The notes under the pieces: generated by a model
Databases searched by the model: none
Told to the model about the DNA's origin: nothing
What the model saw: the letters and a program-made list of their open reading frames with translations, nothing else
IMG/VR virus record: IMGVR_UViG_3300009509_000706
Location: 3,466-67,465 of that record
DNA: 64,000 nt
Origin: a virus
Strand: one strand, 5' to 3'
Shown: positions 1-64,000 of the stretch, piece after piece
Layout of the letters: every line of letters begins with the position of its first letter
Position numbering within the stretch: position 1 is the stretch's first letter
Program-made: the position numbers and the translations under genes

Positions 1-1374
1 GTTCTTGACGGCCTGCCTGTTTGGCTAATTAACCAAGAAAACAGGGGATTATCAGGAGCTAGAAATACAGGTATAAGGGCAGCGATTGAGCGGCTTGGTT
101 CCCAGTATCTCGTTTGCCTAGATGCTGACGACAGGGCCAAAAGTACATTCGTCGAAAAAACAATGGCAAAGATGGGTAACGATGAATATATCTATACTGA
201 CTTTAAGTTTATCGGCGATGCATGGCATGATTTTCCAGTTGAGGATTTTGGGCCAGAATTATGGGACAAACATTTACATGCCTGTACATTTCTTTTTCAG
301 GCCAATATGTGGCAACAGGTAGTTGATGCGCGCGGATACGGCTATGATGAGTCTATGAAATCTGGCTATGAGGATTGGGAATTTGCACTCGCCTGTGCTG
401 AATTGGGTTGGTGTGGCAAACGTATCAAAGAACCCCTTTTCAATTATCGTTATCACAAAAATGGAAGTATGAGGACACGGGCGACCAAGAAAAATGCCCA
501 ACTAGTAAAATATATTCGCAGTAGGCATTCTAAGGAGGCTGTAAAGATGGGTTGTGCAAGTTGTGGCGGAAAAGGAAAGTATACAGGCGGCGCTGTAAAT
601 AGTAGGGCAACAAATATCAGCGGCGTACAAACTGGTGGGGCAATCATGGTGACTTATACCGGCCCAAAAACGGGAATGATCCGCAAGCTGGGTGCGCGAA
701 GCAAATTGTATAGTTACTCTGCAAACAAGCGCACCTTCTATGCCGAGGCTTGTGATCGCCATCTATTCGAGCATGGGCCTTATCAGATAAGGCCAGTTTC
801 AACGCCAATACAAGAGCAAATGATACCAGAACCAAAATCTACAGTTCCACCTCAAATGGTGCGCATGGATGGTGCGCCTGGCGTATCGCCTATAACACAA
901 GCCCCAACTATGCCAGCACAGCCCCCACAATTACCAAAAGAACCAATTGAGCCACAAAAGATTGAAAAATTGAAACAATCCGTTTCCCGCGTTTATACAG
1001 GTGATAACCTAGCCCGTATCAAGGGCTTGACAAGACCACAAGCTGAAAGGCTCGTTATTGCTGGCGTGACAACATACAAGGCTATCGTCGATCTTACACC
1101 AGTTGAATTATCATCTATCACGGGTTGCAGTTATAGTGATGCGCAGAGTATTATTGGGGCGGCGATTGACGCTTTACGGGCAAAAGAAAAGAAAGACGAC
1201 TTTACACAACTCAAAGGCATAGGCCCCAGTAAGGCGGAAAAATTATTGGCCGCAGGCTTTGAAAGATTTGCTGATATTGCAGCGGCCAAAGTAGAAAAGA
1301 TTGCTGAAGCTCTCGGCACTACAGAGAGCAAGGCTAAAAGGATAAAGAATGAAGCCAGAGAATTGGCTGGTTAG
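1..1374 (+). CDS. GT2 glycosyltransferase (5'-truncated by the window) fused to a CxxC segment, a Pro-rich linker and two HhH domains
   Basis: Frame 1 is open from base 1: NRGLSGARNTG, CLDADD, GYEDWEF motifs; C-terminal NLARIKGL and DDFTQLKGIGPSKAEKL helix-hairpin-helix repeats. Confidence 0.85.
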   Translation, partial: VLDGLPVWLINQENRGLSGARNTGIRAAIERLGSQYLVCLDADDRAKSTFVEKTMAKMGNDEYIYTDFKFIGDAWHDFPVEDFGPELWDKHLHACTFLFQANMWQQVVDARGYGYDESMKSGYEDWEFALACAELGWCGKRIKEPLFNYRYHKNGSMRTRATKKNAQLVKYIRSRHSKEAVKMGCASCGGKGKYTGGAVNSRATNISGVQTGGAIMVTYTGPKTGMIRKLGARSKLYSYSANKRTFYAEACDRHLFEHGPYQIRPVSTPIQEQMIPEPKSTVPPQMVRMDGAPGVSPITQAPTMPAQPPQLPKEPIEPQKIEKLKQSVSRVYTGDNLARIKGLTRPQAERLVIAGVTTYKAIVDLTPVELSSITGCSYSDAQSIIGAAIDALRAKEKKDDFTQLKGIGPSKAEKLLAAGFERFADIAAAKVEKIAEALGTTESKAKRIKNEARELAG

Positions 1375-1717
1375 ATTAGTTGTTTATGGCTTGGCAGTCT
1401 ATCGGACTACGCATCTTTTCGTGTATGAGGATGGCCCATTTGATATTTTCGATTGGTTGAGAGCAAGGGCTGGTATTGGATTAACATATCACATGGAATC
1501 ACGTTATGAGGTAGAACGTAAGGAGCATGTAGCTGACACATTTTGGGGAAGACTCTTACTCTGCCCATTATGCCTCTCAGTATGGATCGGTGGTATAGCA
1601 GCGGCTTGTTTGTTCATTAAAAATATTATACTTGATGGTATTGCGACATGGCTTGCACTCTCTGGTATTTCTACCATATTATTCAATCGGGAGGCAAAGA
1701 ATGAAAATATTAGCTAA
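1349..1717 (+). CDS. DUF1360-like membrane protein
   Basis: YRxTxL..EDGPF and LLLCPLCLSVW motifs, hydrophobic helices. Confidence 0.7.
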   Translation: MKPENWLVRLVVYGLAVYRTTHLFVYEDGPFDIFDWLRARAGIGLTYHMESRYEVERKEHVADTFWGRLLLCPLCLSVWIGGIAAACLFIKNIILDGIATWLALSGISTILFNREAKNENIS

Positions 1718-1964
1718 AGGCCATAGCGAGTGGATAGATAGGGAATTCTGTAAAAAGATAGGGCTTGAGACAGATGAAGATATGGCATGGTATCACATAT
1801 CTGAAGCGGCAAAATATGCTTTTAGAGAAATAATAGAAAGACTCAAAGAATGCGATCTAATATCTGCATTTAGTACTGGCTTTTCTCTTGGCATTTCTGC
1901 GGAGACAATAGCAGAAAATATGGATACTAAAATAGTTGTAACTATAGAAACAGACATTGAATGA
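1701..1964 (+). CDS. Hypothetical protein
   Basis: GGAGG RBS before ATG 1701, overlaps both neighbours. Confidence 0.6.
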   Translation: MKILAKGHSEWIDREFCKKIGLETDEDMAWYHISEAAKYAFREIIERLKECDLISAFSTGFSLGISAETIAENMDTKIVVTIETDIE

Positions 1965-2818
1965 AAGCTCTAGTTACTGGTGGCTGTGGCTTCATAGGTT
2001 CATATCTTGTCAAGCGATTGCTCAAAGAGGGCCATAGCATCTCAATAATTGACACCTTCTTTTCTGGACATCCTTCTAATCTCGGCGATTGTCTATCAAA
2101 ATGTGGTGTGATGCAAGCCAGTATCACAAATTGGGATGCGGTGCGCCGGGCGATGCAAGGTTGCCATGTCGTCTATCATCTAGCAGCTAGAATGGACTGG
2201 ACAGATAACTTACGCCATCCAGACGTTTTGAATAAGACCAATGCCTGGGGGACTTCTGTCGTATTAACTCAAGCACGGGCAATGGGTATTCAACAGGTTA
2301 TTTTTGCGTCATCGGCGGCGGTATATGGCAACTTTGTGCCAGGGGTAGAGGGCGGCCCTTGTTTGCCGATTTCAATGTATGGTGCATCAAAATTGGCAGC
2401 AGAAAATATTTGTCAGGGTTTCAATGCGCTGGGCTTGGAAGTCGTGATTTTGCGCCTGTTTAATGTCTATGGTCTAGGCGGTCATGGTGTTATCAATTCG
2501 TTCCTGAACGGTGGAAATATCATCTATGGTGATGGCTTGCAAACACGAGATTTTGTACACATTTACGATGTAGTAGATGCCATGATAGCAGCACAACGTT
2601 GGGAGCCGGGAATTTACAATATTGGGACTGGCAACGAAACGACTATCGTGGGCCTATGGCGTATGTTGCACGGGGAAGATGAACCTGAGATAAAGCCAGA
2701 ACGGCCTGGTGACATTTTTCGCAGCTTTGCAGATACAGAAAAGATTGGCAGAATTTGGAAAGCACGCCACGAATTAGTAGATAAAAAGACATTACGCCGG
2801 ATAAAGGAGATTAAATGA
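1961..2818 (+). CDS. NAD-dependent NDP-sugar epimerase/dehydratase (extended SDR)
   Basis: TGGCGFIG, SSAAVYG, YGASK, GDGLQTRDFVH. Confidence 0.93.
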   Translation: MKALVTGGCGFIGSYLVKRLLKEGHSISIIDTFFSGHPSNLGDCLSKCGVMQASITNWDAVRRAMQGCHVVYHLAARMDWTDNLRHPDVLNKTNAWGTSVVLTQARAMGIQQVIFASSAAVYGNFVPGVEGGPCLPISMYGASKLAAENICQGFNALGLEVVILRLFNVYGLGGHGVINSFLNGGNIIYGDGLQTRDFVHIYDVVDAMIAAQRWEPGIYNIGTGNETTIVGLWRMLHGEDEPEIKPERPGDIFRSFADTEKIGRIWKARHELVDKKTLRRIKEIK

Positions 2819-3597
2819 AAATCGTGGTATTTGGTGCTGGCTATTGGGGCAAGAATTATATCCGGGAGCTTGGGCGACACTGTGTGCTCGTGGTTGACCC
2901 GAATAACGCGGCGCGCGAGGAAGCAATAGCAAGATTCAAGATAAAAGCAATGCCAGGATTGCCTCATGATCTTGATTTTGACGGAGCAATTATTGCTACC
3001 CCACCTGATGAGCATTATATTACAGCGTTACCTCTATTGCAAAATGGTAAATATGTTCTAGTAGAAAAGCCGCTTTCCCTCTCCCACGCAGACGCACTTA
3101 TGTTGGCAGCTTATGATAAATGTATGGGCAGCTTAGTCTATTTATATCATCCAGAAGTAGAGAGATTGAAAGAATCCGTTGCTGAAATAGAGCTTTCCCA
3201 CATTTTCAGCCGGCGCACGAATGATGGCCCTATCAGGCCAGACGTTGATGCGTTGTGGGATTTAGCTCCTCATGATATAAGCATGTTCAACTATATCTTT
3301 GGAAAAGCGCCAAATATCCCACTCAAGGCTCTTAGAAATCGCAATTATGCTACTTTCTCGCTGGATTATGGGGGAATACCCGCTATCTCTTACGTTTCTT
3401 GGCATGGTGGGCCTAAAATGCGCCAGGTGGAGCTTGTCCCGCGCAGTGGACAACGGATAATATTTGACGACCTGGCAGTTGTGCTTGAGGAGCCACCATT
3501 AACACGCATGGTCAAAGCATTTTTATCTGGGAAGTGGGATCGATGCTATGGTTGGCAAGCCGCTGAGGTGATCAAGGTTTTGGAGGCGTTAAGTTGA
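2815..3597 (+). CDS. Gfo/Idh/MocA oxidoreductase (WbpB/WlbA-like sugar 3-dehydrogenase)
   Basis: GAGYWG, IATPP..H, VLVEKP, WDLAPHD. Confidence 0.88.
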   Translation: MKIVVFGAGYWGKNYIRELGRHCVLVVDPNNAAREEAIARFKIKAMPGLPHDLDFDGAIIATPPDEHYITALPLLQNGKYVLVEKPLSLSHADALMLAAYDKCMGSLVYLYHPEVERLKESVAEIELSHIFSRRTNDGPIRPDVDALWDLAPHDISMFNYIFGKAPNIPLKALRNRNYATFSLDYGGIPAISYVSWHGGPKMRQVELVPRSGQRIIFDDLAVVLEEPPLTRMVKAFLSGKWDRCYGWQAAEVIKVLEALS

Positions 3598-4355
3598 AAG
3601 CAAAGCAACGAGGCCAGGGCCTAGTTGAATTTGCTCTTATATTGCCAGTGTTACTTGTTATGCTGGTGACGATATTTGAGGGCGCAAAATTGCTTGGCTC
3701 ACAGATGCGGGTTGACAATGAAGCGCGGGAGATAGCACGCCTTGCAGCTAGGGGCACTGTGCCAGAAGATATGATTACTTATTCTGGCGACATGTTGTTG
3801 GAAGGCTCTATGTTGCGCCTTTCATACGTGACAGTTAATTTAGAATCAACGGGCGAATTTTCAAGCAAGCTTGATGAGTATTTCCCCTTTGGTTTACTCA
3901 AAGCGCCAAGAATAGATAGCGTGCTATTCATTGCTGATCAAAAAGCAATGCTTAATACATTCGTCTCTATTGATTGGTCATCTGCTTTTACAGATACAGC
4001 CAATATTGAAAATTATGATATTGAGGTTAGTAGGGGCAATCAACATAATACATGGTTGACCGCCACGAAAGAAACAGCGGCATTATTTTTGGTAGAGTAT
4101 AATGACTTGAAATCTGAGATGCTTTCTGTGTTTGTCCAGGCAAATTATTTGGGTCATCCATCCTCGCGGGTATATCTTGGGCGTTATGAGGTCAATTTCA
4201 ACATGGAATTGATAAACCAGCCTTATAGAGTTATTGTGGTCGAGATAGAACAACCCTATACTTCTTTTACTGGGCTGCTTGACTTTATCATGCCCAAGAT
4301 GCTCTATAGTAAAGCTGAAATGAGAGTGCTGCCAATAAGGGGCCTGACAGAATGA
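3594..4355 (+). CDS. TadE-family pseudopilin-like protein
   Basis: N-terminus KQRG|QGLVEFALILPVLL with G-1, E+5 and a hydrophobic helix, then AREIARLAA. Confidence 0.8.
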   Translation: MKAKQRGQGLVEFALILPVLLVMLVTIFEGAKLLGSQMRVDNEAREIARLAARGTVPEDMITYSGDMLLEGSMLRLSYVTVNLESTGEFSSKLDEYFPFGLLKAPRIDSVLFIADQKAMLNTFVSIDWSSAFTDTANIENYDIEVSRGNQHNTWLTATKETAALFLVEYNDLKSEMLSVFVQANYLGHPSSRVYLGRYEVNFNMELINQPYRVIVVEIEQPYTSFTGLLDFIMPKMLYSKAEMRVLPIRGLTE

Positions 4356-5449
4356 GACAAGTTAAATTCCTTGATGTCACAGAACCAAAGGCTATGATAC
4401 AAGACGCGCTTGCGGCAATGTCTAAGGTTATCGAATCTGGGCAGTTCATTTCTGGAAAATATGTTGCCACTTTTGAGGAAAAATGGGCAGAAATATGTGG
4501 AGCACAATATTGTGTGGCCTGTGGGAGTGGCGGCGCAGCCTTAATATTGGCCCTCAAAGCACTTGATTTGCCCATCGGTTCGCGGGTCATAGTCCCCGCC
4601 TTATCTTTTGCTGCTACGGCTATGGCTGTACTAGAGGCGGGTTACATCCCGCGTTATTGTGACGTTGATTCAAATGGCCTGATCGATGTTCATAAAATGA
4701 CAGAGTTGGCCTTGCATGAAAGAGCCGTTGCAGTTATTCCCGTCCATCTCTATGGACAGTTAGTAAATATGAAACCTATTGTAGAGGTTGCTAAACAATT
4801 TGGGATGCAAGTTATTGAGGATGCTGCCCAGGCTCATTGTGCAATGAAAAGAGTACATGGTACAATGGCCTGCTTTTCATTTTATCCCGCGAAGAATCTT
4901 GGTGCTTTCGGTGAAGCTGGTGCAATCGTGACCGATCACAGTGATTTGGCATATAAAGCACGCCAAATTGCCAATTATGGCGTAGCCCCTGGCAGTAAGT
5001 ATGAGCACAAGATATTAGGTAGTAATTTAAGAATGGATGAAATTCAAGCCGCTATTTTATACGCCAAGATGGGCCATCTGGATTATTGCCTTGCCAAGAG
5101 GAAAGAAGTTGCTTTGCGCTATGCGGCAAACGGTGTCCATTCTATTGCCCGTGCCAAAACAAATGTATGGCATTTGTACCCTGTTAAGTGTGAACAGCCC
5201 GCCAAAGTCCGTGATGAATTAGGCAGCTGGGGCATAGCCACAGGCTTGCACTATCCGATTATTTTGCCGGAGCTTGAGGCTTTACGCGGCAACTTTGGCT
5301 CAAATAGGCATAACTATAAAGGCTCGTGGCCTATCGCAAAGGCAATAGCAGAGCATCATATTACTTTGCCGATGGGGCCACATTTGAGCAATGATGATAT
5401 TGATTATATATCGGAGGGGTTTTTAAATGCCTGTTCCAAGAATATTTAA
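4352..5449 (+). CDS. DegT/DnrJ/EryC1/StrS PLP aminotransferase (WbpE/WlbC-like)
   Basis: PVHLYGQ, IEDAAQAH, FSFYPAKNLGAFGEAG, GSNLRMDEIQAA. Confidence 0.95.
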   Translation: MRQVKFLDVTEPKAMIQDALAAMSKVIESGQFISGKYVATFEEKWAEICGAQYCVACGSGGAALILALKALDLPIGSRVIVPALSFAATAMAVLEAGYIPRYCDVDSNGLIDVHKMTELALHERAVAVIPVHLYGQLVNMKPIVEVAKQFGMQVIEDAAQAHCAMKRVHGTMACFSFYPAKNLGAFGEAGAIVTDHSDLAYKARQIANYGVAPGSKYEHKILGSNLRMDEIQAAILYAKMGHLDYCLAKRKEVALRYAANGVHSIARAKTNVWHLYPVKCEQPAKVRDELGSWGIATGLHYPIILPELEALRGNFGSNRHNYKGSWPIAKAIAEHHITLPMGPHLSNDDIDYISEGFLNACSKNI

Positions 5450-5717
5450 CGAAACGATTGTAGCTGCTAATGAAGCTCACACTTTTTCATTTCCTGGTAG
5501 AGTTTATGGTTATCAATTCCAAGCTAGACAAAATAATGTTGATATTCTATTTGCTTGGCAGCAAGGACAAATAGAGGCTGGGATTTATATGACTTTGAAA
5601 GCCGGAGATATTTATGCACATGAAAGAGGCGAAGGGGCTTCGATTATTGAGCCTCATACTATTTTATACTTTTCCTGTGCAACCGCCGGAACCGTTGTAG
5701 AGTTTGAGGTTTGGTAA
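5427..5717 (+). CDS. Small beta-rich hypothetical protein, possible virion decoration
   Basis: Coupled ORF with GGAGG RBS and beta-strand-like pattern. Confidence 0.55.
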   Translation: MPVPRIFNETIVAANEAHTFSFPGRVYGYQFQARQNNVDILFAWQQGQIEAGIYMTLKAGDIYAHERGEGASIIEPHTILYFSCATAGTVVEFEVW

Positions 5718-6118
5718 TGGGCATAAGACCAGGTTGCGCTTTATCCATATCAACAATAGCTCGCCTAGAATTGCAAGAAACTGGTGGCACACTGGTAGCT
5801 GATGGGACAGAGCAAAATATTTATATAGCAAATGCCCCTACGGCAGTAATTGATCCAATAATATTGTATATGAATTTGGATAATATGCAGGTAGGAGATG
5901 CAATTGCTATCAAAGTTTACTATCGCATTGCCAGCGGTGGGGCATGGTTATTGCACGACTTTCAGGGATTTGCTAATGCAAATGGAGAATTGACGAATGG
6001 CAAGGTCTTGATCTCTATTGATTTATCACATACTCGTTACGGCATCAGGGTGACTTTGCAACAAACGGCTGGCACTAATCGAAGTTATCTTTGGCAGGTA
6101 ATATATGGGGGTAGTTAA
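5711..6118 (+). CDS. Beta-rich hypothetical protein, possible virion protein
   Basis: Coupled ORF with jelly-roll-like pattern (IRVTLQQTAGT). Confidence 0.55.
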   Translation: MVMGIRPGCALSISTIARLELQETGGTLVADGTEQNIYIANAPTAVIDPIILYMNLDNMQVGDAIAIKVYYRIASGGAWLLHDFQGFANANGELTNGKVLISIDLSHTRYGIRVTLQQTAGTNRSYLWQVIYGGS

Positions 6119-6714
6119 TGAGTCTTGGTATTGATCTTATAGGTAGAATCAAAAGAATCCTAGATTCTACTGACCAATTGGTAAACGTTTCTGCGCCAGG
6201 GTTGGATGCTGCTATCGGCAGTGTTGCTTATATTGTTACAGAAACAGAAAACCATTTCCATACCCGCGAACGTTGGTTGGGTATTCGCAGTCCTCAAACA
6301 GCGACGCAATGGGCTGCTAAGGGCGTGACGAATCCTTATGTTGCTACTAGCGGGAATAATACGTGGGGAGCAGCTATTCAGCTAATCGGAACTGGTGATA
6401 CACCAGTTATTCCAGGGACTACGATGTTTGATCCGCATCGTGTTCTAATAGTTGGTGTAAGTCAAGATACGCAATACCTTTTGCGAGTTAGTTATGGTTC
6501 TGGTGCTCAAGCAGATGCAATAACGGCTAATCAATACTCTGAGATAATGGTTAAATTTGATTCGCTTGCCCCACAGCAATCAGCCGGTATTCCATTCGAT
6601 ATAAAATTTCCAAGACAAAATTCTGGTTTCGACAAGTTATGGGCAGAATGCTGGAATGCAACGAATGGGGCAACAGTCAGCTTTTTTATTGGTATTCATG
6701 AATATACAGGATAA
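6118..6714 (+). CDS. Hypothetical protein, possible virion fibre or decoration
   Basis: Gly/Thr/Ala-rich 198 aa coupled ORF ending in FFIGIHEY. Confidence 0.55.
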   Translation: MSLGIDLIGRIKRILDSTDQLVNVSAPGLDAAIGSVAYIVTETENHFHTRERWLGIRSPQTATQWAAKGVTNPYVATSGNNTWGAAIQLIGTGDTPVIPGTTMFDPHRVLIVGVSQDTQYLLRVSYGSGAQADAITANQYSEIMVKFDSLAPQQSAGIPFDIKFPRQNSGFDKLWAECWNATNGATVSFFIGIHEYTG

Positions 6715-6719
6715 TTAAA

Positions 6720-7184
6720 ATGACAATTCGCGGCAACTTTGTAGCTGAAGAAGGAGCAATATATTCACCAGATATTGATACAGGATATAATGTCGTTCTT
6801 AGGAAATCGTGCTGTATTGGGCCAGGGGTACAAATATGGTCGAATACAGTCATAGATAGTGAGGCGCTTATCAGTGGCGACACGAAAATACATTGTAATT
6901 GCTACGTTGCTCAAAGGTGCAAGGTCGGAAGGGGCGTTTTCATTGGCCCTGGTACGCAACTCTTGAATGACAAATACCCTGTTAGAACTGATCCTGCGGC
7001 ATGGGAACCTGTTATCGTGATGGATGATGTCGTAATTGGCGGCGGCGTGACGGTATTGCCTGGAGTCACTATCGGCGAAGGGGCTTTGATCGGCGGCGGA
7101 TCAGTCGTGACGAAAGATGTACCGCCCGGACAAGTATGGGCAGGCAATCCAGCCAAACAAATAGGGACAAGGAAACAAGGATGA
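6720..7184 (+). CDS. Hexapeptide-repeat sugar N-acetyltransferase (WbpD/WlbB-like)
   Basis: VFIGPG..LLNDKYP, IGGGVTVLPGVTIGEGALIGGGSVVTKDVP, GNPAK. Confidence 0.92.
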   Translation: MTIRGNFVAEEGAIYSPDIDTGYNVVLRKSCCIGPGVQIWSNTVIDSEALISGDTKIHCNCYVAQRCKVGRGVFIGPGTQLLNDKYPVRTDPAAWEPVIVMDDVVIGGGVTVLPGVTIGEGALIGGGSVVTKDVPPGQVWAGNPAKQIGTRKQG

Positions 7185-7888
7185 TTCTCAAGCTATCCGA
7201 TATTACGCCGTGTATGAAAGTCAAGAATGAAGGTTATTGGATTTACTACGTTTTACGTGATATGATGCGCGTCTTTGGCCGTTTCATCATGTTAGATACT
7301 GGCAGTACAGATGATACGAAGCGCATTGCTACTAAGACGGCTATAGAAATCGGTTGCCATTTTACGCTCATAGAAGCAAACTACGGCGATGACGCTAATG
7401 CTATTGGCAACTCACCAAATCTCTTGCGCGAATGCTGTCCAACTTACTGGATGTTGTTGGTTGATGGTGATGAATTGTGGCGCGCAGATCAATTGCGCAA
7501 ACTGGACGGTCTCGAAGTGCCAGATGATAAAACAGTATTCATGGTGACGGGTCGTAACCTGGCACAAGTTGATAGTAAGATAATGGAGCGTGATGGTTTT
7601 AGTGCCGACCGGCTATTTGCGCCAGATATACGTTGGCATTTACGCACCGATTATCCATTCGAGAGTCATGGGCTTGAGAGGCGGATTGCTGCGGGACAGG
7701 TTGGTTATCTCAACTTATACTTCTGGCATATTCGTCACCTGATAAGGTCAAATAAGGATGGCGAGGCATATTTTAGACAACAAAAGCGAGATTATTTTCC
7801 GTATGAGGGGCCATATAGAGAATTGCCGCCAGACTGGTTCGGCGCTCTTGGGCCTTATGATAATCCCTATATAGGAAAGGCAAAATAA
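7181..7888 (+). CDS. GT2-like glycosyltransferase
   Basis: VKNE, LDTGSTDDT, WMLLVDGDE. Confidence 0.85.
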   Translation: MILKLSDITPCMKVKNEGYWIYYVLRDMMRVFGRFIMLDTGSTDDTKRIATKTAIEIGCHFTLIEANYGDDANAIGNSPNLLRECCPTYWMLLVDGDELWRADQLRKLDGLEVPDDKTVFMVTGRNLAQVDSKIMERDGFSADRLFAPDIRWHLRTDYPFESHGLERRIAAGQVGYLNLYFWHIRHLIRSNKDGEAYFRQQKRDYFPYEGPYRELPPDWFGALGPYDNPYIGKAK

Positions 7889-7892
7889 TAAC

Positions 7893-9002
7893 ATGGAAGC
7901 AGGCATTGCATTCAATCCTGTTGAGTTGAAAAAGCGCGTCGAAGAACTTGCGCCGTGGCATTACTGTCATGCTTTCCCATTCGGTATTATGACCGGTACT
8001 TGTGAGCAAGAGGAACCTATGCATCCCAAACTGGCGCAGTTGTTAGCCAATAGAGCTTTCCAGAAGCCAGAATATCGGCGCGTGTTAGACTTGGGTGCAA
8101 ACTCTGGTATTATTGCTATGTGGTTTTGTGACCACAAATCGAGCCAAATAACGGCCATAGAAAATGGCGAGCGGTTCTATCCGCAGCTTGAGTTGGCAAT
8201 AGCGGCAAAGGGCTATAGCAGCCAGATCATACCGGAGCAAAGAGATATACGGGAAGGTGATTTTGGCAAAGAATGTTTTGACCTGGTGTTGTTCTTGGGA
8301 ACGCTACACCATATTGGGCCAGAATATCATCGGCCTATTATAGAAGCCTGTTTTGAGGCACTCGTGCCTGGCGGTGAAATAGTAGTACAAACAAAGACGG
8401 GCTTGCCAGTTAGGAATCTGTTGCGAGCCATTGGGTTTAAGAACGTCAAGAAATTATACAGCAATGCGGAAGAAAACCGCTCGGCTTGGCAGGGCGAAAA
8501 GCCATTATATGAGCAAGGTGCTGCTATGGCCCTAGCAGAGAAGTTGAAACTGCAAGAGATTCCAGAGGCCAGATTCAGGCTAATGATACTTGAGGCAATA
8601 GGCTATCTTGTGTTGCTCACTCATTGGCTACGCGGGCGCTTCAATTGGGAGCGATATTGTGAATCGGTAACTTTTGAGACGGATGCACAAAAGGAAAATG
8701 ATGACCGGCTCGATCATATCGGTGGAGAACTAGAGAGTTTTCTTTGGGAAATTGCGCCACCGCGTGCATTATTGCCCGTTTTACGCCACTTGAGATTAAA
8801 AGAAGTTGATAAGTTGCACAAAGATGTTGACGAATTGCTCAAATCTGAGGATATGGGGCGTTTTCCAGAGGATGGAAGTGTAAGTCGTGCAAAAGCTAAT
8901 GCGGCGCTCGGTTGGGCTTTTGAGGATGTACCTATGCCGCCTGCTTTTCAAGACCTTGAACGCGGATTGAATATCTATGGAGTGGAAAAGGCTGATGATT
9001 AA
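7893..9002 (+). CDS. Class I SAM methyltransferase (CmoB/DUF1698-like) with an unknown helical C-terminal domain
   Basis: PWHY, RVLDLGANSG, FDLVLFLGTLHH, LVPGG. Confidence 0.85.
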   Translation: MEAGIAFNPVELKKRVEELAPWHYCHAFPFGIMTGTCEQEEPMHPKLAQLLANRAFQKPEYRRVLDLGANSGIIAMWFCDHKSSQITAIENGERFYPQLELAIAAKGYSSQIIPEQRDIREGDFGKECFDLVLFLGTLHHIGPEYHRPIIEACFEALVPGGEIVVQTKTGLPVRNLLRAIGFKNVKKLYSNAEENRSAWQGEKPLYEQGAAMALAEKLKLQEIPEARFRLMILEAIGYLVLLTHWLRGRFNWERYCESVTFETDAQKENDDRLDHIGGELESFLWEIAPPRALLPVLRHLRLKEVDKLHKDVDELLKSEDMGRFPEDGSVSRAKANAALGWAFEDVPMPPAFQDLERGLNIYGVEKADD

Positions 9003-9606
9003 AGCCAATGAGCAATCCTGGGCAATGTGGCAAGATGCTGCGCGGGTAAGCTCTACGATCAAAAATTGGCAAGGTGATGCCAAGAAACACGCCCATGAGC
9101 TTTTTCTTGCTGGTTGGATAGGCGACACTAACTCGATAGCAGACTTGGGTTGTGGCAATGGGCGCATGGCAGACCTGATAAAATGCCCTGTATATCATGG
9201 CTTCGATGCCTCGCCTATTATGCTTGAATATGCCATGACGAATGAGGCAGTTGATGGAAAAGCCACCTTGCAGCGCGAAGTCGTATTTTATAGTTGTAAT
9301 ATTTTCGATCCAGAAGGCTTGCCGTGCAATGATTGGCAATATGATGTTGCCCTATTATATGATGTAGCCGTTCACCAAAATGAGCCGACTGCTGCTGTAT
9401 TGAGAATAATGGAATTGTGGAAAGCAAAACGGTACATCTTTACTTTGCTCTATGGCGATTGTCGTCAAAACCTGTTATTGACGATAGTTGAGCCTTTCAG
9501 CGAATTTTTGAGGATAACCGATACTGTGCATATTTCAAGATTGCATATAGAGCGACATGCCGGCTGTGAATTTGCCACGTTTTTCGTGGAAGCTATTAAG
9601 GATTGA
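8995..9606 (+). CDS. Class I SAM methyltransferase
   Basis: IADLGCGNG, YHGFDASPIML. Confidence 0.85.
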   Translation: MIKANEQSWAMWQDAARVSSTIKNWQGDAKKHAHELFLAGWIGDTNSIADLGCGNGRMADLIKCPVYHGFDASPIMLEYAMTNEAVDGKATLQREVVFYSCNIFDPEGLPCNDWQYDVALLYDVAVHQNEPTAAVLRIMELWKAKRYIFTLLYGDCRQNLLLTIVEPFSEFLRITDTVHISRLHIERHAGCEFATFFVEAIKD

Positions 9607-9609
9607 ACT

Positions 9610-10737
9610 ATGTGGGGTATTCCAGATACTCATTTGTCGTTAGAAGAATACTGGCAATTTTTGCAAATCGAGGAGTGCGCAGGTTACGGTATTCGTGGCC
9701 GCCCAGGAGAATTGACCGGTAAGGGCTGTGGCGATTATTGGAACCAGGACGAACGTTATTGGCTGGCCGAATCTATAGCCAAAGCAGAGAAGCGTCTGGA
9801 AAAAGACCGTCACTTAGGCTATCCCTTGCGGCGCAAATATTATGGCGCCGAGCTTTATGACTATGGCTGGCCTGTGATTCTGCGCCGGACATACGTGCGC
9901 GGCATAGGCGTCGAGGCCACGAGTGTCTTTGCGGCTGGCACGGCAATAACGCTTAGCCCCGGTGGGATCATTGCTGACCCCGTGACGGTAAGCGTAGCCG
10001 TTACTTTTACAGACGAGGATGAGTTAATTATCTATTATCCAGGCCAGACGAGATATACTATCCGTCCATCTTCGGTGACGATTTCAGGCGGCATAGCGAC
10101 TATTGAAATACCACGCTGTAGGCTATTGAAACCAGCCTATTTTATCAATTATACTGGCGCATTAGGTTATCAAGATACTGACCGCCCAGATTATAATACC
10201 GATAGCTATTTCTTGACTTCAGTTGACATTGCTCGTGATTATCTCAATACACAAACGGGCAGCAATCTCGTATGGCGACGTTACGAACCTATGATCTGTT
10301 GCTTGGGCGGCGGTGATGCGCATTGTGAGCCTACTACCCCATGTGGCGAGACTTTGCAATTGGCCTGTGGCTACGTGGTAGACCAGCGGCTAGGCGTGGC
10401 ACAATTCGAGCCTGCTACTTATAGCAGTGGATGGGTAAAGGCCAATTTTGCAGTTTCGCGTTGTCCAGATGCAATACAGACGAATTACATGGCTGGGCGC
10501 TGGGATCGCTATGAAGATATGGATGAGGACATAATTCGGGCCGTTATTGCCATAGCACATAACAATTTACCAGAAGATTATTGTGCTTGTGCTATGCAAG
10601 AGCGGTATTATAAACGTGATCGCAATCCTATCGAGGGCGGTGTTGTGCGTTTAGCATTAGGCCCTAGCACATGGGGCATTCTCGAAGCAAACGAGATAGT
10701 TCACGAAAATACCGTGATGAGAGGGATGTTTATGTGA
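9610..10737 (+). CDS. Putative head-tail adaptor/neck protein
   Basis: Position before tail genes; AESIAKAEKRLE..LGYPL and NYMAG...IIRAVIAIA resemble connector proteins. Confidence 0.5.
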   Translation: MWGIPDTHLSLEEYWQFLQIEECAGYGIRGRPGELTGKGCGDYWNQDERYWLAESIAKAEKRLEKDRHLGYPLRRKYYGAELYDYGWPVILRRTYVRGIGVEATSVFAAGTAITLSPGGIIADPVTVSVAVTFTDEDELIIYYPGQTRYTIRPSSVTISGGIATIEIPRCRLLKPAYFINYTGALGYQDTDRPDYNTDSYFLTSVDIARDYLNTQTGSNLVWRRYEPMICCLGGGDAHCEPTTPCGETLQLACGYVVDQRLGVAQFEPATYSSGWVKANFAVSRCPDAIQTNYMAGRWDRYEDMDEDIIRAVIAIAHNNLPEDYCACAMQERYYKRDRNPIEGGVVRLALGPSTWGILEANEIVHENTVMRGMFM

Positions 10738-11117
10738 TGATCGATGTTGAAGTAGTACAAATCACCCCCGGATGGGTAACAGTGCAATATGAAGATGGGG
10801 GATATTTGGAAAGAAAGATGATACCCTGGGAAGCCTTCCCGTGTTCAGAAAAAGGGCCTGCCCGCATCAGGCAAGAAACTCTGGCAATGGGAATGGATTA
10901 CAGCGATGTTTATTTAGAAGATTGCCTGGGGAAAGAATTACCGCCGATCCGCGTGCGTGACGTACAGGACGCCCTGAGAAGGGGTGGCCTGTGGCGACGT
11001 GAGGACTATCGCAATAGCTCGCAAATCGTTGCGGGCGTCGTTCAAAGGCTGCGGGGGGCCGATACGACAAGAATTGTCAATGCGGCCCTTTCTAGGCCAA
11101 AGGAGATTGAAGAATGA
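10737..11117 (+). CDS. Hypothetical protein (neck/tail region)
   Basis: Coupled ORF, TGATG overlap. Confidence 0.55.
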   Translation: MIDVEVVQITPGWVTVQYEDGGYLERKMIPWEAFPCSEKGPARIRQETLAMGMDYSDVYLEDCLGKELPPIRVRDVQDALRRGGLWRREDYRNSSQIVAGVVQRLRGADTTRIVNAALSRPKEIEE

Positions 11118-12574
11118 CAACGAGCAGTCAAAAATTATACTACGCGGGCGAGATCGCACTTTGGCTTCAGCGATCATGCGGTGATGAATTAGAATTTCTT
11201 GGTTGTCACAATATTACTGGTGTATCTGTGCCAAGAGGCGATCTTACACCATCTTATTGTCGTACCGATAAGCGCAAGTGGGAAGTGCAACGCTCTTATC
11301 GTGGCGTACCTGGCCTCGGCTCCATGACCATTCTTACTTATGACACTGTAGTAAATTTGTTGCAAGAGCTTCCATGTCCATTTAACCTATATGTGCTTTA
11401 TAGCGCGTGTGGCTCGGACGAAGACCCAACCAACTGGGATTTTGTGTATATCTATTACAATACTGAACCAACTAGCGAGGATATAGATACACTTGTTATC
11501 GGCATGACACCAGGTGACGAAACTGAGGTCAGGTTATCTATGCCTGCCAGTTTTCACAACCGCCTTAAGGTCAAGCGGCTCGAAGTTGCATCACGTGATG
11601 TAAGCGGTATCACGACCAATGACATCAACGACATCTTTTTTTGTGACCAGCCGGAATGCTCCGATCTGTGCGGCAATGAATCAATCGGTTGTCAAGTGGG
11701 TTATTTCGTCACTGATTCGGAAGGTGTAGCAGCTATCATTGGCAAAACAGTTAATGGCGGCACGACTTGGTCAGCAATCGCTACCCCATTTACGGTTGCT
11801 ACAGATGACATCGTTGCTGGTGACTGTGATGGCGATACTGTAATAGCGGTCAATGGCACAACCTCGGAATATGCTTACTCGTGGAATGCTGGCACGACTT
11901 GGGCAGTCGTTACTACACCTACTCAAGTTATGAACGATGTTTTCATGCTTGGCGCGACTAAGGCGTGGTTCTGTGGTCATAATGGATATATCTATTATTC
12001 AAATGACCGGGGCGCTACGGTAACGCTACAAGATGCTGGCGTAGCCACCGCGCAGAGCTTGAACATGATTGCATTTGCTGATGCTAATCGTGGCTATGCC
12101 GTGGGTGATAGCAATGCTTTCGTCTATACACGCGATGGCGGCGACACGTGGGTTGCTGGCACTGGCCCAGCGGCGGCTGTATTCCCCAATGATTTGTATG
12201 CTATAGCAGTTGTGCCAAATTCTGACATTTTGGTTATCACGGATGAAAGCGGCAATAAGTATCGCAGCGAAGATTACGGCCAGAACTGGACAACTATTTT
12301 CACGGCCAATACCAACACGGCGGGCGGCATTCCTGGCGTTGCCATGTGCGATTGTAATGTGATCGCTTTCGTATCAAATAACCAAGACCCTTACTTCTAC
12401 GCCAGCCCAACGGGCTATATGTACCAATCTATTGATGGCGGTGTAACCTGGACAGGAATCGAGTTGCCGCCTACCAATAATGGGCTACGGGCTATCACGT
12501 GTTGTGACGTTAATCAGTATTGGCTCGTCGGTGATGCTGGTTTCGTTGCCAAAGCGGCGGGGCCTGGCATATAA
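11114..12574 (+). CDS. Major tail tube-like protein with a C-terminal YCF48/BNR (Asp-box) beta-propeller
   Basis: AAGGAG RBS; directly upstream of chaperone and tape measure; repeats TVNGGTTW, SNDRGAT, TRDGGDTW, SEDYGQNW, SIDGGVTW. Confidence 0.7.
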   Translation: MTTSSQKLYYAGEIALWLQRSCGDELEFLGCHNITGVSVPRGDLTPSYCRTDKRKWEVQRSYRGVPGLGSMTILTYDTVVNLLQELPCPFNLYVLYSACGSDEDPTNWDFVYIYYNTEPTSEDIDTLVIGMTPGDETEVRLSMPASFHNRLKVKRLEVASRDVSGITTNDINDIFFCDQPECSDLCGNESIGCQVGYFVTDSEGVAAIIGKTVNGGTTWSAIATPFTVATDDIVAGDCDGDTVIAVNGTTSEYAYSWNAGTTWAVVTTPTQVMNDVFMLGATKAWFCGHNGYIYYSNDRGATVTLQDAGVATAQSLNMIAFADANRGYAVGDSNAFVYTRDGGDTWVAGTGPAAAVFPNDLYAIAVVPNSDILVITDESGNKYRSEDYGQNWTTIFTANTNTAGGIPGVAMCDCNVIAFVSNNQDPYFYASPTGYMYQSIDGGVTWTGIELPPTNNGLRAITCCDVNQYWLVGDAGFVAKAAGPGI

Positions 12575-12599
12575 CTATACAAACAAAAAGAGGTAGAAA

Positions 12600-13226
12600 A
12601 TGATTGTCGGAAGCACGAATTATCGTGATGAGACTATGAGTACAGGTATTACTGTTCGCGTCTATCCCGTTTCTGATGATATTGTCTGGCGCATGATTCC
12701 AGCGCATGAACCAAAGCCGAAAGTGCCAGTTCACGAGATGGAAACAAAAACTGGCGCTCAGAAGCGCATAGCTAAAGAAGGTGATCCAGAATGGGCAGCA
12801 TATCAACACCAGCTTGAAGATTGGCAAGAATGCCAAGATCAATTGCGCAATGATGCACGGCTCGTGGCTTGTCTCGATGGTGAACAAAAAGACTTTGCAT
12901 TGCCAGAGAAAGTAACGCCTGGCGACTTGCCTTTCATCACACGGATCGCTATAGAAGACGGGCAGCTTGAATGGCCTGAATATCGTATCGGCCAATATGC
13001 CTTATGGCTGAAATCTTACGTCGTCAAATCACAAGATGACATGGAAAAGGTATTAAATGCTAGCTATCTGGCAGGCGGCATGGATGAGGGGCTGGTAGAA
13101 GCCATGAGGGATCGATTTCGCCGTGACTTACGAAGTGGTTTACTTGGGGAAGTGGCCCGTGCTGAAAATCAAGTACAGCCAGTTTTACCGGAAGGCGAAG
13201 TCGGCCCTGAAGGCCGGCCTGATTGA
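12600..13226 (+). CDS. Tail assembly chaperone (gpG-like)
   Basis: Between tail tube and tape measure; overlapped by a second-frame ORF. Confidence 0.65.
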   Translation: MIVGSTNYRDETMSTGITVRVYPVSDDIVWRMIPAHEPKPKVPVHEMETKTGAQKRIAKEGDPEWAAYQHQLEDWQECQDQLRNDARLVACLDGEQKDFALPEKVTPGDLPFITRIAIEDGQLEWPEYRIGQYALWLKSYVVKSQDDMEKVLNASYLAGGMDEGLVEAMRDRFRRDLRSGLLGEVARAENQVQPVLPEGEVGPEGRPD

Positions 13227-13344
13227 TCGTTTCTTTGGTTTAGACCCCTGGACACAAGCTCTAATAATCGCTACAGTAGAGCAAGAAGAAGAAACCGAAC
13301 GGCGCGAGACAGAAATTGCCAATATGCCACCACGCGAGGTATAG
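13117..13344 (+). CDS. gpT-like frameshift extension of the tail chaperone
   Basis: +1 frame is open from 13108; candidate slip site CGA TTT CGC at 13113-13121. Confidence 0.55.
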   Translation, partial: FAVTYEVVYLGKWPVLKIKYSQFYRKAKSALKAGLIDRFFGLDPWTQALIIATVEQEEETERRETEIANMPPREV

Positions 13345-13348
13345 GGCT

Positions 13349-13849
13349 ATGCCTGTAGTAATGATTATACCTGAGCCGATAAAAATACGAGATGTGCGGG
13401 CGGCAATAGATGCTGGACTCATAAAGGCCAATATTATCATCACGGTAGCTGATATGGATGAGGTAACGGCCACATGGGGAGAAAACGAAAAACCAGCATG
13501 GGAAGCTATTGGGCCGCGCACTTTAAAAGATGGCAGGGCGATAGATTATAAAACCAGCGATACCCCATTTTTATGGGTAAACGATGGCACGAAAGGCCCC
13601 TACCCTATCCCAAAATCAGGCCCGCATCCCAAAGGATTGGGGCCTTTTCAGGTTGAATATATTCCAAAGACACAACCAAAAACTTTGCAAAGCGGCCCTG
13701 GTGGGCGTTTTGGCACGTTTATAAGTCCAAAGCGCGTTATGCATCCTGGCATAGAAGGTAGAGAATTCACCACGATAAGTGCGCTGCGAGCCGAGGAGCG
13801 GTTGGGCGGAATAATGCAACAACAGATAAACGCAGTATGGAGCTTGTAA
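13349..13849 (+). CDS. HK97 gp10-like tail completion protein
   Basis: WVNDGT.GPYPI and KRVMHPG..GREF motifs. Confidence 0.55.
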   Translation: MPVVMIIPEPIKIRDVRAAIDAGLIKANIIITVADMDEVTATWGENEKPAWEAIGPRTLKDGRAIDYKTSDTPFLWVNDGTKGPYPIPKSGPHPKGLGPFQVEYIPKTQPKTLQSGPGGRFGTFISPKRVMHPGIEGREFTTISALRAEERLGGIMQQQINAVWSL

Positions 13850-13850
13850 C

Positions 13851-16538
13851 TTGGCATTAAAAGAAGCTGGCGTAAGGCTGATTGCTCAAAACTTTCAAGA
13901 ATACATGCGACAAATGGGCCAAATTAACAAGGCTCACAAAACAGCCTTTAGCCAGACAGATAATATCCGCAAGCAAAATAGTGAAGTAGCCAAAAGTAGC
14001 AAAGAAGCTGGTGGCCTATCATCTGTCATGGGGGCTTTGAATCTCAAAACATTGGGCGCTGCTGGGGCCATCGCCATAATCACCAAAGGTGTGATAAGCC
14101 TCACCAAGTCTATGATACAACTCGCCAAAGAGAGTGCCTTAATTGCGGCTAGAAATGAAACGCTTGGCGTCGTGCTTGAACAGGTCGGAGATAATGCTGG
14201 CTATACTGCGCAGCAGATTTCCTTCGCTGAAGCCTCTGTAAAGAAAATGGGTATCACAACCTCGGCGGCCAGGCAATCTTTGGTAAAAATGGCACAAGCT
14301 AATATCGAATGGGCACAAGCCTCAGAACTTGCCCGCATTGCTCAGGATGCGGCAGTTATCGCCAATACCGATAGCTCACAAGCCTTCGAGACGATGGTAT
14401 TTGCTATTCAATCGGGCAGTGTGCGGATGCTGCGCACGCTCGGTATCAATGTTAGCTTTCAGCAAGCCTACGATAAAATGGCAAAGACACTTGGCACGAC
14501 TTCTGAAGCCCTGACAGAACAGCAAAAAGTACAGGCGCGAGTTAATGCAGTCGTAGAGCGTGGTAGTGACATCGCTGGGGCTTACGAGGCCGCAATGGGT
14601 ACAGTCGGCAAGCAAATGTCTTCTTTGACGCGCCTCGAAGAAGAAGCGAAGGCACAACTTGGCGAATTTACCAAGTTTGCATTGGCTGCTAGAGTAGAAT
14701 TACAAACAGGGCTACTAAAAGCTGCAAATGCGGCGGGGCAAGGTTTTAGTGGGCTTGGGATGTTAATCAATCATGCCTGGCAAGAATCTGTCAAGATGCG
14801 TCAAAAGGTGGGTGAATTAGCCGAAAGCTGGTTGCAGGCACAAGGCTGGTTGAAAGAAGGCCAGACAATTCTTGACGGTCTGGCAGAGCGTATGTTCACC
14901 TTCAGCAAGGGTGTGTTCATCGTCGTGGCTGGCCTGCAAGCCTCAGTACAGACCTTTCTTGATTTCAGGCAAGTAATAAACGATGTTGTGGCCGCGTTGA
15001 TCAAATCTTCTCCGGGCTTCCAAAAGTTCGTTGGTGGCTTGATTGCTATTCGAGATGTTGCCCAGAGTACCATTCGTACATTGTCTGGCCTCGTAGGCGG
15101 TCAGCGGGCGCAATTGATAGACGAGGAATCAGCGAGAGAACAGGAAAAAACTATCACAGGGCTTGGCAAGACCTTCGAGGAAAATTTCAAAGAGCGCATG
15201 GAAGATTTGGTAAATACTTTCCCATTTCTTAATCAATCTTGGGATGAATTCAAGACGACTGCCGAGGTTTCTCTAGATCGGGGTACTGAGGCTATACAAC
15301 GCCAGATCGCAGCCTTGAAACAGCAGCAAGCACAACTTGAAGCCAGTGCAGAAGCCTTGCGCAAGGTAGAGGATATACAGCTTCGTTTCCAGCGGGCGGT
15401 TGCCGATGAAAATAGACGCTATGCCAAAGAGCAAGCAGACTTTGCTAGAGAAACAGCTAAAAAGCGTGAAGATTTACAGCGCAAGTTAAGCAAAGATTTG
15501 CAGAATCTAGAACGCGATGCGGCCAAGAGGGAAGCTGAAATTATCGCCGATGCCAGCCGCAAGCGCGTCGAGGATGAAAAGAAACGCAATCTAGAACTTG
15601 AACAAGAACGACGCCGTTTTGAATTGGCACAAATGCAGTCTTTGCGCCGTTTCCAGCTTGACGAACGACGCCTTGCTGCCGAGGGTGATATACTCGGCCT
15701 GATCCGCTTACGTGAGGACTTTGCATTACAGCAGCAGGAGGAACGAGAGAATAGAGACCTTGAGTTAAGAGAACAGGCCGAACAAGAGCGCCAAAGGCAA
15801 CAGCAAGAACAGCAAGATATACAACGGCGGCTTGAGGATTTACGGCGCGAAGTGGAAGAACGGCGACAAGAGATATTTTCTCAACACGCCGAGGAACTGG
15901 CAGAGTTTCAGCGTTCAAACGAGGAAAAGCGGGCCGAAATGCAACGTTCCCACCAAGAGCGCCTGGAAGATGCGCAGCGGGCGCGTAATGAATCGTTACA
16001 AGATTTAGGCCGCGCCTTACAAGAGGAACAAAAGTTAACTCAAGAGGGGATGCAAGCCGTTGCTGCTGAAATTGCCAAAGTATTTGGCGACCAGGGTGCG
16101 GCGGATGCGCTGATTCAGGGATGGTCAGATCGCTCTCAAAGCGTCATGGCCCAAACTTTGACTGCCTATCAAGAGCGATTGTTAGAGCTTGCGCGTGCAA
16201 TAGAGGCGCTGGAAAGCGGTGAAACTATACCATCACCTACTGCCGGGGCTATCCCTTCCCGCCGACCACGCCGTCCTGATCGCGTCTTTAGAATGCAACA
16301 CGGCGGGTCTGGCGTAGTAACAGGCCCAGCTACTTTCGAGGTAGAGCCAGGAATCACGGAGGCTTTCAGTTTTAGGCCGGTACGGGCCAGAAACACACTC
16401 GACGTGAATTTTAATACACTTAATGTTGCAGGGCTTGAGGGGGCCAGTCCGGGTGTTGTAGATGCGGCGGTTGAGAAAATGTGGCAGACTATGCAAGAGG
16501 CAGTTGATCGCCTATCGCTCAGGAAAGGACGTGGTTAA
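13851..16538 (+). CDS. Tape measure protein
   Basis: 895 aa, Ala-rich helical N-terminal half, long charged coiled coil, MQHGGSGVVTGP C-terminal motif. Confidence 0.9.
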   Translation: MALKEAGVRLIAQNFQEYMRQMGQINKAHKTAFSQTDNIRKQNSEVAKSSKEAGGLSSVMGALNLKTLGAAGAIAIITKGVISLTKSMIQLAKESALIAARNETLGVVLEQVGDNAGYTAQQISFAEASVKKMGITTSAARQSLVKMAQANIEWAQASELARIAQDAAVIANTDSSQAFETMVFAIQSGSVRMLRTLGINVSFQQAYDKMAKTLGTTSEALTEQQKVQARVNAVVERGSDIAGAYEAAMGTVGKQMSSLTRLEEEAKAQLGEFTKFALAARVELQTGLLKAANAAGQGFSGLGMLINHAWQESVKMRQKVGELAESWLQAQGWLKEGQTILDGLAERMFTFSKGVFIVVAGLQASVQTFLDFRQVINDVVAALIKSSPGFQKFVGGLIAIRDVAQSTIRTLSGLVGGQRAQLIDEESAREQEKTITGLGKTFEENFKERMEDLVNTFPFLNQSWDEFKTTAEVSLDRGTEAIQRQIAALKQQQAQLEASAEALRKVEDIQLRFQRAVADENRRYAKEQADFARETAKKREDLQRKLSKDLQNLERDAAKREAEIIADASRKRVEDEKKRNLELEQERRRFELAQMQSLRRFQLDERRLAAEGDILGLIRLREDFALQQQEERENRDLELREQAEQERQRQQQEQQDIQRRLEDLRREVEERRQEIFSQHAEELAEFQRSNEEKRAEMQRSHQERLEDAQRARNESLQDLGRALQEEQKLTQEGMQAVAAEIAKVFGDQGAADALIQGWSDRSQSVMAQTLTAYQERLLELARAIEALESGETIPSPTAGAIPSRRPRRPDRVFRMQHGGSGVVTGPATFEVEPGITEAFSFRPVRARNTLDVNFNTLNVAGLEGASPGVVDAAVEKMWQTMQEAVDRLSLRKGRG

Positions 16539-16930
16539 TGAGTCTGGCTGGTTCTTATGTGCTTCAAGATGCAACGGAGGCATACGAATTTCCAGTGCCA
16601 CAAACGGTATGGAATGAACAGCCGCTTGGTGACGGACTTGATGGTATACCAGCGTTGGATGCTTATCGTATCCATACTTGGCGCTGGACGACTCTCTCTC
16701 AAGATGAAATGTCAAAACTAACCGCATTTCAAACGAGGCAGCAAAATGGCACTTCTAGCTGGTTATATGTCGAGACCGAACCCTACGATCCAGCGTGCAA
16801 TACTTCGCGCTACGGCACGGTAACTTATACCGATGCTAAAATCAAAAGTGTTACCAGAGATCGCGGCTTTCCAAATTACGAGAATGTTACCATCACCTTT
16901 GAAATATTGGTAACGGGGGCAGAAACATAG
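16538..16930 (+). CDS. Putative distal tail protein
   Basis: First gene after tape measure, 130 aa. Confidence 0.5.
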   Translation: MSLAGSYVLQDATEAYEFPVPQTVWNEQPLGDGLDGIPALDAYRIHTWRWTTLSQDEMSKLTAFQTRQQNGTSSWLYVETEPYDPACNTSRYGTVTYTDAKIKSVTRDRGFPNYENVTITFEILVTGAET

Positions 16931-19092
16931 TGGCAATACCAGCGGGGCGTATAGACGACAAAGTACATGCAGCAAGGTTTAGGGCTAAGGCTGGTTTAAT
17001 CATTAGCTTCGAGCCAAATTATTGTCCAATCGGTATAGATTATCTGGACGTTGATTTTTCACCTGTGCCGATATTTGACCTAGCTAATGTCCATGTTTGT
17101 GAGGATGTTGACGTGGCATGGGATGCTACGTCATCTTATAGTCCATTCGATACATTGGTCGGGCCGCCGCCTGCTGGCACGACTTGGCATGTTGACTGGG
17201 GAGATGGTAATACTTCGAGTGGCAATAACATTGCAACGGCTAGCGGCAATTATGGCGCAGCAGCGAACGAGTGGGATTTAGGCGCTGCCGATGCGCCAGA
17301 AGATGGTGTGTATACCATCACTTTTACCTTGACGGACGATAATGGTTTACAAACGGTCATAGAACGTCAAATACAAGTTATTCAGTGCGTGGGACTTTTT
17401 GCTGGTATAGCAGGACTTGGCGGCGGTGATGGGCCTTATGTTGCTCCTGGTGCTGGTACAGATGATTGGATAGCGGGGCCTGGCGATCTGGACGGCAATT
17501 TGTTAAATGTTAACGCCGTTTTGGAAGATGACTCGAATAGCGGCTTCTGGATTGCCACAGATGGCGGCATAGCTTATAGCGGCGATAACGGCCAACATTG
17601 GAAGCGCATAGAAAATAGTGCGCCGCCAAACTCTTGGAATGATGGCGTTGCCCCTATAGGCTCAGATGTTCGTTATATCGGTATCGTGCAAAGCAAGGGC
17701 AATGCCAACCAGCTTTTTGCCCTGGCTCGCTGGCAAGAGGCAGGGGGCAATTGGCGCAGTGCGATCCGTTATTCATTCGATAAGGGCCAAACTTGGACAT
17801 GGCATAATCTAGGCGGAAATCACGGTCTAGCAGCAGCAAATTGGGGCTATCCCTACTCATTCGTGCAAGATTCCTGGTGCTGGAGCGATAACCCAGGAGT
17901 CGGTATAAACAGACAACAGCCTTCAAAACATGAGCATATTGATACGGCTAATGTCACACAAGCAGCGGGCGAGGGCGGCGCAAGAATAACATGGAGTTAT
18001 AATAAAGTCAACACGGATTCAATTCTACAAACGTTCGTTATAGACTTGGGTGTCTATATCGTTCTGAGTAACGTTACACAAATAGGCGGTATCAATTGCC
18101 AGGGCAGGACAGGAGATTGTACCGATACCATGACGTGGGTTGTCACTATACCATTGGTCGATCTAAGTACGGCGACACTTAATCCGCAAACAGGACATGG
18201 CCCTGACTCATGTCCGATCACTGGCAGCTCACAACTTTTGCTATGGGATTCTGCTGTAGTAGGTTATCCACCAGACAATGTAACACGAACGGCACTTGCA
18301 CACTTACCTTTGGAAATTTTTAGATATGCAGTTGTAACATTTAGTCACACCCCACAATTCTACACGGGCCAGGGTTACAACGAGCTTCTTTTCCAATGGT
18401 TTCAATTCTATCCTCACGTCGTTTACGATGAAGTATACGTCATCGGTGCTGATACCTCACAGGATGGGCAATATCTACACGTGACGACGTGGGAAGGCGA
18501 GGCATTGAGACACCGTATTTACGAGCTTTCAGAAGACAGTTTCAGGTTGCTAGGTGTAGTTAGTCTTGGTGGAGCGACCCTCGCCCAGGTACAGGCGCGG
18601 ACGTATTGGGCCAAGCCGTTTTGCCCGAATGGCTATACAGGTAGCGTGGTAGACAAGGTTTATATCTATGGCCGGATGAACCACCCCACTCTAGGCATTG
18701 CACAACTCATAGAATCTGATAATAGAGGCGAAACGATTGCTGACTTGAGTGATGGAACCTGGACGACAGAATGGATCGGCGCAATGGAGATCGATCCGTT
18801 ATACCCTGACACTATCTATGTTTGCTTAAACAGCGGCGCATCTAGAATGTGGATTAGTGATGACGGTGGGACGGCGTGGTCTAACGTGAGCGCCCTCGGC
18901 TTTCAAGTAGAGACGATGGATTTAAATCCTGATTTTGAATTTGAAATTATCATCGGCAATCGTGCAGCAGCAGCTAATCCGATAAAGTATTCTATGGATG
19001 ATGGCCTGTCTTGGTTTACCGTTTCTACAGGTCTGCCCGCCGCGCCCGCTGGTGGCATAGGTGGGATATATCTGATTAGTGAGAGAGTATAA
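16930..19092 (+). CDS. Tail tip protein with PKD-like domain and Asp-box propeller
   Basis: WHVDWGDG...GVYTITFTLTDDNG (PKD); SGDNGQHW, SFDKGQTW, SDDGGTAW, SMDDGLSW. Confidence 0.7.
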   Translation: MAIPAGRIDDKVHAARFRAKAGLIISFEPNYCPIGIDYLDVDFSPVPIFDLANVHVCEDVDVAWDATSSYSPFDTLVGPPPAGTTWHVDWGDGNTSSGNNIATASGNYGAAANEWDLGAADAPEDGVYTITFTLTDDNGLQTVIERQIQVIQCVGLFAGIAGLGGGDGPYVAPGAGTDDWIAGPGDLDGNLLNVNAVLEDDSNSGFWIATDGGIAYSGDNGQHWKRIENSAPPNSWNDGVAPIGSDVRYIGIVQSKGNANQLFALARWQEAGGNWRSAIRYSFDKGQTWTWHNLGGNHGLAAANWGYPYSFVQDSWCWSDNPGVGINRQQPSKHEHIDTANVTQAAGEGGARITWSYNKVNTDSILQTFVIDLGVYIVLSNVTQIGGINCQGRTGDCTDTMTWVVTIPLVDLSTATLNPQTGHGPDSCPITGSSQLLLWDSAVVGYPPDNVTRTALAHLPLEIFRYAVVTFSHTPQFYTGQGYNELLFQWFQFYPHVVYDEVYVIGADTSQDGQYLHVTTWEGEALRHRIYELSEDSFRLLGVVSLGGATLAQVQARTYWAKPFCPNGYTGSVVDKVYIYGRMNHPTLGIAQLIESDNRGETIADLSDGTWTTEWIGAMEIDPLYPDTIYVCLNSGASRMWISDDGGTAWSNVSALGFQVETMDLNPDFEFEIIIGNRAAAANPIKYSMDDGLSWFTVSTGLPAAPAGGIGGIYLISERV

Positions 19093-19095
19093 TGC

Positions 19096-20157
19096 ATGGC
19101 AGGTTTTGAGTGGTTAAACGATCTTGAAGTTTCAAACATCGTCGGCGATGGGGAAGCTGGCGGATATTCGGCCAGCTTTTCTTTCTATAACGACCAGGCC
19201 GCACCGCAACTTATGCGTCAGATTGAATTTTATCATCGCAACTTTAGCCGAGTAACCTGGGAAGCCGCCGACAGACTTGCATTTCGTGGCGTCTTGACAC
19301 CACAATCATTAGATGCCAGCCGTTCAGCTTCGCGCGTTACAGCTATTGCCCATACTTATCATCACCCATTAGGACAGATACCCCTTTCTGGATGTTCGTT
19401 CGAGAATAGTGCCGCAGGCGCCCATAATCACCAAATCAACGGCTTGAACTTGGGAAAGGTTATTGAGCATTTGTCAACCGAACATGTAACGATAACAGGC
19501 GGCATAGATATTTCACAGGTTGAAACGACGAGTTGGGCCGATCCTGGGGCGACAGATGGTACATCGCCACTCACTGTTTACGTCGTGCGCGAAAGTGCGT
19601 CGTTGTGGCAAGCTATGCGTAATGTGGCGGATGACGAATTTTTCATATTGTACTTTGATCGGCTGAACAGACTCGTTTATAAACAGCATCCACAATTTGC
19701 ATCTACCACGCCATCTGTAGTTGCTGAATTGGATAATACTATTTTATTGTCTCCCTACCGAGTAGACTATCGCACTGAACCTGGACCGCGCAATGTCATG
19801 ATTCTGGGATTAACCAGTAATTTTACAGTGCTTGAATCAACTTATCCCGCAGGGGCGGGTGTTGACGTGCGGGGGCAAAGATTTGAGATTCGTTGTGAGA
19901 GCCAAGCACGTCTCGATGCGTTAGCTTACAGGATGTACAATTGGCTCAATAGAGATTACACGGCGACCATTGCATTGCCAGGGGCATGGCCCTTTGAGCT
20001 TTACGATCACGTAGAGCTTACTCTGTCTGGCACAGCGACAAATGGCGTTACATTTTCGTGGTCAGAAAAGAGCTTTTATGTGAGGCGTGTTGAATACCGT
20101 AAAGTACAAACTTTTGGCTGGGTAACAACTTTGACGCTTGATGAGGCAATGGTATGA
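19096..20157 (+). CDS. Tail hub/baseplate-like protein
   Basis: SLWQAMRNVADDEFFILYFDRLNRLVY and FYVRRVEY...TTLTL hub-like patterns. Confidence 0.55.
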   Translation: MAGFEWLNDLEVSNIVGDGEAGGYSASFSFYNDQAAPQLMRQIEFYHRNFSRVTWEAADRLAFRGVLTPQSLDASRSASRVTAIAHTYHHPLGQIPLSGCSFENSAAGAHNHQINGLNLGKVIEHLSTEHVTITGGIDISQVETTSWADPGATDGTSPLTVYVVRESASLWQAMRNVADDEFFILYFDRLNRLVYKQHPQFASTTPSVVAELDNTILLSPYRVDYRTEPGPRNVMILGLTSNFTVLESTYPAGAGVDVRGQRFEIRCESQARLDALAYRMYNWLNRDYTATIALPGAWPFELYDHVELTLSGTATNGVTFSWSEKSFYVRRVEYRKVQTFGWVTTLTLDEAMV

Positions 20158-21956
20158 GAAACAAAGAAGATACCCTACTTGAAATTATCAGGATAACGAA
20201 AGAACATGAGCGGTCACGTGTTTATATCGGCGTAGAAGTGACGCGCAATTCTGGCAGTGCGACCGTGCCACCTGTTGGATACGTCGATGTCAAGATAGAT
20301 GGTATTGGAACATTGGCCCGCTATTTCGGCGCTGAACCAGCAATCGGTGATTATGTAGAAGTAATGATGGTAGAACGATCAACGCCAGTTATCATAACCA
20401 ATCATTCTAGCGGCTTGAGTCGAGGTTGGCCTTTTGACAATACTGTCAAGACCGATCCGACGAATCCGGCAGCAGATACTACGACTGTCGCGGGGGCCAT
20501 TGCGCTTGCTGCTGCGGGTGATAATATCATTTTCGGGCCAGCAACTTATACTAGCGACGGCCAGACATTGCCCGATGATACGGCAGCCTCATCTGTCTCA
20601 CAAGACAAACAAGATACCGTCTTACAGACGACAACTAATCAAAGTTGTATAATTATTGGAACCAACAGAACAAATCTGATAAGTCATTTAACTATAAAAA
20701 ATACTTATACCGCCGATACTAGCACTATTAGGGCCATTACGACTGGTGCTAATTCTATTCTTGATTTGCGGGATTGTTATCTCTATGCTTACAATGCCAG
20801 TGTGACAAATGCCTATGCGCGAGCATTATATGCATCTGGTATAGTATATGCTACTGATTGCAAGTTTGAAGCTAATTGTGGCTATAGTAATATTACAGTA
20901 GCAGCTTTCGCTGATAATGGCGGAATTATTTATCTTGATGCAGGTTGTATCTGTGATGGATTGGACTATGATGTTTATGCAGTGGCAGGTGGTACAATCA
21001 GATTAAATGGCTGTGTGCTCGTAAACGGCACGATAGGTGGCGCGGGAACGATCACGGGTTGGTGGCGGGATACGAGTGGTAATCTGCACGCCTCGACGAC
21101 CGGGGGCGGGAACATAGATTTAGAGGGAACTGGAAATATCATCTTCGATGCCGATGCTGATACCTATGATACAGAAACAGCAGACGATGAAATAACACGC
21201 TATATCGGCGGTAATGCGCGGATGCAATACGATGACGAGGGAATCAAATCGCTTAGTAGGATATTTGAAGGCGTCTGGTATGACTATCCTTTATCAGATA
21301 CGACAGAAGGTGATCACTTTCGAGAATATTCTGCAACTTATCCAACTGGTTGGACAGAAGTAGATGCACCAGCAGCTACGAACACTAATAATCTCTATTC
21401 TTTTTGGTTCATTCGTGGTACGAGTGCCGAGGTCAGTTGGGATTATCGTTTACAAACAGGTATTACTATAGAGAGCCTCGCAGCAAGTGCCTGGGCTTCA
21501 TTTCTATTTGGGCCTTTTCTATTTCGCGATGGTGGATATACCGCTGACATTGATTATTACTTTTCTATACATGGTGAAACAGCCGCCGCCTTTGATGCGA
21601 GCAAATATGTTCGTGTTCATTTACAATGGTCTAGTGCTGGATCGGTATGGCGTGTTCAGGGGGAATCTGATGCCAACGACGGGGGAGGGCAAACTGCTTC
21701 TGGTTGGACTAACTTAACTGCCGGCCCAATTGTTCAACCGCTTTATTTTAGGATTGCGATTCAGAATAATGCAAATAAAACGACACGCGAATATTGGGGA
21801 GCACAATATTTACCAGCTTTTCATTCGCTAATACAACAGGTAGATGAAACGACAACCTGGGGGCAAGTATGGTGGAGGGTACATCAAAGTCGTGGGGCTG
21901 GAATTGACGATTATTGGTCTTTAGGAGCGGTAGATTATCTTGCTGGAAGTCCATAA
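20154..21956 (+). CDS. Tail fibre / receptor-binding protein with a beta-helix-like segment
   Basis: Last tail gene; TVAGAIALAAAGDNIIFGPATY pectin-lyase-like cap. Confidence 0.65.
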   Translation: MRNKEDTLLEIIRITKEHERSRVYIGVEVTRNSGSATVPPVGYVDVKIDGIGTLARYFGAEPAIGDYVEVMMVERSTPVIITNHSSGLSRGWPFDNTVKTDPTNPAADTTTVAGAIALAAAGDNIIFGPATYTSDGQTLPDDTAASSVSQDKQDTVLQTTTNQSCIIIGTNRTNLISHLTIKNTYTADTSTIRAITTGANSILDLRDCYLYAYNASVTNAYARALYASGIVYATDCKFEANCGYSNITVAAFADNGGIIYLDAGCICDGLDYDVYAVAGGTIRLNGCVLVNGTIGGAGTITGWWRDTSGNLHASTTGGGNIDLEGTGNIIFDADADTYDTETADDEITRYIGGNARMQYDDEGIKSLSRIFEGVWYDYPLSDTTEGDHFREYSATYPTGWTEVDAPAATNTNNLYSFWFIRGTSAEVSWDYRLQTGITIESLAASAWASFLFGPFLFRDGGYTADIDYYFSIHGETAAAFDASKYVRVHLQWSSAGSVWRVQGESDANDGGGQTASGWTNLTAGPIVQPLYFRIAIQNNANKTTREYWGAQYLPAFHSLIQQVDETTTWGQVWWRVHQSRGAGIDDYWSLGAVDYLAGSP

Positions 21957-22025
21957 ACTCAAGTCAGGATATACCAGACTTTAGCAGCCAACAGGTGGGG
22001 ATATTAGAGAAAGGCATTAAAACAC

Positions 22026-22403
22026 ATGGTTGACACGTTGCTAGACGCTGAACGCCTACGGGCACAGGTAGAAATTGAGATTACGAAGCAGGCACTAGAG
22101 CTTTTCAAAAGTCTGCGGCAAGAATACTCCGATATGAACGAGCGCCTACAAAGGCGCGTTGATGAGCTTGAAAAACAGCGAGCCGATAGTATCAAGCGCC
22201 TTGACGATCTCTCGATTTCATTAAAGGCCGCGCAGAAAAAAGAGAAAGATTATCAGAGCACAATCGCCAGGTTGACTAGAGAGGTAGAGGATTTGCGCCG
22301 AGAGATTATTTCATTGCGCAATGAAAATGTAGCCCTGAGCCGTTTGGTAGAGGAACTGCGCAACGAGATAGATGGTTTCCGGGCGGATATGCGCGGGGAT
22401 TGA
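22026..22403 (+). CDS. Coiled-coil protein in the lysis region
   Basis: Heptad pattern over about 100 aa. Confidence 0.55.
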   Translation: MVDTLLDAERLRAQVEIEITKQALELFKSLRQEYSDMNERLQRRVDELEKQRADSIKRLDDLSISLKAAQKKEKDYQSTIARLTREVEDLRREIISLRNENVALSRLVEELRNEIDGFRADMRGD

Positions 22404-22546
22404 AATTTAATGCAAGATATGATATAATGAGTATAGGTATTTCTCCAGGCGTTCTGTAAAGCAGACTTTGGCAATTGGTATATCTGCTGGGGATGCTTGG
22501 CAGGTTTCACAAAACTTATATTAAAAGAAAGGTAAAAGGTGTTAGA

Positions 22547-22816
22547 ATGGAATACATGATCGGTACAATAGCAGTAAGCGCCCTGATTTTCGCTATCGTC
22601 GAATTTGCCAAAGCGAAACTCGGAATCAAGGACGGGGCCGTCGTTACTCTCGTGGCTATTCTTGGCGTGCTATTCACGGGGGTTTCAATATCAATCACTC
22701 AGGGTTACATCCCGCCCGACGTTGCTATCTGGATCGCTGGTATTGTTGAGTTTTTGGCTTCTATCCTCGGAGCGATGGGATTCTATAGTTATTTGAAGCG
22801 AAAGAATATCTATTGA
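22547..22816 (+). CDS. Putative holin
   Basis: 89 aa, 2-3 TM helices, IVEFAK..G motif, basic C-terminus, end of late operon. Confidence 0.7.
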   Translation: MEYMIGTIAVSALIFAIVEFAKAKLGIKDGAVVTLVAILGVLFTGVSISITQGYIPPDVAIWIAGIVEFLASILGAMGFYSYLKRKNIY

Positions 22817-22841
22817 CGCCGCCGTGATTTCATGGTACAAT
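22813..22841 (+). promoter_or_regulatory. Sigma70-type promoter for sRNA-1
   Basis: TTGACG-17-TACAAT with extended TG; the -35 overlaps the holin stop codon. Confidence 0.75.
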
Positions 22842-22847
22842 ATAACT

Positions 22848-22959
22848 GGTAAGCATTTAGTCCGTTGCGTGGGGACAAGCCCCACGCTACAAGACGGGCG
22901 CTATTTCTCCTTTCGCAGACGGCCCTGGTAAAAGGTGACACCAGGGCCGTTCTGTTTTT
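22848..22959 (+). ncRNA. Candidate sRNA-1 (hairpin, anti-SD tract, terminator)
   Basis: Own promoter; GCGTGGGG/CCCCACGC hairpin; CTATTTCTCCTTTC tract; 12-bp terminator stem plus T run. Confidence 0.6.
22918..22959 (+). terminator. Intrinsic terminator
   Basis: GACGGCCCTGGT...ACCAGGGCCGTT followed by CTGTTTTT. Confidence 0.8.
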
Positions 22960-23061
22960 ATAGTGATTTCAGGGCCAATCTTGCCAAAGTCTGCATATTC
23001 TAACTTTTCGGTTAAGAAAGGTTAGAATTTTGTTTTATAAGGCAATATACTATAACTTCGC

Positions 23062-23090
23062 TTGACAATGCGGGGGCATTGTGGTATACT
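23062..23090 (+). promoter_or_regulatory. Sigma70-type promoter
   Basis: TTGACA-17-TATACT with TG extension. Confidence 0.8.
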
Positions 23091-23123
23091 GTAACTATGT
23101 TGGAATGAAGGGAGAAATAGACA

Positions 23124-23621
23124 ATGAAACGCTTGTTTGACCCAAATTGTCAAGAGGTTAATAACGCACCTGCAAAACTCCGAGACAGGGCTATAAAAGA
23201 GGGGTTGAAACTTCTACAGATTGTCTGGGATAAAGAAGGTGGATACCTAGAGCATACCTGGGGATTTGAGCAATGGTCAATACGTCCTTACCGTTTGGGC
23301 TATGGGTGCGATGGTACTACAGACGAAAATATACACCTCATAGCCTGGAAAATCTGCGAACAGATCGGGATAGATTATCTCGCCTTGTATCTTGAGGCAT
23401 ATAACGATGACCTGCTTAACTTTGACGAATGGGATACAATAGCTCAGGAAACAGATATGCCAAAGCTTGGCGCACAATCAGATTTGGTGCTGCGCGGGAT
23501 ATTACATGACCTTAACGAAATAAACTGTAGAACGGTTGGGGATTCATTGCAAGATGAATTAGAACGACTTGGCTATAATGTTGATCAATGGTGGAATTAT
23601 AGAGAGGAGAAACTAACATGA
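23124..23621 (+). CDS. Hypothetical protein
   Basis: Strong RBS GAAGGGAG and own promoter. Confidence 0.7.
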   Translation: MKRLFDPNCQEVNNAPAKLRDRAIKEGLKLLQIVWDKEGGYLEHTWGFEQWSIRPYRLGYGCDGTTDENIHLIAWKICEQIGIDYLALYLEAYNDDLLNFDEWDTIAQETDMPKLGAQSDLVLRGILHDLNEINCRTVGDSLQDELERLGYNVDQWWNYREEKLT

Positions 23622-23779
23622 TTGAATTGATAAGTTTTGAAATATGGTACGAAGATGGAAAACTTGTAATCTGCGAACGCTATACTGGTAAACGAATAGT
23701 CTTTGATACGCTTGCCGAAGTAATAGCCTTTATTGAGGCAGAATTGCACGAAGTTCTAGGGGAGGATGACGATGGCTAG
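23618..23779 (+). CDS. Small hypothetical protein (53 aa, not in the ORF track)
   Basis: GAGGAG RBS, ATGA overlap, MIELISFEIWYEDGKL... Confidence 0.55.
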   Translation: MIELISFEIWYEDGKLVICERYTGKRIVFDTLAEVIAFIEAELHEVLGEDDDG

Positions 23780-24026
23780 GCCATTCGGAGAATACCCACA
23801 GCAGCACTTGCGGATTGCCGCAGAAAAGCAAGAGCTTTGCCAAGTCCTTGAAGCAGTGCCAGATACCAGGCGGCGGACAATCGTGCTGCTAACACTGCCA
23901 GCAGTAATTGACGTATTGGTTGCAATTGAGCAACTTGCACAAGGGCAAACCGCTGCGGACTGCCGAGAGATCGCGTCGCTTGCTCATGATGCATTGATGG
24001 TATTGAGGGGGAAACCGCAAAAGTGA
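23766..24026 (+). CDS. Hypothetical protein
   Basis: GGAGG RBS, coupled. Confidence 0.55.
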   Translation: MTMARPFGEYPQQHLRIAAEKQELCQVLEAVPDTRRRTIVLLTLPAVIDVLVAIEQLAQGQTAADCREIASLAHDALMVLRGKPQK

Positions 24027-24292
24027 AACTCTACCACGTAACGACAGAGAAAAAGGCACGTCTCTATAGACAATGCGGCCATATCAAGAAGCCTGTACGC
24101 GGATTCACAACGTTGCAAGCAGCAATGGCATGGGCTATCAAAGTCGGGCGCAAAGTGATATATGAGGTTGAAGCGCCAGACGAGGATTGCCACAAACTTC
24201 CCGACCATCACAACCAATGGGACGACGCATGGTGGATTGACGCCGATGTTACTCAACTCAAGTGCGTTTTTTCTGCCGAAAAAGATGCTTGA
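24023..24292 (+). CDS. Small protein with LYHVT N-terminus (possible ADP-ribosyltransferase-like fold)
   Basis: MKLYHVTT...GHI pattern; fold is inference. Confidence 0.45.
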   Translation: MKLYHVTTEKKARLYRQCGHIKKPVRGFTTLQAAMAWAIKVGRKVIYEVEAPDEDCHKLPDHHNQWDDAWWIDADVTQLKCVFSAEKDA

Positions 24293-24406
24293 CCGACAAG
24301 AGATATTTGAAAAAGGCCGCTAGAGAGGATTGGCAGCCTTTTCATTTTCCTGCTACTACAAAAGGTTAGAAATAGTTAGAATGTCGCACAACAGTTACAC
24401 AATCAC

Positions 24407-24518
24407 TTGACGGCAGACTGTTTTGCCTTTAAAATGGTAGTATGAACATCATAGTCATCATGATAGCATATCGGGGACGGGGCGGGCAAGGCGCGTAATA
24501 TGCGCCTGTCCGCCTTTT
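24407..24518 (+). promoter_or_regulatory. Promoter with attenuator-like leader
   Basis: TTGACG-17-TAAAAT; 18-codon uORF at 24442-24498; GC hairpin at 24481-24514 plus TTTT. Confidence 0.6.
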
Positions 24519-24542
24519 CATAATACACATAAGGCAAACATC

Positions 24543-25403
24543 ATGGCAGGGTATTTTACAGTTGACGTAAGCGATGCGCATGTTGGGTGCAGGCGCGGGC
24601 TATGTCCACCTTCTGTAATGTTAGATGGTGGCGATGAATATCAGCCCAGTAAGATTCAGCGAGCACTATGGGATTCCTGGCTTGACTTCTGGGAAACTAT
24701 GGCGAAGCTGGCTAAGGCAAAGCGGGCGAAATCTGCTAATATTGTCTTTGGCGGCGACATGGTAGACAAAAATGTTCACAAGGCTGGGGCGACTTGGACG
24801 CGCAATCCTAAAGACTTGAAAGAAGCCGCCTCACAAGTTGCTGAAGTACCATTTAGAGCTTTCAAAAAGCACGCGCCAAAGATTGCTACTTTTGTCTTTG
24901 TCGTGCGTGGTACTGAAGCACACGTTGGACGTGATGCGCATATCGAGGAATGGCTTGCCGAAGATATAGGGGCTGTGAGATCAACCGAGGGAACGAATAC
25001 AGCATCTTGGTGGGTACTTGATATAGAAAATAGCGGCGGATTATGGTTAAATTTTCAACACCATCCAGAGGCAGCTAGCCTTAGAGAAAATACTGTCGGA
25101 AACGCTGCCAGAACTTGTGCAAACGAGATTTTTCTATCGTATACTAGATATGGCGAGAAACCCCCTGATATAGCCATTCGACATCATTTGCATCGTTTTC
25201 AAGACTCAGGCCGCAACCTGCCAGTCCATTGTCTTTTTAATTGGGGCTGGCAACATAAGACGACGTATGTCCAACGGCGCGGCGGGGGTACTAAGATAAC
25301 TCCTGTCGGTGGCTTGTGGCTTCTCTGTGAGGATGGTAATTATATATGGGACGAATTGCACTATATACCGAGCGCGAGCGAGAGATGGCAACAAAAAGGA
25401 TGA
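24543..25403 (+). CDS. Calcineurin-like metallophosphoesterase
   Basis: SDAHVG, GGDMVD, RGTEAH, QHH, HHLH. Confidence 0.8.
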   Translation: MAGYFTVDVSDAHVGCRRGLCPPSVMLDGGDEYQPSKIQRALWDSWLDFWETMAKLAKAKRAKSANIVFGGDMVDKNVHKAGATWTRNPKDLKEAASQVAEVPFRAFKKHAPKIATFVFVVRGTEAHVGRDAHIEEWLAEDIGAVRSTEGTNTASWWVLDIENSGGLWLNFQHHPEAASLRENTVGNAARTCANEIFLSYTRYGEKPPDIAIRHHLHRFQDSGRNLPVHCLFNWGWQHKTTYVQRRGGGTKITPVGGLWLLCEDGNYIWDELHYIPSASERWQQKG

Positions 25404-25666
25404 GAATAACTGAGGCCGAAGTATTTGCCGAAATCGCAGCACTGTTATCGGCTGGCAAAGAGCGGGAACTTGGAACATTTACCACAGCAGAGCTTGCAGA
25501 ATATTTAGGCTGCTGTGCACCAACGGCACTGGTCAGAATCAAAAAACTTCTGGCCGCTGGAATAATTGAGAATGCACGTATACCTATTACCGATCTAGTA
25601 GGTAGGCAAACAACGACATTTGGATTCAAGTACATCGGCAAGTCAGAGCCGCCTATTGACGACTAG
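25385..25666 (+). CDS. Winged-helix DNA-binding protein
   Basis: FTTAELAEYLGC...IKKLLAAGII. Confidence 0.7.
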   Translation: MATKRMRITEAEVFAEIAALLSAGKERELGTFTTAELAEYLGCCAPTALVRIKKLLAAGIIENARIPITDLVGRQTTTFGFKYIGKSEPPIDD

Positions 25667-25684
25667 GCTATAATATGCTATAAT
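25656..25684 (+). promoter_or_regulatory. Sigma70-type promoter for sRNA-2
   Basis: TTGACG-17-TATAAT with TG; the -35 lies in the last codons of the upstream gene. Confidence 0.8.
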
Positions 25685-25689
25685 GAGAT

Positions 25690-25756
25690 CGTAGACCTTT
25701 CCCTCTCTTTCGCTTGGCGCTGGTAGCACTATCCCGCTACCAGCGCCTTTTGTTTT
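25690..25756 (+). ncRNA. Candidate sRNA-2 (anti-SD tract plus terminator)
   Basis: TTTCCCTCTCTT tract, then a perfect 12-bp stem GGCGCTGGTAGC/GCTACCAGCGCC and a T run. Confidence 0.6.
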
Positions 25757-25769
25757 GTGAAATTGGGGC

Positions 25770-25798
25770 TTGACAAATTCTGCATTTGGGTGTATAAT
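25770..25798 (+). promoter_or_regulatory. Consensus sigma70 promoter
   Basis: TTGACA-17-TATAAT; near copy of the minus-strand promoter at 44249-44277. Confidence 0.85.
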
Positions 25799-25833
25799 AG
25801 GTTATAATATATACAAGAGAGGGAAATAACAAA

Positions 25834-25977
25834 ATGAGTGACTTTGATGAATGGTTCGCACAAAAATACGAGGGTAAACTGGGGCCTCCGCCTATTGAAT
25901 TGTCATTTCGCGAAGTCGCAAAAATGCCTGGGATGCTGCTAGGCAATTATCTATTGGTAGGGGCATTAGCGAAATAA
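25834..25977 (+). CDS. Small hypothetical protein, possibly frameshifted
   Basis: RBS AAGAGAGGGAAA; MSDFDEWFAQKY... Confidence 0.5.
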   Translation: MSDFDEWFAQKYEGKLGPPPIELSFREVAKMPGMLLGNYLLVGALAK

Positions 25978-25980
25978 AGG

Positions 25981-26208
25981 ATGATTTGGTTGATGATTCT
26001 GCCAGTATACCTTAGCGAAAAAAAACACGCCGACATTATTTGCCGCTTGGAAACTGAGGCAAACAAATCGGCGGTGGTACAGGTAGCACTCACTAGCTAC
26101 TATGCAAAGCAAGATGCAAGTGATGATTTGCTCTTGCAACTTGCCGCGCAAGTCGCCAAGCTAGATGCTGATGTTGTGCGGTTGTGTGAGTTGCTTGAAG
26201 GTGGTTAG
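25981..26208 (+). CDS. Ribbon-helix-helix-like protein (ParR-like paralogue)
   Basis: PVYLS..KHADII.RLE...NKSAVVQVAL..YY plus coiled coil; resembles 28132-28410. Confidence 0.45.
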   Translation: MIWLMILPVYLSEKKHADIICRLETEANKSAVVQVALTSYYAKQDASDDLLLQLAAQVAKLDADVVRLCELLEGG

Positions 26209-26211
26209 AGC

Positions 26212-26433
26212 ATGACTAGAAAAACAATCACGGGCAGGCCGCTCCAAGAGCTTGCCGAACCGATCACGATTCCGCTGAGTACCAAAGTCCCCGATAAGTG
26301 GGTATTAGTTGATACTGAGACTGGTGACGTTTGGGTATTTGACAATACTCTATGGCCCAGCGGACATTTTCGGCGGGCGAATGAGACAGAATGTCAAGAG
26401 GCGTTAGAGGTATTGCAGAGAGGAGAAACGTAA
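26212..26433 (+). CDS. Hypothetical protein
   Basis: Coupled ORF, TKVPDKWVLVDTETG. Confidence 0.6.
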   Translation: MTRKTITGRPLQELAEPITIPLSTKVPDKWVLVDTETGDVWVFDNTLWPSGHFRRANETECQEALEVLQRGET

Positions 26434-26676
26434 TGGCGTGGCTTGACAAAATCAAAGAGTATATTGCACATCTTGCAATCAAATCGTATTAGAGCTTGAT
26501 TGGGATGGTAGTTGTCCTAATTGTGACTGTGACAGCAATCTTGGGCCTCATTTGCCGACCATTGGGGAAATATTACAACAGGGCGAAGATGTTTTCTATC
26601 CCGACATGAATCTAGGGCCGTTCTTGAATACGCTATTTGGCACAATAACTGAGATTTTGAAAGGAGAAAAAGCATA

Positions 26677-26847
26677 ATGCAAATTAAAATTTCACGCGAG
26701 TTTATTATCGGCCTTATTATTGGCGGCCTCATTGGGGTAAGTTATTGCAAATCAAGCTGGCCGATATTCCCGTTATTCATAGCTAACCTAATTCTTACTA
26801 CTGTATGTCATTCCTATATTGTGCGGTATTGGTTGCCATCAAGGTAA
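26677..26847 (+). CDS. Small membrane protein (56 aa, not in the ORF track)
   Basis: GAAAGGAG RBS; two hydrophobic stretches. Confidence 0.5.
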   Translation: MQIKISREFIIGLIIGGLIGVSYCKSSWPIFPLFIANLILTTVCHSYIVRYWLPSR

Positions 26848-26867
26848 CAGGAAAGGATAGGTTGAAC

Positions 26868-27128
26868 ATGGCAAAGGTACAAATTAAGATCGCCCTAGCG
26901 ATTGATTCAGAAGGCAATTGGGGAGCCAGCGGTTGGGGCAATCTCAAGGAATGTGCTAAAGATGAGGCGATGGCCGTTGCGCTGGAATGTCTGGACGAAT
27001 GGCCGGATACCGACGCGCGTTACTGGATTATACTTGAAAAAGAAGTGCCAGAAATTGAGACAAAAACAATCGGCGCTGACCAGGTTGTTATTGAGGTAGA
27101 GCGCAGAGCTATAGAAGGGAGAAACTGA
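26868..27128 (+). CDS. Hypothetical protein
   Basis: GGAAAGGA RBS. Confidence 0.6.
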   Translation: MAKVQIKIALAIDSEGNWGASGWGNLKECAKDEAMAVALECLDEWPDTDARYWIILEKEVPEIETKTIGADQVVIEVERRAIEGRN

Positions 27129-27130
27129 AA

Positions 27131-28108
27131 ATGAACATCGGACTTGACGTAGGTTATTCAGCGACGAAAGCAGTCTCAGGGGAACGACGGGTAAATCTGC
27201 CGTCTATCGTCGGCACGCCAGACCGGGCGCGGTTTTCTATGGACGGTACAGATAATATGATTCTGGCTATGCCAGACGGCAAGGCTTTTCAGGTGGGGCA
27301 AGCCGCCATTCTACAGAGCCGCTTTGTTGACCGGCAAGAGGATCGGGGATGGATCGAGAGCGCGGCCTACCATGCCTTGATGCTGGCCGCACTCACAGAA
27401 TTGACACCAGCGACGGTTGATGCCGTTGTCGTCTCTGGCCTGCCGGTAGCCTTCTACGGCGACAAGGACGTACTGCGGAATCGTCTGCTGGGCGAGCACC
27501 GTGTAACCCGTGAGGGACGACGCGCGCAGCTTTTCCGCGTCACCGAGGCGCGTGTCATCCCCCAGCCCTTCGGCACGCTCTTGGCGGCGGCGCTGGACAA
27601 TAGCGGGCGCATCGCAGACCAGACACTTGCCGCTGGCTCCGTAGGCGTAATTGATTGCGGGGGTAAAACCACCAATTTGCTCTCTGTCCACCGACTGGCC
27701 GAAATCAGCCACAAGACGGCCAGCGTCAATCTGGGGGCCTGGGATGTGGCGCGGGCGGTTGGCAATTGGCTGGCCGACAACTGTCCGAATCTCGACTTGC
27801 GAGACCACCAATTGATGGACGCTATCATTGCTCGTGAAGTCACTTACTATGGCGAGTCGGTTGACCTGAGCGAAATCGTTTCCGAGACATTGCAACCTAT
27901 GGCCGACCAGGTTATTGCTCAGGCGGGCCAGTTGTGGAATGGGGCGGCTGGGCTGGCAGCTATTCTCGTGACTGGTGGCGGGGCGCTCATGTTGGGACCT
28001 AGCATCAAGGCCCACTTCCGGCACGCCAGAGTAGTTGACGATCCAGTATTCGCTAATGCACTGGGCTACTGGAAGTTTGCGCAGCGCCTCTCTAATAATC
28101 AATCATAA
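27131..28108 (+). CDS. parM: ParM/StbA-family actin-like ATPase
   Basis: GLDVGYSATK, VSGLP, IPQPFG, VIDCGGKTTN, VTGGGA, FANALGY. Confidence 0.92.
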   Translation: MNIGLDVGYSATKAVSGERRVNLPSIVGTPDRARFSMDGTDNMILAMPDGKAFQVGQAAILQSRFVDRQEDRGWIESAAYHALMLAALTELTPATVDAVVVSGLPVAFYGDKDVLRNRLLGEHRVTREGRRAQLFRVTEARVIPQPFGTLLAAALDNSGRIADQTLAAGSVGVIDCGGKTTNLLSVHRLAEISHKTASVNLGAWDVARAVGNWLADNCPNLDLRDHQLMDAIIAREVTYYGESVDLSEIVSETLQPMADQVIAQAGQLWNGAAGLAAILVTGGGALMLGPSIKAHFRHARVVDDPVFANALGYWKFAQRLSNNQS

Positions 28109-28131
28109 ATAGCCACTAATAAAGGCTCACT

Positions 28132-28410
28132 ATGGCGACTGTCGTTTACAGTTTTTCGCTGGATAACCAAGAGGATAAAGACTTAATGCGCTGGCTCGAT
28201 AATTTGCCAAAGCGCGAGCGGTCGGGCGAGATACGCAAGGCATTACAGGCATGGCGCAATGGTAGTGACGTGACTCTGTTAGACCTTTATCAGGCTATCG
28301 AGGCGCTTGAGCGGAAAATAGGCAGTGGTGTTGTTTTGGTACAAACTGAGCAAGTGGCAGCCGTAGAGCCGCCAGATATTGCGGCAAACTTAGACGGGCT
28401 AGGGCTATAA
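28132..28410 (+). CDS. ParR-like RHH adaptor
   Basis: Directly after parM; YSFSLD..EDKDLMRWL...RSGEIRKAL, acidic C-terminal tail. Confidence 0.7.
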   Translation: MATVVYSFSLDNQEDKDLMRWLDNLPKRERSGEIRKALQAWRNGSDVTLLDLYQAIEALERKIGSGVVLVQTEQVAAVEPPDIAANLDGLGL

Positions 28411-28591
28411 TGTACTGCATGGTATGCTGCCAACGTATTTCATGGCGTGACTTGATTGCTGGCCGCGTCAAGCTGGCCTCAAACTGCCAATGTATCTATC
28501 ACGAACAGCACGTCACAAACACGCTATTGTTTAGTGGTGAGTTTTTAGCGGCGTTTTGTGGCAAGATAGAAAGGAATTAGAGGAGGATAAA

Positions 28592-28816
28592 ATGTTAGAC
28601 TTTTTACTAGATTTGTTTTTCGGCAGTAATCGTGGCGAAGATATTGAAGGCCATTACTGTCAGGGTTGTGACACTCATTATGGCGGGACTAACAGTTTCA
28701 TATATAACCATAAACCAGATTGCTCCTCAGAAAGGACAGAAAAAAAGCGACGCGAGGCAGCAGTCAAAGCCTGGTGTGAAGGCAATGGAGCCAGCCCGCC
28801 CCCTAGCCTATGGTAA
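28592..28816 (+). CDS. Small Cys/His protein
   Basis: GAGGAGG RBS; CQGC...HKPDC. Confidence 0.55.
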   Translation: MLDFLLDLFFGSNRGEDIEGHYCQGCDTHYGGTNSFIYNHKPDCSSERTEKKRREAAVKAWCEGNGASPPPSLW

Positions 28817-28836
28817 ATTCAGAGAGAAGAAAGTAG

Positions 28837-29724
28837 ATGAGTGATGGAAGTTGGATTGAGCGAATAACCAGGCCAGCCGTTCAGGTCTCAGAGCAAGTTA
28901 ACATTGAGACTAATTTCAAGCTGCCAGCCCTCAAGGCTTTTGTTGGCATCACTATTTCGCTGTTTGCGCTGGGGCTGAGCCTAGTATGGGCCTTGTGGAT
29001 AACGCCGCCAGATATTGCCAAAGATGTTGCTTGGTTCATTTTTCTGTTTGGGACGGCAACTTCTTTTTTCTATGGGACTGTCAAGCGCGGTTTCCTTGAG
29101 CGGGACAAAGTCGTCGCTATTTACGGTTTTATCTCTGGCTCAGCTTTTGCTATCCTGATGTCGTGGATAGGCAGTCTACCAGACAGTTGGTGGGGGATAC
29201 CGCCTATCTGGTTTGAAAATGGATTTCTGACGGCTTTACAATATGTCATTTGCCTGGGCATCTTTGGTGGGGGCCTTTACGGCTTCTATTGGTTTGCCAA
29301 AGAGATCGTAACGCCGTATGAACTTACTGGCCGCGAACGTGTTGCATTTGACATGTGGCTAGAGGAAAGGCGCCGCGCTGAAGTTGCAGTTGTTGACGAC
29401 AAGACATGGTTTATCCAGGCGCGGGTTGCCGATGATAGCAGTAAGCGCAAGCAGGATATTTCTCTACAACTAGAGGTGCATCCCGACAACTTTGCCACGT
29501 GGGCAAAGAACGTCCTGGAAATGAAAAAGCCAGATTTGACCTATGAAAAGTGGGGCGGGCGCGGCAAGCTGTTTAGTCGTCCAGGCTATAAGAAAATGCT
29601 TGATGAGCTTATCAATTGTGGCGTATTAAAAAAAGGCGGTGACGCCATAAATTCAACGCTAGAACTTACTGGGCGAGGGCGTGCTGTCTTATGTTCCTGG
29701 CTTGAAGATTATGAAGATTCTTAG
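28837..29724 (+). CDS. Multi-pass membrane protein with a C-terminal winged-helix-like domain
   Basis: About 4 TM segments, then FSRPGY...LELTGRGRAVL. Confidence 0.65.
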   Translation: MSDGSWIERITRPAVQVSEQVNIETNFKLPALKAFVGITISLFALGLSLVWALWITPPDIAKDVAWFIFLFGTATSFFYGTVKRGFLERDKVVAIYGFISGSAFAILMSWIGSLPDSWWGIPPIWFENGFLTALQYVICLGIFGGGLYGFYWFAKEIVTPYELTGRERVAFDMWLEERRRAEVAVVDDKTWFIQARVADDSSKRKQDISLQLEVHPDNFATWAKNVLEMKKPDLTYEKWGGRGKLFSRPGYKKMLDELINCGVLKKGGDAINSTLELTGRGRAVLCSWLEDYEDS

Positions 29725-29726
29725 CC

Positions 29727-29782
29727 GTATGTATGCAGTATGTATGTATGCGCGGGGCCATGTTTTGCATACTTGCATACGC
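29727..29782. repeat. GTATG/CATAC iterated and inverted repeat
   Basis: GTATGTATGCAGTATGTATGTATGC...GCATACTTGCATACGC. Confidence 0.6.
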
Positions 29783-29931
29783 AAAAACGAGGGGATAGGG
29801 GAGAGGTTGAAAAATGTTTGACCTTAGATGCGTGATGCTCAATTGTATAATGCCGCTAATGGGGGCTATCCTGCTAGTATCAAGCGGCATCGCCTGGTTA
29901 TATTTTTATCTAAAGAGGAACGGAGTATATA

Positions 29932-30183
29932 ATGACAATTGAATTGAACGAAAACACGTTTTATAGCAACGTCAAACTCGATAGGATACCAGAGATTTTG
30001 AGGGTAGCCAAAGAGTTGGATCACGAGGTTACGTTCGTCTATCCGGCGACCTTCACTTTTGGAGATCAGGTACACGAAAACCCACGTTGTGTAGCAGTTT
30101 ACCACACGAGGGGCAACCGCCGCAAGTTTGCAGAGGCGCTAATGCCTGCCGACATCTTGGCGACGATGCAAAGGGTAATGTAA
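29932..30183 (+). CDS. Hypothetical protein
   Basis: GGAG RBS. Confidence 0.55.
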   Translation: MTIELNENTFYSNVKLDRIPEILRVAKELDHEVTFVYPATFTFGDQVHENPRCVAVYHTRGNRRKFAEALMPADILATMQRVM

Positions 30184-30184
30184 C

Positions 30185-30421
30185 GTGGGCCTGGACGTAT
30201 ACTATCCTGCCGACATTCGCAATGCTCTAATGGCCGCCGAGCAATCGGCCAGCGCAGCCTTTGATGCAATCGGGGGAAAAGATGATCCATTCGCTAACGG
30301 GTATACGGCGGGTTATCGGGCAGCATTGGTCACGGTTGCCCTGGCCTTTGGGCTTCTCCCGGAAAAAATCCAGACGGGAGACGGACTTGGGCTACTTATA
30401 CAACAACTTCTTACAGGCTAG
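30185..30421 (+). CDS. Hypothetical protein
   Basis: Coupled ORF ending just before the terminator. Confidence 0.6.
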   Translation: MGLDVYYPADIRNALMAAEQSASAAFDAIGGKDDPFANGYTAGYRAALVTVALAFGLLPEKIQTGDGLGLLIQQLLTG

Positions 30422-30427
30422 ATTCAC

Positions 30428-30465
30428 ACAAAAAGCCCCCTAGTTGCGAGGGGGGCTTTTTGTTT
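30428..30465 (+). terminator. Intrinsic (likely bidirectional) terminator
   Basis: AAAAAGCCCCCT...GGGGGCTTTTT. Confidence 0.8.
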
Positions 30466-30581
30466 CTCTGTGCGCGAAAATACCAAAGTCTACATTTTTC
30501 AAATTAGCATTAACAAGTTAGAAATTAGTTAGAATTGTAGCGAATGTGGCAAAATTACACGGTAAACCTATTTACAAACGC

Positions 30582-30610
30582 TTGACAAATTGTGCCAGTT
30601 GTGCTATAAT
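30582..30610 (+). promoter_or_regulatory. Consensus sigma70 promoter
   Basis: TTGACA-17-TATAAT with TG. Confidence 0.85.
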
Positions 30611-30754
30611 TTAGCTAGAAACACAGAGAGAGACAAAGGCACATGAACAACAGAATAACCCGATAAACGAACTAACGGGGGGCGGACAGGAGTGCGGTAA
30701 ATGCTCAAAGTAAAGTGGGTTTTCATAGATGATTTTGGCTAAAAGGAGAAAAGT

Positions 30755-30997
30755 ATGAGTGAATTAGTATCAATCAACGAGGCTCTGGCGGCTATTGCCG
30801 CCGAGCAACCTCAAAAAATCCCTGGCCGTACAACTCTCAACTTGGCTTTGAATAGGGGCCAAATCGCAGGGGCGGAAAAAAACGAATGGGGGCGTTGGGT
30901 CATGCCTATGCCCGCACTGTTAGAATGGAATGCGGCCCGCAAAGGTCATGGCGGGCGACCATGTAAAAGGCAAAAGGAAAGCGAGATGACAAAATGA
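30755..30997 (+). CDS. Excisionase/MerR-like HTH DNA-binding protein
   Basis: GQIAGAEKNEWGRWVMP...GGRP pattern; AAGGAG RBS. Confidence 0.6.
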   Translation: MSELVSINEALAAIAAEQPQKIPGRTTLNLALNRGQIAGAEKNEWGRWVMPMPALLEWNAARKGHGGRPCKRQKESEMTK

Positions 30998-31272
30998 AAT
31001 TCAAGGTGGATTATCAGCGCATGGGTATGCAATCAAGAAGCAGTAATACCAAATGGTATACCGCCAAAGTTGGTGAACTGATAACGATTGTCGTTTATAG
31101 CGTTGGCTCATATTGGGCCTATGACATTCACTTTCATGGCGGGAAAAATTGTAGCCAACTTGTTGGCAAGCTATTTGGCACGCGCGATCTTGCGCAAGAA
31201 GGGGCTATTGACTTTGCCAAAGGTCTTTTGGCTAAGGCACAAGAGGAACTGGAAAGCGAGGTGGAAGAATGA
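30994..31272 (+). CDS. Hypothetical protein
   Basis: ATGA-coupled. Confidence 0.55.
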   Translation: MKFKVDYQRMGMQSRSSNTKWYTAKVGELITIVVYSVGSYWAYDIHFHGGKNCSQLVGKLFGTRDLAQEGAIDFAKGLLAKAQEELESEVEE

Positions 31273-31475
31273 AAGTCTATCATTTTAAACTGACAATTGA
31301 GGCAACATTTACAGCAGTAGAGACCGCATATATTGACGATACGTTGCAACCGTTGGCAGTAGAGCGCCGCCACATTGATAGAATGGGAGTTGTCGAATAC
31401 CTGTCTATGCAAGAAGATGGCGGCGCAGAATTTGAGACGCACTTGCAGCTTGTAGAAGTAAGCGAGGAGGAATAA
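31269..31475 (+). CDS. Hypothetical protein
   Basis: GAGGTG RBS, coupled. Confidence 0.55.
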   Translation: MKVYHFKLTIEATFTAVETAYIDDTLQPLAVERRHIDRMGVVEYLSMQEDGGAEFETHLQLVEVSEEE

Positions 31476-31477
31476 TA

Positions 31478-31819
31478 ATGAGAAAAACCTTAGCCCCAAC
31501 TGCTGAACTAGCAACGCCACGGGTTCGCAAATTCATTGAATCAAAATTGCTTCCAAGGCTATTTGGTGAGTCAGCCGTAATCACAGATTTTTACCTATGT
31601 GAGCCAGCTACAAATCTGGTATCGAGCCGCGAGGAAACATGGATTGAGGCAAACTGGGGCCTAGAAATTGAAGCTGAGAGGTTTTGTGTTATGGATTTTG
31701 ATGAGGTGAGAGAATCATCTACGACAGTAGGCATTGGCGATGCTTCAGTTTGCGGTACACCAAATCCGTTCAAGATCGCAGTATCATTGTGGCTATACGC
31801 CAAAGTGATGCGAGAATAA
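31478..31819 (+). CDS. Hypothetical protein
   Basis: GAGGAGG RBS; last gene of the rightward block. Confidence 0.6.
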   Translation: MRKTLAPTAELATPRVRKFIESKLLPRLFGESAVITDFYLCEPATNLVSSREETWIEANWGLEIEAERFCVMDFDEVRESSTTVGIGDASVCGTPNPFKIAVSLWLYAKVMRE

Positions 31820-31822
31820 AAG

Positions 31823-31866
31823 GCAAAAAAGAAGCCGAGGGCTAATCCCCTCGGCTTCTTTTTGCG
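31823..31866. terminator. Bidirectional terminator at convergent operons
   Basis: AAAAAAGAAGCCGAGGG...CCCTCGGCTTCTTTTT. Confidence 0.85.
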
Positions 31867-31910
31867 TTCCATTTTGATTGGTTTAATTGTTGCTATAACA
31901 CATGAATCAT

Positions 31911-31991
31911 AAAATAGAAGCCCCCGGCGTAGGTGTCGGGGGGCTTCTTTGGCGCTCCATTGCGCCATGCGCCAGTGCTGACTGTGCACTG
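31911..31991 (-). ncRNA. Candidate sRNA-3 (three hairpins, one with an AAUGGA loop)
   Basis: Minus-strand promoter TTGACA-17-TACAAT at 32026-31998; two short hairpins, then a terminator at 31916-31948. Confidence 0.55.
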
Positions 31992-32022
31992 CCTGCCATT
32001 GTATCATGGCCGTGGCATAGTG

Positions 32023-32220
32023 TCAAGACGTTGTGATGTGGATTTCGGCATCGCTGCCGAAACTTGCACTGACTGTGGCCGCAAGGCCACTAGCCAAAAT
32101 GGCTTGATACCAAAATTCTGGATAGCCATCACAAGCAGCTTTGACTTTATCACAATTACTATCCCACTCTGCCCTTGTCTTACTTCCACGCATCAACTCA
32201 ACAACTTCTTGCTCTGTCAT
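32023..32220 (-). CDS. Hypothetical protein
   Basis: GAAAGGA RBS. Confidence 0.6.
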   Translation of the reverse strand: MTEQEVVELMRGSKTRAEWDSNCDKVKAACDGYPEFWYQAILASGLAATVSASFGSDAEIHITTS

Positions 32221-32260
32221 TGCTCATATCCTTTCTATACTATGGTATATCCCGAATAAA

Positions 32261-33178
32261 TTATGCCTCGGCGGCCAATTGTTCCGCCTGTTCGACCTCA
32301 GCTTCTGCCCTGTTGGCATATCCCTCAAGGTCAGCGATAACATCCGCCAGATTCGCATCGTTGATTTCGAGATAGCCCATCTTGCCAGCAGCGCCTAACA
32401 TGTGAAAGAAATCTGGCGATCCGTTTGCGGTCTGATAATACGGCTCTTTCTCTGATAGTTGTGTTGCAGCAGAAGTCCAGCCGCCGCCCTTGACAGGCGG
32501 ACGCTTGCCAGTCGGCCCGTCTTGTTTCCAGCCCGTTGTGGCATGTTGTGCGGGCGCCGGCGCTTTTCTGGCAGGGTGGGCAGGCGCGTCTTTGCGGGGC
32601 ATAGGCTCGCGCTGTTCCGGCTCTGACATGGCAGGCCCAGATAATACTGCCCCCTCAATAATCTCGCCATCGGCGTCTACTTCTACGCCAAGCTCTTCTG
32701 GCGTATAGACTGGCCCGCCGAAGATGTCTGGGCAATACCATTTTGCCCCGTTGCTCAAGGCGCGAGCAAGATACATATTTGCTGGATGTTTTTTCCAATT
32801 ATCCTTACCGAGCAATCCAGCGCGGGCAGCATCCTCTTTGTCGAACTTTGAGATACCCAAACTCTGGCTATTCTCGAAAAACTCGATTTCGCAACTATCG
32901 TTACTATGACTCTTGATTCTATAGTCATACTTCCCACTGCGTTTGATAGCAGCGCCCATGAGAATGGCAGACAATGTGACCCGACCATTGACGATATAAA
33001 TATTCGTCATAGATGCAATTGGGCCAAAGCCCAATTCACGCCCAGCTAAAACTTTTGTAACCGCCTGGGCTGCTTGTCGGCTATCCTGGAAAAATCCAGA
33101 CTGCGCCAATACCTCACCGAGCCGGATTGTTTCTGCCAGGCTCATATCTTGCTGAAATGGAATGATTGCCTTGCTCAT
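32261..33178 (-). CDS. RecT/Red-beta-like single-strand annealing protein
   Basis: GRELGFGPIASMTNIYIVNGR and WKKHPANM..ARA...CPD. Confidence 0.8.
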   Translation of the reverse strand: MSKAIIPFQQDMSLAETIRLGEVLAQSGFFQDSRQAAQAVTKVLAGRELGFGPIASMTNIYIVNGRVTLSAILMGAAIKRSGKYDYRIKSHSNDSCEIEFFENSQSLGISKFDKEDAARAGLLGKDNWKKHPANMYLARALSNGAKWYCPDIFGGPVYTPEELGVEVDADGEIIEGAVLSGPAMSEPEQREPMPRKDAPAHPARKAPAPAQHATTGWKQDGPTGKRPPVKGGGWTSAATQLSEKEPYYQTANGSPDFFHMLGAAGKMGYLEINDANLADVIADLEGYANRAEAEVEQAEQLAAEA

Positions 33179-33218
33179 TATATTTCTCCCTTCATTGTTT
33201 TGTTAAACGCATGTTCAT

Positions 33219-33247
33219 ATTATACATCTATTCCTGCTAGGTGTCAA
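33219..33247 (-). promoter_or_regulatory. Consensus sigma70 promoter
   Basis: TTGACA-17-TATAAT upstream of the RecT-like gene. Confidence 0.8.
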
Positions 33248-33249
33248 GT

Positions 33250-33483
33250 CTATCCTATCACGAGCCAAAAATGGCTGGGAGTAACGCTATTATCCTGCCG
33301 TACTGGTATATTGCCCACGCCTCCCGCGTCATGCCCCCGCGTCAAAATGGCTGCTGGCAACTTATAGTGCTTTGCCATGAATCCTGGCAGTGCCTCTTTC
33401 ACGGCGGCCTCTAGAGACATATCTTTTGGCTTCCAGTACAATTCTCCCTTAGTTCCCGCTTTCACGCTTCTCTCACCCTCCAC
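33250..33483 (-). CDS. Hypothetical protein
   Basis: ORF in the leftward block. Confidence 0.5.
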   Translation of the reverse strand: MEGERSVKAGTKGELYWKPKDMSLEAAVKEALPGFMAKHYKLPAAILTRGHDAGGVGNIPVRQDNSVTPSHFWLVIG

Positions 33484-33538
33484 TTTCTCTCACCATTCTC
33501 GCCTATTTGCTCCACAAGCCCCCGCCCTTGTAGCGATT

Positions 33539-33808
33539 TCAACCATCTAACCGTTGTCTTTTGTGACTGGCCGATTTCTGCCACGATTCACCATTCCATT
33601 CGTAGCCCATAGCAGCAAGCCACCAGTACAAATAACCGGCGGCCCACATGCCGATTGTCGTTGGCTTGAGAGTGATTCTTGTACAAATATTGGCCGCAAG
33701 CTCACGGGCCTTGTCCTCTTTACTTCTCTGTTCGTCATTATTCATTATTTTATCATTGAGGCTCATTCGTCTTGCCTCTTTGCACAAGTAAGTATACAGT
33801 CTGAACAA
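33539..33808 (-). CDS. Hypothetical protein
   Basis: ORF in the leftward block; start uncertain. Confidence 0.45.
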   Translation of the reverse strand: MFRLYTYLCKEARRMSLNDKIMNNDEQRSKEDKARELAANICTRITLKPTTIGMWAAGYLYWWLAAMGYEWNGESWQKSASHKRQRLDG

Positions 33809-33927
33809 ATAAGCATTCTTTTTGCTTGCTCTAGTGTATAGTGCTTTAGATTATCCCAATCTGCTTCTCGCCACATTTGCTTCCCGCATTTTTCACAATA
33901 GAATAAAATCATTGCTTTCTATCCTTT

Positions 33928-34188
33928 CTAATTTGCTACACAAATAGCACTCGCAAGACTATCGCCGAGATGCTTCCAAAGTTTTGATAATTCTACCCAT
34001 GAGCCAGGCTCTAATTCTGCGAGGGCATGTAATAGCTCGGCATATTCACATTCGCGTCTAGTAACTGGCCCAGGGGAGCTTATATCGTTTATAGCTTTTA
34101 GTACTGAATTATAGAAATCTCGTTTGCCTGATGTTTTGCTACGAGCCTCATAGACTCCTTGTATCAAGGCAACTGTATCAACTCTCAT
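33928..34188 (-). CDS. Hypothetical protein
   Basis: GAGG RBS before ATG 34188. Confidence 0.5.
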   Translation of the reverse strand: MRVDTVALIQGVYEARSKTSGKRDFYNSVLKAINDISSPGPVTRRECEYAELLHALAELEPGSWVELSKLWKHLGDSLASAICVAN

Positions 34189-34462
34189 CGTTTTTTTCCT
34201 CTCTATTTGCCGGCATGGGTAACTCTGGCGTCCACCAGGTATACCCATCGCAGATATGATATGCCCCACCAGGGCCTTGAAAAAATCCAGGGCCAAATTG
34301 GCCTTGCAGAACGCTATAATAACCACTTGTCCAGTAGCCATGTTTCGGTACGAGCCAATGGACGTATTGCCGAGACTCTGGCAACCATTCTCTATCTTTC
34401 TTTACAGCCTCTCTTTGTTCTGGCATAACATCATTTGGCCTAATGTCATTGACCCCCAACAT
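34178..34462 (-). CDS. Hypothetical protein (WLP...W..LP phage motif)
   Basis: Coupled ORF. Confidence 0.5.
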   Translation of the reverse strand: MLGVNDIRPNDVMPEQREAVKKDREWLPESRQYVHWLVPKHGYWTSGYYSVLQGQFGPGFFQGPGGAYHICDGYTWWTPELPMPANREEKNDES

Positions 34463-34694
34463 TTAGCTTCCCCCCTCGCATTCTAACACAGAGACATTTG
34501 AAATTTGAAAAGAATCGAGACAACCCAGTGTGAATTGATTGTTCATTGATTCTTCTCCCACAATATGGGCAGAACCTTACAGACTCATAATCTTGACACC
34601 AGCACTCTGTGGGAGGTTTATCTGTACCTGGATAATTGGTCTTTATTTTCCATTTTATGATAAAAGCGGACTTACATTTCCTACACTTTTCCAT
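34446..34694 (-). CDS. Zn-finger protein
   Basis: CRKC...FCPYCGRRI. Confidence 0.55.
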   Translation of the reverse strand: MEKCRKCKSAFIIKWKIKTNYPGTDKPPTECWCQDYESVRFCPYCGRRINEQSIHTGLSRFFSNFKCLCVRMRGGKLNVGGQ

Positions 34695-34696
34695 TT

Positions 34697-35863
34697 TTAC
34701 TCCTGATTCGTTTTTGTTTTGTAGTCAAAAATCCTCAAAGCCTCATATCGCACTTGTTCCCCCAAACCGCGTTGTAAAGCCAGTGTCCACTCCAAGTCCT
34801 CTTGTGCTCTGCTCACCGCAGATGGAGCAGGAATAGCCAAAGGCATGTTTTGATAACGCTGCTGCAATCTCATATAGGCCGCCGAGCGTTCGGCCAGTCG
34901 CTTGACCAAGTCTCCGTTCGCTAAAAACTGTGCATTGATCGGAGTAGCACTAAATGTAGGTAATCCGTCAGACAACCCAGACATCGTTATTTCTGCCGGC
35001 ACAAATCCCATATCCGCAAGGTCAAAACGACCGGTGGGGATTGCACAAGCATAGAAAAATTGCTCCTTGTCCCAGGGCCGATGTGGTGCATCGGCGACTG
35101 CTATATAATAACCAATTGCTTCTAAATCCACAAGAAATGGAAGCCCCACATTGGCCAAGGGAAAAGCAAGAACAGGTTTTACATCCATACATGCGAGGGA
35201 AAGAATTGCTCCTGCCAAGATCGAATCTTCTGCCCCATTAGCAGTGAGATTTATAAAATCTGGGGCAGGAGACATTTCCAAAAAGGATGCCAATACATCA
35301 ACTGGAATGAGAACTGATGATCGCAACATATCTGCCACGCGATCTCTCCCCCATCTGTGGACCATCCCTGACCATTTTGTTTTCAAAAGCATCGTTGGCA
35401 TATTTGACGACGAAAAGTCTGGCTCCTCCGAGAACTGGAGAAATCCTGGTTTGTCCCACAGGCCAACTTGCACCACAGAAATGTTGTCCAGGCCATGCAT
35501 CATTGCATAACGACTAATGGCTTGTGCATTCCTTTCAGTTGGCTCAACCACAACAAGCCGACCTGTTTGACCAATGATAGCTCGCATCATGAGAGGCTGA
35601 GAAATCCCGGCTTCAATATAGAGGTCATGACATCCAACCTGGATTGCTATATCACCCTCTTTCAAAAACTGGAAAGGCTGCAAAGCACCGTAAAGATGAG
35701 AACACGCATCATAAGGCGGCAAAGCAGCATAAATATGAGACCCTACATCATATTGATGCTGAAGCAACTCAATTTTCGCTGCTCCAGAAAGTGGCCCTGC
35801 CGCAGCTATATGAGCACTATAATATGCCCGTTGAGCAACAGTCTGTGGCTGAAAAAATCTCAT
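34697..35863 (-). CDS. FkbM-family methyltransferase
   Basis: GDIAIQVGC, GRLVVVEP, VGLWDKPG, DFINLTANGAE. Confidence 0.75.
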   Translation of the reverse strand: MRFFQPQTVAQRAYYSAHIAAAGPLSGAAKIELLQHQYDVGSHIYAALPPYDACSHLYGALQPFQFLKEGDIAIQVGCHDLYIEAGISQPLMMRAIIGQTGRLVVVEPTERNAQAISRYAMMHGLDNISVVQVGLWDKPGFLQFSEEPDFSSSNMPTMLLKTKWSGMVHRWGRDRVADMLRSSVLIPVDVLASFLEMSPAPDFINLTANGAEDSILAGAILSLACMDVKPVLAFPLANVGLPFLVDLEAIGYYIAVADAPHRPWDKEQFFYACAIPTGRFDLADMGFVPAEITMSGLSDGLPTFSATPINAQFLANGDLVKRLAERSAAYMRLQQRYQNMPLAIPAPSAVSRAQEDLEWTLALQRGLGEQVRYEALRIFDYKTKTNQE

Positions 35864-36283
35864 TTACCCTCCCGCATGCTTTACACCCATGTTATAGACA
35901 ATCCTTGCAATATTGACCGCTCCATTACCATTAACAGCCCGATGTCCAGCATAGGCCATGAAAGCTCGCCGATATTTGTCTCTTATCATTTCCAACAATG
36001 CCGTCCTAACACTTGACGATTCAGGCGTTGCAACCATTACCATATCTTTTGATTCAAGGAAAGATGCCACACTTTCGTGAAATGGAGTAAGAGGCAGGAC
36101 AATTTGACAAAGCCCCATACAACACGCCTCAAACATCGTCATTCCACCAGCCGTGATGGCTATGTTGCTTGCCATCATCAATTGCCCCATTTGACTTGGC
36201 CCTATATCCCTATGGACACAGATATTATGTGGAGAGCAGGACCAATCTTCTTGACCAGTATACTCCGCCCCTCGCCGCCGCAA
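35864..36283 (-). pseudogene. C-terminal fragment of a PseG/SpsG-like GT-B protein
   Basis: MGQLMMASNIAITAGGMTMFEACCMGL...VNGNGAVNIA; N-terminal domain absent. Confidence 0.65.
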
Positions 36284-36366
36284 ATTGGGCAGTGACCGCC
36301 AACTAGATTCTCACTGCCATAGGTTGCCCATCCGCAATCGGTACAGACATAGCGCGTTTTAGCCAT
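36202..36366 (-). CDS. Small Zn-ribbon protein (54 aa, not in the ORF track)
   Basis: MAKTRYVCTDCG...GHCPICGG; GGAG RBS. Confidence 0.55.
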   Translation of the reverse strand: MAKTRYVCTDCGWATYGSENLVGGHCPICGGEGRSILVKKIGPALHIISVSIGI

Positions 36367-36649
36367 TATCATCATTCTCCACTTGATAGGATTTCCAGAC
36401 TCCCAAAAGCGGATCGCAACATGATACCATTTTGAAGCCCAATAATTCTTTTAATTTTCTAGCGGTCTCATGTGGCGGATAGTTTTGTTCTCTAATATAT
36501 CCGAGGGAGAATCCCCCAGTAGGCAACTCAAAAACGGCTGCTGGCCTAAGCAGTTCATACTTATATAATTCTTGTGCTTCCTCTATTGTTCTCTTAGGAA
36601 AACAAAGCCATTTCACAATATCATGTTCGCTTTCAAATTGTAATTGCAT
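36359..36649 (-). CDS. Hypothetical protein
   Basis: AAAGGGA RBS before ATG 36649. Confidence 0.55.
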   Translation of the reverse strand: MQLQFESEHDIVKWLCFPKRTIEEAQELYKYELLRPAAVFELPTGGFSLGYIREQNYPPHETARKLKELLGFKMVSCCDPLLGVWKSYQVENDDNG

Positions 36650-36696
36650 TTTGTCCCTTTCATTGCGCAATGAAGCGCCATCTCCCAACTGCGGCC

Positions 36697-37686
36697 TCAT
36701 GCCGTCTGCCAATCGTCAACCTTGCATCTTTGCAATTCAAGCTCGGCTAATTTCAGTGTAGCCATGTCAAAGTGCAAGGCCCAGGTAAATCTTGCCCTAT
36801 CACCACGCTGTTTCAACATCCTGAGTAAAAATAGATTTTCAGTAACGGGAAACTGCCTGCCGTCCTCAAGCTCAATAATAGAGTCTGGCCCTTCCGTCTT
36901 CGACGGTCGCCAAATGCCGAACATTTTATCACTACATTGCTCAAGCGCGGAACTCCATTGTGAATCTGATTCATTTGGTATCTTTTCTTTATAATCATCA
37001 ACGCGCCTAGCAGCCTGTACAGCACACACTGCTGGCGCACCTACTCTGAGAGCAAGTTCCTTGATTAAGAATGGAGCATTAGTAACTTGCGTTACCCTGT
37101 CAGTTGCATCCTCTATGGGAATAATCTGTATATAATCGAATAATATCAAGGATGGCTTGACATTATACGTACTTTCCATTGCCTCAATTGCATCAAGTAT
37201 TGTTTCAGGGTACATGCGTGGCATTCTTTGACCGGCCCGTCCTATGCCGTGACCTATAATCCATAATGGAATCCGCGCTCGTTTTACGGCTTGCGATTTT
37301 ATGATACTCATATCAGCGCGGCCCCATGCAATATCTGTAGCCGTTACAGATTGGTCTGCCTGAAACATAGCCTCAAGCACCTCTGCTGGGGATTCGTATG
37401 TCACATAGACAACAACATTGTTTGTAGTCTGTTTCATTAGGCGCTGGCTCTCTATTTTCGCAAAACGCGCCAGCGTTGTTGTTTTTCCATGTCCTGGTCG
37501 TGACAGAATGGAGATTAACTCACCTGGCCTCATTGGAATTACTACCTGGTCTATACTTTTCACCCCCCAAGTAATACCAGGGTATTTTCGTGTATATTCA
37601 GCCCATTGCACATACTCTGTAGCCAGATCGGCCGGGGAATGTATCAATGTTCTTACGTTACCCTGCTTCTGTAGTGCCTTGACCAC
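36697..37686 (-). CDS. DnaB-like replicative helicase (RecA-fold domain only)
   Basis: SRPGHGKT Walker A, LILFDYIQII, IKELA, SSALEQ..D, KQRG. Confidence 0.88.
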   Translation of the reverse strand: MVKALQKQGNVRTLIHSPADLATEYVQWAEYTRKYPGITWGVKSIDQVVIPMRPGELISILSRPGHGKTTTLARFAKIESQRLMKQTTNNVVVYVTYESPAEVLEAMFQADQSVTATDIAWGRADMSIIKSQAVKRARIPLWIIGHGIGRAGQRMPRMYPETILDAIEAMESTYNVKPSLILFDYIQIIPIEDATDRVTQVTNAPFLIKELALRVGAPAVCAVQAARRVDDYKEKIPNESDSQWSSALEQCSDKMFGIWRPSKTEGPDSIIELEDGRQFPVTENLFLLRMLKQRGDRARFTWALHFDMATLKLAELELQRCKVDDWQTA

Positions 37687-37688
37687 TT

Positions 37689-38603
37689 TTATCGTCCTAC
37701 CTTTATCACCTTTGGCCCACTGGCAACTGATTTGCTTTCATTCGCCATAAACTGTGACACGACGTTAATTAAGCTCTGCGGGCCTGCCAGGGCCATAGTC
37801 GAGTTAGTTTCGACATAATGAGCATAAAAGCCGCGCAGCGTCGCCTTAGTTGCCTCTAGATCGCCATCGTGGTATTCCAACAGCTTTTTAGCCCCCCATT
37901 GCCAGTTTTTGATGCGTTTGTCGTCACCTTGCTCTAGCATAGGCATTCGTTTGCCGAACCACAACTCGGCAACCAATTCGCATACCTCGAAAATTGGCTT
38001 TTTGACACGCTGCCAACCTTCGGGTCGCTTCAATTCGTCTTGAGTCGCAAAATGCAAGGCGCAATCTAACAGATCGCCTTCTGGTAGGTTATTTCGTTTG
38101 CCATTAGTTGGCTCTGTGGGTAAGTTGGATTCTGATAACGGGTTGTCGGTTGATGGCAAAATCGAAAAATCGCTATTTGTATTTTCCTTTTTAGTACAAT
38201 CAGTATTAGTAGTTACCAGGTTTTCCGCTGGCGGAGTTTCCGCTGGCGGATTTTCAACTCCTGGATTATTTGTCTGAAAAGTTCTGTCTTGTTCTAGGAC
38301 GGGTATCTCATGTACTAGAACCAAAAGCCCCGCAAAGCGCCCATTGTCACGCAGTACATGGCGGGTAAGATAGCCTGCCTTTTCTAATTCTCTGAGACCA
38401 GTTTTTGCAGAGTGCAGACCATCTGCTGCTCTGTTTGCTATGTCTTTCAGGCGCACAGTCCAATCGTCTGGCCTTGAGAGCAAATACCCCATAATCCCCT
38501 TCGCCTTCCATGAGATAGACGTGTCCTCAAACACAGATTTGTCAATCATGACGAAGGGATTATCTCTGTCTTTTGCTCGCCTAAAAATGGTTTTGTCATC
38601 CAT
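37689..38603 (-). CDS. Phage replication initiator (N-terminal HTH)
   Basis: NPFVMIDK...ISWKAKGIMGYLLSRPDDW...LRELEKAGY; next to helicase; internal repeats. Confidence 0.8.
   Translation of the reverse strand: MDDKTIFRRAKDRDNPFVMIDKSVFEDTSISWKAKGIMGYLLSRPDDWTVRLKDIANRAADGLHSAKTGLRELEKAGYLTRHVLRDNGRFAGLLVLVHEIPVLEQDRTFQTNNPGVENPPAETPPAENLVTTNTDCTKKENTNSDFSILPSTDNPLSESNLPTEPTNGKRNNLPEGDLLDCALHFATQDELKRPEGWQRVKKPIFEVCELVAELWFGKRMPMLEQGDDKRIKNWQWGAKKLLEYHDGDLEATKATLRGFYAHYVETNSTMALAGPQSLINVVSQFMANESKSVASGPKVIKVGR
38222..38250. repeat. Tandem palindromic iteron-like repeat (putative origin)
   Basis: TTTCCGCTGGCGGA twice inside the initiator gene, next to an AT-rich tract. Confidence 0.6.
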
Positions 38604-38678
38604 TGTTTAATGCCTCTACAAAGCCGCTGTAAATTTTTAGCCTAGTTGTTTCTAAGGCATCGTTGGTAGCTTCCCAGC

Positions 38679-38888
38679 CTATTTATTGGCTGCTTCACAC
38701 CTTTTGCAAATATCCACCGGCCTACTTTGATACTTGATGTGCCTAAAATGCTTTCGGGGCAACTCTTTGTGGCAGCGATCGCAGACCCATCGGCCACGAC
38801 GTGCGTGTCGGTGGGCGTATATCTCACGTACTTGCTGTACGATTGAATTTGGCTCACGGATGAATCTGGGTGGGATTTTCTTTACCAT
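38679..38888 (-). CDS. Zn-finger protein
   Basis: CDRC...CKRC; RBS within a repeated leader. Confidence 0.55.
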   Translation of the reverse strand: MVKKIPPRFIREPNSIVQQVREIYAHRHARRGRWVCDRCHKELPRKHFRHIKYQSRPVDICKRCEAANK

Positions 38889-38936
38889 TTATAACCTTTC
38901 CTAAAACAAAATCACCTGCTCTGTTCGCATCTTGAA

Positions 38937-39464
38937 TCAATAGTTACTATTACTAATTCCATATTCATAACCGCATACTACGCAGAGCCATTCTTCGTCC
39001 CAACTCATCGGCATACCGCCAAATTCCATTGCCGCGCCAGGGTTATAATGGGCTTCTCCAATTGATAAGATAGCATGTTTGTCAGAATCACAGCGCGGGC
39101 ATTGATAGGGCCATTGCCAGAATTTTTCATGCCCGCACTCCACGCAGGAAAAGAATCTGTCTGGTAATTTGTCGGCTGACAGTGGCTCATTGCAATATGT
39201 ACGCCCAGGAGCATTCATGGTCAAGCTATCACAGCCGCTACACCAAGAATATTTGCCCAGTGCTTTGCCAAGTTGCTCTTCTTTGAGTTCCCCAATACCT
39301 TCAATTTCTACGTCAAGGCGAGTATTGCATTTGGGACACTGAATCGGCGTAGCTTCTATGCCATAATCAGGCCATGTATATCCGCAGGCTGCACACTCAT
39401 AATCAGAGCCGTGACCTATATCCAGTTCACTATATTGTGTGGAAGCATTGACAATCCTAAACAT
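38937..39464 (-). CDS. Multi-Zn-ribbon protein
   Basis: At least six CxxC motifs. Confidence 0.65.
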   Translation of the reverse strand: MFRIVNASTQYSELDIGHGSDYECAACGYTWPDYGIEATPIQCPKCNTRLDVEIEGIGELKEEQLGKALGKYSWCSGCDSLTMNAPGRTYCNEPLSADKLPDRFFSCVECGHEKFWQWPYQCPRCDSDKHAILSIGEAHYNPGAAMEFGGMPMSWDEEWLCVVCGYEYGISNSNY

Positions 39465-39508
39465 CGCCTTATCCTTTCCTAAAACAAAAAGTCCTTCTGT
39501 TCTATCAC

Positions 39509-39850
39509 CTAAGACGATCTTGCCTTGTCAACGATAGATATGACGCGCGGGTCTGCCGTATCAACAAGGTCTGGCATATATCCAGCAGCGATGAGCCGCC
39601 AGCATGGCCCACTCTGATTCTCTGGTTTCTGATAACAGTCAACCCAGTCGTCTGTCGTTTCTTTTATAACGTCAATGATCCAGATGTCCCCTTGACGCAG
39701 TGAGTTCCATTCTTGTACTGCTTCTTCAACAGTTGGGCCACTTTGATAATGCTCACAGTTTCCGCACCAGACTTTGTAACCGAGGGCATACTTGAATATC
39801 TCAAGGCTCATATTGTCACAAAAAATACAAGGGCTAAGAATTTCGCTCAT
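39509..39850 (-). CDS. Lar-like (restriction alleviation family) Zn-ribbon protein
   Basis: LSPCIFC...VWCGNC...EEAVQEWN. Confidence 0.6.
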   Translation of the reverse strand: MSEILSPCIFCDNMSLEIFKYALGYKVWCGNCEHYQSGPTVEEAVQEWNSLRQGDIWIIDVIKETTDDWVDCYQKPENQSGPCWRLIAAGYMPDLVDTADPRVISIVDKARSS

Positions 39851-39867
39851 CGCCTTATCCTTTTCTA

Positions 39868-40066
39868 AAACAAAATCACCCGCTTTGATCGCAGTTCCCC
39901 CAAACCATAAGGACTTTTGAGGGTAGCGACTCCCCCTTCTACTAAGGGGAACCGCGACCAAAACAGGTGATTCATTTTGCGCCTTATGGTATTTACAGCT
40001 TCCATTGTCAGGTCGCCATCCCGACTGCTGTAAGTTCATTTTATCACGTTTCGCCAGAATTGTCAA
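39868..40066 (-). ncRNA. C4/CI-like antisense switch B (promoter, target boxes, long stem)
   Basis: TTGACA-17-TAAAAT; about 27-bp stem 39874-39900/39946-39972; leader boxes complementary to stem-enclosed sequences. Confidence 0.65.
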
Positions 40067-40226
40067 GTAAGTATTTCTTTGAGAGCAATTTTCCATTGAG
40101 CTTGACAATGATTTCTGATATTGAGCAATCTTCTGGCGTTTCATCTGGTGCTGCTGCCCATGAACCTTCGAGCCAGTATAATAGGTCAATGGCTTGCTTG
40201 TTAGTAAGATAGATTGTTATGCCCAT
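40044..40226 (-). CDS. Hypothetical protein flanked by direct repeats
   Basis: GAGGTG RBS; TCGCCAGAATTGTCAAG at both ends. Confidence 0.55.
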   Translation of the reverse strand: MGITIYLTNKQAIDLLYWLEGSWAAAPDETPEDCSISEIIVKLNGKLLSKKYLLDNSGET

Positions 40227-40248
40227 TTGCCACACCTCGCCAGAATTG

Positions 40249-41193
40249 TCAAGCAACTGCCCTCGCCACTTTCATAAAGCCCCAAAAGTCATCAACCGAG
40301 CCGCCATACCTATAAAAAAATTCGTCGGCCTTGACCGGCAGATTGACGACGCGCCCGCGTCCATCAAATAGTTTTGCCAGTCGAAAAGCCGACTCTATAG
40401 CATCTGGGTCGAGGGCTACGTAAACGACCTTTGTGGCCTTGAACTCATTTAGCCAGCTTCTCTTGAAAGAACGCTGACTCATGATTCCACAGTTTGGGAT
40501 TCCATGTTGTGCCAAGACAATGCTCTTTTTCTCGCCCTCTACTACCACGGGATCAGGCCATTCGTTAATCAAATCGAGATTGAATAGTGCAACTGACAAG
40601 CCTGCCATGTGGGGCCGATATTTGTCTCCCCCATTAGCGCCCTTGATTCTGTGTCGGATATTGAGCAATTGACCGCCGTTTACTACGGGAATAGTATAGC
40701 TTGCTCTCCCATCATAGTCTGTTGGGCAGCGCGGGCAGTAGCCGAGATTGTAGCGGGCAATACTGCCGTCGTCAATGCCCTCGTTGTGCCACCATTCCCG
40801 CGCTTCTGGCATTCTATCTAGCAGGCGATTATAAGCAATGTGATCCTGGCAACGAGCCATCCGCTCAAGCGCATCGAGCCGTCGTTCGTGTTCTCGTTGC
40901 TTGCGCTCTAGCGCCTTGACTCTGGCCTCAAGCCTTACCTGTTGCAATTTTTCTGGTGACAGGCCAGCATCAGGCCAAAGGTCTTTTGGCTCAAGTCCCA
41001 ACGCAGCCACGATAGCGTCAAAGTCGCAACCTGAGAAGCAATGGAGTAGCACCTGGCCTTGATCGCCGATGCCAATGGATAGAGATGGGTTATGATCGTC
41101 GTGTGCTGGGCAGCGGGCAAGCCACTTGTCTAGGCCATGTGATTTGACTGCTTCGAGTAACGATAGGACAAGTTCAAGAGACTGCATAGTCAT
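40249..41193 (-). CDS. DNA primase (CHC2 Zn finger plus TOPRIM)
   Basis: CPAHDDHNPSL..HCFSGC, VVVEGEKK, ALDPD. Confidence 0.85.
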   Translation of the reverse strand: MTMQSLELVLSLLEAVKSHGLDKWLARCPAHDDHNPSLSIGIGDQGQVLLHCFSGCDFDAIVAALGLEPKDLWPDAGLSPEKLQQVRLEARVKALERKQREHERRLDALERMARCQDHIAYNRLLDRMPEAREWWHNEGIDDGSIARYNLGYCPRCPTDYDGRASYTIPVVNGGQLLNIRHRIKGANGGDKYRPHMAGLSVALFNLDLINEWPDPVVVEGEKKSIVLAQHGIPNCGIMSQRSFKRSWLNEFKATKVVYVALDPDAIESAFRLAKLFDGRGRVVNLPVKADEFFYRYGGSVDDFWGFMKVARAVA

Positions 41194-41311
41194 GTATGCC
41201 CTCGCAATTGGCGCACTGATAAACTTCGTGCCTTGCGCCATTTTCTGCTATGTATTCATACAAAAACGATAGAAATGTATAGGCCTCACAGTGTGTACAG
41301 TAAGAGTGCAT
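41174..41311 (-). CDS. Small Zn-ribbon protein
   Basis: CTHC...CANC; GAGGAG RBS. Confidence 0.5.
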   Translation of the reverse strand: MHSYCTHCEAYTFLSFLYEYIAENGARHEVYQCANCEGIHDYAVS

Positions 41312-41321
41312 TGTTTGCTCC

Positions 41322-41624
41322 TCAAAACAAAAGCTCTTGCATTTTGTCACCATCGGCAAAGCCCGCGCCATGAATAGGGCAGTCGGGATTTGAAATCGGG
41401 TCAGGATTGCAATTGAGAAAATCTGCGCAAATGCAGCGAGCCTCTGTCATCCCTTTTTTGTTATGAAATAATGTCGGCATGGCTTCTGATTGCCAGTACC
41501 AATCTATGAGAGTCACCCAATCGCACTCAGTACAATAATAGAACGTGATAAGCAACACCCTATTATTTACTGTAGCCTCAGTTACGGTTTTTTCGGCGTC
41601 TGCGCCACATTCTTGGCAATACAT
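41322..41624 (-). CDS. Cys-rich hypothetical protein
   Basis: CQEC, CTEC, CIC...CPIHG. Confidence 0.6.
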   Translation of the reverse strand: MYCQECGADAEKTVTEATVNNRVLLITFYYCTECDWVTLIDWYWQSEAMPTLFHNKKGMTEARCICADFLNCNPDPISNPDCPIHGAGFADGDKMQELLF

Positions 41625-41640
41625 CGTCTTATCCTTTCCT

Positions 41641-41837
41641 AAACAAAAGCCCTAATGTGCTATCACCTGAGCGGTATCGGCGGCAAAGGTTTTTTGTGCT
41701 ATACGTGACGCTCCGTATAGCCCGTTACCGCCCATGTGATAGTCCACAAGGGCTTTTCCTTACCTTTGCCTAACTGTTAAAATAGGGGCGTCACTCCCTA
41801 CTAACTCCATTCTACCACGTTTCGCCAGAATTGTCAA
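41641..41837 (-). ncRNA. C4/CI-like antisense switch A
   Basis: TTGACA-17-TAGAAT; long stem 41645-41757; boxes GUGACGC and GGCAAAGGU complementary to enclosed sequences. Confidence 0.7.
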
Positions 41838-44076
41838 GCGGAATACTGTCATTTGCAGACTGCGCTTCCGCCCAGGCAAACAAATCGAGGGAATTTACAT
41901 CGCGCTCGACCATTTGCAGATTCTTGACGGCTACGTTGAAATAACTTTGCTTCAATTCTATGCCGATCCCCTTGCGTCCCATCTTGACGGCCTGGTAAAT
42001 CTCTGAGCCAATCCCGGCGAAGGGCGAAAGGATCGTTTCGCCAGGATTGCTCCAAAGCGCGATACAGCGTTCAATTGTACCAAGTTGCAGGGGGCAGATA
42101 TGCTTGTCATCATCCTCGGCGCGGGCAGTCGTATATTGTAGGGTATCAGTTTCTCTGATTCCCCACCAAATCGGATGCGCCCATTCGATCCATTGATCCC
42201 GTGTTAACTCTCCGTTGGCTACGGGATTGATCGGCGTTTGATTCTCGCCAGGTTTTTTGAAAATCAGGATATAATCGCCAATCGCTGGCCTTGACCACGA
42301 GCTGTCTTTTTCCATTTGGACAAAAAGAAGCGCCTTGCTATGCGTGCGAATGGCCTGTGCTTGCGGATTCTTATCTATCGTGACTCTGCCGTGATAAATC
42401 CATCCGCGATCCTCAAAGGCAGCGATGACTTTGCCAGGGAAATCTTTAAGGCCAATATAGCCATCCTTGCTGAGCAGAGCAGGTACATCAGCAGTATGGA
42501 CGGCGCAGATACGTCCAGGTCGCGTTACCCGCAGTAAATGATCAATGATATAGCCAAAGTGGATAAAGAAATCATCCGCATTGGCAGAATTACCCAAGTC
42601 ACGCTCCGTAGGACTATATGTATACAAATCCATAAAAGGCGGACTGAATACGCTAAAATCAATGCTGTCAGTCTTGATTTCTGCCAGACGCTCTACAGAA
42701 TCACCCAGCATCAAAGTCCAATCCTTGCCCTTGATGGTATCAACGTTATATGTTTCCCCACCATCATTTTGTTCCGCCAGCTCATCTCTTTCAAAAGCCT
42801 GTACATTTTCGATGAGTTTAGTTGCCATAGTATTTGCCTGCTCCTCTTTTCTCATAATATTAGTGTAAATCTCTTGTTCTACATCTCCGAGTACAATGTG
42901 AACATTGACCTCTTCTTTTTGCCCGAACCTGTAACAACGACGGATGGCCTGATAGTATGCTTCCCAGCTATCACTCAAGCCGACGAATATCATATTGTGG
43001 CAATTCTGGAAATTCATACCGAAGCCAGCGATCTTCGTTTTAGTAACCAAGACTCTTATAGTGCCATTCTGGAAGTTTTCTAACGCCTCAATCTTCGCAT
43101 CAAGGCTATCACTGCCTTGTACCTCTACAGCATCATGTATGGCTTTAGCCAGCGCCGCACTTTCATCATTCAGACCGCACCAAACGATCCATTGTTCGCT
43201 AGAATTATTGACGATTTCAGCAGCAGCAGAGACTCTATCTCCTATGGTTTCGCGTCTTATTTGTCGCCTATGCCCTATGCCCTTGAGACCAGTAAAAAAC
43301 AACTGGTCTTCTGGGACATAATCTGTGGGGACGAATAGTGAAAAGATATTTAGTGGGGGAAGTACGAATCCGTCATCGTCATAGCCGAGATCGGACGGCT
43401 TGCGTACTGACATGCCCCAACTGGCGAGCCAACGGTAAAATGCTTCTTCAGCATGGCCGCGCAATCGCCAGCCTTTGTCATCATGTACGAAAAAGGCGGC
43501 AAGCATATCGGCTCTGGTCATCACGCCTAGAAATTCGGCATGGTTGGCAATCTCTGCAATGTCATTCGGGGCTGGCGTTGCTGTACAACAGAGTCTTAGT
43601 TGCACATCAGAAAACATATCCGTTAGCTTGCGCCGCGTCTTGCCGTCAAGCCCTTTCAAAATCGAGCTTTCATCTAATATTACCGCGCCGAAGGCGGCAG
43701 GATTAAATCGCTCGATCATTTCATAATTGGTTATATAGATTTGCGATGGGCTATTATCCGCCTGTTCCTGGCTGCGTACATAATAGACTTGCAGATCAAT
43801 TTTCTGCGCCTCTCTTACCGTTTGTTTGGCTACTGACAAGGGGGCAATAATCAATGTTCTTTTGCCAGATAACCTGGCCCATTCCAGTTGCATGAATGTC
43901 TTCCCCAGGCCAGTATCAGCAAATATCGCCGCCCGCCCCTTGCGCAGCGCCCAGATAGTCAAATCCTTTTGGAAGTCAAAAAGTAGCCTGTGTACTTCAG
44001 ATTGTGGCGCAGAAATGCCGCACGTTTTTGCTTTGATACATTTTGTTTTCAAGAAGGCTTGATAATTCATGCTCAT
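41812..44076 (-). CDS. SNF2-like helicase fused to an N4/N6 DNA methyltransferase
   Basis: DTGLGKT, LDESS, TATPAPN, QAIRRCYRFG; VFSPPF and LSPFAGIGS. Confidence 0.9.
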   Translation of the reverse strand: MSMNYQAFLKTKCIKAKTCGISAPQSEVHRLLFDFQKDLTIWALRKGRAAIFADTGLGKTFMQLEWARLSGKRTLIIAPLSVAKQTVREAQKIDLQVYYVRSQEQADNSPSQIYITNYEMIERFNPAAFGAVILDESSILKGLDGKTRRKLTDMFSDVQLRLCCTATPAPNDIAEIANHAEFLGVMTRADMLAAFFVHDDKGWRLRGHAEEAFYRWLASWGMSVRKPSDLGYDDDGFVLPPLNIFSLFVPTDYVPEDQLFFTGLKGIGHRRQIRRETIGDRVSAAAEIVNNSSEQWIVWCGLNDESAALAKAIHDAVEVQGSDSLDAKIEALENFQNGTIRVLVTKTKIAGFGMNFQNCHNMIFVGLSDSWEAYYQAIRRCYRFGQKEEVNVHIVLGDVEQEIYTNIMRKEEQANTMATKLIENVQAFERDELAEQNDGGETYNVDTIKGKDWTLMLGDSVERLAEIKTDSIDFSVFSPPFMDLYTYSPTERDLGNSANADDFFIHFGYIIDHLLRVTRPGRICAVHTADVPALLSKDGYIGLKDFPGKVIAAFEDRGWIYHGRVTIDKNPQAQAIRTHSKALLFVQMEKDSSWSRPAIGDYILIFKKPGENQTPINPVANGELTRDQWIEWAHPIWWGIRETDTLQYTTARAEDDDKHICPLQLGTIERCIALWSNPGETILSPFAGIGSEIYQAVKMGRKGIGIELKQSYFNVAVKNLQMVERDVNSLDLFAWAEAQSANDSIPLDNSGETW

Positions 44077-44104
44077 TTCTCCATTCTTATATTACTCTAG
44101 TTGT

Positions 44105-44277
44105 AAAATAAAAGGCCCTGATCCCCATGCCCGTTGCCCGCTTTGTTGTTAAAATCCACTCTCGCTGCCAGGCAAGAATGCGGCAAAACGGGCCGGGGGA
44201 TCAAGGCCCTCGGCTAAAACCTATATTCATTCTTGCCTGGCATTCTCTATTATACACCCAAACACAAAATCTGTCAA
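44105..44277 (-). ncRNA. Antisense/attenuator switch C upstream of the helicase-MTase
   Basis: TTGACA-17-TATAAT; 15-nt leader box exactly complementary to a sequence inside the long stem 44113-44210, which ends in a U run. Confidence 0.65.
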
Positions 44278-44427
44278 GCCCCAATCTGTGCTGCATATTC
44301 ACGGCGCAACGCCTCAAGAATCCTGGTCGCTGTGCTTGCCCCGCAAGCCTCAACCTCGGACAGTGCGGCCTCAAGCTCTACCAGGTCAAAGTCATCTGGA
44401 ATGAGCAATGTTAGAATCTCGCCCATA

Positions 44428-45039
44428 TTACTCCCAATTCACCCAGGCCCTAGTAGCCTCAATAATGGTGTCAATCTGTTTCAGCGCATTACCATTGCAC
44501 CAAATCTCTAGCCGCCCTTCTTCGTAATAAACAATGCCCTTTGCTCTGCCGTCATTGGGCGGCGGCAACTGCGGCTTGTGAATCATCTTGCGTAAAGTGC
44601 GAGCCGACAATCCTTCTTGCTCTGCCTTGTCAAGCCACTCCATTTGCTGTTCTACTGGAAGTGGGGCGACGGCCCGATGGTGGTCAAAGGTCAGAGTTTC
44701 CAGCCGCCTTACTTCCGGTGCTACTTTGCGGGCAACCCATTGGACATTGGCCGCTGTTCCGCTTGAATAGTCAGAAGCCTCTAGCGCCTGAGTATATGCT
44801 TCTCCGAATCTGCCCTGCATATAGTTCAGCAAATCTCCAATAGCAAGCTGTATAATATTGTGAGCAGCCTTAAGTGTTGTTACAGCATTGTTGCAAGTAT
44901 CAAAGTCTGGTTTTCCTTCGATTTCAAGGCCAGCCTTGCCGAAGCGAAAAGGGCCGACGCGGATGAGGTAAGAATCGTTGCTTATAGCAGAATCACTTTT
45001 AGATAGTACGATTTCGCCGTTGTTGTCTATGATGTCCAC
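44428..45039 (-). CDS. LmbU-like putative DNA-binding protein
   Basis: LAIGDLL....FGEAY, LTFDHHRAVA, WLDKAEQEGLSARTLR. Confidence 0.55.
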   Translation of the reverse strand: MDIIDNNGEIVLSKSDSAISNDSYLIRVGPFRFGKAGLEIEGKPDFDTCNNAVTTLKAAHNIIQLAIGDLLNYMQGRFGEAYTQALEASDYSSGTAANVQWVARKVAPEVRRLETLTFDHHRAVAPLPVEQQMEWLDKAEQEGLSARTLRKMIHKPQLPPPNDGRAKGIVYYEEGRLEIWCNGNALKQIDTIIEATRAWVNWE

Positions 45040-45053
45040 AATGCAAGCTCCTA

Positions 45054-45443
45054 TTAGTGTTCAAAGTCAAGTTCACAGTTTGGACAAAAACATCCTAGGT
45101 CATCGCATTCACACTGTGCACTACATTTAGGACAGAATACAACTGGTTTTGGCTCAAAATAAGCTCGTTCATAATTAGTGCAATCTGGGCAATCCAATTT
45201 ACCATCGCACAATTCCAACTTTCGGCCACAAGCAGAGCAAGATTTCCAGCCTGGATTTTGTCGCCACATTCTGAGCCAATAAGGGGCGACCTGCTCCCAT
45301 CCTGTTTTTTGGGCCAATGCAAAGCCTAGCCGCATCCATCGCTCGGCTTCTGGATTAAATTGTCTATAGGCAGCGATAGCAGCTTCAAGCAATTCTTGCG
45401 GCGATGCTTCTTTTAAATCTCGATATTCATCACTCATAGCCAA
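45054..45443 (-). CDS. Cys-rich hypothetical protein
   Basis: Several CxxC motifs. Confidence 0.55.
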   Translation of the reverse strand: MAMSDEYRDLKEASPQELLEAAIAAYRQFNPEAERWMRLGFALAQKTGWEQVAPYWLRMWRQNPGWKSCSACGRKLELCDGKLDCPDCTNYERAYFEPKPVVFCPKCSAQCECDDLGCFCPNCELDFEH

Positions 45444-45919
45444 ATCCTTTCACGTTTCAAAAATGCAAGCGCAATACCTATAGCATCTACCTCATCTTTG
45501 CCAACCTTGCGCCCAGAGTCGCGGGCTTCATGTCTTATCCAAGCTATTCCTGATTCCAGATTGTGCTTACTAATTCCAGTTACTTTGACTTCGGCAGGCG
45601 TCACATCTACAAATTCAATACCATATTTCTGGCACAAGTAGGCCAGTAGATAATAGACGCCGCCTAGCATCCTGTCGGTTTTACGATTGCCATGATCGCC
45701 GGTCGGACGTTCAATAATGCAGTACTTGACAATCCCTCTTTTGGTTATAGTCTTTGCTATGAACCCGTCGAACCATCTACCTATAGCAATGATACGCTCT
45801 AGAGCATCACCAGGCTTGACAAATGAACTACTCTCTAGGTAGACGTTGCCGTTGAACAATGCCCAACCGAATGGGTTTTGTTTCGTTGCAGTTGAAATAT
45901 CACAACTGAGAATTAGCAT
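45434..45919 (-). CDS. RuvC-like Holliday junction resolvase
   Basis: ILSCDIS, IIERP, VTPAEVK, DEVDAIGIA. Confidence 0.8.
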   Translation of the reverse strand: MLILSCDISTATKQNPFGWALFNGNVYLESSSFVKPGDALERIIAIGRWFDGFIAKTITKRGIVKYCIIERPTGDHGNRKTDRMLGGVYYLLAYLCQKYGIEFVDVTPAEVKVTGISKHNLESGIAWIRHEARDSGRKVGKDEVDAIGIALAFLKRERIWL

Positions 45920-46205
45920 ACCAATTCCCAAACTGTTGTCGCTGGCCGATCTCTACCTCAAGCTCCGATAGCAACCAACCAATATTGCCGTCAAGTTCCT
46001 CTAGTCTTTGCAATAGGTGGACAAATAGTTTGCCCCAATTGCGCTTTGGTACAGCGCCTAGATCGGCAAGGAATTGGTCAATCGTCTTACACATTGCCTG
46101 CCGATCTTGGGCAATCGTTCCTTCGTAGCACGTCTGACACATTGGCTTGCCTGCTTGGCGCGTTGCAGGCTTGCCGCAGTAGATACAAAAAGCATCTAAA
46201 GTCAT
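45900..46205 (-). CDS. Hypothetical Zn-finger protein
   Basis: CIYCG...CQTC. Confidence 0.55.
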   Translation of the reverse strand: MTLDAFCIYCGKPATRQAGKPMCQTCYEGTIAQDRQAMCKTIDQFLADLGAVPKRNWGKLFVHLLQRLEELDGNIGWLLSELEVEIGQRQQFGNWYANSQL

Positions 46206-46450
46206 GTTTCAGCCTCCATTTTCTGTGCAACCCGCAATGACCGACTGGCCCTAGTTCCATCTGCCAGTGTAGGCCATTCTAGAAGGCCATCCTTTACCAT
46301 CTTGTCAATAATAAGAAAGGTGCCGGTGAGGTTGAGGCTGAGGATACGGGCAATGTCCCGGACGGCAGGCCCATAAGAGTGGTCCCTATACCACTCGTTG
46401 ATAATTAAGACGATTTCATCCTTCCGATCTTTGTTATCGTTATCGTTCAT
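46202..46450 (-). CDS. LexA-type DNA-binding domain without a peptidase domain
   Basis: YGPAVRDIARILSL...DGLL...SRSLR; AGGAGG RBS. Confidence 0.75.
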   Translation of the reverse strand: MNDNDNKDRKDEIVLIINEWYRDHSYGPAVRDIARILSLNLTGTFLIIDKMVKDGLLEWPTLADGTRASRSLRVAQKMEAET

Positions 46451-46576
46451 AGCCCCTCCTAAAAAGGCATGTCCTCGAAACTTGTCACCGACTTACCAGC
46501 GGGCGTGTAACGCATCTCCGGGTCACGTCCCACGTTGCCTACAATCACTAGCTTTTGATACATATTTCCTCCCTAT

Positions 46577-46969
46577 TTAAGTTTGACCGCACCAGTGCGG
46601 CGCTGGCCCCTTCGGGATTTTTCCCTCGTTTCTTTCCCAAGCCTCTGTTCCTATGGCTTGGGGCCACAGTTTGGCATATTCCCCGCGCACAGTTTTTAGC
46701 CATGTGCGGGGGGAATAAACTTTGCCTTTGTACGGCTTATGAACGTCGCGTTTCCAGGATTGTGTGCTCTTGTCATACTGGAAGCCTAACTGTTTCCATG
46801 TTTTGGCTGCCTCGGCATTGTAAAATGCTGAAGGAATAACTATCGTATATCCATCCGAGTCTAAGAACGGGCCGCCATCCATGAATCTCTCGGTTGCTTG
46901 ATAGCTGCTATGTTGCGCCCGCTTTCTAGCAAGATATGTTCGGTCTGTGTCGTCGTCACGCCAGTTCAT
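46577..46969 (-). CDS. Hypothetical protein
   Basis: Coupled ORF. Confidence 0.6.
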   Translation of the reverse strand: MNWRDDDTDRTYLARKRAQHSSYQATERFMDGGPFLDSDGYTIVIPSAFYNAEAAKTWKQLGFQYDKSTQSWKRDVHKPYKGKVYSPRTWLKTVRGEYAKLWPQAIGTEAWERNEGKIPKGPAPHWCGQT

Positions 46970-47199
46970 GGCTTTGCCTGTTCTATCCCGTGATCGTAAC
47001 CAGCACTATAGCCGCTTTGATAGGCATTATCCTCCAAGCGTTTTGTGCAGTGTTCACAGGGAGCAACTTCTATAAATGGCATACCGCGTTTTGGCGTTCT
47101 ACCTTCCTGAACGTTATTGCAAAGCCCTGCGCCGCATTCAGCACAGAACACCTCAAAATCCAATTCTAGTGTCGGCATTTTTATCCCAGCCTCGTTCAT
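46966..47199 (-). CDS. Zn-finger hypothetical protein
   Basis: CAECGAGLC...PCEHC. Confidence 0.6.
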   Translation of the reverse strand: MNEAGIKMPTLELDFEVFCAECGAGLCNNVQEGRTPKRGMPFIEVAPCEHCTKRLEDNAYQSGYSAGYDHGIEQAKP

Positions 47200-47428
47200 T
47201 ATTGATATAATCTTGCTCCTCGCCGTATTCGATATATCCGGTTAGTATATCATGCGTATCGTCACACAAAAGTCTCAATGACTTACCCTCGTGATCACGT
47301 AGAAACTCACCAAGACGGGCCATTATTTCTAGCTCTCCGCTGTAAAAAGTCGTCATCTTCCCCCATCCTTGCCCTACCCACACCTTTTGCTTAGTTTCCT
47401 CACATACAAGGCTAAATGTTTGACTCAT
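47153..47428 (-). CDS. Hypothetical protein
   Basis: GAGGAG RBS. Confidence 0.6.
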   Translation of the reverse strand: MSQTFSLVCEETKQKVWVGQGWGKMTTFYSGELEIMARLGEFLRDHEGKSLRLLCDDTHDILTGYIEYGEEQDYINNERGWDKNADTRIGF

Positions 47429-47607
47429 TCTCTACTCCTCTAGTCTTATTCCCCATGCTGCGCACTCTGCTTTTATTTCGCGCCACAGCGCAGCAAGTTC
47501 CAATACTTGCGCCCGCGTCATCGTGGCAACTATACTGCCGTCTGGTTCTCTGTGCCACGTCCCAGCGAATACGGGGCCTTGATAGGCAGGAGGAAATCGT
47601 AGAGTGA

Positions 47608-48012
47608 TCATAAATCGGTTAATAATTCTTCTAATTTTACAATCTCGTTATCCACTGTTGCCCGCCTGCGTTTCAATTGTTCTAGTTGGTATTCTACAAA
47701 TAATCGGTCAATCTCATTGGCATGTTGTCTACACCAGGCAATGATTTCGCGCTGCTTTTCTCTATTGGTTGATAGCCAGTATTCCTCTACCCGCCGACTA
47801 ATCAATTCGACGATTTCACTGGCAAGCAAGCCGTCAATTTCTGGCTCATGGTCTTTTGCCCATGCTTCTGACAACTTTTGCCCATTGGGAAGATATAGAA
47901 TTACGAGCCATTCCTTTTCATTTGAACAAAGATTGTACCTATCACAATGTTTTGTAACCCTAACTATATTTGTTGTCACCTTGCCTTCTCCTTTTTCTGG
48001 CCTATAGACCAA
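47608..48012 (-). CDS. Hypothetical protein
   Basis: ORF in the leftward block; start uncertain. Confidence 0.55.
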   Translation of the reverse strand: MVYRPEKGEGKVTTNIVRVTKHCDRYNLCSNEKEWLVILYLPNGQKLSEAWAKDHEPEIDGLLASEIVELISRRVEEYWLSTNREKQREIIAWCRQHANEIDRLFVEYQLEQLKRRRATVDNEIVKLEELLTDL

Positions 48013-48298
48013 GCTGACTTTCTAGATACATCAAGCGGCCTTCAATACCGTGAATATATTCACGGTATTGTTTTGTCCCATCCAGGGCGGCAAGATTACT
48101 CAATATCTCTGCGCGCTCATCAAAGATTTTGTAGAAGGCGCTCAGATTCATGGGGGACTGAAAGCTGCTGACTGCCCGCTCGATATATGCAGAATAATTC
48201 TCATCAGAAAGCTCAAGTTCCCTTTTGCGGTTAATGAGCCATTCTGTCTGCGCCTCGATCTTTTTGATTCGCCTAGCAGTTTCTTTGTTGGCTGGCAT
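48002..48298 (-). CDS. Hypothetical protein
   Basis: AGGAG RBS. Confidence 0.6.
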   Translation of the reverse strand: MPANKETARRIKKIEAQTEWLINRKRELELSDENYSAYIERAVSSFQSPMNLSAFYKIFDERAEILSNLAALDGTKQYREYIHGIEGRLMYLESQLGL

Positions 48299-48308
48299 AA
48301 TTTTTCTC

Positions 48309-48608
48309 CTATAAACTTGGTAGGCGGGCCAGTATTGGATTTTGGGCGGCCTCAGCTAATGGCCCTGTTTGGCAGTTTGCCCGGTTGGTCATTTGCCTAT
48401 GTGCCTCCCGCCAGATTGCGCGGGCTATATCGTCTATGCTGTGTGCATTAGTCATTTTTCCATTTCTCACAAGGAATGCAACCTGCTCCTCGATTTCAAG
48501 CCATTTTCTCGTTGAAATCTCTCTAAGCTCTGCACTCGTTATGAGCCGCAAAGACGACTTGTCTGTATAGGCTAATAAAAGTTCTTTTTGTTCTTCTTTG
48601 CTTATCAT
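48309..48608 (-). CDS. Hypothetical protein
   Basis: GAGG RBS. Confidence 0.5.
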   Translation of the reverse strand: MISKEEQKELLLAYTDKSSLRLITSAELREISTRKWLEIEEQVAFLVRNGKMTNAHSIDDIARAIWREAHRQMTNRANCQTGPLAEAAQNPILARLPSL

Positions 48609-48651
48609 CGTTGTGCCTCTTTGTCCAGACGATCTATAATTCGCGCCTTAT

Positions 48652-48918
48652 TTATATCCCGCTTGGTTGCGCCGTTGTATCTTGATGGTCGCGCCAGTCG
48701 GCGGCTTCTTGCTCGGCTTCTTCAATCGTCGGCCACTTTGGGCCTGATGTGCAATGGCAACGGCGCTCCTCAAACTCACCACACCAACTCATACTTGGGC
48801 TTGTAACTTGGGGCCATTCCCACCTCAATTCATCAGAATATGGGCGCGGGGCATACCGCCTGCACTCTCCAAGCCCCTCGTGTAATTCATTGTAGAATCT
48901 GCAATTTTGACATTTCAT
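48652..48918 (-). CDS. Cys-rich phage protein (CxxC...CRR.AP...WP...WCGEF)
   Basis: Characteristic motif; GAGAGGG RBS. Confidence 0.6.
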   Translation of the reverse strand: MKCQNCRFYNELHEGLGECRRYAPRPYSDELRWEWPQVTSPSMSWCGEFEERRCHCTSGPKWPTIEEAEQEAADWRDHQDTTAQPSGI

Positions 48919-49194
48919 CTTTGCTTTCCCTCTCTATATTGCCGCCCCGCCGTCAAGCCATACACCCTCTAGTCTGGCCCTCCCCGCTCGATAGAATCTA
49001 GTGATGTTCCTTTGCAGGTAAACCTCGCCCGTCACGAACGGGGCAGCAATCTATTTTTTATCCACAAACCTGCTTTGTAAACCAGGCGTCAAAGCCATCG
49101 GCGTTTCCAAAGCTGGCTATCCACTTCGTGCGATATTCATTGTATCGTTCCATGAGTTCCCTGAAAAGTTTGGTATCTATCGTATTCGTCTTTG

Positions 49195-49473
49195 TTAACA
49201 TCCTTCTTCCTTTCTGGCCTCGTATACTTGCTTGGCTTTTATATTGCGATAAACTGGCTGGTAATAATCGTCAGCATGACGATATACCAGTGCTGGCAAA
49301 TCCTGGCAAGCATCAGCGCAAGCCATTGCCTGTTCTTTATTAAGCCGCCACCCGATGTTCCACCTTGCAATTTTGTTGTAGAAATTTTTTATATCAACGC
49401 ATACGACGAAATAACGTCCACCCTTTCCAGTTATACATTGAGGAATATAATTCGGCTTTATTATCACTGTCAT
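49195..49473 (-). CDS. Hypothetical protein, first gene of the leftward operon
   Basis: AAGGAG RBS after promoter. Confidence 0.55.
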   Translation of the reverse strand: MTVIIKPNYIPQCITGKGGRYFVVCVDIKNFYNKIARWNIGWRLNKEQAMACADACQDLPALVYRHADDYYQPVYRNIKAKQVYEARKEEGC

Positions 49474-49513
49474 TCTCCTTTATTATGCCCCTTTTTATAA
49501 ACATCTGTTTATC

Positions 49514-49634
49514 ATTATACAGCATTTCGCCAAGTCTGTCAAGCCTTTTTGCAAGGCTATTACCTTATGCGACAAATTCTAACCATTTCTAACCAAAATG
49601 CGCTATTGAATTTCTGGATAGTTTGTGGTATAAT
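49514..49634. promoter_or_regulatory. Divergent promoter pair with a central GTTAGAA direct-repeat site
   Basis: Minus TTGACA-17-TATAAT (49542-49514); plus TTGAAT-17-TATAAT (49606-49634); TTCTAACCATTTCTAACC between them. Confidence 0.8.
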
Positions 49635-50379
49635 ATTGGTACGGGCGGTCGCCAGTGTTGAAAGTCGGCTCTCTGCCGTGTAGTATTGCCTCTGCGGGGC
49701 CAATACTCTAGACGCTGGCAGGCCGCATTAAAACCCGCCTGGACGCGGGGGTAAAATAGCGGGTTAATATGGAAACAGGGGGCGGTAACGGCGTCCAGGC
49801 ATATATTTGAGGGCAGAAGGGGACGATATGGGAAATGGGAATATTGGGGGCCTTGCCCAGATTAGGGGCGGCGGCGAGGTATGTAATGAATAAGAAGTGT
49901 ATCGTATGTGACGGCGATATACTGCTGAGCTCAGGCTGGTTCGTCAAAGGTTATAGAAAAGGCTGGGTGTGTTCTGACGAATGTTGGGACAAATATCATC
50001 AAGATGAGCGAGCGCGCGCAATCCGCATTTCTTGGTTGGGGTCTGGGTTGGGACGAGGCGCTATCGGCGGATAGCTAGAGCTAGAAAGGTAAAGTAAAAA
50101 TGTTCGAGTTTCCGTGTTGGTTTGAGATTCTTGCCAAATGGATACTGGGGCCACACCTCAATCATTGCTGTATAGAATGATTTTTGCCCATATAGACTAG
50201 AAAGGTCAAAATATGTATGCTTACGATTGCTTAGAGGATTTCATTGTGTCAACACTCGGTTGGTCTTGGAGCGGATAGGCGTTCTGGGCGGGCGCGGTTG
50301 GACGGGGCCGCGCCTGGCCCGTTCATTGCGCAATGAAAGATAATCTTCACAAGTCTGGCGTTATGAAAGGAAACTTGCA

Positions 50380-51027
50380 ATGATTGTTTCGAGAAAAGCA
50401 AAGCATTTTATTCTGTCATTGGTATTTGTTGGCTTGCTAGTCGCTATCGTGCTTTTGGCAACCAGTAGTTGCACTACTACTCCAGAGCCAACAGAGCCTA
50501 CCCCGACGATGACGGTAACTAGTGAGGCGTCGCCTATTTCGCCATTAGCAACGCCGACGCCTGTATTGCCAGAGGACTTTGTGCCCGTGCCGATTGTGAC
50601 TATCGGGCCAAAAGAGTCTGATAATGTGCGGCCTTTATTTCAAGCTGCCAGTCACGCGCTGGTAGACTTGGGCAGATTATTGCCCGTTGAATCAACGACA
50701 CATTTTCACCAACTGCGACTTATTAGACAATTGAGGCGCATTGATACTGGCGAAGTTTTGTTTGAGGCCAGTGTTGTGACGGGTATCATAGGCACAGATT
50801 ATATACCTGAACCTGAGACTAAGTTTGCTGCTGCTTGGACTTATAATGTAGACCTTGAAGCAGAATTCGGCGTCAAAGAGGCATCAGAATATATCAAGCC
50901 TGTATGGGTATGCATACGGGAACCCGATGATATTGAGCCTTGTTTGTGCCAGATGAAACCTGGCGAGGATTTGGTAGATTGTACTGAGATCGTCGGGCAA
51001 TGTGAAAGCAAGGGCGGCTTGCCTTAA
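50380..51027 (+). CDS. Putative lipoprotein with Pro/Thr linker
   Basis: Signal peptide ending LATSSC, then TPEPTEPTPT and SPISPLATPTP. Confidence 0.7.
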   Translation: MIVSRKAKHFILSLVFVGLLVAIVLLATSSCTTTPEPTEPTPTMTVTSEASPISPLATPTPVLPEDFVPVPIVTIGPKESDNVRPLFQAASHALVDLGRLLPVESTTHFHQLRLIRQLRRIDTGEVLFEASVVTGIIGTDYIPEPETKFAAAWTYNVDLEAEFGVKEASEYIKPVWVCIREPDDIEPCLCQMKPGEDLVDCTEIVGQCESKGGLP

Positions 51028-51123
51028 GACGATGACGGGTTTTGTTTCACAGACTTTTTCAGAGTTACCTGCCCCAGAGCTACATAGACAATGGCTGCCT
51101 ATCGTGTTTGTAGAGAGAGAATA

Positions 51124-51582
51124 ATGATTCTCCCCGATACTGCTCTAATAGACTGGGCCTCACATGGCGGCTTGACACCATTCGATGCTGGTTGCGTCAA
51201 TCCTGCTAGTATTGACCTGAGACTGGGCGAGGAATATATCGAGTTAGTGACTGGCAAGCGGCTTTATGGCGATATCGTCCTTCGGCCCGGAACTGCAATC
51301 CTGGCGACTACGGTTGAGTTTGTAAGAATGCCAGCTTGGGCAGCAGGCGTCTTGTATCTCAAGTCAAGCCTTGCGCGAATGGGTCTCGACCACGCCCTGG
51401 CCGGCTGGATCGACCCTGGATTTTGCGGGGAGTTGACGATGGAATTGCACGCGCACAGAGAGATCGTGCTAACGGCAGGGCAGCGGATCGTCCAACTCGT
51501 TCTGATGCAAATGACTAATGAACCTGAAGCGGTATATAATGGCCGCTACCAGGGACAAATGGGGCCTACCTGTGCAAGATAA
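51124..51582 (+). CDS. dcd: dCTP deaminase
   Basis: VNPASIDLRLG, KSSLARMG, AGWIDPGFCGELTMEL, YNGRYQGQ. Confidence 0.92.
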   Translation: MILPDTALIDWASHGGLTPFDAGCVNPASIDLRLGEEYIELVTGKRLYGDIVLRPGTAILATTVEFVRMPAWAAGVLYLKSSLARMGLDHALAGWIDPGFCGELTMELHAHREIVLTAGQRIVQLVLMQMTNEPEAVYNGRYQGQMGPTCAR

Positions 51583-52198
51583 GATTCTAACCTATCGCAC
51601 CATCGGCGAAGCGTGGCTAAATTGCTGCCAGCTTTGTCTTGAGCGAGGCCGAACCTACACTATCCAGCGTGGTTCTTATGTAGGCCAGCAGCGCAAACAG
51701 CTTGACTTCTTGGCTTTTATTATTTCCCATCCTGAGACCCGCCCACTTGGCATAGAGTATCGGGGACAACAGATAAGCCGTGACGATGCGATCCTGGCCT
51801 ATTTCCAAGATTATCTCATTTCGCCTTACTGCCCGCCAAACACTCAGTACACCTATGGGCAACGGATCGAGCCGCAACTTGAGATGGTATGCGAAATGCT
51901 CAGGCAGACGCCCGACACGAATCAGGCAGTCATCGAAGTCGGCAAGCCCAGCGATGTTTGGCTAGACGACCCGCCGTGTTTGCGCCTTATTAGCTTCAAG
52001 GCGTTGCCCACCGAAGGCTTGCAGATGACAACATTCTGGCGGTCATGGGATTTGTGCGCCGGGTTGCCGATGAACTTGGGCGGCTTGCAATTGCTGCTTG
52101 AGTTCGTGGCAGAATGGGCAGGATTGAAACCTGGCCGCCAGGTGTGTGTGAGCGATGGGGCGCACTTGTATGATCATAGTTGGGGGCTTTTTAAATAA
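51572..52198 (+). CDS. thyA: Thymidylate synthase (short archaeal-like type)
   Basis: YTYGQR, DPPCLR, RSWDL..GLPMN, GAHLY. Confidence 0.85.
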   Translation: MQDKILTYRTIGEAWLNCCQLCLERGRTYTIQRGSYVGQQRKQLDFLAFIISHPETRPLGIEYRGQQISRDDAILAYFQDYLISPYCPPNTQYTYGQRIEPQLEMVCEMLRQTPDTNQAVIEVGKPSDVWLDDPPCLRLISFKALPTEGLQMTTFWRSWDLCAGLPMNLGGLQLLLEFVAEWAGLKPGRQVCVSDGAHLYDHSWGLFK

Positions 52199-52209
52199 GT
52201 ACAATCTGG

Positions 52210-52557
52210 ATGCTTTGGAGTGAATGGGGCATGAATGATAAAGCTATAGCGGCTATAAAGCACCACTTTTGGCGATGTAATGTAAACCTAACGGATGAAC
52301 AAGCAGCGGATATTATTGAGATCGATGTCAACCTGTCGGCTATTGGCGCGCCAGGCTTTACCCCGGCATTTACAAATACGCTGGGCAGTTTATCTATGTC
52401 TGACATTGAGAGATTGTTTCCAGTACCGTCAAAGTTGAAAACACTGCGCCGCAAATTTGTAATGCGGCTCATAAATTTGTGGTATAGACTTTCGGGATTC
52501 AAAGCATCGCATACTCTCAAATGGTGGTTGGGTAGTGATAAGTTTAGGAGAGAGTAG
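52210..52557 (+). CDS. Hypothetical protein
   Basis: ORF in the rightward block. Confidence 0.5.
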   Translation: MLWSEWGMNDKAIAAIKHHFWRCNVNLTDEQAADIIEIDVNLSAIGAPGFTPAFTNTLGSLSMSDIERLFPVPSKLKTLRRKFVMRLINLWYRLSGFKASHTLKWWLGSDKFRRE

Positions 52558-52569
52558 AAAAGAGGAATT

Positions 52570-52767
52570 ATGCAAATAAGTATTACTAGTATCAAGAAGG
52601 TCGTTCCAGTTTCTACGTTGCCAGATGGGGAGTATTATGGTACATGGTGTGGATATGAAGCCAAAGTAGAAATCGCTGGCGAGCATTATGAAATAAAAAC
52701 AAAAGATGGTATAAGGGGCACTGCACTGCACCATGTATTGTCTACGTCAGGGATGGTAATTGTGTGA
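52570..52767 (+). CDS. Hypothetical protein
   Basis: GAGG RBS. Confidence 0.55.
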   Translation: MQISITSIKKVVPVSTLPDGEYYGTWCGYEAKVEIAGEHYEIKTKDGIRGTALHHVLSTSGMVIV

Positions 52768-52782
52768 CAGTTAAGGTCAAAG

Positions 52783-53199
52783 ATGATTGACTCAAATCGG
52801 CTATTCAAATCACCTTTTTTACTAGTTGGCAATAATATTTCATGGGGGAAAAGCATTGAGATAATAAAGCCTGGAGATATTATTGATGCCGCTCATTTTA
52901 CTGTAGATAGGGTTGAAATTACCTCAAGAAAAAAAGGAATATTGTATATTCTTAGATTAAGTTGGGGTAATGAAACAAAAGAGGTGGCAATTAGGCATAG
53001 TCAATATACTGAAATTGTACTTCCTAAGTTACAACGTAGTATATTACAGATATTGCAGCCCGGGCTATCATATAATGTTAATGTGATACCAAGATTAAAT
53101 TCAAAAACAGATACAATATGGGCTGATGTACAAAGTATTCCAACAAAGGCCCCCATCAAGTTTTTTGTAGAGATTATAAAATATCAAGAACGGGGATGA
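52783..53199 (+). CDS. Hypothetical protein (AT-rich)
   Basis: ORF in the rightward block. Confidence 0.5.
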   Translation: MIDSNRLFKSPFLLVGNNISWGKSIEIIKPGDIIDAAHFTVDRVEITSRKKGILYILRLSWGNETKEVAIRHSQYTEIVLPKLQRSILQILQPGLSYNVNVIPRLNSKTDTIWADVQSIPTKAPIKFFVEIIKYQERG

Positions 53200-53200
53200 T

Positions 53201-53530
53201 ATGCAGCAAGATTTAGTAGTTTGTAGTTCAAGAAGGGAGAAAAACAAAAGAATGAAGTTGCTTGAGAGAGAGTCTGGTTATTATGAAGTTGATCCGGCAC
53301 GGATTTTTACTAGCCAAGTAGCACTAAGCAAATCAGAGATTGAGAGGTTCCCGCAGTCTATAGTGTACGCGCGCCAGACCGCATTATGGCAAGCATCTAG
53401 GTATCTAAAACAAAGTAGTGACGTATATGATCCGCTTGGAATAGAAGAACTGTTAATACATGATATTTTGTATCTCAGGCATTACTATGCCATGCGGGGT
53501 TATTATCACTTTGTAGAAAGTAAGATATGA
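53201..53530 (+). CDS. Hypothetical protein
   Basis: Coupled ORF. Confidence 0.5.
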   Translation: MQQDLVVCSSRREKNKRMKLLERESGYYEVDPARIFTSQVALSKSEIERFPQSIVYARQTALWQASRYLKQSSDVYDPLGIEELLIHDILYLRHYYAMRGYYHFVESKI

Positions 53531-53736
53531 TCGCCTTTACTCTCACTCGACCAACACGCGCCGAGGTCGTGGCAGCACTTCAAGAAGTCTTTGCCAATTC
53601 CGCCTGGCTCAATCTGCTAGTCAGCCGCATGGAAATGGAGTTTGGCGATGCGGGCGGCGTCATCACGGCGCAAGTAGCGTTGTGGGGGCATGATGCAAAA
53701 ATCGAGCAAGAATTGCACGAAGCGGGGGTGATGTAA
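53527..53736 (+). CDS. Hypothetical protein
   Basis: Coupled ORF. Confidence 0.5.
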   Translation: MIAFTLTRPTRAEVVAALQEVFANSAWLNLLVSRMEMEFGDAGGVITAQVALWGHDAKIEQELHEAGVM

Positions 53737-54017
53737 TGGAAACCTGTCCAACGTGTGGGAGCCTATTGCCAATTGAGGAAATTCGCACTTGCGGAAACTG
53801 CGGCGCAGAATCGCCCAGCTTGGTTGCTCGCATATTGTACAAAAGCGGTGTATACCAGGACGTTTATCTGTGCGACTGGCGCTGTGTTTCAGCTTGGCTC
53901 CAAGAGGTGACGACCGACCTTGCCATCGTATTGCCCGTGCTTTATCTCGCCCAACGGCAGCAGTTTTTTGACGCTATGCGGGTTGAGCAAGCGGGTAATA
54001 AGGTGGGGCCAGAATGA
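53736..54017 (+). CDS. Zn-finger hypothetical protein
   Basis: CPTC, CGNC, CDWRC. Confidence 0.55.
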   Translation: METCPTCGSLLPIEEIRTCGNCGAESPSLVARILYKSGVYQDVYLCDWRCVSAWLQEVTTDLAIVLPVLYLAQRQQFFDAMRVEQAGNKVGPE

Positions 54018-54199
54018 ATCAAGAAAAAGTTACTTTTCTTGCCTCATTCCCCCCGATTCAAACGGCAATCAAAGTACACGGTTCTGGCGATGGAATGAGA
54101 ATCCAATTGGATATACCAGAGAGTGAAATGGCAGAGGCTTTAAAGTTGCTTATGTGGCGTGAATCGATATTGAAGGTGACTGTGGAGTTGTCAAAATAG
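54014..54199 (+). CDS. Hypothetical protein preceding terminase
   Basis: ATGA-coupled; MRIQLDIPESE. Confidence 0.6.
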   Translation: MNQEKVTFLASFPPIQTAIKVHGSGDGMRIQLDIPESEMAEALKLLMWRESILKVTVELSK

Positions 54200-54221
54200 C
54201 GGTTTAGACGGCGGGAAAACG

Positions 54222-54533
54222 GTGGTAGAGCGAAACGAAAACGGCCAATTTGCAAAAGGAAATAGTGGCGGCCCTGGGCGACCAAAAAAGGAACGTGAGG
54301 AACGATTCCTAGAAATCACGTTGTCTGCTTGTACTTATAGCGATTGGCGCAAGATTATTAAGAAGGCTGTAGAGCAAGCCAAACGTGGCAATTCACAGGC
54401 TCGCAAGTTTCTTGCTGATTATTTGCTTGGGCCTCCAAAACAGCGCCACGAGCTAACCGGCGCAGACGGGGGGGAATTGATCCTCAAGGTAGTATACGAT
54501 GGAACTGACGATTCGCCTACGGCAACCACATGA
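54222..54533 (+). CDS. terS: Terminase small subunit
   Basis: RNENGQFAKGNSGGPGRPK and ELTGADGG; overlaps TerL. Confidence 0.8.
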   Translation: MVERNENGQFAKGNSGGPGRPKKEREERFLEITLSACTYSDWRKIIKKAVEQAKRGNSQARKFLADYLLGPPKQRHELTGADGGELILKVVYDGTDDSPTATT

Positions 54534-55734
54534 GCAGCAAAAGCGGTTTATTGATAGCGCAGCGAAGCGCAAGATTATCCGGGCTGGGCGGCGCGGCGGC
54601 AAAACAGTCGGCGTTTCGATCTTGGCAGTCAGGGCTTTCCTTGCTGGCAATCGTGTGCTTTATGCTACGCCAACACAGGAACAGATAGACAGATTTTGGG
54701 AGGAATGCAAGCGGGCTTTGAAAGAGCCTCTTGAACATGGAATCTTTTACAAAAACGAGACGCGCCATATCATTGAATTGGCAGGAACGCAACAGCGCAT
54801 CAGGGCAAAGACTGCTTGGGATGCTGACACCTTGCGCGGTGATTATGCCGACTTGCTTATATTGGACGAATGGCAGTTGATGAAAGAAAATGCCTGGGGG
54901 CTTGTAGGCGCGCCTATGCTCTTGGACAATAATGGTGATGCGGTTTTTATCTATACCCCACCATCACTAGAATCCAGAACACGGAGCAGGGCCAGAGACC
55001 CGTTGCACGCCGCCAAGATGTTCAGATTGGCAGCACAAGATCGAACTGGCCGCTGGGAAGCCTTTTCATTTCCGAGCTATGAGAATCCTCATATCAGCAC
55101 AGAAGCACTCGCAGAAGTTTCAGGGGATTTGACCAGTATAGCCTATCGGCAAGAGATATTGGCGGAAGATATAGAAGATGCGCCGGGGGCGCTTTGGACG
55201 CGGGAAACGATAGAGAAATATCGTGTCACGTCATATCCTGAGCTTTATATGATCGGTGTTGGAGTTGATCCGCATGGGTCAGTAGGTGAAACTGGTATTG
55301 TAGCTGGTGGTGTTGCAAAAGTAGACGGTCTAATTCATGGCTATATACTTGAGGATGCGACAAAGGGCGGCGCGCCAGCAGAATGGGCTACACAAGTTGT
55401 CGCGACGCATAACAAATACCGCGCCAATTTCGTCGTGGCTGAAAAGAATGAGGGCGGTGATATGGTGCTTCATACGTTACGTTCTGTTCCTGGGAGCAAT
55501 GATGTAGTTTATCGCACAGTTTGGGCCAGTAGGTCTAAACAGGCCAGGGCGCAACCTGTCTCGGCTTTATATGAGCAGGGGCGTGTCCACCATGTTGGTG
55601 TCTTCCAAAAACTTGAGGATGAATATTGCACTTGGGAACCTGGGCTTGGGATGGAAAGCCCAAACAGGCTAGACGCGGCGGTTTGGCTGCTAACAATTAT
55701 GATGATAAAGGGTGGGGAGGCTTGGGGATTTTAG
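54499..55734 (+). CDS. terL: Terminase large subunit
   Basis: AGRRGGKT, LRG..ADLLILDE, GVGVDP..ETGI, SPNRLDA. Confidence 0.93.
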   Translation: MELTIRLRQPHEQQKRFIDSAAKRKIIRAGRRGGKTVGVSILAVRAFLAGNRVLYATPTQEQIDRFWEECKRALKEPLEHGIFYKNETRHIIELAGTQQRIRAKTAWDADTLRGDYADLLILDEWQLMKENAWGLVGAPMLLDNNGDAVFIYTPPSLESRTRSRARDPLHAAKMFRLAAQDRTGRWEAFSFPSYENPHISTEALAEVSGDLTSIAYRQEILAEDIEDAPGALWTRETIEKYRVTSYPELYMIGVGVDPHGSVGETGIVAGGVAKVDGLIHGYILEDATKGGAPAEWATQVVATHNKYRANFVVAEKNEGGDMVLHTLRSVPGSNDVVYRTVWASRSKQARAQPVSALYEQGRVHHVGVFQKLEDEYCTWEPGLGMESPNRLDAAVWLLTIMMIKGGEAWGF

Positions 55735-55747
55735 AAAGGAATTTTAC

Positions 55748-55954
55748 ATGGCGGAAGTTATTATATTTGATTATGGAAAACAAGCACAATTACAAGGCAT
55801 GGAAAGCAATGATATATGGGTGATTAAAGTGGATGATAATGGCAATATTATTTTTCACCAACCAGCCCGCAAGCCAACTCTGGCGACTGTAAATTTGGCG
55901 CTTGACTTTGCGCAGGCGATTATCACTGTTTGCAGATATGCTTTAGATAATTAG
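55748..55954 (+). CDS. Hypothetical protein
   Basis: GAAAGGA RBS. Confidence 0.55.
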   Translation: MAEVIIFDYGKQAQLQGMESNDIWVIKVDDNGNIIFHQPARKPTLATVNLALDFAQAIITVCRYALDN

Positions 55955-55966
55955 TAGGGTCTTAAA

Positions 55967-56182
55967 ATGACAGAACTGACTAAAGAACAGGCTTTTGAAA
56001 AACTGCTTGCTGGCATCAACGATGTGCCGCGCCAATTGCAGTTTTTGGTTGATAGCATTGTAGGGATACAAGAGGTATTTCCTATGTCTATAGAGTCATG
56101 GCGACAGTTCGTGCAAGATATTGATTATACCAACAAAAAGCATGGGTTGAACCTCGTGATACCAGAGGAATTGCGGAAATGA
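55967..56182 (+). CDS. Hypothetical protein
   Basis: Coupled ORF. Confidence 0.55.
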   Translation: MTELTKEQAFEKLLAGINDVPRQLQFLVDSIVGIQEVFPMSIESWRQFVQDIDYTNKKHGLNLVIPEELRK

Positions 56183-56550
56183 AAGCCGATCAACTAGCCA
56201 TTATTGGATTCATTATTACTATTATCATGCTTCTGATAAATGCTGTTCTGTGGTATATTGCGTTGCAGAAAATAAAAAGGGGCCGTGCATTATCATGGTT
56301 TATTTCTAGTGCCGAACCCTCTGATTCTGAACCATGGCATGTTACTCATACTAAACTTGAACCGTGGTTCACTACTCGCTGCGAAACGTGCAAGCATGAA
56401 GTCGCCTTTGATGATCCGATTGAGCCAGGACAAGTATCTGTTGTGCGTTGTCCACAATGCGGCGATGCTTGGGCCGCTGTGCTTCCATCGGTTTATGTAG
56501 TTAAGGCCGATAGGCTAGAGTTGAAACAGGAACAACTTATTAGTGGCTAA
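56179..56550 (+). CDS. Membrane-anchored Zn-ribbon protein
   Basis: N-terminal TM; CETC...CPQCG. Confidence 0.55.
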   Translation: MKADQLAIIGFIITIIMLLINAVLWYIALQKIKRGRALSWFISSAEPSDSEPWHVTHTKLEPWFTTRCETCKHEVAFDDPIEPGQVSVVRCPQCGDAWAAVLPSVYVVKADRLELKQEQLISG

Positions 56551-58054
56551 AGTATATAGTATACAACCGAGGTTTATACATGGCAACGTTGCCACAGGCG
56601 GCTGGGCATGGGTTGATTATCTGTTTTCCAATTATACTAAAGAGAAACTGCCGCCCTATGGCTCTTATGACCGTGATGCATATCTTGCCGAAGCCTGGAA
56701 ACATGAGCCAATATTATCTGGTATTCTGAACGCCTATACAGAGCGGTTGCAAACCAGACAATGGACGGTAACGGGCGGCAAGATAAATGCAACGCGGGAA
56801 GCTCGCAAATTACACGATGCTGAGGGCGGTAAGGGGTTCACCTATTATATTGGCCTTGAGGGCCTTGACTTTTTGGCGACAGATAAGGGAGCCTGGGCAG
56901 AGTTAGGGCGTAGACGTAAAGGCTCAACCTTTGGGCCAGTACTCGGCATACAACACCTCGATAGCGTGCGCATGGTGCGCAGTTATGACCGCAATAAAAA
57001 GACTGCATTCTGGTATTATCTGCCAGAATATGGCGAAGCTGTAGCGATACCAGATGAAAACTTATTGCGCATTATTCCAGCAGCCAGTGGCCGTGATAGA
57101 TTCAGGGGATTCGGTTATTGTGCCGTTAGTCGCCTATACGACGCGCTTGAGTTAATGATCGGATTCTTACAATACTATCGCCAGAAGATTGGCAACCTTC
57201 CGCCGCAGTGGGTTGCAATTTGGTCGGGCATATCACGCGAAAAGTTGGAAACGGCCTATCGCACCTATATGATGGAAAGGCAGAATAAAGAGAGCGAAAT
57301 TTGGCCTGGTGTATTCAATCTTGGCAATGACGATCCGCTAAATCCTGTATCCCTTAGCTTGCAATCCCTCATCGGATTGCCAGAGAGTTTTGATTGGGAT
57401 GTTATGCAAGAATGGTGGGCCAAAGTCGTTGTTTTGAATATAGGCGAGGCTATAGGTGATTATTGGTTGATTCGGCACGCTGGTATAGGTGGTGGGCAAG
57501 CATATTCTGTGCAAGCAGAAAAGGCGCGGGGTAGAGGCACTGGCAGGTTCATACATGAGGTAGAACTGCGCTTTAATACCGAAATCATGCCAGTCGGCGT
57601 TACTTTCAAATTCGATGCGCCAGACGATGAACAAGACAAGCTGGCCGCAGATATTCTGTCCACAAATATGCAGACGATAGAACGCATGGCGCGGGCAGGA
57701 ATGGAACGCGGCGAGTTTGTTTTTACTATCGAAGAGGTACGCAAATCGGCGATTGAGTGGGGCGTGATTGATCCAGAGATAGCAGGCGAGGATATACCAT
57801 CAGTTATTGGGGCGATGCTCAAATCACATTTGCCAGACAATGGCGAATTTGAGCCACAAGTTAGAGTCAATAATTCTTTGCAAATCTTCCCGATTCGCCA
57901 CAAATTCGCGGGAAAGACAGCAGATGCGGCCCGCAACTTGCTATATTTGTTAGAAAAATGCTATATTCCAGAGGCGGAACGTGCATATAGTGGTGTGGAA
58001 GGCGATAACGGCTCTCAGAAGCCTACACAAAATATTCAGGTACAAGCAAACTGA
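56543..58054 (+). CDS. Portal protein
   Basis: About 500 aa after TerL; GAWAEL, GIQHLDS, VTFKFD..D.EQD, TIEEVR. Confidence 0.75.
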   Translation: MAKVYSIQPRFIHGNVATGGWAWVDYLFSNYTKEKLPPYGSYDRDAYLAEAWKHEPILSGILNAYTERLQTRQWTVTGGKINATREARKLHDAEGGKGFTYYIGLEGLDFLATDKGAWAELGRRRKGSTFGPVLGIQHLDSVRMVRSYDRNKKTAFWYYLPEYGEAVAIPDENLLRIIPAASGRDRFRGFGYCAVSRLYDALELMIGFLQYYRQKIGNLPPQWVAIWSGISREKLETAYRTYMMERQNKESEIWPGVFNLGNDDPLNPVSLSLQSLIGLPESFDWDVMQEWWAKVVVLNIGEAIGDYWLIRHAGIGGGQAYSVQAEKARGRGTGRFIHEVELRFNTEIMPVGVTFKFDAPDDEQDKLAADILSTNMQTIERMARAGMERGEFVFTIEEVRKSAIEWGVIDPEIAGEDIPSVIGAMLKSHLPDNGEFEPQVRVNNSLQIFPIRHKFAGKTADAARNLLYLLEKCYIPEAERAYSGVEGDNGSQKPTQNIQVQAN

Positions 58055-58730
58055 ACCAGAGATACCTGCTGCATACTTGAAATTGTCTGAGGCTACGAGC
58101 CGCTATGAGCGAGACATAGCACGGCGCTGGGAGCAAGCAAAGCGCGAAGCTGAAGACGATGATCGGGGGGCCATAGCGGCTTTCATCGCTTGGTTCGTGA
58201 CTCAAGCGCGCAGGCGATGGGAACGCGCCTTGCTCAATATGCTTGGCATTGAAGAATTCACACCAGAACAACTTGAGGTGTTTGAGGCCGCACTGGCCGA
58301 ACACATACGTTATATACAAGATAGCCTTGAACCTGCTATCGTTGCTCAAATGGAACTCGATGACGATAGGTCTTTGGCAGAGAAATTACTGGCGCTTGAC
58401 CACCGGGTAACGGCCATGTATGCGGGCGCATTGTGGGCCGCCGGCTCGCTCATGTTTGCCATGTTCGACGGGGCACAGCCGCGTGACATGGTGGCCCTAT
58501 TCATGTTCGCTGGGCCGAATGATGCGAATACCTGCACGGGGCCGAGAGGTTGTGATCAATATGCCAACCATATCTTCCCGCTTGCTCAGATATTAGCTGA
58601 GGACATCATCCCTGGACATTTGGAGTGCTTGACGAATTGTCGGCACATGCTGTTGCCTATCGTGCGCATACCGGCAGGTGAGGAGCGACAAGATATTGCA
58701 GCGATGATGGAGGAGGAGGGAATACCATGA
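57981..58730 (+). CDS. Head morphogenesis (gpF/SPP1 gp7-like) protein
   Basis: After portal; DANTC...C...PGHLECLTNCRH; start uncertain. Confidence 0.6.
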   Translation: MHIVVWKAITALRSLHKIFRYKQTEPEIPAAYLKLSEATSRYERDIARRWEQAKREAEDDDRGAIAAFIAWFVTQARRRWERALLNMLGIEEFTPEQLEVFEAALAEHIRYIQDSLEPAIVAQMELDDDRSLAEKLLALDHRVTAMYAGALWAAGSLMFAMFDGAQPRDMVALFMFAGPNDANTCTGPRGCDQYANHIFPLAQILAEDIIPGHLECLTNCRHMLLPIVRIPAGEERQDIAAMMEEEGIP

Positions 58731-59092
58731 CCATACCAAGCGAAGTTGTGGCTGGCAAAATTGCATTGTGGGTGAAAAAAGAAACTGATAATGCCTATAC
58801 CTATGCCAGTTTAGGAGACATTGATCTAGAAAAGTTTATGCCATGTAAATTTGTTTTGTCCGCTATGACCCTTTGCGATCTCCTATTAGACCAATGTGCT
58901 ACAATAGAGCATGAGGGAGATAATATTTTCAGGATTGTAAATGCGCTTGATGGAAGCGCGGTTGCAATTAAAGTAGATGCTGACAAGGCTATTATCATGA
59001 AGCAATGGGCTAAAGATAAGGCTTTGATACACGTTGAAATGGATGAGAATGATAATCTTGTTCTTATACATATTGGGAAATGGAAGGCATAA
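58727..59092 (+). CDS. Hypothetical protein
   Basis: GGAGG RBS. Confidence 0.55.
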   Translation: MTIPSEVVAGKIALWVKKETDNAYTYASLGDIDLEKFMPCKFVLSAMTLCDLLLDQCATIEHEGDNIFRIVNALDGSAVAIKVDADKAIIMKQWAKDKALIHVEMDENDNLVLIHIGKWKA

Positions 59093-59095
59093 ACT

Positions 59096-59329
59096 ATGAA
59101 ACAAAGCAAAATTACCTATATAAAGAACGGGGCAAATAATTCATATCTTATTGAAGGGCGAGAAAATTGGTATTCTATAAGAATAACTTTCTTAGAAGTT
59201 CCAATTGAACATCATGATAGAGAAACACAAGATAATATTGTAAGAATGCTGAATGCCGAGCTTGAAAGGTACATGGATATGCTTATTCAGACTATACACA
59301 TTAAAAATACGGTTATCAATGGAACCTAG
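59096..59329 (+). CDS. Hypothetical protein
   Basis: Coupled ORF. Confidence 0.5.
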   Translation: MKQSKITYIKNGANNSYLIEGRENWYSIRITFLEVPIEHHDRETQDNIVRMLNAELERYMDMLIQTIHIKNTVINGT

Positions 59330-59684
59330 AGAACGCCTTTGGACAACACAAGAAATCATCAACGTCTTAGCGGCATTACATAGTGCACATAATACTTTGC
59401 CGTGGCCCTTTAAGTTTTTGCTTCGTGATTGGCATAAGGCATTAGGCAGAATCGGGGCATACATTGTTTACCAGTGCGCCATAGAATCATGGGAAGTTAA
59501 TATAGAAAGAATCTGGACGCACCAAGAGATATTGGGTATACTCACCATGCTATATGGCCGTGCTGGAAAAATTGGTAGGCTCGCCTTATCAGCAGCCTAC
59601 CATGCGCTTTATGGAACCACGCAAGAAGTAGAATTGGAGCAACTTGATCCTGAAGTGTGGGGAGATATAAAATGCCAAAGGTAG
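59319..59684 (+). CDS. Hypothetical protein with an internal duplication
   Basis: ERLWTTQEI / ERIWTHQEI repeats. Confidence 0.55.
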   Translation: MEPRERLWTTQEIINVLAALHSAHNTLPWPFKFLLRDWHKALGRIGAYIVYQCAIESWEVNIERIWTHQEILGILTMLYGRAGKIGRLALSAAYHALYGTTQEVELEQLDPEVWGDIKCQR

Positions 59685-60145
59685 AACCATGTCCTTTTTG
59701 CGGTAATGCTATTATTGAATATATGCAAGAATACAACGATTATCATTTCAATGGAAAAGGGCGGATGCGTTGCCCTCTTTGTCAAGCTGCTGGGCCGATT
59801 GTTCATTTTACACTTCCATCAGACGGCTCTATCATACTACAAGAAAATCATAAAAAGAATGAAGCTATAAGAAATTGGAGTCTCCGTAATGAGGCTAGGG
59901 CAGAGCCAGTAAATAAGGTGATAGCATTAAATACAAAAGATGTAACAGCGATACAACTTTCATACTCAAAAGTGTATCCCAAGAACTTAAGATTTACACT
60001 GGTTCCTTTCAGGTCGCAGTATTTTCATCATTTGGATGAATACGACAAAATAGATACAGCTTCAATTGAGCTTGAATATGAAGCCATTGAGTTTGTCGGC
60101 AACACAATTCTATACCACTTATCTGCAATAGAGATAAAGCGATGA
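59672..60145 (+). CDS. Lar-like Zn-ribbon protein
   Basis: VEPCPFCG...CPLCQAAGP...EAIRNW. Confidence 0.6.
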   Translation: MPKVEPCPFCGNAIIEYMQEYNDYHFNGKGRMRCPLCQAAGPIVHFTLPSDGSIILQENHKKNEAIRNWSLRNEARAEPVNKVIALNTKDVTAIQLSYSKVYPKNLRFTLVPFRSQYFHHLDEYDKIDTASIELEYEAIEFVGNTILYHLSAIEIKR

Positions 60146-60354
60146 TAGAAGAACGAACGACTTATTCCACCGGCGCAGCAAAGATTGTAGAAATGCCCGT
60201 CTCGATTGATGAGTGTTGCCTGCTCCAACGGCTCCGACAATTACGAAAAGAGGTATTGCAAAATCAGGAATTTCGTGTTATAATAGACGTAAGGTGGGAT
60301 GCTATGAAATGGTGGGTAGCAGAGAAGGGAGAGGGAGCAAGCCATGACAGGTGA
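60142..60354 (+). CDS. Small hypothetical protein
   Basis: Coupled ORF, LLQRLRQLR. Confidence 0.55.
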   Translation: MIEERTTYSTGAAKIVEMPVSIDECCLLQRLRQLRKEVLQNQEFRVIIDVRWDAMKWWVAEKGEGASHDR

Positions 60355-60613
60355 AGAATCAAAGAATTGCCTAATATTTGATAGTGTTATTGTACCCTGC
60401 CGAATATGGGAAACACTATTATTCGTTGGAAATGCGCCGCCTGCTAGGGAATGGGTAAAGCTAGAGTCGTATGCAGTTCGCTTTATTGGCCCATGTTGGT
60501 TAGTATGGCTTATTCACAAATTCAAGATAATAGTAGAAACAATTGCCCCACAAAAAAAGGACAGTAAATTTGAAGGACTTGCCGCCCTAGTTACAACGGG
60601 GCATAATGAATAG
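60344..60613 (+). CDS. Hypothetical protein
   Basis: GAGGGAG RBS. Confidence 0.5.
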   Translation: MTGEESKNCLIFDSVIVPCRIWETLLFVGNAPPAREWVKLESYAVRFIGPCWLVWLIHKFKIIVETIAPQKKDSKFEGLAALVTTGHNE

Positions 60614-60692
60614 TAGATAAGAACGAAAAGGCAACACGAAGAGGGGAATAGTAATAGAATAGGTGGGTAGCAAGTAAAGAAGAGGGTATGTC

Positions 60693-61013
60693 TTGACTAA
60701 AATAGAAGTTGAATTGATTGTAACCACAAGAGAAAAGAAGATTGTTATAATAGAACTGCCTATTTATAAACATATCACAAGCGATTATAGTACTATCTAT
60801 ACTAGAATCAATGAGGACTTAAGTGCCGTTCATATCCATAAAAGTATGAGACCTTGGGATAATGGCTATGGGTTCGAGATTTGGTTTGAAGATAGACATA
60901 TCTTTGATGGAAGCGCAGAAGATTATCGTCTTGGAAAAGGGATATATTCACTGTCTGAGGGCGAATTTTTAGAAGTATTGGCCGAATTGAAAAGGTCAAT
61001 CGAAACAATGTGA
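60693..61013 (+). CDS. Hypothetical protein
   Basis: GAGGG RBS, TTG start. Confidence 0.5.
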   Translation: MTKIEVELIVTTREKKIVIIELPIYKHITSDYSTIYTRINEDLSAVHIHKSMRPWDNGYGFEIWFEDRHIFDGSAEDYRLGKGIYSLSEGEFLEVLAELKRSIETM

Positions 61014-61276
61014 TATTAAGTGAAATGTACGATAAATATGGGATAGCTATCAAACAAGGTAATATCTACCTTTATAGCAATGATGGTGGATTAAACTATC
61101 GTCAGGTTGACTTCACCGAGTTGCCTACAGAGCTTCATTTTCCTATGGCTATCAGAGAATGTGAATTTGACTTTCGGGAAACCGAAAGAGAAATATCGGG
61201 TGTCTTAGAGCGTTATAGGGAAATTATTGCGGGATTTAGAAGACTATCCGACAAGTTATTAAATAAAAGTAATTAG
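61010..61276 (+). CDS. Hypothetical protein
   Basis: Coupled ORF. Confidence 0.5.
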   Translation: MILSEMYDKYGIAIKQGNIYLYSNDGGLNYRQVDFTELPTELHFPMAIRECEFDFRETEREISGVLERYREIIAGFRRLSDKLLNKSN

Positions 61277-61280
61277 GCTA

Positions 61281-61390
61281 TATAATTATCAACAAAATAG
61301 CCCCGGCCTAAATCCGGGGTAGCGGCTTAGAAAAACGCTAGAAAGTCTGGGCCAGTTCTGCGCGAAAGCGCGGGGCTGGCTTTTTTATTT
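61281..61390 (+). promoter_or_regulatory. Structured late leader ending in an intrinsic terminator
   Basis: TATAAT at 61281; hairpins at 61300-61320 and 61320-61340; 13-bp GAAA-loop stem at 61351-61380 plus T6. Confidence 0.7.
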
Positions 61391-61424
61391 GCCCAAGCGG
61401 GCTAGTAGTAAAACGGGTTAAATT

Positions 61425-63644
61425 ATGGACGTTCAAATTTTAAAGACGGGCGCAGTGGTAGTGGGTCACAAGGGCCAGGTATGGCTATTTGAGGCCCCAG
61501 CCAACGTTGCCGAGGAACTAAATAGCCTGGGCATTACGCCTAATGCTATTTTGCTTTCTCACATGGCCGCGCCAGGAATACGAGACCTTGAGGGAATCAA
61601 GACTTTGCAACAAATCCCTCTGCGGGGTGATGGCCTGGAAGCTGAAGCCGTCAAGGCGACACATGGTTGGGATTATACCGTATCGGCAGATGACGGCACG
61701 AAAGTACTCATCACGTCTCGTGGTGATGTATCGGTTGATGACGTGTTAAAGCACGACTTTGCCGTCATAGGCAACAAATATCGGGCAAATGCTTTTGATG
61801 ATTCTGTCGTCACCAGGCCCTGGGCCGCTGGGGCGTATCATGTTGCGCCAAAGGTTTATAGCAAGTTGTCTGAGGCAAATCCCGCCATTCGTGGCATAGA
61901 GCCAAAGGTGACGCTTGGACAGGCAAATTTGATCGCTCGTTGGGCAGATGGGATGGAACGCGCTGAGGATGGGCCAGAAAATGCCTGGGCGGCTGCTATT
62001 GCCATGTTCAAGCGAACACACAAAGTTGAAGGTGGGCGCTGGATGCGCAAGGCCGAAGAAGGTGAAATGGAATCAGAAAAAGCCGTGATGCCCTTCGTTT
62101 GTCCAGAATGTGGCTACCGGACGGAATCAGAAAGCGAATCGCCAAAATGTCCGGAATGCGGCAACAAGATGGTGCTTGATAGGCGGCGCCAAAGGGGCAG
62201 GTTGGTCAATCAATTGAGCCGTGATTTAACGAGTATGGCGGGCATTAAAACAGATTGCCAAGAATTGGAAGTAGAGAAGCAGGCTAATCACGTTTGCCGT
62301 GTGCGACCCTCTAATGATTTTCAAGAAGGCAGCTTTCGAGTTATTACCAGCGGTGATAAACCAGGGGCGGGGCCGCGTGATGGCAAACAACTAAAAATCC
62401 GTATCGGGCGACCAAAGGGCCAAGATACTACGACCGCTGAAGCCTATCTTTATCCTACTGGAACGTGGACTGAGGCACAGGCCCGTGAACACTGCGGGGA
62501 ACAAAAAGGTTCTTTCGAGGCAGCAAAACCAGAACGAGAAAAGGGATTGCAAGAAGTTATTGAAGTCATAAAAGAGTTGTTGCCAGAAGCGCCCGATCTT
62601 GAACGAGATTCACTAACAATATACAAATCATCTAATGGTACATGGCGCTGGGCAACCATCACTAGTGCCGCCATGTGGGATTTACAAGACGAATTCGTGA
62701 CACATAAGGCAATGGACTTTGCTATCACTTATGCAACTATAACGGATGATAGAGGCCCCCTACGTCACGAGCATATTCCTGGGCTAGACGTTGGAATATG
62801 CGAGCGGCAAATGCGGGCAGGGGATTATCTCTTCGAGGCTGGGAGCTTTTATGATACACCTTTCGCACAGGCAGCACGGAAGCGGTATCAAGAACAACCT
62901 GGCCTGTACAAAGTTTCAGCCGGCCTGCGCTTCAAGGAAAAAGACCGTGAAGACGGCGTATACAGGCGCGTAGTGATTTTCGAGCGATCTGCTACGAAAT
63001 CACCAGCCGTGCCGATAACAGCTTTAGGAGTAAATAATATGCCTCTCCAGATAACTGAAGAATTGTTGGAACAGGTTGCAGAAGATTTGAAACGTCCGCT
63101 GGATGAGGTTAAGGAGCTTTATGAGCGTGACTTGAAATCAGAAAAGCATGATAGTCTTGAAGCCTTCAAGACTGCCTTGCAGACTAGTCAGAATGAGAAA
63201 GCAATCAAGGCCGCCGTAGAGAAATTAACCGATGAACAGCGGGCATTGCTCGTCAAGAGTTTGGCCCCCGACCAAGAAGTAAAGAATGACAAAGAGAAAC
63301 AAGAGCAAGAGGCCGGGGGTTTAAAAGAAGAAGTCAAAGAATTGCGTGAGGCCGTCGCCGCGCAGACGAAGGCGCTGGCAACGATGGCCGAGGCATTGAA
63401 GGGCGGTAATGTACAGCAAGAGAGTCTGCAAGATACATTGACCGAATTGTTTAGCGCATTGCCGCGCAGTCAAGCCGCACAATTTGCAGCAGAAAAGACT
63501 GTAGCGACCGTTGATCTGGCAGCTATTCAGAAACAATTGAACGAGATTGGGGAAGCCGTAAAGAAAAATCAGCAGCCATTTTCTTTTGAAGCCATGTATG
63601 ACCAATTCACCAGCCAGACCTTGAATCGAGGGGGTGCGCAATGA
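61425..63644 (+). CDS. Multidomain prohead protease/scaffold protein
   Basis: Before capsid; DLQDEFV..LRHEH..VSAG..ERS..SPA protease-like core; C-terminal coiled coil; extra N-terminal domains. Confidence 0.7.
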   Translation: MDVQILKTGAVVVGHKGQVWLFEAPANVAEELNSLGITPNAILLSHMAAPGIRDLEGIKTLQQIPLRGDGLEAEAVKATHGWDYTVSADDGTKVLITSRGDVSVDDVLKHDFAVIGNKYRANAFDDSVVTRPWAAGAYHVAPKVYSKLSEANPAIRGIEPKVTLGQANLIARWADGMERAEDGPENAWAAAIAMFKRTHKVEGGRWMRKAEEGEMESEKAVMPFVCPECGYRTESESESPKCPECGNKMVLDRRRQRGRLVNQLSRDLTSMAGIKTDCQELEVEKQANHVCRVRPSNDFQEGSFRVITSGDKPGAGPRDGKQLKIRIGRPKGQDTTTAEAYLYPTGTWTEAQAREHCGEQKGSFEAAKPEREKGLQEVIEVIKELLPEAPDLERDSLTIYKSSNGTWRWATITSAAMWDLQDEFVTHKAMDFAITYATITDDRGPLRHEHIPGLDVGICERQMRAGDYLFEAGSFYDTPFAQAARKRYQEQPGLYKVSAGLRFKEKDREDGVYRRVVIFERSATKSPAVPITALGVNNMPLQITEELLEQVAEDLKRPLDEVKELYERDLKSEKHDSLEAFKTALQTSQNEKAIKAAVEKLTDEQRALLVKSLAPDQEVKNDKEKQEQEAGGLKEEVKELREAVAAQTKALATMAEALKGGNVQQESLQDTLTELFSALPRSQAAQFAAEKTVATVDLAAIQKQLNEIGEAVKKNQQPFSFEAMYDQFTSQTLNRGGAQ

Positions 63645-64000
63645 ACCTCGATCTGAATACTTTAATCAATATCTTGCAACAGACCCAACAGGCCCAACAG
63701 ACAGGTGGCTTGCCACTCACCGCTGGACTTGCACCTCATGGCTCCACCTTGACTATGAGACAATATCGCAAGTGGTTGGCAACTAACAATGTACAGAGCG
63801 TGAGTGTCAAAGGCAAAGTCGGTGGTATGTTGGAAACCATCAAATCTCGTTCTATTACCCTGGCCGATGCGCCGATGTATGGCTGCTCTGGTCTCTTTAA
63901 CCTGTGTGGCCCTGATGACGTGATCGGCCTGACTATGCAAGACGACCCGCTCGTAGCATGGCTTGGCTTTTTTGAGGACATTTACTGTGAGCGGTTCGTC
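63641..64000 (+). CDS. Major capsid protein, N-terminal part (runs off the window)
   Basis: ATGA-coupled to protease, open to the window end: MNLDLNTLINIL...YGCSGLFNLCGPDDVI; assigned mainly by position. Confidence 0.65.
   Translation, partial: MNLDLNTLINILQQTQQAQQTGGLPLTAGLAPHGSTLTMRQYRKWLATNNVQSVSVKGKVGGMLETIKSRSITLADAPMYGCSGLFNLCGPDDVIGLTMQDDPLVAWLGFFEDIYCERFV

Follow-up and report, generated by a model that had tools for sequence, protein, structure and literature searches.

The locus lies in an uncultured sediment phage, of which we analyzed one stretch of 64,000 nt (the window) from a 67-kb record. A holin-like ORF is the final gene ahead of a predicted non-coding unit, RNA A, and downstream lies a gene of 165 amino acids, called gene 23124 after the position of its ATG. 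Searches of Pfam and PHROG with the holin-like protein (22547-22816) returned no family, and the label "holin" is putative. The parts of this unit are as follows.

22547-22816, + strand: holin-like membrane-protein ORF, 89 aa (ORF list)
22813-22841, + strand: promoter of RNA A, TTGACG, 17 nt, TG-n-TACAAT (10/12, extended -10)
22848-22959, + strand: predicted small RNA A, ~112 nt (fold prediction)
22901-22914, + strand: seed of RNA A, CTATTTCTCCTTTC (accessible tract CUAUUUCUCCUUUC), antisense of the ribosome-binding site (RBS) tag GAARGGAGAAA
23062-23090, + strand: own promoter of gene 23124, TTGACA, 17 nt, TG-n-TATACT (11/12, with TG)
23107-23120, + strand: RBS of gene 23124, GAAGGGAGAAATAG, the cognate target of seed A, ranking first of 91 start regions
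23124-23621, + strand: target gene, 165 aa, beginning at ATG 23124 (ORF)

A preliminary description of this DNA had placed a promoter at the stop of the holin-like ORF, driving an RNA of about 110 nt that ends in a terminator, and our predictions agree. The stop codon overlaps the -35 hexamer of the promoter at 22813-22841, and the segment 22848-22960 folds with a minimum free energy (MFE) of -53.4 kcal/mol, compared to -33.6 +/- 3.3 for shuffled sequences (z -6.08; none of 200 shuffles was as good). The RNA, whose 5' end was placed by reference to the -10 hexamer, is laid out as a hairpin (22860-22899), an unpaired seed (22900-22914) and a second hairpin (22915-22955) with a U run; since that hairpin is followed by UUUU, it resembles an intrinsic terminator. 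The seed is unpaired in both the MFE and the centroid structures, at an opening cost of 1.78 kcal/mol. A transcript of the holin-like ORF would continue into RNA A and stop at the same terminator. Searches for known RNAs gave no Rfam family for RNA A at the gathering score across the whole window, nothing related at E <= 5 in 22380-23200, and neither a tRNA nor a tmRNA, and the ORF list holds no plausible ORF within the unit. A small peptide encoded in RNA A, which would be without a Shine-Dalgarno sequence, was ruled out. An antiterminator formed by GUCCGUU and the 5' arm of terminator A was also discarded, as it would have only five pairs, by eye, against seven in the predicted fold. On the minus strand, a match to the L31-Coriobacteria leader scored 26.4 bits, below the threshold of 33, and amounts to "hairpin plus AAGGAG"; it was rejected because no usable start codon lies within 20 nt and this half of the window carries no minus-strand genes. 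Between RNA A and gene 23124 there is a possible further small RNA, RNA B (22971-23038, + strand; z -3.21), with a weaker promoter-like site at 22935-22964 and a terminator-like hairpin at 22997-23028 plus a U run. Its 5' stretch 22981-22994 is the perfect complement of the holin leader at 22461-22474, these two being the only exact copies.

The unpaired tract 22901-22914 had been described as able to form 14 bp, one of them G:U, with the RBS of the next gene, and that gene as having a promoter of its own; both descriptions are borne out. The two 14-nt segments are 93% complementary, with 13 Watson-Crick pairs and U22911:G23110 (pairs counted by eye). The promoter of gene 23124 also holds, by eye, a palindrome in its spacer (ACAATGC-GGGG-GCATTGT). 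The duplex between the upstream sequence and the RBS of gene 23124 has an energy of -21.2 kcal/mol, compared to -13.8 +/- 2.0 when the upstream sequence is shuffled (0/100 as good), and among 127 called genes only this one stands out, with its 14-bp run; the second longest run is 10, and the control maximum also 10. Genome-wide, 14-mers complementary to some RBS region occur in ~13 windows at 11 places, compared to 7.6 +/- 3.3 in shuffled sequence. Such complementarity is thus not rare in itself, and it is the place and context of 22901-22914 that are special. The 165-aa protein matches no Pfam or PHROG family; it has 18 homologues besides itself, and its structure model (pLDDT 93) has no match to a PDB fold at E <= 0.001.

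A second unit of the same design, unit C, is found at 25656-25836. It is unrelated to unit A, and its parts follow in the order promoter, RNA, terminator, promoter, RBS.

25656-25684, + strand: promoter of RNA C, TTGACG, 17 nt, TG-n-TATAAT (11/12, with TG)
25691-25757, + strand: predicted small RNA C, ~67 nt (z -5.61, 0/200 shuffles as good)
25770-25798, + strand: own promoter of gene 25834, TTGACA, 17 nt, TATAAT (12/12)
25815-25826, + strand: RBS of the 47-aa ORF 25834-25977, AAGAGAGGGAAA, perfect complement of 25698-25709

RNA C consists of an unpaired 5' part with its seed at 25696-25711 and a terminator hairpin at 25716-25747 (12 pairs, nine of them G-C) followed by UUUUGUUUUG. Over 12 nt, its 5' tract is perfectly complementary to the RBS of its own downstream gene, 25834. 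When 364 candidate starts were compared, the longest upstream complementarities belonged to exactly genes 23124 (14) and 25834 (12). The two seed/RBS pairs are cognate and not interchangeable: the duplex of seed A with gene 23124 has -21.2 kcal/mol versus -13.6 with gene 25834, and that of seed C has -19.1 kcal/mol with gene 25834 versus -13.0 with gene 23124. The proteins of these two target genes gave no family match. Promoters of this quality number ten in the window, compared to 1.2 +/- 1.1 in 50 shuffles, and nine of the ten are labelled intergenic; judged by sequence, promoters of this class are probably real. Promoters, terminators, folds and complementarities in both units, with their statistics, are direct results of the computation.

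The RBS sequences of both adjacent genes recur elsewhere in the window. Tag A, the 11-mer GAARGGAGAAA, has six copies against 0.03 expected, and tag C, the 11-mer AGAGAGGGAAA, has three against 0.01. Each tag has a single antisense copy, located in its seed, and in both cases that copy lies unpaired within a promoter-terminator unit, less than 250 nt upstream of a sense copy. The tagged starts away from the units are these.

33181-33196, - strand: RBS before RecT-like gene 32261-33178, with a 16-nt identity to 23104-23119
26659-26669, + strand: tag A copy GAAAGGAGAAA before ATG 26677 of a 56-aa hydrophobic ORF (exact 11-mer)
27114-27124, + strand: tag A copy before ATG 27131 of a ParM/actin-like partition gene (phrog_691, E 4.8e-52; ALP_N)
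53232-53242, + strand: tag A copy before the in-frame ATG 53252 of ORF 53201-53530 (from the tag count)
48925-48936, - strand: RBS of the 88-aa gene 48652-48918, tag AGAGAGGGAAA(G) as at gene 25834 (shared 11-mer)

Two of these had been noticed before, the RBS sequence ahead of the RecT-like gene and the 11-nt match preceding ATG 26677, and both are exact. ATGAAGGGAGAAATA is found at 23105-23119 (+) and 33181-33195 (-), the latter ahead of gene 32261-33178, which matches PHROG RecT-like families (phrog_561, E 1.1e-24) and no Pfam family. Both tags are common to an adjacent gene and a distant gene on the opposite strand (the RecT-like gene for tag A, gene 48918 for tag C), and masking in cis cannot reach such genes. 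In five Chloroflexota genomes (36.6 Mb), which are a guess at the host lineage from the best matches of the 165-aa and ParM-like proteins and may not be the host's, tag A occurs 51 times versus 36 for its reversed control, or ~1.4 per Mb, and tag C 12 times versus 20. Both tags are rare in these genomes and on this comparison appear private to the phage.

The arrangement of the units could also be read as masking in cis alone, the tract hiding the next RBS in transcripts that come from upstream, with the short RNAs as by-products; translatable transcripts would then be only those from the promoter between tract and RBS. This logic is documented for the T4 genes e, soc, 49 and I-TevI, in which, according to the passages of PMC3014915 on these genes, the Shine-Dalgarno sequence or start codon is paired to an arm further upstream, and messages started at a promoter in between can be translated. 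Tract, promoter and RBS follow each other in this order in both of our units, and MFE and centroid structures of predicted read-through transcripts both contain the tract-RBS helix (22848-23160, z -7.98; 25691-25860, z -3.91). Unlike the T4 arms, however, the arm here is 105-192 nt from the RBS and has a promoter of its own, and a promoter of the top class directly upstream of each tract would have no purpose if masking were only in cis. Strong terminators also lie between tract and RBS (one in unit C, two in unit A), so that little read-through is expected. The recurrence of the tags on distant genes is likewise unlike the T4 cases; the copies on opposite-strand genes are beyond cis reach, and the starts of the RecT-like gene and gene 48918 are absent from those of the 364 candidates that have at least ten upstream pairs. 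We consider it unlikely that the units work in cis only. The earlier proposal of a trans-acting repressor of several genes gains from the predicted unit, its accessible seed, the excess of tags and the existence of unit C, but has to share the ground with cis masking in read-through transcripts, which folding also predicts.

Energy-based ranking of targets is less clean. When 91 start regions were ranked for seed A with correction for accessibility, gene 23124 was first, the RecT-like gene third, gene 26677 fifth and the ParM-like gene sixth, and to this extent the proposed targets stand out. The top target lies just 2.5 sd from the mean, however, and when the seed is shuffled with its CUCC core kept fixed, 32% of the shuffled seeds have a best target in the phage that is as good. 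Among 500 such shuffles, 1.2% reach the observed energy on the adjacent RBS and 0.8% reach the observed seven start regions with at least 11 contiguous pairs. For seed C, ranking 92 start regions by duplex energy places gene 48918 second and the cognate gene 25834 eighth. The rankings are not decisive, and this leaves some room for a reading in which the RNAs, or only the terminators, are real and the pairing is not regulatory: the tags would be efficient RBSs or sites of a RegA-type repressor, and the pyrimidine tracts would serve protein binding or spacing before a terminator. An exact 17-mer spanning seed A occurs in two viral contigs only, which are unrelated, and there it lies, like its 14-nt core, opposite an ordinary RBS on the other strand; phages are also known to use protein repressors against many start regions, one example being T4 RegA (PMC3014915). 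It is hard to reconcile with this reading that two different 11-mers, of which 0.03 and 0.01 copies in total are expected, each have an exact antisense copy, that these copies fall in the unpaired part of promoter-terminator units just upstream of a sense copy, and that the seed/RBS pairs are cognate. We judge a non-regulatory pairing improbable.

The pairing segments are also inverted repeats in the DNA, of 14 and 12 bp, flanking the promoters at 23062 and 25770, and the tag copies at 23104-23119 and 33181-33196 are inverted relative to each other. They could serve an invertible promoter switch as its recombination sites, or act as operators in DNA looping. Yet neither the resolvase/invertase family (PF00239) nor the tyrosine recombinase family (PF00589) was found in the 67-kb record, and contigs of four sequencing runs, which can miss rare forms, contained no strand-changing joints. 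The repeats are also at a fixed RBS distance from start codons, which indicates a role in RNA, and an element acting at the DNA level is in our estimate highly improbable.

Relatives of the locus are scarce. The phage collection held no DNA match to the stretch, tblastn with a 720-aa tail protein found no match, and the viral contigs contained no relatives of the holin-like, 165-aa or 720-aa proteins or of the 165-aa family alignment, nor did a scan of them for the hairpin-1 pattern find anything. Around homologues of the 165-aa gene we collected 57 metagenome and 24 genome loci. Sequence search (blastn, nhmmer) of 83 loci found no homologue of RNA A, and a covariance-model search of the window and 81 loci found only RNA A itself. 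One locus (L004) shares just 28 nt with unit A, at the promoter -10 region, and four (L006, L008, L010 and L014) have a short local CU-rich stretch near the RBS. Complementarity between upstream sequence and RBS is unremarkable in 18 of 20 homologue loci of the 165-aa gene, the other two being weak cases. The ParM-like query led to one locus, L085, from an Anaerolineales genome, with synteny limited to parM and the next gene. None of the 20 sequencing runs listed is an RNA run; the contigs compared are from DNA runs or runs of unrecorded kind, which in some cases leave parts of the stretch without cover. One contig from run X2, belonging to a relative, aligns with 22889-22957. At its loose 5' end it carries a variant hairpin 1: the two changes on the 3' arm of the inner stem convert G-C to G:U, and T22866>C converts a U:G to C-G, so that the stem changes keep pairing in this one, partial variant. 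The contig departs from the window within the terminator U run, where RNA A is predicted to end. From this match, the relative in run X2 appears to keep the RNA A module.

On balance we lean toward the view that this phage has at least two small RNAs, independent of each other, that repress tagged genes through seed-tag pairing. RNA A (~22848-22959) and RNA C (~25691-25757) would each be transcribed from its own sigma-70-type extended -10 promoter to an intrinsic terminator, exposing a pyrimidine-rich seed antisense to an extended, phage-private RBS tag. The tag A set would comprise gene 23124, the RecT-like and ParM-like genes, ORF 26677 and probably the ORF at 53252, and the tag C set gene 25834 and the minus-strand gene at 48918. 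The duplex would cover the Shine-Dalgarno sequence and the spacer, and so would keep the 30S subunit off and lower translation of the tagged genes. The sequence of RNA A would also be the 3' untranslated end of the holin/late transcript, so late messages would carry seed A, and in any transcript reading through the terminator this pairing would hide the adjacent RBS in cis. Production of the RNAs, action in trans and a repressive effect are inferences that the sequence features make moderately probable.

By prediction, both units carry hallmarks of trans-acting small RNAs in general: a promoter and a Rho-independent terminator around a non-coding unit, and an accessible seed. They are probably RBS-masking RNAs of the kind exemplified by c4 of P1. 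In the sections of PMC12197685 that treat it, c4 of P1/P7 (immI operon) stops translation of the downstream message by pairing at its RBS region. Here, similarly, a phage small RNA lies upstream of its target in the same orientation and pairs with the downstream RBS region in the computed duplexes (14 bp, -21.2 kcal/mol in unit A; 12 bp, -19.1 kcal/mol in unit C). P1 is a plasmid prophage, and this phage resembles it in having ParM-like and possibly ParR-like partition genes. The c4 RNA, from the work of Citron and Schuster in 1992, is reportedly a processed RNA of 77 bases, whereas RNAs A and C have their own predicted promoter and terminator, and their targets separate promoters. The target of c4 is an antirepressor module (icd/ant); the targets here match no family in Pfam or PHROG, and the 165-aa model is without a PDB fold match. 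RNA A also matches no Rfam family in sequence or structure. The complementary sequences of c4 are placed in RNA loops, as the same sections of PMC12197685 describe. RNAs A and C instead have one linear seed, and additional distant targets.

Other precedents share single aspects of this design. The same source (PMC12197685), where it touches on sar of P22 and OOP of lambda, presents them as short phage transcripts whose base pairing reduces expression of a phage regulatory gene. RNAs A and C are likewise proposed as short phage RNAs that lower phage gene expression through base pairing. However, sar and OOP are true antisense RNAs, from the opposite strand of their target, whereas RNA and target here are non-overlapping and have 12-14 nt in common. 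Among cellular RNAs, RsaE/RoxS of Firmicutes and the CcsR "cuckoo" RNAs of Alphaproteobacteria cover the Shine-Dalgarno sequences of several messages with C- or CU-rich seeds; RNAs A and C have a similarly exposed pyrimidine seed complementary to multiple Shine-Dalgarno regions, but their seeds run past the core into a phage-private tag, with no Rfam match. In the logic of controlling a gene set, the closest match by analogy is T4 RegA, a protein that recognizes loosely defined A+U-rich sites; PMC3014915 describes it as a competitor of ribosomes for the start regions in a group of early and middle messages. The factor here, in contrast, would be an RNA rather than a protein, and its sites are exact 11-mer tags. 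The PAK_P3 small RNAs were dropped as a precedent for RBS targeting, the targets described in the literature covered being others.

RBS masking by base-pairing RNAs is well established, and in the phage textbook cases, c4, sar and OOP, each RNA controls a single regulatory gene. A genome with two non-homologous small RNAs, each having a private tag on adjacent and distant genes, would suggest something broader. In the portions of the literature covered, supplements aside (including PMC12197685, PMC4933390 and PMC10914365), no such phage tag regulons were found described. We put forward only tentatively, and with considerable doubt, the full picture of at least two orthogonal regulons of small RNA and private RBS tag, built on tags that the likely host lineage hardly uses, in which selected sets of genes from both strands, with roles in replication, recombination and partition or of unknown function, would each be shut off by their own RNA, one of these riding on the 3' end of the late/lysis transcript. 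If true, this would be an RNA counterpart of T4 RegA, a programmable way to stop translation of specific gene sets, or would serve a plasmid prophage as a layer of immunity. The units also offer ready-made orthogonal pairs of RNA and RBS, directly testable with reporters. To our knowledge, there is almost no molecular biology for phages of Anaerolineae-like Chloroflexota. If real, these units would give a first glimpse of regulation in such phages, and a cheap, orthogonal way for a phage to time or silence gene sets at translation.

The RNA A unit, whose coordinates and sequences in the preliminary description all proved correct on re-check, follows a holin-like ORF (22547-22816) and comprises these features:

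22813-22841 (+): promoter of RNA A (TTGACG, 17 nt, TG-n-TACAAT), overlapping the stop of the holin-like ORF
22860-22899 (+): hairpin, followed by an unpaired CUAUUUCUCCUUUC-bearing stretch, a G+C-rich hairpin and a U run (predicted fold of RNA A)
22997-23028 (+): second terminator-like hairpin, between RNA A and the RBS of gene 23124
23062-23090 (+): gene 23124's own promoter; the RBS of this gene is the partner of the RNA A tract
22935-23038 (+): possible third small RNA (fold z -3.21), made up of a promoter-like site, 22935-22964, and the hairpin at 22997-23028 with its U run

Strong promoters (at least 10/12 plus TG) number ten in the window, compared to 1.2 +/- 1.1 in 50 shuffles, and 9/10 are intergenic; the RNA A promoter is therefore probably real. 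RNA A itself (~22848 to 22959) folds at -53.4 kcal/mol versus -33.6 +/- 3.3 for shuffles (z -6.08, 0/200 as good), matches no Rfam family, and is neither a tRNA nor a tmRNA. Between its tract and 23107-23120, 14 bp can form, one of them G:U.

Contigs of four sequencing runs were compared with 22300-23700. One contig, from run X2, matches 22889-22957 and leaves the window sequence within the terminator U run, where the 3' end of RNA A is predicted. At its loose 5' side this contig carries a hairpin 1 variant: the loop is different, both substitutions in the inner stem's 3' arm convert G-C to G:U, and T22866>C converts U:G to C-G. Variant contigs from X3 and X11 (22745-22857) have an altered promoter spacer, with none of the listed differences in the -35 or -10 hexamer. 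These points are drawn from the differences listed, beyond which there are 29 more, and are suggestive only.

Genome-wide, the 14-bp match is no more than chance: 14-mers with at most one G:U that are complementary to any of 91 start regions occur at ~11 places versus 7.6 +/- 3.3 in block shuffles (antisense copies of repeated leaders left out), and two viral contigs unrelated to this phage have the reverse complement of a 17-mer across seed A as an ordinary RBS. Locally, it is more than chance. The upstream region binds the adjacent RBS at -21.2 kcal/mol (shuffled upstream -13.8 +/- 2.0, 0/100 as good), and the 14-bp run is the sole value above 10 among 127 called genes, a level that the downstream control never exceeds. 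When the seed was shuffled with its CUCC core fixed (500 trials), 1.2% of seeds paired with the adjacent RBS at an energy as good as that of the real seed, and 0.8% equaled the observed seven start regions with at least 11 contiguous pairs. However, 32% of the shuffled seeds find as good a best target somewhere in the phage. When accessibility enters the ranking of the 91 start regions, gene 23124 takes rank 1 at -13.7 kcal/mol (all regions: mean 0.2, sd 5.6), and ranks 3, 5 and 6 go to the RecT-like gene, ORF 26677 and the ParM-like gene.

Inspection of the sequence that follows the remaining strong promoters revealed a second unit, at 25656-25836, that repeats this design:

25656-25684 (+): promoter of RNA C (TTGACG, 17 nt, TG-n-TATAAT; 11/12)
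~25691-25757 (+): RNA C, ~67 nt, the first 25 nt unpaired and bearing CCUUUCCCUCUCUUUC
within RNA C (+): terminator, a 12-bp hairpin with UUUUGUUUUG (fold z -5.61, 0/200)
25770-25798 (+): promoter of gene 25834, perfect, 12 bases past the RNA C terminator
downstream of 25770-25798 (+): RBS of the 47-aa ORF 25834, AAGAGAGGGAAA

Positions 25698-25709 are the perfect complement of the gene 25834 RBS. Among 364 candidate starts, each compared with the 28-350 nt upstream, the two longest complementarities belong to genes 23124 (14) and 25834 (12); the downstream control reaches 12 once and 11 once, so the 12-nt match of RNA C counts only with its context. Each seed prefers its own RBS over the other's by 6-8 kcal/mol, and RNA A and RNA C are not alike in sequence (an RNA A model matches only itself in the window). 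The second unit is therefore a replicate of the design in which seed and RBS have both changed, each in step with the other.

Each seed is antisense to an 11-mer that is over-represented in the window. Tag A, GAARGGAGAAA, occurs six times in the window versus 0.03 expected (0/100 shuffles): four copies precede starts 23124, 26677, 27131 and 33178, a fifth lies ahead of the in-frame ATG 53252, and the sixth is the antisense copy in the RNA A seed. Tag C, AGAGAGGGAAA, occurs three times versus 0.01 expected, ahead of 25834, ahead of the minus-strand start 48918, and antisense in the RNA C seed. Both tags are common to an adjacent gene and a distant gene on the opposite strand, and over 16 nt the 23124 RBS is identical to that of the RecT-like gene.

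The source record is 67,465 bp with direct terminal repeats, of which the window covers bases 3466-67465; the DNA runs holding the stretch are sediment metagenomes, and no close relative was found in the phage collection or viral contigs. The best homologues of the 165-aa target protein (23124-23621) are from Chloroflexota (Promineifilaceae, Ardenticatenaceae, 'Aquidulcis'), and the ParM-like protein is 62% identical to a homologue in an Anaerolineales genome, so a host from the Chloroflexota is probable but not certain. Five Chloroflexota genomes (36.6 Mb) hold 51 copies of tag A and 12 of tag C (reversed controls 36 and 20), or ~1.4 and 0.3 per Mb, whereas the phage has roughly 78 and 31 per Mb in sense orientation. 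The tags are thus private to the phage, to the extent that the guessed host lineage is right. The 165-aa protein represents an unnamed family with an invariant G-C-D-G-T, whose members occur in MAGs of Chloroflexota, Proteobacteria and other groups; its model is confident (pLDDT 93) and has no PDB fold match at E <= 0.001.

Several other elements were seen near these genes. A perfect palindrome, ACAATGC-GGGG-GCATTGT (23065-23082), covers the -35 hexamer and spacer of the gene 23124 promoter and may be an operator; the gene itself contains a related copy in inverted orientation, at 23141-23154. The -10 region TGTGGTATACTGT of promoter 23062 is shared with the L004 contig and with a strong promoter (4451-4479) in L085, an Anaerolineales contig with a ParM-like homologue, where it lies ~540 nt downstream of a tRNA-like 3' part (3850-3915). 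In four loci (L006, L008, L010, L014) a conserved block ~40 nt upstream of the 165-aa homologue has a CU-rich CTCTTTCCT-like stretch a few bases before an AAGGAG RBS; the block can make a short local hairpin, so that relatives of the target gene may mask their RBSs locally. The 11-mer GGTAAAAGGTG from the RBS region of the holin-like gene (22531-22541) recurs in the RNA A terminator loop (22927-22937), which by a rough estimate could be chance. The holin-like transcript (promoter 22400-22428) is predicted to bear UAUUUCUCC near its 5' end, at 22439-22447; these are nine letters of the RNA A seed, so tag A could be a partner for this message as well (predicted duplexes with the RBSs of 23124 and 33178, -12 to -14 kcal/mol). 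Its leader (22461-22474) is also perfectly complementary over 14 nt to 22981-22994, between the two terminators and on the 5' side of the possible third small RNA; these are the sole two exact copies in the window.

Elsewhere, on the minus strand at 31900-32026, a strong promoter (32026-31998, 11/12 with TG) is followed by ~90 nt with several hairpins, the last with a U run (by eye), and there is a further strong terminator at 31863-31826. The stretch may encode one more small RNA, though one that lacks a pyrimidine seed. Minus-strand 38890-41840 holds a repeated regulatory cassette: near-identical promoters at 41837 and 40066 lead into long leaders ending in a U run that abuts a repeated RBS block, TTTTGTTT(T)AG(G/A)AAAGGATAAG(A/G)CGATG, which precedes starts 39464, 39850 and 41624. 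Promoter, structured leader, terminator-like hairpin with U run, and RBS also succeed one another at 44090-44277 (-), ahead of the SNF2 helicase-methylase gene, and at 24407-24542 (+), ahead of gene 24543, which suggests attenuation or antitermination control.

We lean slightly toward both units yielding small RNAs that act in trans, given the first-class promoter directly upstream and the terminator directly downstream of each tract, and the recurrence of the tags on distant genes. Where a message is tagged, such RNAs would cover its Shine-Dalgarno sequence and spacer and so reduce its translation, and this masking by both RNAs is the best-supported reading. The trans-acting repressor of several genes put forward in the preliminary description is favored by unit layout and distant tags, but the same tract-RBS pairing is also predicted in cis for any read-through transcript, a logic found in T4 gene e (PMC3014915); the two modes may coexist. 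The c4 RNA of P1 and P7 (PMC12197685) is the closest known system in logic, although the RNAs here fall outside it on both homology and biogenesis. T4 gene e-type hairpins have the same order of parts, and T4 RegA the same gene-set logic, but RegA is a protein. In the portion of the literature that our search covered, no phage was reported to match small RNAs to private RBS tags.

Read from ORF maps and family matches, structural genes run rightward up to ~22,800. The rightward set from 23,124 includes ParM-like and possibly ParR-like partition genes, and a leftward set from ~49,500 to 31,100 encodes primase, DnaB-like helicase, SNF2 helicase-methylase and the RecT-like protein; a family search found no integrase or invertase in the record. 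Because RNA A follows the holin-like gene with no terminator between them, late transcripts would carry seed A as well, which suggests that tagged non-structural genes may be shut off late in infection. Since partition genes are present and an integrase is lacking, it is equally possible that masking would serve as a second lock on the tagged genes in a plasmid prophage.

Follow-up and report, generated by a model that had tools for sequence, protein, structure and literature searches.

Does the segment between a small wHTH gene of this virus and the operon behind it encode an RNA that keeps ribosomes off the next gene, or do its complementary arms have another role? The window analyzed here is a stretch of 64,000 nucleotides, i.e., bases 3466-67465 of the 67,465-bp IMG/VR record IMGVR_UViG_3300009509_000706, a virus record with direct terminal repeats. 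Its genes point rightward up to about 31.8 kb, leftward up to about 49.6 kb, and rightward thereafter. Near the locus, which we call sRNA-2, the order is a 286-aa gene, the small wHTH gene, the sRNA-2 unit, small ORFs, and a ParM/ALP-type gene. The wHTH product has weak HTH matches only (Pfam), and its ATG at 25385 is a more likely start than that at 25346, because the homologue in the relative G001 (L003) opens with the equivalent MATK. The ParM/ALP-type gene suggests a plasmid-like prophage state; an Anaerolineales MAG contig carries a copy whose protein is 62% identical, and this is the sole and weak hint that the host belongs to the Anaerolineales (Chloroflexota). Rfam scans of the whole window at the gathering score and tRNA scans gave no matches. 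The features needed for the argument are as follows.

25346-25666, plus strand: wHTH ORF, with its stop codon at 25664-25666
25656-25684, plus strand: promoter P1, TTGACG-17-TATAAT with TG (extended -10), consensus score 11/12
25691-25757, plus strand: predicted sRNA-2 transcript of about 67 nt, the 5' 25 nt single-stranded, then the terminator hairpin
25696-25711, plus strand: polypyrimidine tract of 16 nt, containing the anti-SD seed 25697-25709
25716-25757, plus strand: intrinsic terminator, a perfect 12-bp stem (9 G-C) at 25716-25747 with an 8-nt loop, then TTTTGTTTTG
25770-25798, plus strand: promoter P2, TTGACA-17-TATAAT, consensus score 12/12, heading the target operon
25815-25826, plus strand: proximal target SD region AAGAGAGGGAAA, 7 nt before the ATG at 25834
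25834-25977, plus strand: 47-aa ORF, first cistron after P2, an orphan
27131-28108, plus strand: ParM/ALP-type actin-like partition gene (Pfam ALP_N, 1.7e-27; phrog_691)

The -35 hexamer of P1 (25656-25661) overlaps the final wHTH codons, ahead of the stop. Promoters were called by agreement with the consensus, and for the host of this phage there is only the hint of Anaerolineales; the RNA start at 25691 assumes 7 nt past the -10. The unit has no ATG and no ORF. In the predicted fold of the 67-nt RNA, the 5' 25 nt are unpaired and are followed by the terminator hairpin (MFE, -26.2 kcal/mol; z, -6.5). The pyrimidine tract is the longest on the plus strand of the genome and holds a 13-nt seed, CUUUCCCUCUCUU, within which TTTCCCTCTCTT (25698-25709) has its exact reverse complement in AAGAGAGGGAAA (25815-25826). 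Consensus and structure scans thus find a short ORF-free unit bounded by its own promoter and a factor-independent terminator, and the predicted fold leaves accessible a seed complementary to the start region of a target; both are marks of trans-encoded base-pairing sRNAs. The earlier note had described a promoter in the last wHTH codons, an RNA of about 65 nt with a perfect terminator, and a seed exactly complementary to the RBS of the next, separately promoted gene, and each of these points is borne out at the level of sequence and prediction. An attenuator or riboswitch was discarded, as the predicted folds contain no alternative pairing with the terminator arm. An RBS of a minus-strand gene was discarded as well, as no start codon follows.

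P2 begins 12 bases past the T-tract of the sRNA-2 terminator. Its promoter type, GGCTTGACA-N12-GGGYGTATAAT, recurs in the phage, at 25767-25798 (plus strand), 44249-44280 (minus strand), and 49514-49545 (minus strand), where it heads three operons with none expected by chance; the same GGCTTGACA-type promoter is present in G001 (L003, 2921-2952). Transcripts from P2 are predicted to have an unstructured 5' UTR, leaving the SD free. The next ORF (25981-26208) has an SD-like AAGGA four bases ahead of its ATG, and the stop codon of the 47-aa ORF overlaps this motif, so that the two appear to be translationally coupled and a block of the first cistron could lower the next. The 47-aa ORF is called from its SD, spacing, and coupling only; among 5.8 billion clustered proteins, no homologue besides itself was found. 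Pfam and PHROGs gave no matches for the 47-, 75-, 88-, and 165-aa products of this and the other loci treated here, and an impression that the 75-aa ORF is ribbon-helix-helix-like is unsupported. A type I toxin-antitoxin system was also rejected, since the hydrophobic C-terminal part of the 47-aa product spans, by inspection, only about 17 residues, and the other targets have 88 and 165 aa.

One further element concerns the P2-type promoters themselves. At 44075-44285 (minus strand), such a promoter is followed by a highly structured leader of about 170 nt with a perfect 15-bp long-range stem (z, -5.5), which ends in a stem and U-tract just before a helicase-methyltransferase gene (41812-44076). 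Rfam has no match to this leader, which may regulate in cis, as an attenuator or otherwise.

The layout of sRNA-2 is found a second time in the window, in a unit that we call sRNA-1.

22813-22962, plus strand: sRNA-1 unit, with promoter 22813-22841, a 5' hairpin, seed CTATTTCTCCTTTC at 22901-22914, and terminator 22919-22950
23104-23123, plus strand: proximal target SD region of sRNA-1, GAAGGGAGAAATAG, before the 165-aa ORF at 23124
33181-33196, minus strand: distal site of sRNA-1, leader AATGAAGGGAGAAATA, before the RecT-like gene 32261-33178

Here too, promoter, seed, and terminator are followed by a promoted target, as the earlier note had held: the 165-aa ORF has its own promoter (23062-23090), behind two terminators, and the sRNA-1 seed pairs with its SD region at 13 of 14 positions (93%). 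The two units have in common CTATTGACG at the -35, whose exact copies lie only at 22810 and 25653 (2 of 17 matches at one mismatch or fewer), and CTTTCGC 2 nt ahead of the terminator stem (22910-22916 in sRNA-1; 25707-25713 in sRNA-2), and both of these shared features had been pointed out before; the 5' hairpin is extra in sRNA-1. An identical 16-nt leader, AATGAAGGGAGAAATA, occurs at 23104-23119 (plus strand) and 33181-33196 (minus strand) before two unrelated operon-first genes, and the sRNA-1 seed would therefore pair similarly with the RecT-like gene.

We then have to consider how readily such a layout would arise by chance. Strict terminators number 6 in the whole genome against 0.27 expected, and promoter-like sites scoring at least 10/12 number 37 against 16.8 expected. 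Defined as such a promoter with a strict terminator within 10-150 nt downstream, promoter-to-terminator units occur three times in the 67-kb genome and not once in 30 shuffles, and two of the three (sRNA-1 and sRNA-2) bear an anti-SD tract matching the start region of the next gene. A complement to the neighbor of at least 12 nt was reached by 10 of 20,000 composition-matched shuffles of the exposed 25 nt of sRNA-2, and the sRNA-1 match to its neighbor (10 nt perfect; 13/14 with one mismatch) was equaled in 11 of 20,000. Besides, the 12-mer at one mismatch or fewer is present 4 times in the window against 0.28 expected, a count that none of 100 shuffles reached. The sRNA-2 layout is a real, non-random feature, and the argument that its repetition speaks against chance holds.

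Two other patterns of the genome may be recorded here. The third promoter-to-terminator unit, at 31815-32026 (minus strand), consists of TTGACA-17-TACAAT with TG and then two hairpin terminators; it lies where the converging gene blocks meet, and its predicted product is a structured non-coding RNA of 90-170 nt (z, -6.9) that has no pyrimidine seed. A perfect palindrome, TTCATTGCGCAATGAA, occurs three times (22309-22326, 36659-36674, and 50322-50337) and may be the operator of a dimeric regulator.

A second candidate target of sRNA-2 lies 23 kb away, in a leftward operon behind a P2-like promoter.

48935-48924, minus strand: distal target SD region AGAGAGGGAAAG, 5 nt before the ATG of the 88-aa ORF
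48652-48918, minus strand: 88-aa Cys-rich ORF, conserved in G001 with 40% identity over all 88 aa

In sRNA-2, CTTTCCCTCTCT pairs with AGAGAGGGAAAG over 12 nt, so the match to this RBS that had been claimed is present, in a register shifted by one base relative to the pairing with the neighbor. When both strands of the 67-kb genome were searched for perfect complements of the exposed 25 nt (own antisense excluded), the longest were two of 12 nt each, and both stand on the coding strand 5-7 nt before start codons, i.e., those of the neighbor and the 88-aa ORF; the third-longest (11 nt) is antisense to a gene. Two 12-nt complements anywhere in the genome were found for 3.1% of 3000 composition-matched shuffled seeds, and for this reason the distal match is weak taken alone. 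Cofolding of sRNA-2 with 107 start regions (mean, -10.0 kcal/mol; sd, 4.9) ranked the distal one first (-22.5 kcal/mol) and the neighbor eighth (-19.1 kcal/mol), and several purine-rich start regions score like the neighbor. Four other start regions, sRNA-1-matched ones included, gave -9.5 to -13.9 kcal/mol, and cognate pairs are predicted to gain about 5-9 kcal/mol over non-cognate ones. The ranking leaves aside a coarse duplex scan that sampled every 7th position and allowed long bulged G-U pairings. By these modeled energies, the orthogonality of sRNA-1 and sRNA-2 is only partial, and target discrimination is softer than the earlier note assumed.

Complementary arms on one strand are also inverted repeats in the DNA. 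At least 11 nt long and 40-300 nt apart, such repeats occur 4 times in the window, and 2 of the 4 are the anti-SD/SD pairs. The 12-bp repeats of sRNA-2, about 117 bp apart from center to center, could accordingly be protein-binding or recombination sites, such as operators that the wHTH protein brings into a loop, or the boundaries of a promoter segment that can invert; they flank the terminator and P2, and the wHTH gene stands directly upstream. Yet one arm is an SD properly spaced from its ATG and the other is a predicted transcribed, unpaired RNA segment, the distal match is single-copy rather than a repeat pair, and the contigs examined contain no strand-changing joint (rare forms could escape contigs). 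We regard a function at the DNA level as very improbable.

The soft energies bear more on another explanation, namely, a real promoter and terminator with a complementarity that serves no specific regulation. In that case, the tract would be a generic anti-SD-like or pyrimidine element, e.g., a protein-binding site, a stabilizing 3' end, or a mimic of the 16S tail without target choice, and the 12-nt matches would reflect pyrimidine-versus-purine composition and shared RBS motifs. The eighth rank of the neighbor fits this explanation, and so do the genome-wide significance of the 12-mers (only P = 0.03) and the lack of sRNA-2 in G001. Furthermore, the seed of sRNA-1 is near a generic anti-SD, being the complement of the commonest RBS form in the phage, AAAGGAGAAA, and several ribosome sites match it. 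Against it stand the rarity of neighbor matches of such length among shuffled seeds for both RNAs, their appearance in two of only three promoter-to-terminator units, and the leaders of the target pairs, which are identical over 16 nt and 11 nt and extend past the SD core. On balance, an element of this generic kind seems rather unlikely.

G001, the only syntenic relative (flanking proteins 45-48% identical; ParM, 85%), gives an independent view of these units. After its wHTH gene, a terminator and P2 are present without P1 and without a clear anti-SD. It does carry a homologue of sRNA-1. There the promoter, ATTGACGCC..., lies within the 3' end of an unrelated gene and precedes a 5' hairpin, a seed GTTTCTTCTCCTTTCGC that ends in CUCCUUUCGC, and two terminators, followed downstream by a similar promoter and then a gene. 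The top three genome-wide complements of this seed, 12, 11, and 11 nt long, all fall on ribosome sites; two of them use a part of the seed that differs from the sRNA-1 of the window. The gene next to the homologue ranks only 5 of 90 by energy. The matches hint that seed and target of sRNA-1 drift together across phages, but they fall short of proof, since the 3' half of the seed simply complements the RBS form used most often in these phages. G001 has a further RNA candidate at 50000-50290 (L067, 10000-10290), where a promoter is followed by a nested-hairpin RNA with 15-nt and 12-nt inverted repeats and then by a tRNA-like sequence, seemingly interrupted.

Outside these two genomes, the sRNA-2 module was found at about 93% identity in DNA contigs from two other studies. 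One (X3 record 15) covers 25650-25800 with 10 substitutions and 2 indels and the other (X9 record 24) covers 25630-25779 with 11 substitutions and 3 indels; beyond those limits, the flanks gave no alignment at the 80% threshold. The differences listed leave the terminator stem, the -35, and the correctly spaced -10 of both contigs unchanged; a further 4 (X3) and 5 (X9) substitutions are outside those listed and may fall in promoter or terminator. Spacer positions 25669 and 25674 differ in both contigs, so that a mis-spaced TATAAT (25669-25674) is lost. In the seed, both have lost one base at 25706, and X9 has T>C at 25704. The earlier claim that seed and target change together is therefore visible only in the two paralogous pairs of this genome; the stretches read in the variant contigs cover the seed and stop short of the ribosome site.

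The hope that Chloroflexota phages and genomes would yield further members was likewise met only in part, with one sRNA-1 homologue in the closest relative and none else. Layout patterns in viral contigs gave 1 and 2 matches, attributable to chance and G001, and in 401 Anaerolineae-class genomes the layout pattern, in its form with the shorter gap, gave a single match that is a gene start and hence chance. A DNA search of the phage GenBank collection gave no match, the terminator as an exact pattern gave none in viral contigs and none in metagenome contigs, and a DNA search with the sRNA-2 region in 4 related virus records gave promoter fragments only. A protein search with the wHTH product found no relatives; one with the 286-aa protein found none either, and as a two-sequence alignment it recovered G001 alone in viral contigs and nothing in metagenome contigs. 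ParM relatives were found at 4 viral loci and on 1 Anaerolineales MAG contig, with upstream synteny in G001 (L003) only. Of 55 loci in a scan for P2-type promoters, related-looking flanks were seen only in L030, which is G001 itself.

A further explanation needs no separate RNA. The tract would be the 3' end of the wHTH transcript and would fold onto the next SD in read-through RNA, P1 would be incidental, and the 47-aa gene would be translated solely from P2 transcripts. In read-through RNA from 25691 to 25870, the arms are predicted to pair as a 12-bp anti-SD:SD helix enclosing the terminator, in the MFE and the centroid structure alike (z, -4.15), while the SD is free in the predicted fold of the P2 transcript. 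The arms flank the target promoter in both the sRNA-1 and the sRNA-2 unit, and there is a precedent in the T4 genes e, soc, 49, and I-TevI, as described in PMC3014915. However, a perfect 12-bp terminator stands between the arms, and two terminators do so in sRNA-1 and its G001 homologue, so little read-through is expected; where two terminators precede the target promoter, the anti-SD RNA can be argued to end there. P1 is near-consensus, with hexamers unchanged among the differences listed in the variant contigs. Besides, the second perfect 12-nt match lies 23 kb off on the other strand, where folding in cis is impossible, and the best complements of the G001 sRNA-1 homologue are distal. Occlusion in cis only is, in our judgment, unlikely.

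We therefore favor the reading that sRNA-2 is an anti-RBS RNA, about 67 nt long, which acts in trans and may in addition insulate in cis, and we give this model about an even chance. It is preferred to occlusion in cis only because of the near-consensus P1, the strength and doubling of the terminators, the perfect distal match, and the distal matches in G001, and it is also preferred to the generic element and to the DNA-level repeat. A further point in its favor is that the distal target is a real, conserved gene whose G001 orthologue, in a phage lacking sRNA-2, carries another RBS (AAGAGGAGCAAA). According to the model, P1 in the last wHTH codons would fire into the strong intrinsic terminator and yield the short RNA, whose seed, in the single-stranded 5' 25 nt, would pair with the SD regions of two phage mRNAs, i.e., those of the 47-aa ORF as first cistron of the P2 operon and of the conserved 88-aa gene. 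Pairing would keep the 30S subunit off both SD sites and lower translation. The pyrimidine tract might also silence the neighbor in cis when transcripts escape the terminator.

Judged from its sequence, sRNA-2 most probably represents a new small-RNA gene whose functional kind is already known; its predicted RNA would work like an RBS-occluding base-pairing sRNA. In RsaE/RoxS-type sRNAs of Bacillota, exposed C-rich motifs pair with G-rich SD sequences. sRNA-2 is similar in its exposed pyrimidine motif, predicted to act against an SD, and differs in being phage-encoded, in having no Rfam match, and in presenting its seed as one linear 5' stretch instead of hairpin-loop motifs.

In phages P1 and P7, a target site of c4 covers the icd ribosome site, and c4 itself is processed from the transcript that also carries its target. 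Like c4, sRNA-2 is a phage RNA specified on the same strand upstream of its target operon, it is predicted to pair with the target mRNA and is not an overlapping antisense transcript, and the target operon opens with a small ORF (icd in c4; the 47-aa ORF here). The content of the P1 immI operon c4-icd-ant and its requirement for C4 RNA are given in PMC8198154. Unlike c4, sRNA-2 has its own promoter and terminator and its target a separate promoter; the terminator at 25716-25757 and the promoter at 25770-25798 intervene, so release from the transcript of the target does not apply. Its fold is also simpler, a single-stranded seed and a terminator. A search of the whole window for Rfam C4 (P1/P7 c4, P4 CI RNA) or any other family gave nothing at the gathering score, and at E values up to 10 over 22700-25900 there was one match, to an unrelated leader family on the other strand.

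In its position, sRNA-2 resembles DapZ, MicL, and MicX, with P1 within the last part of the preceding coding gene and a shared terminator. For DapZ, PMC9438474 places the promoter just before the dapB stop codon and describes a terminator shared with dapB; here, correspondingly, the -35 precedes the wHTH stop, and the terminator is shared with the wHTH mRNA. Those RNAs are, by contrast, enterobacterial or Vibrio host sRNAs, mostly Hfq-bound, with no sequence relation to sRNA-2, which is phage-borne and has the adjacent gene as its main target. The order of upstream arm, promoter, and SD arm is that of the T4 e type, in which the SD is sequestered in long transcripts and free in those from the promoter between the arms, as PMC3014915 reports. 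In silico, the helix likewise forms in the long RNA and is absent in the short P2 RNA. Unlike the T4 e type, the upstream arm of sRNA-2 is flanked by a dedicated promoter and a strong terminator, and there is a second, distal perfect match. More generally, phage-derived sRNAs are presented as an emerging class in PMC12197685.

If sRNA-2 is made and active, it would be a very small and easily dissected riboregulator, consisting of a 25-nt seed region and a terminator. The pair of sRNA-1 and sRNA-2 would then provide a direct test of how well short anti-SD seeds discriminate among purine-rich ribosome sites, and of whether one element combines cis insulation against read-through with trans repression. 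If the RNA is not made, the arms would still mark a T4-e-like device limiting translation to promoter-proximal transcripts.

To our knowledge, no phage or host sRNA regulator has been characterized in the Chloroflexota, and no RNA-based regulation has been studied there. It is conceivable, though quite improbable as a joint proposal, that the phage has a small family of minimal riboregulators mimicking the 16S tail, with a common 3' core, a variable 5' extension, and action both in cis and in trans. The core CUC(C)UUUCGC would lie beside the terminator, and the 5' extension would pick a private set of ribosome sites; each member would stand directly before one target, acting in cis on read-through RNA and in trans on promoter-proximal or distant mRNAs. 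A 16S 3' end was found in none of the genomes searched in the candidate host group (1, then 13, of which 2 had 5' fragments only), so the comparison with 16S uses the generally known tail sequence. Such a family, if real, would amount to a retargetable anti-RBS toolkit of natural origin with which a Chloroflexota phage times its early operons.

Follow-up and report, generated by a model that had tools for sequence, protein, structure and literature searches.

Leaders with internal antisense boxes on long terminator hairpins: candidate RNA-RNA-controlled attenuators ahead of phage replication genes

The c4 RNA of P1 and P7 controls an antirepressor operon (icd/ant), and its definition includes a second complementary pair, a2/b2, placed over the ribosome-binding site (RBS) of the first downstream ORF. 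The immunity of the satellite phage P4 uses Rho and blocked leader translation. In the account of P4 given in PMC4825925, the leader of the replication operon gives rise to the CI RNA, which pairs with seqA and seqC, and the result is premature termination. The same source describes IsrK of the Salmonella prophage Gifsy-1, where a single promoter yields a short terminated isoform and a read-through isoform, the former acting in trans on the latter. For pT181, PMC3753616 describes recognition by kissing hairpin loops, a terminator hairpin that is induced by antisense binding, and the possibility of orthogonal variants.

Here we describe a leader that resembles each of these systems in part. It belongs to an uncultivated phage and lies in the IMG/VR virus record IMGVR_UViG_3300009509_000706, which is 67.5 kb long and has direct terminal repeats. 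The window, that is, the whole stretch of 64,000 nucleotides that was analysed (positions 3,466 to 67,465), makes up most of the record. DNA runs containing this sequence are labelled marine sediment; of the listed runs with this sequence, none is recorded as RNA. Neither Phage_integrase nor HTH_3 has a match in the 67-kb record (CheckV completeness 60), so there is no sign of a role in prophage immunity. The leader, called switch B, consists of the following parts, with structures as predicted by RNAfold where indicated.

40038..40067, minus strand: promoter, with TTGACA at 40066-40061, a 17-nt spacer, and TAAAAT at 40043-40038
39993..40033, minus strand: leader hairpin, with an inner stem at 40025-40007 and the 7-nt loop AUGGCGA at 40019-40013 (RNAfold)
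40018-40012, minus strand: box a, UGGCGAC, in the loop of the leader hairpin
39990-39982, minus strand: box b, ACCAUAAGG, single-stranded, ending 9 nt before the base of the long stem
39874..39972, minus strand: long terminator hairpin of 28 bp, with the 5' arm at 39972-39945 and the 3' arm at 39901-39874 (RNAfold)
39919..39936, minus strand: inner hairpin enclosed by the long stem at its tip; loop of 8 nt, AGUCGCUA
39930-39924, minus strand: anti-box a', GUCGCUA, in the inner hairpin at the tip of the long stem
39912-39904, minus strand: anti-box b', CCUUAUGGU, unpaired, ending 2 nt before the 3' arm
39875-39867, minus strand: U tract, UUUUGUUUU, the first two U of which are paired at the stem base
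39864-39858, minus strand: RBS, AAAAGGA, directly after the U tract, with an ATG at 39850

UGGCGAC, ACCAUAAGG, GUCGCUA and CCUUAUGGU are all at the minus-strand positions at which a preliminary description of this DNA had placed them, the promoter, U tract and RBS that it named are present as well, and the stem of about 27 bp that it reported is folded by RNAfold as 28 bp enclosing both anti-boxes. The promoter has 11/12 consensus matches in a promoter scan and, judged by its sequence, is a near-consensus sigma-70 promoter, with transcription predicted to start near 40031. The 28-bp stem stands directly before UUUUGUUUU, the arrangement of an intrinsic terminator, and the same is seen in relatives of the leader. 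A simple terminator scan (3-8-nt loops) does not list this terminator because its stem is far longer than usual. Variants at 39888, 39889, 39893 and 39895, within the 3' arm, are seen in DNA contigs of four runs among the matches listed.

The fold energy of switch B is -76.6 kcal/mol (z = -5.6), which was equalled by none of 200 shuffles (RNAfold). Box a pairs with a' through 7 bp, one of them G-U, and box b with b' through 9 perfect bp; box b contains an SD-like AAGG. When the hairpin interior was shuffled 500 times, 5 shuffles reached the two-box score; of the 14 interiors of other family members, none did. Within the 64-kb window the 9-mer ACCATAAGG has two sites only, both within the switch B boxes, and other sites complementary to the boxes are not found beyond chance.

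Switch B is one of three such leaders. The preliminary description had noted the same architecture in a switch A; the paralogy holds, and a third copy, switch C, was found in the follow-up.

41625..41838, minus strand: switch A, same plan as switch B with other boxes
41837-41809, minus strand: promoter of switch A
41794-41788, minus strand: leader loop box of switch A, GUGACGC
41770-41762, minus strand: second leader box of switch A, GGCAAAGGU
about 41757-41641, minus strand: long bulged stem of switch A, enclosing both anti-boxes and followed by a U tract and RBS
41711-41705 and 41690-41682, minus strand: anti-boxes of switch A, GCGUCAC and ACCUUUGCC
44080..44277, minus strand: switch C, with its promoter at 44277-44249 (12/12 matches)
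44242-44229, minus strand: leader box of switch C, UGCCAGGCAAGAAU, 14 nt
44211-44111, minus strand: long stem of switch C, a terminator hairpin of 99-101 nt, followed by a U tract
44179-44166, minus strand: anti-box of switch C, AUUCUUGCCUGGCA, within the long stem, the exact complement of the 14-nt leader box

The identity between promoters B and A is exact over the 23 bp that had been reported (40067-40045 = 41838-41816). The 16-mer TTGACAATTCTGGCGA is present in three copies, all on the minus strand, and the observed match count was reached by none of 100 shuffles. C, A and B head three consecutive gene groups on one strand.

after switch C, minus strand: a 754-aa SNF2-helicase/DNA-methylase fusion
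after switch A, minus strand: a 100-aa zinc-ribbon gene, then the primase (40249-41241)
39509..39850, minus strand: 113-aa CxxC zinc-ribbon gene after switch B, with its ATG at 39850
downstream of the 113-aa gene, minus strand: zinc-ribbon proteins of 175 aa and 69 aa, then the initiator and the helicase
38603-37689, minus strand: replication initiator (PHROG replication initiation, E 3e-18)
37686-36697, minus strand: DnaB-like helicase (E 4.5e-19)

The earlier placement of switch B ahead of an initiator and a helicase is confirmed by these two matches. The label "Lar-like" for the gene that directly follows it is weak: the 113-aa protein matches Pfam Lar_restr_allev at E 0.0033 with 18.1 bits, below the cut-off of 28.6. 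A protein comparison detected no relatedness among the proteins that follow switches A and B and the product of the next gene, so the switches do not mark duplicated genes.

Like CI of P4, the box-carrying RNA of this locus is a regulatory RNA, as we read it, from the leader of a replication-gene operon, and an internal sequence is complementary to an upstream site; the outcome proposed here, premature transcription termination, would also be shared. Unlike P4, the phage leader has no downstream seqC-like site. The RNA that carries the boxes is itself a long intrinsic terminator, it has two boxes (a loop and a single strand) rather than one, and three copies with different boxes are present in one genome.

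The likeness to P1/P7 c4 lies in a' and b' being part of a folded RNA that is cotranscribed with its targets, with a complementary a/b pair upstream. The genes downstream are not icd/ant, as in c4, but zinc-ribbon proteins, a primase, an initiator and a DnaB-like helicase. When the hairpin interiors were compared with the 70 nt downstream, the own score equalled or exceeded all cross scores in only 3 of 15 instances of the family (defined below), and for switch B the best match was of 6 nt (AUAAGG), which is background level. Rfam was searched as well, a check that the preliminary description had suggested for the C4 models. A cmscan of the whole window against 4227 families gave no match at gathering score, nor did a search of 12 related loci, and neither 39000-41000 (E<=10) nor 41500-44400 (E<=5) shows C4 (RF01695). 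Having no second target over the downstream RBS (no a2/b2 pair) and no Rfam C4 match, the element is not a member of c4. The original antisense-switch reading is supported in part: the element is a leader with an internal antisense, borne out by the complementarity of the boxes, and it would act as a switch on downstream expression; membership in c4 was rejected.

With pT181 and pIP501 the locus may share a leader that takes two folds, as predicted here, one of them a terminator just before replication genes, and, as proposed here, recognition by a kissing hairpin loop. It differs from both in that the terminator tip of the sense transcript itself bears the complementary sequence. In the promoter scan no plus-strand site with 9/12 or more matches lies between 39870 and 40035; there being no promoter-like site on that strand of the leader, this is not a counter-transcript system. 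The proposed action of a short terminated form on a read-through form is like that of IsrK. IsrK, however, activates translation of a downstream ORF, the phage leader has a different fold, and Rfam isrK has no match in the window.

The design varies two known themes: sense-encoded antisense control (P4 CI, P1 c4, IsrK) and antisense-driven attenuation (pT181). Its distinctive traits are that the anti-boxes are on the terminator hairpin, that there is no downstream target, and that one genome holds several copies whose boxes differ. Rfam 15 does not contain the element. Matches that appeared at permissive E values, namely BLi_r0872 (E 0.098), mir-2300 and snoRNAs, were rejected as chance. Literature searches, which did not cover the supplementary lists of the IMG/VR catalogue PMC10690425, yielded no description of the design, and the hairpin may or may not sit among the approximately 8,500 unnamed IMG/VR candidates of that catalogue.

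Relatives of the leader were sought through the DNA and through the neighbouring primase. There is no near-identical DNA by blastn of 39400-42000 against phage and plasmid collections, and neither the 22-nt promoter nor the RBS motif was found in IMG/VR when scanned for as an exact pattern. Relatives of the primase (40249-41241) at 43-62% identity are found in IMG/VR and in metagenome contigs; in a scan of representative genomes the primase had distant zinc-finger matches only, with no close prophage. The loci were scanned with a script that looks for a long ungapped stem with a T tail and then for complementarity between the 90 nt upstream and the stem interior. In many of the 26 primase-related loci the gene strand shows this architecture again. 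A near-consensus promoter, often carrying TGTGGTATAAT, is followed by a leader 30-91 nt long, then by 18-32 stem pairs, a U tract and an RBS. Next comes the primase in L113, L114, L115, L120 and L130, an initiator-like gene in L129, an HNH-type gene in L109 and L123, and small ORFs elsewhere.

With strict filters, 28 close loci (0.21 Mb, both strands counted) gave 14 matches, approximately 11 of them distinct (L006 is identical to L110, L115 is nearly L116, and L120 is nearly L121). The same filters gave three matches in 1.57 Mb of distant loci, with box scores at background. For the comparisons below, and those with the downstream 70 nt above, 15 instances were used: A, B, C and 12 relatives. 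L116, L121, L119 and L006 were dropped as near-duplicates, and the set does not include L109, the element of which was recognised later, or L117, the leader of which is cut by a contig end. Several elements with different boxes per genome recur, as there are three in the window and two in a complete 99.9-kb relative (G001), one of these found by the covariance model described next and the second, with different boxes, by the script.

A de novo covariance model, R1, was built from six members. Its best match is the long hairpin of switch B, with 92.9 bits, versus 37.3 on the opposite strand. R1 also finds L125 and, with filters off, L110, L114, L111 and L123 at E<1e-3, switch C at 0.011 and L120 at 0.023; L130, L119 and L117 reach E values of about 3-4 only. 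The same model does not find switch A, with its bulged stem, at E<=10, and has no match in 98 distant loci (562 kb).

Evidence that the boxes pair comes from the comparison of own and cross pairs. By a contiguous two-box score, the own interior beats every cross pair in 13 of the 15 instances; the exceptions, L114 and L131, each have one equal or higher cross score. Depending on the instance, between 0 and 23 of 500 shuffled interiors attain the own score. As a structure-aware measure we used the cofold ddG, which is the energy of the cofold minus that of the two separate folds. By this measure all 15 leaders prefer their own interior and 14 of the 15 interiors prefer their own leader, with means of -15.5 kcal/mol for own and -5.7 kcal/mol (sd 3.0) for cross pairs. 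RNAduplex, which ignores intramolecular structure, places the own interior first in only 5 of 15 and does not single out the cognates. The leader of A with the interior of B has a ddG of -12.2, versus -16.0 with its own interior; given this sizeable predicted affinity, orthogonality is not perfect. The second box is only 5-6 nt long in four instances (three at the 5-nt minimum), and the automatic choice of boxes gives a crossing order in 10 instances and a nested one in five.

Base changes in the stems point to the strand and the molecule concerned. Stem positions comprise 303 Watson-Crick pairs, 47 G-U, 2 A-C and 14 others, and the excess of G-U over A-C indicates that the fold belongs to the sense-strand RNA. 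Between L113 and L115 there are four compensatory double changes, three in the long stem and one, from A-U to G-C, in box b. For six members RNAalifold gives 27 pairs, with changes on both sides at 18 of these; on a MAFFT alignment of all 15 hairpins it predicts none, the alignment being too poor. The preliminary description had reported boxes that differ from those of A yet stay complementary, and its reading hung on that complementarity being kept in relatives. Box scores, cofold ddG and compensatory changes extend the statement to them: complementarity is kept with different letters, and the pairing is cognate-specific across the 15 instances.

Based on these sequence comparisons, the leader is probably a real, uncatalogued RNA switch for the expression of replication genes. 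More specifically, we propose, with a probability of about 0.45, that C, A and B are paralogous promoter-proximal leaders that divide the replication block into transcription units and act as transcription attenuators controlled by RNA-RNA pairing. The analysis itself shows the sequence features, the predicted fold and its strand specificity, covariation, cognate specificity and the alternative fold predicted for partial transcripts; from these we infer that termination takes place, the direction of the effect and the action in trans.

Predicted folding bears on how such an attenuator might work. For a partial transcript that ends with the hairpin interior and has no 3' arm, the minimum free energy (MFE) structure joins leader and interior by at least 9 pairs in every one of the 15 instances. 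For the full-length RNA the terminator is the predicted MFE structure throughout, with a margin of 14-37 kcal/mol over the alternative fold, and for A, B and C this structure includes the long hairpin. Two folds are thus predicted, and the order of synthesis would favour leader-to-tip pairing first. One anti-box adjoins the 3' arm by 0-2 nt in most instances. The linker between the proximal box and the stem base is at most 6 nt in six of the 15 instances. On geometric grounds, such a linker is too short for the proximal box to reach the far end of its own completed stem of 18-29 bp; in these six, therefore, pairing would either replace the full terminator or take place between molecules. In another six of 15 the linker is 18-42 nt, long enough that a pseudoknot might combine leader-to-tip pairing with the full stem, and exclusivity in cis is not general. 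The pairing plan is that of a hairpin loop against a loop plus one single-stranded box, which by analogy is the two-step plan of natural antisense systems, and for pairing in trans the crossing or nested order of the boxes matters little.

The attenuators are proposed to act as follows. Read-through into the downstream genes would depend on whether or not the leader boxes are paired with the anti-boxes. In the nascent transcript, leader-to-tip pairing would be favoured before the 3' arm is made; closure of the terminator would be delayed, and read-through would result. Terminated leader RNAs would build up from the strong promoter, with their anti-boxes exposed on the tip of a rigid hairpin. 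They could then bind in trans to the boxes of later nascent transcripts, by a kissing loop and a single-strand zipper, and this binding would pre-empt pairing in cis and restore termination. The outcome would be autogenous negative feedback or an early-gene timer, in which the sense-strand terminator hairpin itself acts as the "antisense" RNA and differing boxes keep the three units independent. Two considerations weigh on this scheme. A local hairpin normally zips up faster than distant segments pair, and termination may therefore prevail in any case, which speaks against an attenuator. The terminated RNA also carries its own boxes and could dimerise instead of acting on nascent RNA. That the leaders constitute a new class of autogenous attenuator, in which a terminated sense leader is the trans-acting "antisense" RNA, signalling the output of its own promoter to nascent transcripts, and orthogonal copies serve as dosage or timer controllers of replication-gene blocks, is a wider claim that we hold to be possible but doubtful.

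It can be argued that there is no switching at all, and that the hairpins are strong insulating terminators, with leader-to-tip pairing serving to compact or stabilise the 5' end or to guide the folding of the hairpin. The full-length predictions, which always favour the terminator, agree with this, as does the way in which three gene groups of like orientation are set apart by the three elements. However, boxes that covary and are cognate-specific in 15 instances would be costly for a folding aid alone, and a terminator between a strong promoter and its own genes needs a means of passage. We consider this explanation unlikely.

Rather unlikely, too, is that the main product is a stable small RNA, terminated or processed by RNase III, which has other targets in trans or assembles head to tail, with effects on read-through being secondary. 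The phi29 pRNA, which assembles through intermolecular loops, offers a parallel for the head-to-tail assembly, and stems as long as these are typical RNase III substrates. The combination of a strong promoter with a strong terminator fits a small RNA, as do the stem length, in view of RNase III, and the position of boxes and anti-boxes at opposite ends of a rigid long helix (24-32 bp); so does the geometric inability of the box nearest the stem to reach its own hairpin tip in six of 15 instances. Against it, neither the window nor the downstream RBS offers another complementary site beyond chance, and the element always lies directly between promoter and RBS, as expected of a leader that acts in cis.

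Attenuation could also be mediated by ribosomes. Translation of a leader ORF would keep the terminator open, and the CCUU anti-box on box b would block this translation and bring about termination. In switch B an AUG at 39975, 6 nt after AAGG, opens a frame of 36 codons that ends 7 nt past the stem, and similar ORFs with an SD and a start that span the stem are seen in L113, L115, L129, L108 and L130. Such an ORF is missing in switch A, L110, L131, L125, L123 and L111, and is present in only approximately six of the 15 instances; a leader peptide as a general conserved feature was rejected on this count. Moreover, the changes between L113 and L115 are compensatory for the RNA stem, and a 40-codon open frame is not rare by chance. 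The probability of this mechanism is accordingly small. A DNA-level element, such as a single-stranded hairpin serving as an origin or primase-loading signal near the primase, initiator and helicase genes, would suit the location inside the replication module and the G-T pairs that single-stranded DNA also tolerates, but is very improbable given the fixed place on the gene strand, downstream of a consensus promoter and followed by a T tract and RBS, boxes that differ per copy, unlike repeated protein-binding sites, and the occurrence of the element before non-replication genes in relatives, e.g. HNH.

Under the wider claim of a new class, the copies would make up a library of orthogonal RNA transcription regulators that occurs in nature. 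Synthetic biologists have engineered orthogonal attenuators, as described in PMC3753616, and, if the attenuator reading is true, the phage copies would provide ready-made parts of a kind that, going by that source, has hitherto been engineered. The RNA-RNA attenuators known from P4 CI, P1 c4 and pT181 would be extended to a new architecture and a new phage group. For the phages themselves it would mean that replication genes are controlled by a self-contained RNA device, without a protein and without an antisense promoter, and that this device exists in naturally orthogonal versions inside one genome.

A variant of the transcribed core of switch B is found in a second genomic background. Like A and C, B is a minus-strand leader in which a promoter and boxes precede a long terminator hairpin that carries the anti-boxes. 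The variant of the core (window 39858-40032) is present on a DNA contig of run X3, where it shows 11 differences from the window copy, four of them in the 3' arm of the B hairpin, and is embedded in flanks that are unrelated on both sides. Because of these unrelated flanks, the core has the appearance of a mobile module, one that seems to move between phage backgrounds.

Further features of the window and of the complete 99.9-kb related phage G001 are as follows.
G001:C1, about 88678-88596 and about 69013-68905 (loci L188, L192, L193): two elements of the same design
Window 39975-39865, minus: 36-codon ORF
Window 49514-49542, minus: further 12/12 consensus promoter
Window 41812-44076, minus: 754-aa ORF, SNF2-type helicase fused to an N6/N4 DNA methylase domain
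Window 40237-40252, minus: third copy of the 16-mer TTGACAATTCTGGCGA
Window 40226-40044, minus: 60-aa ORF after the third 16-mer copy
Window 39462-39510 and 38886-38925, minus: partial copies of the 3' end of the switch

Both G001 elements sit behind 12/12 promoters and differ in their boxes; one of the promoters (TTGACAAATTCTGG...) is similar to that common to A and B. The motif UGGCG occurs in three leader loops, those of B (40019-40013), of the G001 element near 88.7 kb and of the relative L125, whose loop reads UUGGCG. These loops resemble those of plasmid loop-loop antisense regulators, which have a common 6-base loop, UUGGCG, according to PMC3753616. The likeness may stem from shared ancestry or from a loop motif that pairs quickly.

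The 36-codon ORF starts 6 nt past the AAGG of box b, the single-stranded leader box of B, spans the entire terminator hairpin and stops inside the U tract. Among the 15 family members examined (A, B, C and 12 relatives), comparable hairpin-spanning ORFs are present in about 6, and switch A has none. The A leader is predicted to bind the B hairpin interior (41770-41756 vs 39915-39904), through UAAGGA and UCCUUA, with an affinity of -12.2 kcal/mol, and -5.3 is predicted for the reverse pair, B leader with A interior; the modelled energies suggest that one-way cross-talk from A to B is possible.

The further promoter heads the early region, and no self-complementary terminator leader lies behind it. 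The third TTGACAATTCTGGCGA copy and the stop codon of the primase overlap; the -10 element of this copy, CAAATG, is poor, and no switch follows it. The 60-aa ORF ends in LLDNSGET*, repeating the end of the 754-aa ORF (LDNSGETW*), since both ORFs enter the common promoter sequence. The 754-aa fusion is the presumed gene under control of element C.

The partial copies, which consist of GGUGAU..., a U tract and AGGAAAGGAUAAGGCGAUG and have neither promoter nor long stem, precede the 175-aa and 69-aa zinc-ribbon genes. Comparison of the small-gene proteins detected no relatedness among them. The small zinc-ribbon genes look like cassettes with common boundary sequences.

Follow-up and report, generated by a model that had tools for sequence, protein, structure and literature searches.

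The locus lies in IMGVR_UViG_3300009509_000706, a 67,465-bp IMG/VR virus record with direct terminal repeats, of which the window analysed here, 64,000 nt in length, covers most. The phage is uncultured, and the DNA runs containing its sequence are, by label, marine sediment metagenomes. Three leader elements stand on the minus strand of the window, each directly before genes of the replication module: element C precedes an SNF2 helicase-methylase, element A a zinc-ribbon-like ORF and a DNA primase, and element B a Lar-like ORF, an initiator and DnaB (Table 1). Behind both A and B, small Cys-rich zinc-ribbon-like ORFs come first and the enzyme genes after them. No relatives of the primase were found in the bacterial genome collection searched, and the phage collection held no DNA similarity match for 39000-45000 in a near search or for 41600-41860 in a distant search. 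The initial annotation had described a phage with no CI-type peptidase repressor, which agrees with the result for the three models applied here (S24 peptidase, tyrosine integrase and HTH_3), none of which was matched in the 67-kb record, itself 60% complete by CheckV.

Table 1. Element A, its paralogues and the neighbouring genes (positions in the window)
Feature	Coordinates	Strand	Remarks
Paralogue C	44105..44277	-	perfect promoter; 102-nt stem-loop and U tract before SNF2 helicase-methylase
SNF2 helicase-methylase ORF, 754 aa	stop codon 41814-41812	-	directly upstream of element A
Sigma-70-type promoter of A	41809..41837	-	-35 TTGACA 41837-41832; -10 TAGAAT 41814-41809
Leader hairpin UAGGG/CCCUA	41783..41800	-	presents box a
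Box a, GUGACGC, 7 nt	41788..41794	-	leader hairpin loop; exact complement of a'
Box b, GGCAAAGGU, 9 nt	41762..41770	-	single-stranded; exact complement of b'
Long stem-loop, 113 nt, AAAAGCCC to GGGCUUUU	41645..41757	-	read as intrinsic terminator
Apical hairpin CUAUAC/GUAUAG	41699..41720	-	10-nt loop
Anti-box a', GCGUCAC	41705..41711	-	within apical hairpin loop
Anti-box b', ACCUUUGCC	41682..41690	-	junction strand, directly 5' of descending arm of long stem
U tract, UUUUGUUU	41641..41648	-	
Ribosome site AGGAAAGGA and start codon	41622..41640	-	ribosome site 41640-41632; ATG 41624 of first gated gene
Cys-rich ORF, 100 aa, zinc-ribbon-like	41322..41624	-	first gene after element A; without family match
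DNA primase, 330 aa	40249..41241	-	phrog_47, 5.8e-19; weak CHC2 zinc finger match
Paralogue B	39850..40066	-	promoter as in A; 102-nt stem-loop and U tract before Lar-like ORF
Lar-like ORF, 113 aa	39509-39850	-	first gene after element B
Multi-ribbon ORF, 175 aa	38937-39464	-	after Lar-like ORF behind B

Read directly on the minus strand, element A holds every part of the switch that the initial annotation had placed there, at the same coordinates. Its promoter is near consensus (17-nt spacer, TG before the -10, score 11/12), the helicase-methylase stop codon falls within the -10, and the leader RNA driven from it is ~160 nt long. Two short boxes come first in this RNA, one in a hairpin loop and one single-stranded, and 4 nt past box b begins the long stem, at whose apex lie the exact complements of both. 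The 191-nt fold of the element has an energy of -75.3 kcal/mol (z = -6.73), with 0/200 shuffles as stable, and the long stem-loop alone reaches -58.4 kcal/mol, compared with -52.8 for its antisense. The MFE structure contains two weak pairs that close part of the leader loop around box a, at an opening cost of only 0.5 kcal/mol; after opening costs the net hybridisation energies of the two pairings are -5.5 (a) and -11.6 kcal/mol (b).

When exact Watson-Crick runs between leader and hairpin were counted, the 9-nt run of element A was reached by 31/2000 dinucleotide shuffles of the leader and the 9+7 sum by 7/2000; with G-U pairs allowed, the top-two score was reached by 72/1000 shuffles, a weak result. 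The evidence against chance for element A taken alone is moderate (p about 0.004-0.07 by test), and the weight against chance comes from recurrence of the architecture, not from this element by itself.

Candidate elements were chosen by promoter score and fold only, among leaders behind strong promoters, a procedure whose preference for strong folds may slightly favour leaders that pair with their own hairpin (e.g. L033). The two-box architecture was found in 12 elements, comprising A, its window paralogues B and C, and nine from related phage contigs. Four of the 23 strong-promoter leaders carry it (A, B, C and L005, the last from a contig with a 62%-identical primase), as do 6/9 leaders from metagenome relatives (L027, L031, L033, L035 and two in L038) and two of the 16 leaders of a complete 99.9-kb relative (L071 and L076). 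Promoters of the elements are close to the E. coli consensus, and every element directly precedes a gene, with the ribosome site 8-12 nt past the U tract. Beyond this the sequences have almost nothing in common across the family, and the boxes are private to each element: in B, UGGCGAC (box a) pairs with GUCGCUA and ACCAUAAGG (box b) with CCUUAUGGU, and in C a single 15-nt box, UGCCAGGCAAGAAUG, pairs with CAUUCUUGCCUGGCA. For element A itself, blastn of the elements against all fetched loci found no sequence homologue, only shared ends being matched.

Usually one box lies in the leader hairpin loop and its partner in the apical hairpin loop, while the second box, unpaired and placed just ahead of the stem base, is matched by a segment of the apical junction strand. 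A, B, L027a, L071 and L076 arrange their boxes as a b a' b', and loop complementarity points to this arrangement in L035 and L038a too; a nested order (a b b' a') is seen in L005, L031, L033 and L038b. The structure is strand-specific: the sense-strand fold is the more stable in 10/10 elements, with 47 G-U pairs against 13 in the antisense folds. In most elements the anti-boxes of the finished stem-loop can be opened at a cost of 0.3-4.7 kcal/mol, and all box pairs have a favourable net energy, from -2.5 to -18.4 kcal/mol.

Pooled and all-against-all statistics, which cover the first ten elements, separate cognate pairings from chance. The pooled sum of the top two Watson-Crick runs is 153, against 111.8 +/- 4.4 in shuffled leaders (z = 9.3; 0/2000). 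The longest leader-hairpin run averages 9.4 nt for cognate pairs and 5.9 nt for non-cognate ones (n=90, max 8); eight of the ten cognate runs are longer than all non-cognate runs, and 0/100,000 permutations matched the cognate sum. Taken singly several elements are weak, the top-two sum being reached in 710/2000 shuffles for L005, 118/2000 for L031, 89/2000 for L038b and 393/2000 for L071, and the top-two score with G-U pairs allowed in 129/1000 for B, 132/1000 for L031, 128/1000 for L038a and 208/1000 for L038b. A gapped duplex-energy matrix, which is noisy, also gave a lower cognate mean (3/20,000 permutations), with the cognate pairs of A and B not first in it, ranking 6th to 8th. In the 200 nt downstream of the ten elements (44 nt for L031), complementarity to the own hairpin is at background, with no second target there.

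The boxes also covary. Where homologues can be aligned, the b/b' pair GCGAUAGUC/GACUAUCGC of L035 corresponds to GCGACAGUC/GACUGUCGC in L038a, a U-A to C-G exchange, and paired changes occur in the long stems and apical hairpins of these two elements as well. L027a and L076 have the apex loop CCGCCA and the linker CAAGAC in common and differ in their b/b' pairs. A contig from run X4 contains a diverged copy of B, with 23 changed letters and 18 gaps over 203 nt, in which, among the differences listed, box b becomes ACCAGUAGG and b' becomes CCUACUG while 7 bases stay complementary. Contigs identical to the window over most of A (41533-41753 in X2; 41576-41835 in X4) offered no variation. The earlier proposal of several orthogonal switches in series holds in that C, A and B lie on one strand with boxes that do not cross-match, which would give each gate its own address.

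The 23-nt promoter sequence of A (41816-41838, minus strand) recurs before B at 40045-40067 and, with 3 mismatches, at 40231-40253 on the same strand, where a third, degenerate copy with a poor -10 overlaps the primase stop codon. The copies of A and B are also coding: read in frame, both give the C-terminal peptide LDNSGET, in A of the 754-aa helicase-methylase (...PLDNSGETW*) and in B of a 60-aa ORF, 40226-40044 (...LLDNSGET*). The start of the duplicated cassette is therefore within coding sequence of the gene upstream. Half-copies consisting of the 3' arm, U tract and ribosome site lie before other genes at 39463-39513 and 38892-38929 (minus strand) and at 2921-2959 in L027; each complements the 5' arm of the full-length element lying upstream, with which it could form a duplex. 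The positional counterpart of A in L027 (2808-2967), where the promoter lies inside a decayed copy with the 3' arm only, was not counted as an element.

Folding of successive transcripts in silico gave two states. When transcripts were truncated directly behind the anti-box, the MFE structure contained the box helix in 9/10 elements, and at full length the terminator fold is favoured over the box helix by 0 to 20.6 kcal/mol. The folding program cannot draw pseudoknots, and the 0/8 base pairs obtained in the two-state folding are partly built in. For element A an intrinsic terminator and an alternative fold are both predicted, their proposed mutual exclusion resting on topology and a steric argument and not on shared nucleotides: a linker of 4 nt would be too short to reach along a stem with 43 predicted pairs, so that pairing in cis and a complete terminator probably could not coexist. 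The change-over in A comes 19 nt after b' and 18 nt before the end of the U tract; at such a late point the choice would fall while the polymerase sits at the terminator.

We give about an even chance to a reading in which element A is a regulatory leader RNA, a terminator/antiterminator switch that is fed back in trans by its own terminated RNA. From the anatomy and the folding we infer termination at the long stem, an antiterminator role for box pairing and action in trans. In the nascent leader, with the descending arm still to be transcribed, boxes a and b would find a' and b' at the apex, and this pairing would keep the ascending arm off its partner, acting as an antiterminator and allowing read-through into the genes. 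Once the descending arm is transcribed, the far more stable 113-nt stem with its U tract could form and transcription would stop; through this choice between two folds A would gate the operon of the zinc-ribbon ORF and primase. The terminated RNA would leave all four segments exposed, a' and b' as well as the two boxes of its own leader. As it accumulated, perhaps after processing, it could pair in trans with the boxes of nascent leaders and block the cis antiterminator, which would raise termination and provide operon-specific negative feedback or a timer. Possibly such feedback also gives immunity between related phages; that role is speculation, and an early-gene shut-off timer in lytic growth fits equally well. 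The trans step is suggested by the exposed apex, the private codes of the tandem units, the re-coding of a box in the variant of B and the precedent of P4. Since the terminated RNA would carry boxes and anti-boxes together, self-association or titration could blunt its action in trans unless it is processed.

Element A might instead be a purely cis terminator/antiterminator attenuator, with no RNA acting in trans and with read-through fixed by the box pairing or varying with conditions, an account that we consider rather improbable. The speed of transcription could serve as its input, as could temperature, an unknown protein, or the ribosomes that terminate on the upstream ORF 12 nt ahead of the leader hairpin; with that stop inside the -10, transcripts arriving from promoter C would bring terminating ribosomes beside box a. 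The two-state folding in silico speaks for such an attenuator, and tandem elements on one long transcript would need distinct boxes against misfolding, which would yield orthogonality without any trans action. However, no sensor element is conserved, the sequences being wholly different between elements; the anti-boxes stay open to pairing once the terminator fold is complete, a property for which a device acting in cis alone has no use; and the re-coding of boxes in close variants resembles that of specificity determinants.

It is unlikely that the unit is instead a small-RNA gene, whose ~160-nt terminated RNA would act on other phage or host messages while the boxes mask or fold it and downstream expression is leakage. 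A strong promoter and a terminator do make up such a unit, other promoter-terminator mini-units occur in this phage, and GGCAAAGGU recurs at 26870-26878 (plus strand), where it adjoins the ATG of an 86-aa ORF on its 3' side; this ORF has a good ribosome site. This is nevertheless one 9-nt site, where we estimate ~0.5 to be expected by chance over both strands; no site pairs with a', and for B and C nothing similar occurs close to a start codon. Their apices match elsewhere over 13 nt at 29996-30008 (plus strand) for B and 11 nt at 12823-12833 for C, and another 13-nt match falls inside a 284-aa ORF. The constant position directly before a gene, with the ribosome site at its short distance past the U tract, likewise speaks against a free-standing small-RNA gene. 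The 86-aa ORF stands just before a ParM-like gene, and the site at its start (26868-26878, plus strand) may be a trans target of the b' of A, or the match may be chance. Least probable is that the long stem simply terminates the upstream gene and that transcription restarts from a promoter behind it, with box complementarity as chance or a leftover of duplication: the long stem does come after the helicase-methylase ORF and A alone reaches only the p values given above, but the promoter lies upstream of the terminator and not downstream, and 12 elements have covarying boxes whose pairing fails in non-cognate and downstream controls.

To set the switch reading of element A against known systems, we turned to the C4 and CI RNAs to which the initial annotation had likened it. 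The likeness stands for the layout, which is that of P1 immI and of the P4 leader; it does not extend to an Rfam match or to a downstream target. The C4 model (RF01695, threshold 45 bits) gave no gathering-score match in the window and nothing at E <= 10 either, whether over 41500-41950, over 39400-44400 or over all 67 kb of the record, and the isrK model (RF01394, threshold 50 bits) nothing at E <= 10 in the record. As positive controls for the covariance models, C4 scored 74.9 bits in P4 and 68.8 bits in P1, and isrK 60.8 bits in P4. The Rfam/Infernal search that had been proposed as a check thus places the element in no family; the other matches (a microRNA-precursor, a snoRNA and a Bacillus antisense-RNA model) are chance, all far under threshold. 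Element A may work like P1 C4 or P4 CI, its membership of their family not being demonstrable.

In the P1 record AF234172 the order is promoter, a1 (7 nt), b1 (8 nt), C4 RNA (77 nt), a2, b2 and icd. C4 RNA is processed by RNase P, and P1 and P7 differ in c4. Element A corresponds to the P1/P7 immI arrangement in its promoter, its two short boxes (7 and 9 nt, against 7 and 8 nt in P1) and the stem-closed RNA that follows, which exposes the complement of one upstream box in a hairpin loop and that of the other in a junction strand; a single transcript carries the whole. The nested order of boxes found in P1 is also that of L005, L031, L033 and L038b. P1 differs in having a second pair, a2/b2, over the icd ribosome site, and none lies downstream of the first ten elements, which excludes a P1-type block of the ribosome site in these; around the ribosome site A and B hardly differ, whereas their boxes do. 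C4 is 77 nt long with a 17-bp closing stem, whereas the stem-loop of A measures 113 nt; the C4 copy in P4 ends without a U tract, whereas element A ends in one; and P1 gates icd-ant, whereas the genes gated here are those of replication (helicase-methylase, primase, initiator and DnaB).

In P4 (X51522) an isrK-like leader has its box, UUCACAGG, immediately ahead of a terminator hairpin; the CI RNA, ~100 nt further on, has the complement of this box in its loop, CCUGUGAA. According to passages on P4 in two publications, CI RNA is processed from the leader and pairs with seqA and seqC, causing premature termination, and the replication genes, primase included, are kept silent through that termination (PMC4825925; PMC3632133). 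Element A resembles this arrangement in that its leader box adjoins a predicted intrinsic terminator, complements an exposed loop of a stem-closed RNA from the same transcript, and has a replication gene, the primase, downstream. Briani reportedly found in 2000 that CI and seqA are required for termination at t1. The terminator and CI RNA of P4 are separate, however, ~100 nt apart, whereas here the two are fused into one structure, and P4 has the extra downstream target seqC, whereas A is without a seqC-like site.

IsrK of the Salmonella Gifsy-1 prophage offers a further comparison. A passage on this RNA describes a short terminated RNA and a read-through mRNA from one promoter, the short form acting in trans on the long form to activate translation of the downstream ORF (PMC4825925). 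A terminated short RNA and a read-through mRNA from one promoter would be common to both systems. The effect in IsrK is on translation, whereas here the boxes precede the terminator, and A and B, with their different boxes, have almost the same sequence around the ribosome site.

In the rep genes of pT181 and pIP501, an antisense RNA tips the nascent leader from an antiterminator to a terminator fold. The choice between antiterminator and terminator, and small-RNA feedback on replication functions, would be shared with element A. The plasmid regulators are countertranscripts from the opposite strand, whereas the structure here is specific to the sense strand, and no promoter-like site for a countertranscript was found on the plus strand between 41472 and 43020. 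In the literature searched we found no description of a C4-like leader that is embedded in a terminator and has upstream targets only.

More tentatively, and with less than an even chance of being right, we propose that these leaders are modular, quickly re-codable, self-addressed RNA gates, in which each terminated RNA represses the read-through of its own operon in trans. If so, three serial private addresses would time or silence the whole replication module without a repressor protein, and swaps of box pairs would create heteroimmune lineages among related phages, as with c4 of P1 and P7. RNA-only, address-coded control of replication genes would then extend beyond P1, P4 and N15 to a broader device missed by current RNA family models, a compact one in which regulatory RNA and terminator are one structure. 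Three orthogonal copies and natural re-coding of boxes would amount to a ready set of RNA gates that do not cross-talk, and would offer a way, open to testing, by which uncultured phages could achieve timing or immunity without a protein.

Wider scans contributed little to the count of elements. A long-stem terminator scan was too noisy and missed element A itself, and of the 20 loci that the tail motif picked out among viral contigs almost all are chance; only L044 looks leader-like, and it was not counted. On this unrelated viral contig (~14040-14290) a promoter and leader have a short terminator downstream, and a hairpin loop and a second stretch are complementary to segments upstream of that terminator, which may be another such family. 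Within the window, other strong promoters at 32026 (minus strand) and at 25656 and 25770 (plus strand) each have a clean terminator ~70-110 nt or less behind them; they resemble small-RNA units and are without the two-box architecture. The promoter at 25770 and that of element C have 27/31 bases in common.
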